From NCBI GenBank assembly GCA_002779075.1, contig PEXK01000006.1, positions 1 to 5,035 of the forward strand: a stretch of DNA of 5,035 bases. The letters run 5' to 3'. The position numbers were made by a program, and so were the translations under genes. This document shows positions 1-5,035 of the stretch, piece after piece. The DNA comes from Candidatus Diapherotrites archaeon CG08_land_8_20_14_0_20_30_16 (GTDB lineage Archaea; Iainarchaeota; Iainarchaeia; Iainarchaeales; 0-14-0-20-30-16). Within the stretch, counting starts at the first letter, position 1, and every line of letters begins with the position of its first letter. The notes beneath the pieces were generated by a model. That model searched no databases. It saw only the letters and a list, made by a program, of their open reading frames with translations, and was not told where the DNA came from.

Positions 1-1
1 T

Positions 2-475
2 AATAACCAAAAGAAAGTGTACATAGTTCCTGCAGATTATTACTTCCCAAAAGAAGCTGATGAGCTATTGAAAAAACAGTTCTTCTACAATCTGCCAATA
101 GACCCATCAGCAAAACCATCAGAATATAAAGGAGAATATGGATTGTGTATTTCTGAAAGAATATTTAAATTCAAAGATGGTTTATCAATAAGTACAAATG
201 AGTGTAATGCTTCAACTGTGTTTGCAAAAGCAAAAGTGTCTGAGACACACAATGTATCTTTAGTATTTAAAGATATCAAAGATATAGCAAATGAATTTAC
301 TTTGGAAGTCCCAGCATGTAATACTAGTAGTTGTCCAATTGAAAAAATTGACAAAACAAAGATTAGCACAACAAAAGGAGTATATTATTTAACAAATATA
401 TTTAATGCACCAGAGAAATATTGTTACAGTGAAAGCTCAAACAATATTGAAATAAAATACTTTGGAGGTCAGTAA
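2..475 (+). CDS. 3' end of a longer CDS that most likely starts upstream of the window (5'-partial). It is a Cys-containing, probably secreted or surface protein C-terminal fragment with no family I recognise.
   Basis: Frame 2 is open from base 2 (aat aac caa aag aaa gtg...) to TAA at 473-475. There is no in-frame ATG anywhere in the 158 codons. The track's start at 17 is a GTG with no convincing RBS (ccaaaagaaa upstream). Codons are A/T-ending and purine-first (gaa, gat, aaa, gtt), like the downstream gene. The fragment has five Cys, including C-x18-C (146-148 and 203-205) and C-x4-C (317-319 and 332-334), and no hydrophobic N-terminus. Confidence 0.7.
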   Translation, partial: NNQKKVYIVPADYYFPKEADELLKKQFFYNLPIDPSAKPSEYKGEYGLCISERIFKFKDGLSISTNECNASTVFAKAKVSETHNVSLVFKDIKDIANEFTLEVPACNTSSCPIEKIDKTKISTTKGVYYLTNIFNAPEKYCYSESSNNIEIKYFGGQ

Positions 476-550
476 CACTAGACAGTATAATTTGTGTGTT
501 AATATTTTATAATAATTATATGTTGAAATAAAAAAGGAAGAGGAATTTTT
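476..550 (+). promoter_or_regulatory. AT-rich intergenic spacer holding the candidate promoter for the giant gene.
   Basis: The spacer is 75 nt long, with stops in the gene frame at 473, 479, 488, 500 and 524. The TATA-like run TTTTATAATAATTATAT spans 505-521; its core TTTATAAT (506-513) matches the archaeal TTTAWATA consensus at 6/8 and lies ~40 nt before the ATG. An alternative bacterial reading is TAGACA (479-484), N18, TATTTT (503-508), or TATAAT at 486-491 and 508-513. I saw no stem-loop plus T-tract terminator. Such motifs arise by chance in DNA this AT-rich. Confidence 0.35.
536..544 (+). promoter_or_regulatory. Shine-Dalgarno-like ribosome binding site for the giant CDS.
   Basis: GGAAGAGGA lies at 536-544. 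Its GAGGA core (540-544) ends 6 nt before ATG 551. It is the only G-rich patch in the spacer. Confidence 0.6.
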
Positions 551-3500
551 ATGAGTTTTTTTCATGATTTGTATTATAAAATGGAAAACGGATATTATGC
601 TTTTCTAGACAAGCTGGATAAAGCAGGAATACATGTTTACAGAGTTGTTGATCCTATAGATAAAGTAGTTCCTTCATTTGTTTTGATTTTGATTATTTTG
701 GGGCTAATTGTTATTGGTCTAATTTTGTATTTTGCGTTTTTATCTGGATTAAATCCTGCAGGATTGCCGGTAACTGTTTATTTTTTAGATAAATCTGACA
801 AAGCAGTAAGTGGTGTGCAAGTAGATTACGCAATAAACGATGGCGAGGTTTTAAGTGGAAAAACTACTGCTCTCGGGACAATTAGTTTTGAAGCTGCAAA
901 AGGCGATATTGTTGATCTCACTATAACTGCGGGTAATGATGAAGAGAAAAAGCAAATTGTAATTGCAGATGATCTCAATTATACTATTAAATTATTGTTT
1001 TCACTTGCAAAAGATAGTGTGAAATTCAGTGTAAATACTATTGATGCATCGCCTCTAAAACCAGTTAATATTGATTTCTGGTGCTCAAATCCTAATGTTA
1101 CTCCTCCAGAGAGTATTTCAAATACAACAGAAACAAATTATGTTATTGATGTAGATCCAGAATGTGGAGAATTGAGTGTTGATGTCAAATCAAATGATTA
1201 TGAAGAATTTGTTGATGTATTAACTGATGATTATAGTATTAATTTGAAGCCTTTAACTTATGGTGGAAAAGGATCAGTTGTTTTAGCTGTTTATGATTTC
1301 AGTGGCCAGCCAGTTAATGATTATAGTGCTCTTTTATCGCAGAATGGGATACCAATTAATACACAAAGTTCTTATGGTACTAATATTGTTTCTTTTACAG
1401 GTTTGGCAAGTGCAACATATTCAATTAGTGTAACTAAAGCAACTTATTTCACAGGAACCATCCCAGTAACTGTAACTGATAAAACAGAAAGTATTACCTT
1501 AAAATTAGAGAGAGATTTGAATGGAATGACTGGCGATTTATTGATTTCTCTTTTAGATGTTTCAGGGAAAGCTGTTCCCGGTGCTAAAGTTACAGTTTAC
1601 AAACTGAAAGAAGGAAACCAAGGCGATGTTTTAGAGAGCAAAGATTCTGATTTAAATGGCAAGGTGAGCATAAGTGTGCCTGACCTGTCTTTGAAATATT
1701 GGGTTAATGTTACTAAAGCTGGTTTTAAAACAGCAAATAAAAAAGAAGTCAATCCCAAAGAGCCGTTATTAATTGTTATGCAAGTTCCAGGAACAGAAAG
1801 AACAATGAAAATAAGAGTTATTGATGCAGATAAAAACCCAGTTAATAATGTAAGAATTGCATTGTATGATGACAAAGATAATGTTTTTGATCCCTTGTTT
1901 GGAATTACTAATTTAGATGGCAATGCAGAAAAACAAGTAGAAGAAGGCAAGTATAAAGCATATGTTTACAAAGGACAATTCTCAGGGTTTGGAGAATTAT
2001 TTACCTTTGATATTTTGGTTGAACCAAAAGATGGTTTTGACAGCACAGTTACTTTAGGTCTGCCTAAAGCAGCATGGGAGCTGACTCTTAAGGATAAGTT
2101 TGGAATGCCTGTTCCAAATGCATTAATTGAATTGTATGATGCATACAATGATTTCCCAATTGATGTTGGTGCAAAGTTTGCCACTCCGCAAGGATTATTC
2201 AGTGTTGCTAATTTAAGAGCAGACAGAAAATATTTTTGTGTGATAAAAGCACCAAGCTTTGAAAATTATGTTACTCTTTCCAGATTCCTGGATCCAAATA
2301 CAACAACACAGGAAACATTAATTCTGGAAAAAGAAAAATTAGACAAAAACCCTAAAATAGAATTTTTAGGTTTAGAAGATTCTGAAGGAAAGCATGCAAT
2401 TAAATTGGCACCAAATAATTTGTATAAGGCAAAATTCAAAATTAGTTTGCCAAAAGGCACAGATTATACAAAAGTATATGCAAACTTCTTAGCTGGTGAC
2501 AAAGATATTGTTGAAAAAGAAATGTTTTATATTGATAAAGTGAATTTGAGTGCAAATGCAACATTAGTTAAGGGGCGATCTTATTTAGCTGGTGATTTTG
2601 ATAAAAGCATTGGCGTTCCACAAACTCTTTTGGAGACAAGAGGATTTGAAAATGAAGTGTTGCAGGGTATGCCATTTGAAGACCAGACTAAATGGGTTCA
2701 ATTAGGCTGGAACCTCACACAAATAAAGAGTGATGAAGTGTCATCATTGACAAGTGGCCAATTATTTGTTGATGTTTATTTGCAAATCAAAGCAGGAACT
2801 TTGGATGATACATCTTTGCAGTTCTTTTATAATTTGTATGCAATAGGCACTCCACAAAAAGAAAGTGAAAAAGAGTTTACCTATCCTTTAGATTCAAAAG
2901 CAGAGAAGAACCAATCAAGTCTTTTCAATTCCAAGAACTGGCAATTTTTTAGTGTTGGCGAAGGACAGCAAACCTGTGATGATAAATTCTGCTTTGAATT
3001 AACTGTTTTAGATTTAGATGAGCAGTTAAAAACATCAGTAAGCGGTGACACGCCATATATTGCAACTTTAGGCAAAACATATAAAATGCAATTTAATTTG
3101 ATGAATAATAATTTAGTTCCATTAACTCATTACAGATTAATATTAGAAAATCCGCAACAGAATATGCATCTGGTTAAAGGGAAAATATATTCTGCATTAA
3201 ACAGCGAGACAAACCTGCCTGTTGCTGACAAAAATTTTGATGATTTTTTCAAATATGTGTTTAGAGCAGAAGAAGGGGATCAGGTATTGAGCCAGAATAT
3301 GGTTTTGAAAGGAGATTTAGATTTCTTGCCCCTTGTTGAAGGCACAGGCTCTTTCAAAATAACTGTTATTGAAGACAAAACACCAATTTATAATAAAGAA
3401 TTTTTTGTGAGTGTTGTTGCAAATAAAGACCTCAATGTTGAATTGGAGCCAAATGTAATTCCATCATATGTTGATACAAGAATAAAATTTACAGTTACTG

Positions 3501-5035
3501 ATGCACAAACAGGTGCATTTTTGAAAGATGCTAAAGTAATGATTGTTGATGTTTATAAAACTGTTTTAGCAGAAAATATTACTAATAAGTTTGGTGTGTC
3601 AGATATTAATCTAGCTGCACAATTACCAAATATAGATTTAAAGTTAAAAGTATACAAAGAAAATTATAAAGCATACGAAAAGAATTTGAAAACAAATGCA
3701 AAATTTATTTTAATTGAACCAGAAGAATTGAAAGTAAGTGCAATAGTTTCAGATGGTTATGGTCTCGGCAAATTAGCCCTTAAAAATATCTCAGAATTAC
3801 CAGTTAAAATATCTGAAATTTATTTAGAAGGCAATTTTGATGAGTATGTAAACATACAACAAACTAATGAATATTTAACTAAAACAGCACTTAATAAAAC
3901 AATAGATAAAGAACATGAATTTTCTCTGCCAGTAAATGTAAGTTTGACAACAATTGCTGAGTTTTTGAAAGAGAATAGAGAGTATCCTGCGGAATTAACA
4001 ATTAGAGTAATACCAGAATCAGAATTTAAAATAGTAACAAAACCATGGGAATACAAAGTGCCTGTTACTCTGCAAATAATGCTGGGCAAAGGTTTGGACA
4101 GTTTAGACTGTTTGGGTATTGATGTCAAGAAATCAGAGTTGGTTTCAACTGGCGGAAAAAATGATCAGGACAGTATTAATATTGTAAACGGATGCACAGT
4201 AAATAACAAGCCTGTTAAGTTGGTTAATTTAGAAGCAAAGGTTAATTGGAAAGGCAATGCTTTGGGTTCTTTTACATTTAACAGAAATGAGCAGGTATCA
4301 AGATTGCAAAGTGCATATTATGTTACTTTGAACAATAAAATGACTGAGCACGAAAAAGATATGTTTGTTGTAGATTTCTCACCTGTAAATGGAAGAATAG
4401 CAGGCACAGGTAGTGCTGAGATTCTAATTAGAGGCGGATATTTTACTGATTCAGGAATACAATTTGTTGAGAAGAAAGTAGATTATAGTGTAAGTGTTGT
4501 TAATATGTTAGCCTGCATAAGTTATGTTTTCCCAAATAATGAAGTTGATTTAATTTCTGTACCACGCGACCAGAAAGGTAATTTCACAATAAAGAATGAA
4601 TGTGATACAGTAATAGATCTTAAATTAGGTGTTTTGCCTGATCAATATTTAGATGTGCGACCTGTTGAGTTGAGTATACCTGGAAAAACAGAGAAGCAGG
4701 TAGTAATTGATCCAAAAGCATCACCTATAGGAGTATATTTGTTAGAGGTCAGGGGCAAGGTGCCTAAGCAGCACTTTGAAGGTGTTAAAGTAGGTAATGA
4801 GGCTCTTCGTATATTTATTAGCCCTTTGTCAGATGATTGTCTGGTTTTAGATAATTATGAATTCAATTTAATGGGTACTGAAGGAAAAGCAACTGAGCGT
4901 TACACATATTTAATTAATAGATGTTATTACAAAGATTTGAAAGCAGTATACAAATTAGATGTTATTGCCGGGGGTTTTGGCAACTCAACATGCAGTTCTG
5001 AGAACTGGTCTGGTTTAATGGGAACAATGATCCCA
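551..5035 (+). CDS. Giant membrane-anchored multi-domain surface (adhesin- or S-layer-like) protein, 3'-partial. At least 1495 aa lie in the window and the frame continues beyond the edge.
   Basis: My hand translation from ATG 551 gives 1495 sense codons (4485 nt, exactly in frame with base 5035) and no TAA, TAG or TGA. In the same interval the longest ORF listed for the opposite strand is 117 aa. The start is supported by the SD-like motif. The protein begins MSFFHDLYYKMENGYYAFLDKLDKAGIHVYRVVDPIDKVVPSFVLILIILGLIVIGLILYFAFL and ends at the window edge with ...GGFGNSTCSSENWSGLMGTMIP. Trp is encoded by TGG (9 times), so the standard code suffices. Confidence 0.93.
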   Translation, partial: MSFFHDLYYKMENGYYAFLDKLDKAGIHVYRVVDPIDKVVPSFVLILIILGLIVIGLILYFAFLSGLNPAGLPVTVYFLDKSDKAVSGVQVDYAINDGEVLSGKTTALGTISFEAAKGDIVDLTITAGNDEEKKQIVIADDLNYTIKLLFSLAKDSVKFSVNTIDASPLKPVNIDFWCSNPNVTPPESISNTTETNYVIDVDPECGELSVDVKSNDYEEFVDVLTDDYSINLKPLTYGGKGSVVLAVYDFSGQPVNDYSALLSQNGIPINTQSSYGTNIVSFTGLASATYSISVTKATYFTGTIPVTVTDKTESITLKLERDLNGMTGDLLISLLDVSGKAVPGAKVTVYKLKEGNQGDVLESKDSDLNGKVSISVPDLSLKYWVNVTKAGFKTANKKEVNPKEPLLIVMQVPGTERTMKIRVIDADKNPVNNVRIALYDDKDNVFDPLFGITNLDGNAEKQVEEGKYKAYVYKGQFSGFGELFTFDILVEPKDGFDSTVTLGLPKAAWELTLKDKFGMPVPNALIELYDAYNDFPIDVGAKFATPQGLFSVANLRADRKYFCVIKAPSFENYVTLSRFLDPNTTTQETLILEKEKLDKNPKIEFLGLEDSEGKHAIKLAPNNLYKAKFKISLPKGTDYTKVYANFLAGDKDIVEKEMFYIDKVNLSANATLVKGRSYLAGDFDKSIGVPQTLLETRGFENEVLQGMPFEDQTKWVQLGWNLTQIKSDEVSSLTSGQLFVDVYLQIKAGTLDDTSLQFFYNLYAIGTPQKESEKEFTYPLDSKAEKNQSSLFNSKNWQFFSVGEGQQTCDDKFCFELTVLDLDEQLKTSVSGDTPYIATLGKTYKMQFNLMNNNLVPLTHYRLILENPQQNMHLVKGKIYSALNSETNLPVADKNFDDFFKYVFRAEEGDQVLSQNMVLKGDLDFLPLVEGTGSFKITVIEDKTPIYNKEFFVSVVANKDLNVELEPNVIPSYVDTRIKFTVTDAQTGAFLKDAKVMIVDVYKTVLAENITNKFGVSDINLAAQLPNIDLKLKVYKENYKAYEKNLKTNAKFILIEPEELKVSAIVSDGYGLGKLALKNISELPVKISEIYLEGNFDEYVNIQQTNEYLTKTALNKTIDKEHEFSLPVNVSLTTIAEFLKENREYPAELTIRVIPESEFKIVTKPWEYKVPVTLQIMLGKGLDSLDCLGIDVKKSELVSTGGKNDQDSINIVNGCTVNNKPVKLVNLEAKVNWKGNALGSFTFNRNEQVSRLQSAYYVTLNNKMTEHEKDMFVVDFSPVNGRIAGTGSAEILIRGGYFTDSGIQFVEKKVDYSVSVVNMLACISYVFPNNEVDLISVPRDQKGNFTIKNECDTVIDLKLGVLPDQYLDVRPVELSIPGKTEKQVVIDPKASPIGVYLLEVRGKVPKQHFEGVKVGNEALRIFISPLSDDCLVLDNYEFNLMGTEGKATERYTYLINRCYYKDLKAVYKLDVIAGGFGNSTCSSENWSGLMGTMIP
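677..742 (+). other. Single predicted transmembrane helix (signal-anchor) of the giant protein, residues ~43-64.
   Basis: FVLILIILGLIVIGLILYFAFL is 22 consecutive uncharged, mostly aliphatic residues. It follows a 42-aa mixed-charge segment, which is too long for a classical signal-peptide n-region. It is followed by SGLNPAGLP and then beta-rich domains. Confidence 0.8.
767..2299 (+). other. Region encoding five divergent carboxypeptidase-regulatory-like (CarboxypepD_reg / transthyretin-like beta-sandwich) repeats, with one Cys-pair module inserted after the first. Boundaries are approximate.
   Basis: Approximate repeats are R1 767-988, R2 1265-1510, R3 1529-1765, R4 1802-2026 and R5 2069-2299. 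They share a pattern of h-x-h-x-h-x-D-x-x-G/x-x-P-h-x-x-A-x-h-x-h, then T/N-x-x-G-x-h-x-h, then Y-x-h-x-h-x-K-x-G/x-F/Y. Examples are LLISLLDVSGKAVPGAKVTVYKL...DLNGKVSISVP...YWVNVTKAGFKT, MKIRVIDADKNPVNNVRIALYD...NLDGNAEKQVEEGKYKAYVYKGQF and WELTLKDKFGMPVPNALIELYD...TPQGLFSVANLRADRKYFCVIKAPSFE. The family assignment comes from pattern recognition, not a search. Confidence 0.6.
3473..3706 (+). other. Sixth, isolated carboxypeptidase-regulatory-like repeat.
   Basis: RIKFTVTDAQTGAFLKDAKVMIVDVYKTVLAENITNKFGVSDINLAAQLPNIDLKLKVYKENYKAYEKNL follows the same h-x-h-x-h-x-D...A-x-V-x-h...G-x-h-x-h...h-x-h-x-K-x-x-Y pattern as R1-R5. Confidence 0.5.
3716..5035 (+). other. Series of ~108-135 aa Ig-like beta-sandwich modules (CARDB / PapD / ASH-like by pattern). 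The last three open with a conserved Cys pair and the last is cut by the window edge.
   Basis: Approximate modules are M1 3716-4078, M2 4103-4507, M3 4508-4831 and M4 4832-5035+. There is a recurrent early-strand motif h-x-h-x-N-x-[S/C]: LALKNIS, INIVNGC, FTIKNEC, YLINRC. Cys pairs are at codons 4109/4193, 4514/4601 and 4838/4922. Later in the modules come stretches such as RPVELSIPGKTEKQVVIDPKASPIGVYLLEVRG, which are typical of Ig-like folds. Confidence 0.45.

Follow-up and report, generated by a model that had tools for sequence, protein, structure and literature searches.

A giant gene at a contig edge of a Diapherotrites archaeon encodes a member of an unnamed family of predicted all-beta envelope proteins

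Introduction

In Sulfolobales the S-layer consists of two parts, in which SlaB provides the anchoring and SlaA the assembly (10.1101/2023.10.27.564410). For DPANN archaea, NEQ300, Micr_00292 and Nanobdella MJ1_0160 have been put forward as putative S-layer or surface proteins, and MJ1_0160, the only one of the three for which a length is given, comprises about 1,000 amino acids (10.1101/2023.10.27.564410). Large surface proteins have also been proposed to mediate symbiont-host contact in a DPANN archaeon (PMC6792436), and the anabolic capacity of Iainarchaeota was reported to suffice for a free-living lifestyle (PMC10936187).

Giant Ig-rich surface proteins are familiar in DPANN archaea. The SPEARE-type giant proteins of nanohaloarchaea are defined by serine protease, adhesion and restriction-endonuclease domains. 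Some very large secreted proteins carry an extended targeting motif at the N-terminus, such as ESPR in autotransporters and TpsA proteins, or YSIRK signal peptides. In the literature, we found neither an account of the envelope or attachment machinery of Iainarchaeota nor a description of the giant envelope-protein family that is presented here. Our starting point was a stretch of 5,035 nucleotides (the window) that makes up the whole of contig PEXK01000006.1 in the MAG of Candidatus Diapherotrites archaeon CG08_land_8_20_14_0_20_30_16.

Results

The window carries a real gene that is cut by the contig edge

The following features were recognized in the window:

2..475, + strand: tail of the upstream gene, a predicted A-type giant paralog (C-terminal 157 codons and stop), from similarity and gene order
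476..550, + strand: AT-rich intergenic spacer with the SD-like GGAAGAGG at 536-543, read from the sequence
551..676, + strand: conserved N-terminal motif, aa 1-42 (..YY..E..YY..LDK.D..GI.VY.V.DPIDK.VPS), probably cytoplasmic, from the N-terminal HMM
677..748, + strand: single strongly hydrophobic helix, aa 43-66, a putative signal anchor or h-region of an extended signal peptide, from hydropathy
749..2227, + strand: membrane-proximal array of about six diverged beta-sandwich domains, aa 67-559, one of them Cys-stapled (C178-C205), from Pfam and family HMMs
1556..1753, + strand: CarboxypepD_reg (PF13620), aa 336-401, Pfam E 4.5e-18, 65.8 bits against a gathering score of 32.3
2228..4081, + strand: family-specific all-beta central module of about 620 residues, aa 560-1177, from HMM and AF2 model
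4082..5035, + strand: three Cys-stapled domains, aa 1178-1495, with the pairs C1187-C1215, C1322-C1351 and C1430-C1458, from Cys spacing and HMM

Direct translation of frame 2 from the ATG at 551 to base 5035 yielded 1495 codons without a single stop, just as the original prediction had stated. Given the base composition of this region, 1495 codons should contain about 127 stops, and the probability of finding none is about 3e-58. The in-frame stop preceding the ORF is the TGA at 524, and no start codon occurs between it and ATG 551. The remaining five frames contain 50-204 stops each and their longest open runs extend over 42-122 codons; the longest listed antisense ORF measures 117 aa, as had been claimed, and is located at 1597-1950. 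The DNA that carries the frame has a GC content of 32%, and the codon-position GC of 44/32/22 % is a clear coding signature that bears out the predicted use of A/T-ending codons. The SD-like motif noted earlier was also found again: the purine-rich GGAAGAGG ends 7 nt 5' of ATG 551, and comparable purine runs are present 5-8 nt upstream of the ortholog ATG at two other loci (L001 and L009). A sigma-70 promoter scan of the window, a model that is not applicable to archaea, gave chance-level matches only, and scans for Rfam families, tRNAs and DNA repeats yielded nothing beyond chance matches.

Proteins from independent assemblies can be aligned to the window protein in the same order, and the frame is therefore not an assembly artefact. 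P0002 shares 57% identity across essentially all 1495 aa, P0027 shares 59%, and the L083 protein shares 66% over the last 345 aa. Because no stop was found where about 127 are expected, because the codon-position GC is biased and because same-order orthologs exist, 551-5035 is a real protein-coding gene, which is cut by the contig edge. What might speak for a chance open frame or for the chimeric or collapsed assembly considered at the outset is that the contig is short (5 kb) and metagenomic. However, the negligible probability of a stop-free frame, one Pfam domain above threshold, hundreds of homologs with identical architecture, the same-order orthologs and the lack of DNA repeats able to collapse during assembly leave this explanation with hardly any credibility. 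The ORF was indeed missing from the ORF track, but this is not a finding since the lister leaves out ORFs running off either end; moreover, GenBank already annotates the identical protein (PIU22588.1, 'hypothetical protein COT14_00410, partial').

Domain architecture of the window protein

Few parts of the family are as well conserved as the N-terminal motif (mean column identity of 56% in alignment A4). Its invariant residues Y16, L19, D20, Y30, D34, P35, I36, D37, P41 and S42 are present in the window protein, which matched the N-terminal HMM with an E-value of 6e-24, and in an HMM survey of loci the motif was restricted to giant ORFs. Directly after it follows the helix, the sole strongly hydrophobic segment of the protein (Kyte-Doolittle 19-residue mean of 3.25 at a threshold of 1.6), and all homologs carry a strongly hydrophobic segment at the equivalent position. 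The charges flanking the helix do not settle its orientation. In a different reading the helix is part of a long signal peptide that is cleaved off; the mature protein would then be freed N-terminally and would be secreted or held at the surface in another way. The small residues that follow the helix (..FLSG/LNPAG; ..VMGA; ..LSGPS) do resemble a signal-peptidase site, and orthologs and fused relatives have downstream Gly-rich, weakly hydrophobic segments that might serve for another attachment. However, a hydrophobic stretch of some 22-24 residues with a hydropathy of 3.25 has transmembrane length and is not a typical h-region, and the high conservation of the preceding 42 residues suggests a functional domain that is retained. 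We regard cleavage as unlikely and retain the helix as the predicted membrane anchor.

Downstream of the helix, the window protein follows the domain order of the family, in which a prealbumin-like array precedes the central module and the Cys-stapled domains. In the membrane-proximal array, CarboxypepD_reg is the only domain above the curated Pfam threshold. Weaker Pfam matches were obtained for bMG3 and Big_1, and profile HMMs derived from the family detected related domains at about aa 75-135, 240-317, 325-408, 415-505 and 514-567 (Ig-region HMM, E 2e-105). The central module had no Pfam or NCBIfam match, and it matched the family HMM with an E-value of 1e-153. It comprises a large sandwich domain, in which a C-x4-C hairpin is conserved (aa 809-814, nt 2975-2992), as well as additional sandwiches and another prealbumin-like domain (aa ~961-1049); its AF2 model consists entirely of strands with pLDDT values mostly between 55 and 87. 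A Foldseek search with this model retrieved tandem Ig-like arrays of adhesins, alpha-2-macroglobulins, integrins and S-layer proteins, which are generic matches with TM-scores of at most 0.2.

The three Cys-stapled domains (Cys-module HMM, E 1e-75), the third of which is truncated near its end by the contig edge, show a Cys spacing of 28-29 residues with nearly invariant Cys and Asn columns. They are the best-conserved part of the ectodomain between orthologs (71-77% identity), and the membrane-proximal domains diverge faster than the distal ones. The AF2 model of aa 1178-1495 was of low confidence and is unreliable. Nearly invariant family columns kept in the window protein include C178, C205, C809, C814, C1187, C1215, C1322 and C1351.

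Most of the protein's length is without a Pfam family match, which agrees with the prediction of a poorly characterised, very large surface protein. Its description as repetitive holds at the level of the fold, where family-derived profile HMMs detect diverged prealbumin-like domains, but not at the level of sequence, since Tandem Repeats Finder, a repeat finder and self-BLASTP gave no real repeats. NCBIfam and PHROGs scans of the protein returned nothing meaningful, with no PHROGs match at all. N-glycosylation sequons (16 against 12.1 +/- 3.2 in shuffles) are not clearly enriched.

Comparison with described surface proteins

With the two-part S-layers of the SlaA/SlaB type the predicted architecture shares a membrane-anchored, Ig-rich stalk and a separately encoded or fused outer module, with all-beta domains. 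Among the top 50 fold matches, an in-situ pentameric S-layer protein (7ptp) reached the highest query-normalised TM-score (0.19). In contrast to SlaA/SlaB, there is no sequence similarity, several paralogs occur per array and the anchor of the window protein is N-terminal, whereas SlaB reportedly anchors C-terminally. A C-terminal transmembrane anchor, as in archaeal S-layer proteins, was not found, the only strong hydrophobic segment being N-terminal, and the PGF-CTERM motif is absent from the window protein and from the orthologs P0002 and P0027, with no NCBIfam match.

NEQ300, Micr_00292 and MJ1_0160 are likewise specific to DPANN archaea; they have multiple Ig folds, long extracellular regions and no homology to characterised S-layer proteins. 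None of them was retrieved by any homology search from the window family, which is 1.5-2.7 times larger and has an N-terminal motif and a C-terminal module of its own. Pfam and NCBIfam scans of the window protein revealed no protease or nuclease families such as those that define SPEARE-type proteins.

Prealbumin-like arrays of PF13620 proteins and of NOMO (BOS complex) correspond to one window domain above threshold and to four or five more by family profiles. When the family profile was compared with PDB sequences, NOMO2 was the best match, with transthyretin-like domains only. However, prealbumin-like domains account for only about one-third of the window protein, and the N-terminal motif, the central, the Cys-stapled and the C-terminal modules have no counterpart in PF13620 proteins or NOMO. 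Giant bacterial Ig-repeat adhesins (PrgB, Bap, SdrD, LapA/MpIBP-type), which are among the top fold matches, share the long tandem beta-sandwich stalk. The window protein differs from them by its archaeal origin, its N-terminal helix anchor and the lack of near-identical tandem repeats, and a motif search detected neither RTX GGxGxD nonapeptide repeats nor an LPxTG sorting signal. Bacterial alpha-2-macroglobulins came up in weak bMG3 and MG4 Pfam matches and in Foldseek (ECAM, Salmonella A2M). We rejected this identity since the CxEQ thioester motif and A2M/thioester or bait-region domains are lacking; the bMG3 match contains no individually significant stretch, and the likeness reflects the shared beta-sandwich fold only. 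Like ESPR and YSIRK, the N-terminal motif is a conserved sequence that precedes a hydrophobic export segment and occurs only on very large surface proteins, but it is unrelated in sequence and its setting is archaeal.

The gene end and the C-terminal module

Orthologs extend past the last residue of the window protein by 79 (P0027), 294 (P0002) and about 190 residues (L083). On the basis of the extensions of 79-294 residues, the full protein would measure roughly 1,575-1,790 aa, and the suggestion that it could be much larger was not confirmed. Nor are modules still repeating at the edge: it falls in the last of the three Cys-stapled domains, beyond which the orthologs have a Gly-rich segment and a low-complexity tail.

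In L001, L009 and L083 the gene for the N-terminal part is followed, after a gap of 27-36 nt, by a gene for 829-839 aa that encodes the C-terminal module of the family (signature YCDxxQF ... SPFYYLPFDG ... FWWNP) and has its own putative signal peptide. Extrapolating from these three orthologous loci (57-66% identity to the window protein), the B-type protein would be split in the window's lineage too, and the gene for the C-terminal module would lie past the contig end. Exact matches that would extend the contig were sought in species-representative genomes and in JGI metagenomes, and none turned up. The C-terminal module could be modelled with high confidence (pLDDT of 85.5), and Foldseek gave no global match to it in the PDB or among viral folds.

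Fusion predominates in the family, with both the N-terminal and the C-terminal modules present in 33 complete ORFs (median of 2467 aa), and L016, L059 and similar loci look frameshifted. These data could mean that the window gene is a decaying, non-functional N-terminal fragment of a once-fused protein of about 2,500 aa. Against this stand the identical split kept in L001, L009 and L083 at such low protein identity, the short spacer with a putative signal peptide of the downstream gene, a frame that has stayed open for 1495 codons in DNA of 32% GC, and two-gene and three-gene versions that recur in many other lineages. Decay is thus very improbable, and a functional split gene is the reading we prefer.

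A large family with paralog classes in tandem arrays

Profile searches place the window protein in a large, unnamed and uncharacterised family of giant all-beta proteins. An exhaustive profile search with the central module and the Cys domains retrieved 926 cluster representatives at E<=1e-3, of which 339 also passed E<=1e-30; their typical length is 2,300-2,700 aa, and in nearly all of the 150 matches listed the module starts near residue 570. Word-index homolog searches undersampled the family (6 and 21 matches), and such a search with an 80-sequence alignment returned mainly bacterial repeat proteins with CarboxypepD_reg domains and no additional members of the family. The N-terminal motif pattern alone led to 74 loci, almost all of them in Iainarchaeum/Diapherotrites or unclassified-archaeon MAGs and including Ca. 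Iainarchaeum andersonii.

The HMM survey revealed tandem arrays of giant genes in Iainarchaeota genomes with paralog classes in the fixed order A-B-C. ORF 2-475, directly upstream of the window gene and on the same strand, shares 32% identity (E 2e-21) with the C-terminal end (residues 2269-2426) of the 2428-aa product of the gene before the ortholog in L001, and the order A then B is common to L001 and L009. In a neighbour-joining tree of the paralogs (hmmalign alignment, no bootstrap support) the window protein falls into the B clade together with L001_2 and L009_2, and its neighbour there is the unsplit L012_2 (2603 aa). By similarity and gene order, the end of an A-type gene is followed in the window by the larger part of a B-type gene. 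The A, B and C classes are ancient, position-specific and conserved across genomes.

Some family loci adjoin Hel308, SepF, Cdc6 and PolD genes. We rejected a viral or mobile-element origin on the basis of these chromosomal neighbourhoods, no PHROGs match and no meaningful NCBIfam match. At least six distinct loci have a conserved set of small polytopic membrane proteins downstream of the array, and in at least two of these a degenerate HerA-like ATPase comes next. For the two 92-aa genes that follow g3 in L001 a toxin-antitoxin pair was considered, but this was dismissed for want of Pfam support.

Discussion

From the architecture and the genomic context, we infer that the window protein serves as envelope scaffold or adhesin. 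The single strong hydrophobic helix, the conserved Cys pairs and an all-beta fold typical of extracellular proteins support a surface topology. The N-terminal 42 residues would stay cytoplasmic while the single helix anchors the chain (N-in, C-out), and the motif probably serves giant exported proteins as a dedicated signal for targeting or anchoring. The beta-sandwich domains, about 1,400 residues in all, would project from the membrane as a long stalk, whose conserved distal Cys-stapled domains and Gly-rich end may hold the 'head', the C-terminal module that is exported separately, or make contact with it. With the A-type paralog, and also with the C-type one in arrays that have it, the protein would form a non-redundant, multi-subunit structure of the cell envelope or surface. 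This account as a whole, a split B-type gene for an anchored stalk that contributes with its paralogs to an envelope or surface structure, is in our judgement probable, and we hold it with moderate confidence.

The Ig-like stalk might instead act mainly as an adhesin that binds a host or partner cell or a substrate and is no structural part of the envelope. The best fold matches include PrgB, Bap and SdrD, which are generic at TM-scores of at most 0.2, and the domain types found here (CarboxypepD_reg, SpaA-like, SdrD_B-like) are frequent in adhesins. The faster divergence of the membrane-proximal domains and the symbiont-host contact proposed for a DPANN archaeon in the same geyser study (PMC6792436) point in the same direction. 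However, Pfam, fold and PDB-sequence searches recognised no lectin or other binding domain, and the anabolic capacity reported for Iainarchaeota (PMC10936187) would be sufficient for free living. The paralog classes are ancient, fixed in order and conserved across genomes. Variable adhesin repertoires, in contrast, are usually lineage-specific duplicates with fast turnover. A mainly adhesive role is possible but rather doubtful, and we prefer the envelope or surface structure described above.

In a more far-reaching and rather speculative interpretation, the A-B-C arrays would be an undescribed, phylum-specific surface apparatus of Iainarchaeota, with the window gene encoding the B stalk subunit. 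If this were true, the apparatus would have a dedicated N-terminal targeting or anchoring motif, a head module without a detectable fold relative in the PDB, and the small polytopic membrane proteins and degenerate HerA-like ATPase encoded downstream of arrays; as a whole it could be a new system by which giant envelope proteins are assembled or exported.

The 551-5035 ORF as such was already deposited, and what is useful is the picture of the family, with tandem, position-conserved giant envelope genes in an uncultured archaeal phylum of small genomes. A rough estimate from one MAG (L069 and L076) suggests that 2-3% of the genome is devoted to such genes. The pattern [VI]DPID[KS]x[VIF]P followed by a transmembrane helix provides a sequence marker for genes of this family, which constitutes a defined candidate for the cell-envelope or attachment machinery of Iainarchaeota.

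Identity of the open frame

The plus-strand open frame at 551-5035 is a real gene. Re-translation gave 1495 codons and 0 stops, as had been claimed in the original prediction. From the base composition of the region about 127 stops would be expected over this length, and the probability of finding none is about 3e-58. Upstream, the frame is closed by TGA at 524; the first start codon to follow is ATG 551. Each of the remaining five frames carries 50-204 stops (longest open runs 42-122 codons), and the longest listed antisense ORF measures 117 aa, just as reported before. GC at codon positions 1/2/3 amounts to 44/32/22%, which is a clear coding signature. The predicted SD-like motif was located as GGAAGAGG at 536-543, 7 nt 5' of ATG 551, and similar purine runs occupy the same place in the two closest orthologous loci. 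The ORF is indeed absent from the ORF track, but the cause is trivial since the lister leaves out any ORF that is open at an edge of the source. GenBank already lists the gene as a partial hypothetical protein (PIU22588.1, 'MAG: hypothetical protein COT14_00410, partial'; NCBI), which is identical to our translation. The window spans an entire contig, a short one from a Crystal Geyser DPANN MAG.

Protein anatomy

Features of the window protein (residue numbers; gene on the + strand)
1-42: conserved motif ..YY..E..YY..LDK.D..GI.VY.V.DPIDK.VPS
43-66: sole strongly hydrophobic segment, mean hydropathy 3.25
336-401: CarboxypepD_reg, the only Pfam domain above threshold (65.8 bits vs 32.3)
178/205, 1187/1215, 1322/1351, 1430/1458: four Cys pairs, 27-29 residues apart, nearly invariant family-wide
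809/814: C-x4-C hairpin, nearly invariant family-wide

Alongside CarboxypepD_reg, weak Pfam matches to bMG3 and Big_1 were obtained, and profile HMMs built from the family located diverged prealbumin-like domains at about 75-135, 240-317, 325-408, 415-505, 514-567 and 978-1042. An NCBIfam scan of the protein yielded nothing useful, self-BLASTP found no internal repeats, and at the DNA level Tandem Repeats Finder and a repeat finder returned chance-level matches only. Thioester, PGF-CTERM, RTX and LPxTG motifs were looked for and none was found. For aa 560-1495, AlphaFold2 modelling on an 8-sequence alignment gave an all-beta structure, with moderate confidence at 560-1177 and poor confidence at 1178-1495. 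Foldseek searches against the PDB retrieved generic tandem Ig-like arrays only (TM-scores <=0.2), namely the adhesins PrgB, Bap and SdrD, alpha-2-macroglobulins, integrins and S-layer proteins.

Extent of the family

The window protein belongs to a large Iainarchaeota family whose modules keep a fixed order. Word-index searches recovered a handful of relatives only; an exhaustive profile search, its query made up of aa 560-1495 and seven homologous segments, yielded 926 cluster representatives (E<=1e-3), of which 339 reached E<=1e-30. Most representatives measure 2,300-2,700 aa, and in nearly all of the 150 matches listed the module starts near residue 570. The longer relatives end in a conserved C-terminal module (KFH..., YCDATQFSI, SPFYYLPFDG..GR.GYG, FWWNP), which in the lineage of the window is the module of a separate gene of about 830 aa. 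Modelling of this module from residues 1780-2516 of the homolog P0004 (31-sequence alignment) gave a mixed alpha/beta structure with a mean pLDDT of 85.5 and a pTM of 0.74, for which no PDB or viral fold match was found.

The N-terminal motif pattern [VI]DPID[KS][VH][VIF]P alone retrieved 74 loci from species-representative genomes, two or three of them in several genomes. Nearly all carry the label Candidatus Iainarchaeum (including Ca. Iainarchaeum andersonii), Diapherotrites or unclassified archaeon, and a few lie on contigs labelled Chloroflexota, Thaumarchaeota or Micrarchaeota. Off-phylum carriers include L040 (DAOWAC010000029.1), L041 (JAFCCH010000004.1) and the protein P0034 (MFA5741408.1), from MAGs assigned to Chloroflexota, Thaumarchaeota and Izemoplasmatales. 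Contigs with foreign labels may be mis-binned or mislabelled, probably so in the case of these three carriers, and the motif could be used as a contamination marker.

Tandem arrays and paralog classes

To survey all ORFs of the retrieved loci, we built five HMMs, one each for the N-terminal motif, the Ig region, the central module, the Cys domains and the C-terminal module. At the typical locus, two or three giant paralogs lie in tandem on the same strand (e.g. L017, L038, L076; 2493 + 2476 + >906 aa in L049), and the N-terminal motif is confined to giant ORFs. Among complete ORFs, 33 carry both terminal modules (median 2467 aa), another 33 the N-terminal but not the C-terminal one (median 1653 aa) and 22 the C-terminal module only (median 871 aa). 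Thus, the family recurs in fused, two-gene and three-gene form.

In a neighbour-joining tree of 79 central modules (no bootstrap), paralogs cluster by array position and not by genome: clades A, B and C hold first, second and third genes, and D solitary genes. The window protein falls into the B clade next to L001_2 and L009_2, and the following branch includes the unsplit L012_2 (2603 aa). Since the ORF at 2-475, upstream of the window gene, aligns with the very C-terminal end of the L001 A-type protein (32% identity, E 2e-21), the window covers the A-to-B junction of an array.

Individual members carry additions. The A-type paralog L001:69-7355 has an insert of about 200 residues rich in Q/G/M/N/Y (GMGMQGAYGMQ..., residues ~1290-1510) between its Ig-rich and C-terminal parts. 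The D-type protein P0008 bears at its end a Cys-rich extension in two copies (..ECC.G.C....C....DCDDGD.CT.D.C.., residues ~2290-2428) missing from other members examined.

The missing 3' end

The window gene is of B type and, judging by its orthologs, the N-terminal part of a split pair; the contig edge truncates it, and about 5-20% should be missing. A much larger protein had been considered, and three independent orthologous loci speak against it. Beyond the last residue of the window, P0002 (57% identity over all 1495 residues; Logan contigs L001-L003) continues for 294 residues, P0027 (59% identity; L009, a Diapherotrites MAG) for 79 and L083 (66% identity over the last 345 residues) for about 190; the full protein should therefore comprise about 1,575-1,790 aa. 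Each extension consists of a Gly/Ala/Ser-rich weakly hydrophobic segment and a low-complexity tail. The next gene, separate in all three loci, begins 27-36 nt further on; its product of 829-839 aa comprises a signal peptide, ~100 residues of Gly-zipper-like hydrophobic sequence and the conserved C-terminal ('head') module. Exact-match scans of species-representative genomes and JGI metagenomes found no longer copy of the window contig.

Gly-zipper-like weakly hydrophobic segments flank the split point (P0002 ~1490-1515; L001:12802-15315, residues ~80-125) and also occur in fused members (P0004 ~1440-1460, 1686-1705); these may interact with the membrane or act as flexible linkers.

Genomic neighbourhood

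The D-type loci L004:1-25679 and L005:1-19977 share a Hel308-like helicase upstream and a ~255-aa ORF, SepF, Cdc6/Orc1 and PolD DP2 downstream. These loci are core chromosomal and lie next to genes of replication initiation and cell division. At L004:15681-20657, a C-terminal-module gene (1658 aa) also encodes PKD domains and Dockerin_1 (E 4.7e-8), unusual for an archaeon.

Where the array's giant paralogs end, a conserved block follows at L006:18662-24637 and L008:11599-16123, encoding a coiled-coil protein and four or five small polytopic membrane proteins (~64-192 aa); small-membrane-protein genes also occur in L013, L016, L026 and L029. The L006 and L008 blocks go on with a second coiled-coil protein and a ~500-aa protein with a near-threshold HerA/DUF87 match (22.3 vs 23.2 bits) and an apparently degenerate Walker A. 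The block could be a linked membrane apparatus. The head-module gene is followed at L001:15457-16006 by two 92-aa ORFs with an 8-nt overlap (toxin-antitoxin-like arrangement, no Pfam match), and at L083:4397-5327 by a 177-aa ORF, acetyltransferase-like by eye, and a 121-aa ORF.

Novelty and proposed role

Giant membrane-anchored surface proteins of many Ig-like domains are well known in bacteria. Such proteins have also been proposed for DPANN archaea (PMC6792436; 10.1101/2023.10.27.564410). Unlike these, the Iainarchaeota family has a signature N-terminal motif, a central module without family match, a confidently modelled C-terminal module without fold match and a fixed A-B-C array. Our literature search found no description of this family; the window ORF itself is not new, as a GenBank entry exists and the general kind of protein is already known.

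The window protein would be anchored N-in/C-out via its single helix, although this helix may be cleaved. The extracellular part would be a stalk of about 1,400 residues, made up of roughly 14 beta-sandwich domains. The distal Cys-stapled domains are the most conserved part of the ectodomain (71-77% identity between orthologs vs 47-52% for membrane-proximal domains), and they may interact with the head module. An adhesin function is a serious rival. A structural role in the envelope seems likelier than a fast-evolving set of adhesins because the paralog classes are position-conserved, the D-type loci lie in a core chromosomal context (Hel308, SepF, Cdc6, PolD) and the family is near-universal in the phylum. 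The A, B and C paralogs would each supply a non-redundant subunit of an envelope or surface structure.

Follow-up and report, generated by a model that had tools for sequence, protein, structure and literature searches.

An apparently fixed trio of cysteine-bracketed Ig-like modules in a putative giant surface protein of DPANN archaea

The locus and the encoded protein

The window, by which we mean the whole 5,035-nucleotide stretch of DNA analysed here, is an entire contig and carries parts of two genes, both on the + strand. The larger, annotated as the partial gene of a putative giant surface protein, occupies bases 551..5035 in frame 2. Its start is ATG 551, with a purine-rich AAAAAAGGAAGAGG stretch just upstream, and in the ORF call the frame is still open at base 5035, after 1495 codons encoding 1495 aa so far. 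The architecture downstream was taken from full-length homologues at three other loci (L001, L004 and L005), in all of which gene order is kept; the 1788-aa L001 protein, P0002, is 57% identical to the window protein, and the L005 homologue 68%. Bases 2..475 hold the 3' end of the upstream gene, whose product appears to be the C-terminus of a paralogous giant surface protein: it is 34% identical (E=2e-21) to the 150 C-terminal residues of the 2428-aa protein encoded 5' of P0002, a paralogue with the same Cys-bracketed modules. On the other side, a downstream protein of 837 aa shows homology to the C-terminal portion of a fused form, P0004 (E=3e-13 and 2e-7), and in most relatives the ~830-aa downstream gene is fused into the giant protein.

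The window protein opens with a conserved segment of ~42 aa, presumed to be cytoplasmic (551..676, +; YY.LE..YY..LDKID..GI.IY..IDPID.V.PSF), in which Y16, L19, D20, Y30, D34-P35-I36-D37, V39, P41 and S42 are invariant in alignment A1, and which has no match in Pfam. A strong predicted transmembrane helix follows at residues 43-61 (677..733, +; FVLILIILGLIVIGLILYF), with a Kyte-Doolittle mean of 3.25 over a 19-residue window, and this helix is present in every homologue examined. Some 1430 residues lie C-terminal of it, with CarboxypepD_reg/Big_1-type domains among them; the CarboxypepD_reg domain of the ectodomain stalk, at residues 336-401 (1556..1753, +), matches Pfam PF13620 with 65.8 bits against a cutoff of 32.3. 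It is therefore plausible, from this order of features, that a single N-terminal helix anchors the protein and that the modules described below are extracytoplasmic. The preliminary description had proposed an extracytoplasmic, mechanically stabilised fibre; such a location is plausible, but we found no evidence for the fibre, and the protein, multidomain and anchored in the membrane at its N-terminus, shows no sign of being a polymerising subunit by any test run. The 16 N-x-S/T sequons in the window protein, against ~12.5 expected, are uninformative on glycosylation or exposure.

The cysteine-bracketed modules

Four Ig-like modules, M0 to M3, lie towards the end of the window, all on the + strand. 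M0 (residues ~1052-1178; 3704..4084) has the LALKNIS strand (h-x-h-x-N-x-[T/S]) and no Cys, both as originally described; its N1079 is conserved in 96% of homologues, with Thr or Ser at N+2 in about two thirds. The next two modules are modelled as complete β-sandwiches: M1, of ~136 aa (residues 1183-1318; 4097..4504), is bracketed by C1187 (nt 4109-4111) and C1215 (nt 4193-4195), and M2, of 108 aa (residues 1319-1426; 4505..4828), by C1322 (nt 4514-4516) and C1351 (nt 4601-4603). M3, a half-module of ~54 aa with A, A', B and C strands only (residues 1427-1480; 4829..4990), is bracketed by C1430 (nt 4838-4840) and C1458 (nt 4922-4924). Beyond it, the window edge cuts a post-M3 segment that starts at C1481 (NWSGLMGTMIP…; 4991..5035) and contains a conserved Trp.

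Every one of the six cysteines named in the preliminary description, and its h-x-h-x-N-x context, is correct when numbered from ATG 551. In M1-M3 the second Cys stands 28-29 residues after the first and two residues past the Asn that ends strand B, and the strict regular expression C[LIVMF]x[LIVMFY]…[h]x[LIVM]xNxC matches the protein in precisely three places, which are the three pairs. The pattern is hard to attribute to chance: of the 11 gaps that separate one Cys from the next, 4 have a length of 27-29 residues, and in 200,000 trials in which the 12 Cys of the protein were placed at random, the probability of at least four such gaps was 3e-5 (9e-4 for at least three).

The modules, described earlier as periodic, are not strictly so. 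The three C…NxC brackets are where they were said to be, but the modules differ in length, start 135 and then 108 residues apart, and resemble one another only weakly. BLAST between modules gave a marginal M1-M3 match (E~0.03-0.1 over 30 aa) and none for M1-M2 or M2-M3, while profile-profile comparison with hhalign aligned M1 with M2 (E=3.6e-4) and M1 with M3 (E=1.4e-3), both Cys being in register in each case, and M0 with M2 at E=0.011. No relevant DNA-level repeats were found by TRF and direct-repeat scans. Given the lack of DNA repeats and the marginal BLAST matches, we rejected recent tandem duplication as the origin of the modules.

The number of modules in the family

An exhaustive HMMER profile search revealed 313 clusters of homologues at 50% identity, collinear and mostly 2300-2900 aa long; a word-indexed search had given just 6, then 2 proteins. 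Named members come from Ca. Diapherotrites and Micrarchaeota MAGs. A contig scan with one exact peptide pattern returned two loci, and is no measure of how the family is distributed.

These homologues bear on the suggestion that the array was still repeating at the window edge and that more copies might follow. The suggestion fails: the third module is the last in full-length homologues (P0002, the L005 protein and about 150 others), and the number of modules is constant at three across these homologues, of which the third is only the ~54-aa half-module. P0002, the L005 homologue, P0007, P0008 and P0004 each have precisely three modules and none after, and across 156 proteins a half-module HMM matched about 3 times per protein. 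Our conclusion from this set of sequence comparisons is that the trio is a fixed, ancient architectural element and not an expanding repeat.

After M3, homologues have the conserved Trp (W1486, conserved in 81%) and then a predicted helix of ~20 aa that is rich in Gly, Ala and Ser and weakly hydrophobic. By Kyte-Doolittle analysis of the homologues this segment is not a clear transmembrane helix, its hydropathy being only marginal: the median best window scores 1.23, starting ~24 residues past the last Cys, and 17% score at least 1.6. The L005 homologue terminates 85 residues past its equivalent of C1458.

Conservation and covariation of the cysteine pairs

Conservation was assessed in ~150 homologues that are mutually less than 50% identical, and it upholds the pairs: the first two are invariant or nearly so, and the third is gained or lost only as a pair. 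C1187 is present in 150/152 homologues and C1215 in 153/153; 150 have both, and two have the second Cys only, the first being replaced by Ala or Leu. For the second pair, C1322 is present in 153/153 and C1351 in 148/148, with both found in 130 homologues and a single one in none. These two pairs are the most conserved columns of the region. Conservation of the Asn preceding the second Cys differs between modules: N1213 of M1 is present in 153/153 homologues and N1456 of M3 in 98%, and the equivalent N1349 of M2 is only ~41% Asn. Our interpretation of the alignment is that the Cys pair is a real, selected feature.

The third pair is informative in a different way. It is all-or-none, with both Cys in 87 homologues, neither in 51 and a single one in 1, and where it is lost the replacements fall into 29 different combinations, of which Tyr/Met is the commonest (17/52 cases). 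Fisher's test on this covariation gives P = 1.6e-37, a figure that overstates the evidence because the counts are not phylogenetically independent. Joint gain and loss with Tyr/Met as the commonest replacement strongly suggests that the two Cys are in contact, most likely as an intradomain disulfide. Across all detected half-modules, 339 are Cys/Cys, 34 have none and 5 a single Cys, 4 of these 5 being alignment gaps. The number of Cys in M2 is even in 129/139 homologues. In many homologues M2 contains a further conserved pair of Cys (LC.xD.GC.GG), which brings that module to four.

Fold and family assignment

An initial AlphaFold2 run on 5 sequences was mediocre (pLDDT 60), with M0 β-rich at ~60-70, and a second run was made on a 22-sequence alignment. 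In the second model M1 and M2 are all-β with pLDDT ~90 (M1 ~86-96, M2 ~85-94), while M3, which is too short for a full domain, is modelled with low confidence (~40-50). DSSP assignment of M1 and M2 in this model places the first Cys directly before strand A and the second two residues past strand B. Foldseek searches gave as top matches 9ijj_E, 7sqc_F1 and the CEP192 SPD-2 structures 9fh8_A and 7ptb, with E-values of 1e-9 to 1e-11 and probability 1.0 over alignments of ~245-297 columns; MG-domain proteins and integrin legs were among the weaker matches, and the shallower first model gave matches of the same kind. Whole-model TM-scores are low (0.2-0.43) because the relative orientations of the domains differ. 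The β-sandwiches modelled for M1 and M2 and their top matches agree with the original view of the modules as Ig-like, and on these predicted structures the fold class of M1-M2 is the ASH/PapD-like superfamily.

At the sequence level the position is different. In Pfam, searched with the window protein and with 5 and 22 homologue segments, and in NCBIfam, the modules have no match at threshold. Window M2 (residues 1340-1391) scores 11-15 bits against Cep192_D6 (PF22076), below its cutoff of 35, whereas M1 and M3 have no match to the Cep192_D6, Cep192_D3 or ASH models; among the homologue segments Cep192_D6 appears in 7/22 and Cep192_D3 (PF22067) in 4/22, all below threshold (best E=6.4e-5), and there are recurrent sub-threshold matches to CFAP65 Ig and ASH (PF15780). 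Sequence-profile searches of the PDB returned only noise at E~1.6. Because the Cep192_D6 matches stay under threshold, no named family applies. The earlier remark that the modules belong to no named domain family thus stands for curated sequence families, but not for the fold, which is ASH/PapD-like; we regard the modules as a novel form of this known fold, within a family that is uncharacterised.

Comparison with known domains and surface proteins

The modules have the all-β sandwich and tandem domain arrangement of the CEP192 SPD-2 domain (7ptb, 9fh8) and of the ciliary central-apparatus proteins (7sqc, 9ijj). The h-x-h-x-N(-x-small) strand motif of MSP/ASH domains, in which Asn ends the second main strand, may also be present in the modules, and we know of no conserved A-B cysteine bracket in ASH domains. 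ASH domains occur in the cytoplasm of eukaryotes (cilia, centrosome, Golgi), whereas the modules are archaeal, presumably extracellular and, as predicted, Cys-clamped. The SPD-2 domain of CEP192 consists of two closely spaced ASH domains (PMC11922060).

With classical immunoglobulin-superfamily domains the modules have in common a β-sandwich, one conserved intradomain Cys pair (predicted here) and, presumably, a place in an extracellular multidomain stalk. The canonical Ig disulfide joins strands B and F across the two sheets, between Cys about 55-70 residues apart, unlike the module pair, which spans 28-29 residues and brackets strands A to B, and the window protein and homologue segments have no match to the Ig, I-set or V-set Pfam families. 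Stalk domains of the CarboxypepD_reg, Big_1 and bacterial α2-macroglobulin MG type are represented upstream in the same protein by PF13620, but these families have no match to residues 1050-1495, and ASH-type structures fit the modules better.

Surface proteins described in DPANN archaea, such as MJ1_0160 of Nanobdella aerobiophila, are large, membrane-associated, poorly conserved and uncharacterised, with several Ig-like folds (bioRxiv 10.1101/2023.10.27.564410); their likeness to the window family is one of description. An S-layer label was considered and rejected, the Micrarchaeum S-layer protein being a different kind of protein: Micr_00292, the SLP of Micrarchaeum harzensis, is ~101 kDa, matches PF05123 and is nearly devoid of sulfur-containing residues (bioRxiv 10.1101/2021.04.28.441871), whereas members of the window family have 1500-3000 aa, invariant Cys pairs and no S-layer Pfam match. 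S-layer families such as PF05123 are absent from the Pfam and NCBIfam matches of the window protein, P0002 and the partner protein, and from the NCBIfam matches of P0004.

Interpretation

The best explanation of bases 4103-5035, to which we give a probability of roughly two in three, is that their product is the C-terminal portion of the ectodomain in a DPANN (Ca. Diapherotrites-like) giant surface protein, with intradomain disulfides and a fixed trio of modules. One N-terminal transmembrane helix would hold the protein in the membrane, followed by ~1000 residues of CarboxypepD_reg/Big_1-type and unassigned β-domains and then by four Ig-like, ASH/PapD-like modules: M0 lacking Cys, M1 and M2 as complete β-sandwiches and M3 as a ~54-residue half-module. 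In M1-M3 an intradomain disulfide most probably clamps the N-terminal strand onto the sheet, which would stiffen and protect the modules outside the cell. The conserved Trp and the small-residue-rich helix come after the trio, and then a variable tail; in most relatives the trio leads instead into a fused C-terminal domain of ~800-1000 aa, which the next gene encodes in this lineage. From its architecture only, the protein most likely serves an episymbiotic nano-archaeon as an adhesin or surface scaffold.

How the cysteines are bonded is central to this reading. Strand A of an Ig-like fold begins next to the point where strand B ends, and conserved, co-lost pairs are what a disulfide between these two points predicts; judged by conservation, covariation and strand topology, each pair probably forms one. 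If instead the strand-A Cys of one chain bonded the strand-B Cys of a neighbour or partner protein, locking a surface oligomer or lattice, pairwise co-loss would also be predicted, the family's conserved partner gene, present in fused form in most relatives, would be at hand, and the half-module M3 might need such a partner. We think this quite improbable, since the confident models of M1 and M2 put both Cys in one β-sandwich, on either side of its A and B strands, and the preference for Tyr/Met in homologues that lack pair 3 is consistent with packing inside one molecule. The cysteines might also be redox-active thiols, or ligands of a metal (for example Zn or Fe) held jointly by the modules. 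Many DPANN archaea inhabit anoxic settings, which disfavour disulfides, and the invariance of the Cys and the four per M2 module in many homologues would suit this alternative; it is rendered very improbable by the two Cys per module of the window protein, the absence of a conserved His, Asp or Glu partner among the top columns, the replacement of pair 3 by hydrophobic residues while the rest of the module is kept, and the lack of any match to a metal-binding family in Pfam or NCBIfam.

We give almost no credence to the view that Ig-like repeats, recently duplicated, form a tandem array with no fixed end, continuing past the window as a fibre or as an adhesin stalk whose copy number varies. 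Three consecutive bracketed modules in a window that ends inside an ORF invite such a reading, but full-length homologues contradict it, all ending at the third module, as do the near-constant count of three from the half-module HMM, the lengths of 136, 108 and 54 aa, hhalign E-values of only ~1e-3 to 1e-4 and the absence of DNA repeats. A more speculative proposal, unlikely in our judgement, is that the trio and the Trp/Gly-rich helix form the conserved junction of an undescribed two-part surface machine for host attachment, in which M3 would be completed by, or dock to, the partner. The parts would be an N-anchored giant stalk and the ~830-aa partner, present as one 2300-2900-aa chain in most lineages, and M3 might join the partner by strand complementation or by glycine-zipper pairing of helices. 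The whole would attach these episymbiotic nano-archaea to their hosts, in an arrangement so far seen in Diapherotrites and Micrarchaeota MAGs.

Returning to the preferred reading of intradomain disulfides in a fixed trio, the cysteine pattern alone would be a modest finding, an Ig-like domain with a predicted stabilising disulfide. Little is known about the means by which DPANN archaea attach to their hosts and exploit them, and most of their surface proteins bear the label 'hypothetical'. The analysis defines, across 313 clusters, a large family, as yet without a name, of collinear membrane-anchored giant proteins, characterised by a fixed trio of cysteine-bracketed ASH-like modules and by a gene-fusion link to the neighbouring gene. 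It provides a signature for annotation (C-h-x-h…N-x-C, three times) and, in M1-M2 (~245 aa), a compact unit modelled at high confidence. The ASH/PapD-like fold, familiar chiefly from the cilia and centrosomes of eukaryotes, would on this evidence be used extracellularly in archaea, in a form predicted to be clamped by disulfides.

Results

The contig is AT-rich (GC ∼32%), and nearly all of it is taken up by a single forward-strand reading frame, frame 2. An upstream gene ends within 2-475, contributing ∼157 codons and a stop at 473-475; between this stop and the ATG at 551 lies a short spacer, which includes the purine-rich stretch AAAAAAGGAAGAGG. From there 1495 codons, again in frame 2 on the forward strand, are still open at base 5035, where the contig, and with it the window, ends.

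Numbering residues from the ATG at 551, we find in the translation all six cysteines named in the preliminary description: C1187/C1215 in module M1 (pair 1), C1322/C1351 in M2 (pair 2) and C1430/C1458 in M3 (pair 3). In the window protein, C-[LIVMF]-x-[LIVMFY]…h-x-[LIVM]-x-N-x-C, a strict pattern, occurs at these three sites only. The protein has 12 cysteines in total and 4 of its 11 inter-Cys gaps span 27-29 residues; at least four such gaps would arise from random Cys placement with P = 3e-5. The preceding module, M0, carries LALKNIS and no cysteine, as had been described. Of the claim that the modules are periodic, the cysteine bracketing stands and the strict periodicity does not, since the module starts lie 135 and 108 residues apart and the lengths are unequal (∼136, ∼108 and ∼54 residues for M1, M2 and M3). 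Two further cysteine pairs were seen. C178/C205 (nt 1082-1084 and 1163-1165; F-x-C-S-N-P…P-E-C-G, 27 apart), near the N-terminus, is the fourth pair in the protein with 27-29 spacing, and C809/C814 (nt 2975-2977 and 2990-2992) lies in C-D-D-K-F-C. Both positions are kept across five aligned family members, in which C178, C809 and C814 are invariant columns and C205 has an equivalent in 5/5 proteins, but offset in the 2516-aa homologue P0004; the lone C563 is not conserved.

Conservation was assessed on 174 matched stretches from 156 proteins, the representatives being <50% identical to one another and aligned to the profile. Cysteine is found at C1187 in 150 of 152 homologues, at C1215 in 153/153, at C1322 in 153/153 and at C1351 in 148/148, so that the proposed staple is not undone by homologues without the cysteines of pairs 1 and 2, which are invariant or nearly so. 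These four cysteines, together with N1213 and G1394, are the top-conserved columns of the 455-residue region. Pair 3 is more variable: 87 homologues have both cysteines, 51 have neither and one has a single cysteine (nominal Fisher P 1.6e-37, a value that is overstated given that the homologue counts are phylogenetically non-independent). That both are lost together supports a physical pairing of the two residues. The replacements comprise 29 different combinations, Tyr/Met being the commonest, which argues for several independent losses. Scanning all 156 proteins with an HMM of the N-terminal half-module gave ∼3 instances per protein; both cysteines are present in 339, neither is in 34, and 5 have one alone, four of these last being alignment truncations. 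Of 139 homologues, 129 carry an even number of cysteines in M2 (2 or 4). About 40% of homologues have an extra conserved pair (…LC[RK].D.GC[SA]GG…) on an insertion in M2, for example at residues 1310-1326 of P0004, giving M2 four cysteines; the window protein is without this insertion.

No DNA-level repeat was found in the window, and BLAST between modules gave only a marginal M1-M3 match. Profile-profile comparison, built on sub-alignments of about 135-152 homologues, matched M1 to M2 (E = 3.6e-4) and to M3 (E = 1.4e-3), with both cysteines in register in each case, and M0 to M2 (E = 0.011). Judged from these comparisons, the modules are one fold class, anciently diverged, and not a recent array.

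From five sequences AlphaFold2 (AF2) produced a mediocre model (pLDDT 60). A 22-sequence alignment brought M1 and M2, which together span 4097-4828, to pLDDT about 85-96, both all-β, and left M3 at 40-50. In the numbering of this second model, C7 of M1 stands immediately before strand A (8-12) and C35 two residues past strand B (25-33); in M2, the cysteine at residue 142 stands immediately before strand A (143-146) and C171 two residues past strand B (163-169). Foldseek against the PDB matched both AF2 models, the five-sequence and the 22-sequence one, to proteins with ASH domains from the ciliary central apparatus (7sqc, 9ijj, 7som), and the better, 22-sequence model also to the CEP192 SPD-2 domain as solved by crystallography (7ptb, 9fh8; E about 1e-9, probability 1.00), which is described as two closely spaced ASH domains (PMC11922060). 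The Ig-like assignment made from the sequence is thus borne out for M1 and M2 by confident β-sandwich models and ASH-type matches. Pfam places Cep192_D6 on M2 in 4/5 and 7/22 homologues (best E 6.4e-5), Cep192_D3 in 4/22 homologues, and CFAP65 Ig, ASH and CARDB in one or two matches each, all below gathering scores; sequence-profile searches of the PDB with the module region gave no match. As modelled, the modules are ASH/PapD-like at the level of fold and lie outside every curated sequence family.

It had been suggested that further copies may follow past the window edge. This suggestion fails, for the third module is the last in the homologous proteins P0002, P0007, P0008 and P0004 and in the reading frame of the homologous locus L005. 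The second cysteine of M3 is followed by one further β-strand (…V-x-V-x-V…), sometimes with a lone cysteine (C1481 in the window), then by a conserved Trp (81% of homologues) and a ∼20-residue Gly/Ala/Ser-rich segment, and for this reason we regard M3 as a half-module; it may fold only in context, as its low model confidence hints. The hydrophobicity of the post-M3 segment is marginal (median best Kyte-Doolittle window 1.23; at least 1.6 in 17% of homologues). The L005 homologue ends 85 residues past its C1458 equivalent, and P0002 has a tail of about 330 low-complexity residues beyond the modules.

The N-terminal segment (551-733, residues 1-61) comprises a conserved part of ∼42 residues (M..D.YY.LE..YY..LDKID..GI.IY..IDPID.V.PSF), directly followed by a very hydrophobic helix at residues 43-61 (Kyte-Doolittle 3.25), a single strong TM helix. 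Even where overall identity is 20-25%, few parts of the family are as well conserved as these ∼42 residues, which have no Pfam match. Neither their length nor their strong conservation fits a cleaved signal peptide; they may serve as a motif for docking or sorting in the cytoplasm. In Pfam, the long region after the TM helix matches CarboxypepD_reg (65.8 bits) and, more weakly, Big_1/bMG3, and residues 1050-1495 have no curated-family match in Pfam or NCBIfam. A word-indexed search found six relatives only, including the full-length P0002 (57% identity, 1788 aa); three of the six are MAG proteins that NCBI assigns to Candidatus Diapherotrites. When residues 1040-1495 were made into a profile and searched exhaustively with HMMER, 313 representative clusters came out at E ≤ 1e-3, 113 of them at ≤ 1e-30. 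Most of these members are 2300-2900 aa long, with the matched part at about residues 1000-1450, and those with names come from Ca. Diapherotrites and Ca. Micrarchaeota MAGs, where they are annotated as 'hypothetical' or as 'carboxypeptidase regulatory-like domain-containing'. The nearest genome match is a Ca. Diapherotrites MAG (L005), 68% identical across the Cys-module region. The family to which the window protein belongs is large, collinear and uncharacterised.

Gene order is conserved in three homologous loci (L001, L004 and L005), running from a paralogous giant protein through the window-protein orthologue to an ∼830-aa protein and small genes. The upstream reading frame of the window (2-475) matches the C-terminus of the L001 paralogue (69-7355, 2428 aa) with E = 2e-21. 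This paralogue has the same Cys pairs, its bracketed modules including 1140/1161 and 1602/1629, and the locus therefore encodes tandem paralogues. The ∼830-aa neighbour (L001 12802-15315; L005 7624-10113; L004 7346-9829), the gene that would come after the window, carries a hydrophobic, signal-like helix at its N-terminus, a hydrophobic stretch extremely rich in Gly/Ala (e.g. GGLSSGLGTAGALLGGAIFGSMGGMIGGAIGALAGGIAGA) and a large C-terminal domain without family assignment, ending …FWWNP…. The post-M3 segment (4991-5035 in the window, and in homologues) is compositionally like this Gly-rich stretch, a likeness that could reflect glycine-zipper pairing or a weak TM helix.

Because the C-terminal third of P0004 is a homologue of this neighbour (E = 3e-13 and 2e-7), and most family members are of the longer, fused, P0004-like length, the window protein and its neighbour are, as far as homology tells, two halves of what is usually a single polypeptide. 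Fused forms have a second hydrophobic segment, at residues 1686-1704 in P0004. A self-consistent topology for the fused form would be TM1, ectodomain, the post-M3 helix as TM2, a cytoplasmic linker, TM3 and a second ectodomain; the split would then fall within the linker, TM3 having turned into the signal sequence of the partner. In L004, on a JGI contig, the orthologue (2750-7302) is called as two overlapping genes, one of 1149 aa and the other, P0007, of 368 aa, and a 909-aa gene lies directly upstream; this points to a frameshift, a misassembly or a genuine split in the giant gene. Small toxin-antitoxin-like gene pairs 3' of the cluster, with weak ParE-like matches in L001 (15457-16006) and HicA/HicB in L004 (14768-15210), probably have no connection with the surface-protein genes.

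Discussion

Our preferred reading, to which we give a probability of about 0.68, is that the ectodomain ends C-terminally in three ASH-like modules, each clamped by a disulfide between strands A and B. Such a clamp would counter N-terminal strand peeling, proteolysis and unfolding outside the cell. The sequence features, the conservation and covariation of the cysteines, the fold class, the fixed module number and the fusion link are observed; from them we infer that the cysteines form disulfides, that the modules lie outside the cell and that the clamp has a mechanical role.

In Ig-like sandwiches, strands A and B are antiparallel neighbours, so that the start of A adjoins the end of B, and the strand lengths in the model are compatible with C7 facing C35 (C1187 and C1215 of the protein). 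Disulfides formed between molecules rather than within each domain seem to us unlikely, and the use of the cysteine pairs as metal or redox sites somewhat more so. Least probable is an open-ended repeat, contradicted by the homologues in which the third module is last.

Disulfide-stabilised Ig-like domains are commonplace. Multi-Ig-fold surface proteins are common in DPANN archaea (bioRxiv 10.1101/2023.10.27.564410), and the nearly sulfur-free S-layer protein of Micrarchaeum is a different protein from the Cys-paired one described here (bioRxiv 10.1101/2021.04.28.441871). It is conceivable, and we put it forward tentatively, that the window protein and its ∼830-aa neighbour make up a two-part machine for attachment, specific to DPANN archaea, with the M3 half-module docking to the partner. 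What is new is the A-B cysteine bracket on an ASH-type fold within an archaeal protein that would lie at the cell surface, the near-absolute conservation of this bracket as a trio, and the definition of a large unnamed family with split and fused forms.
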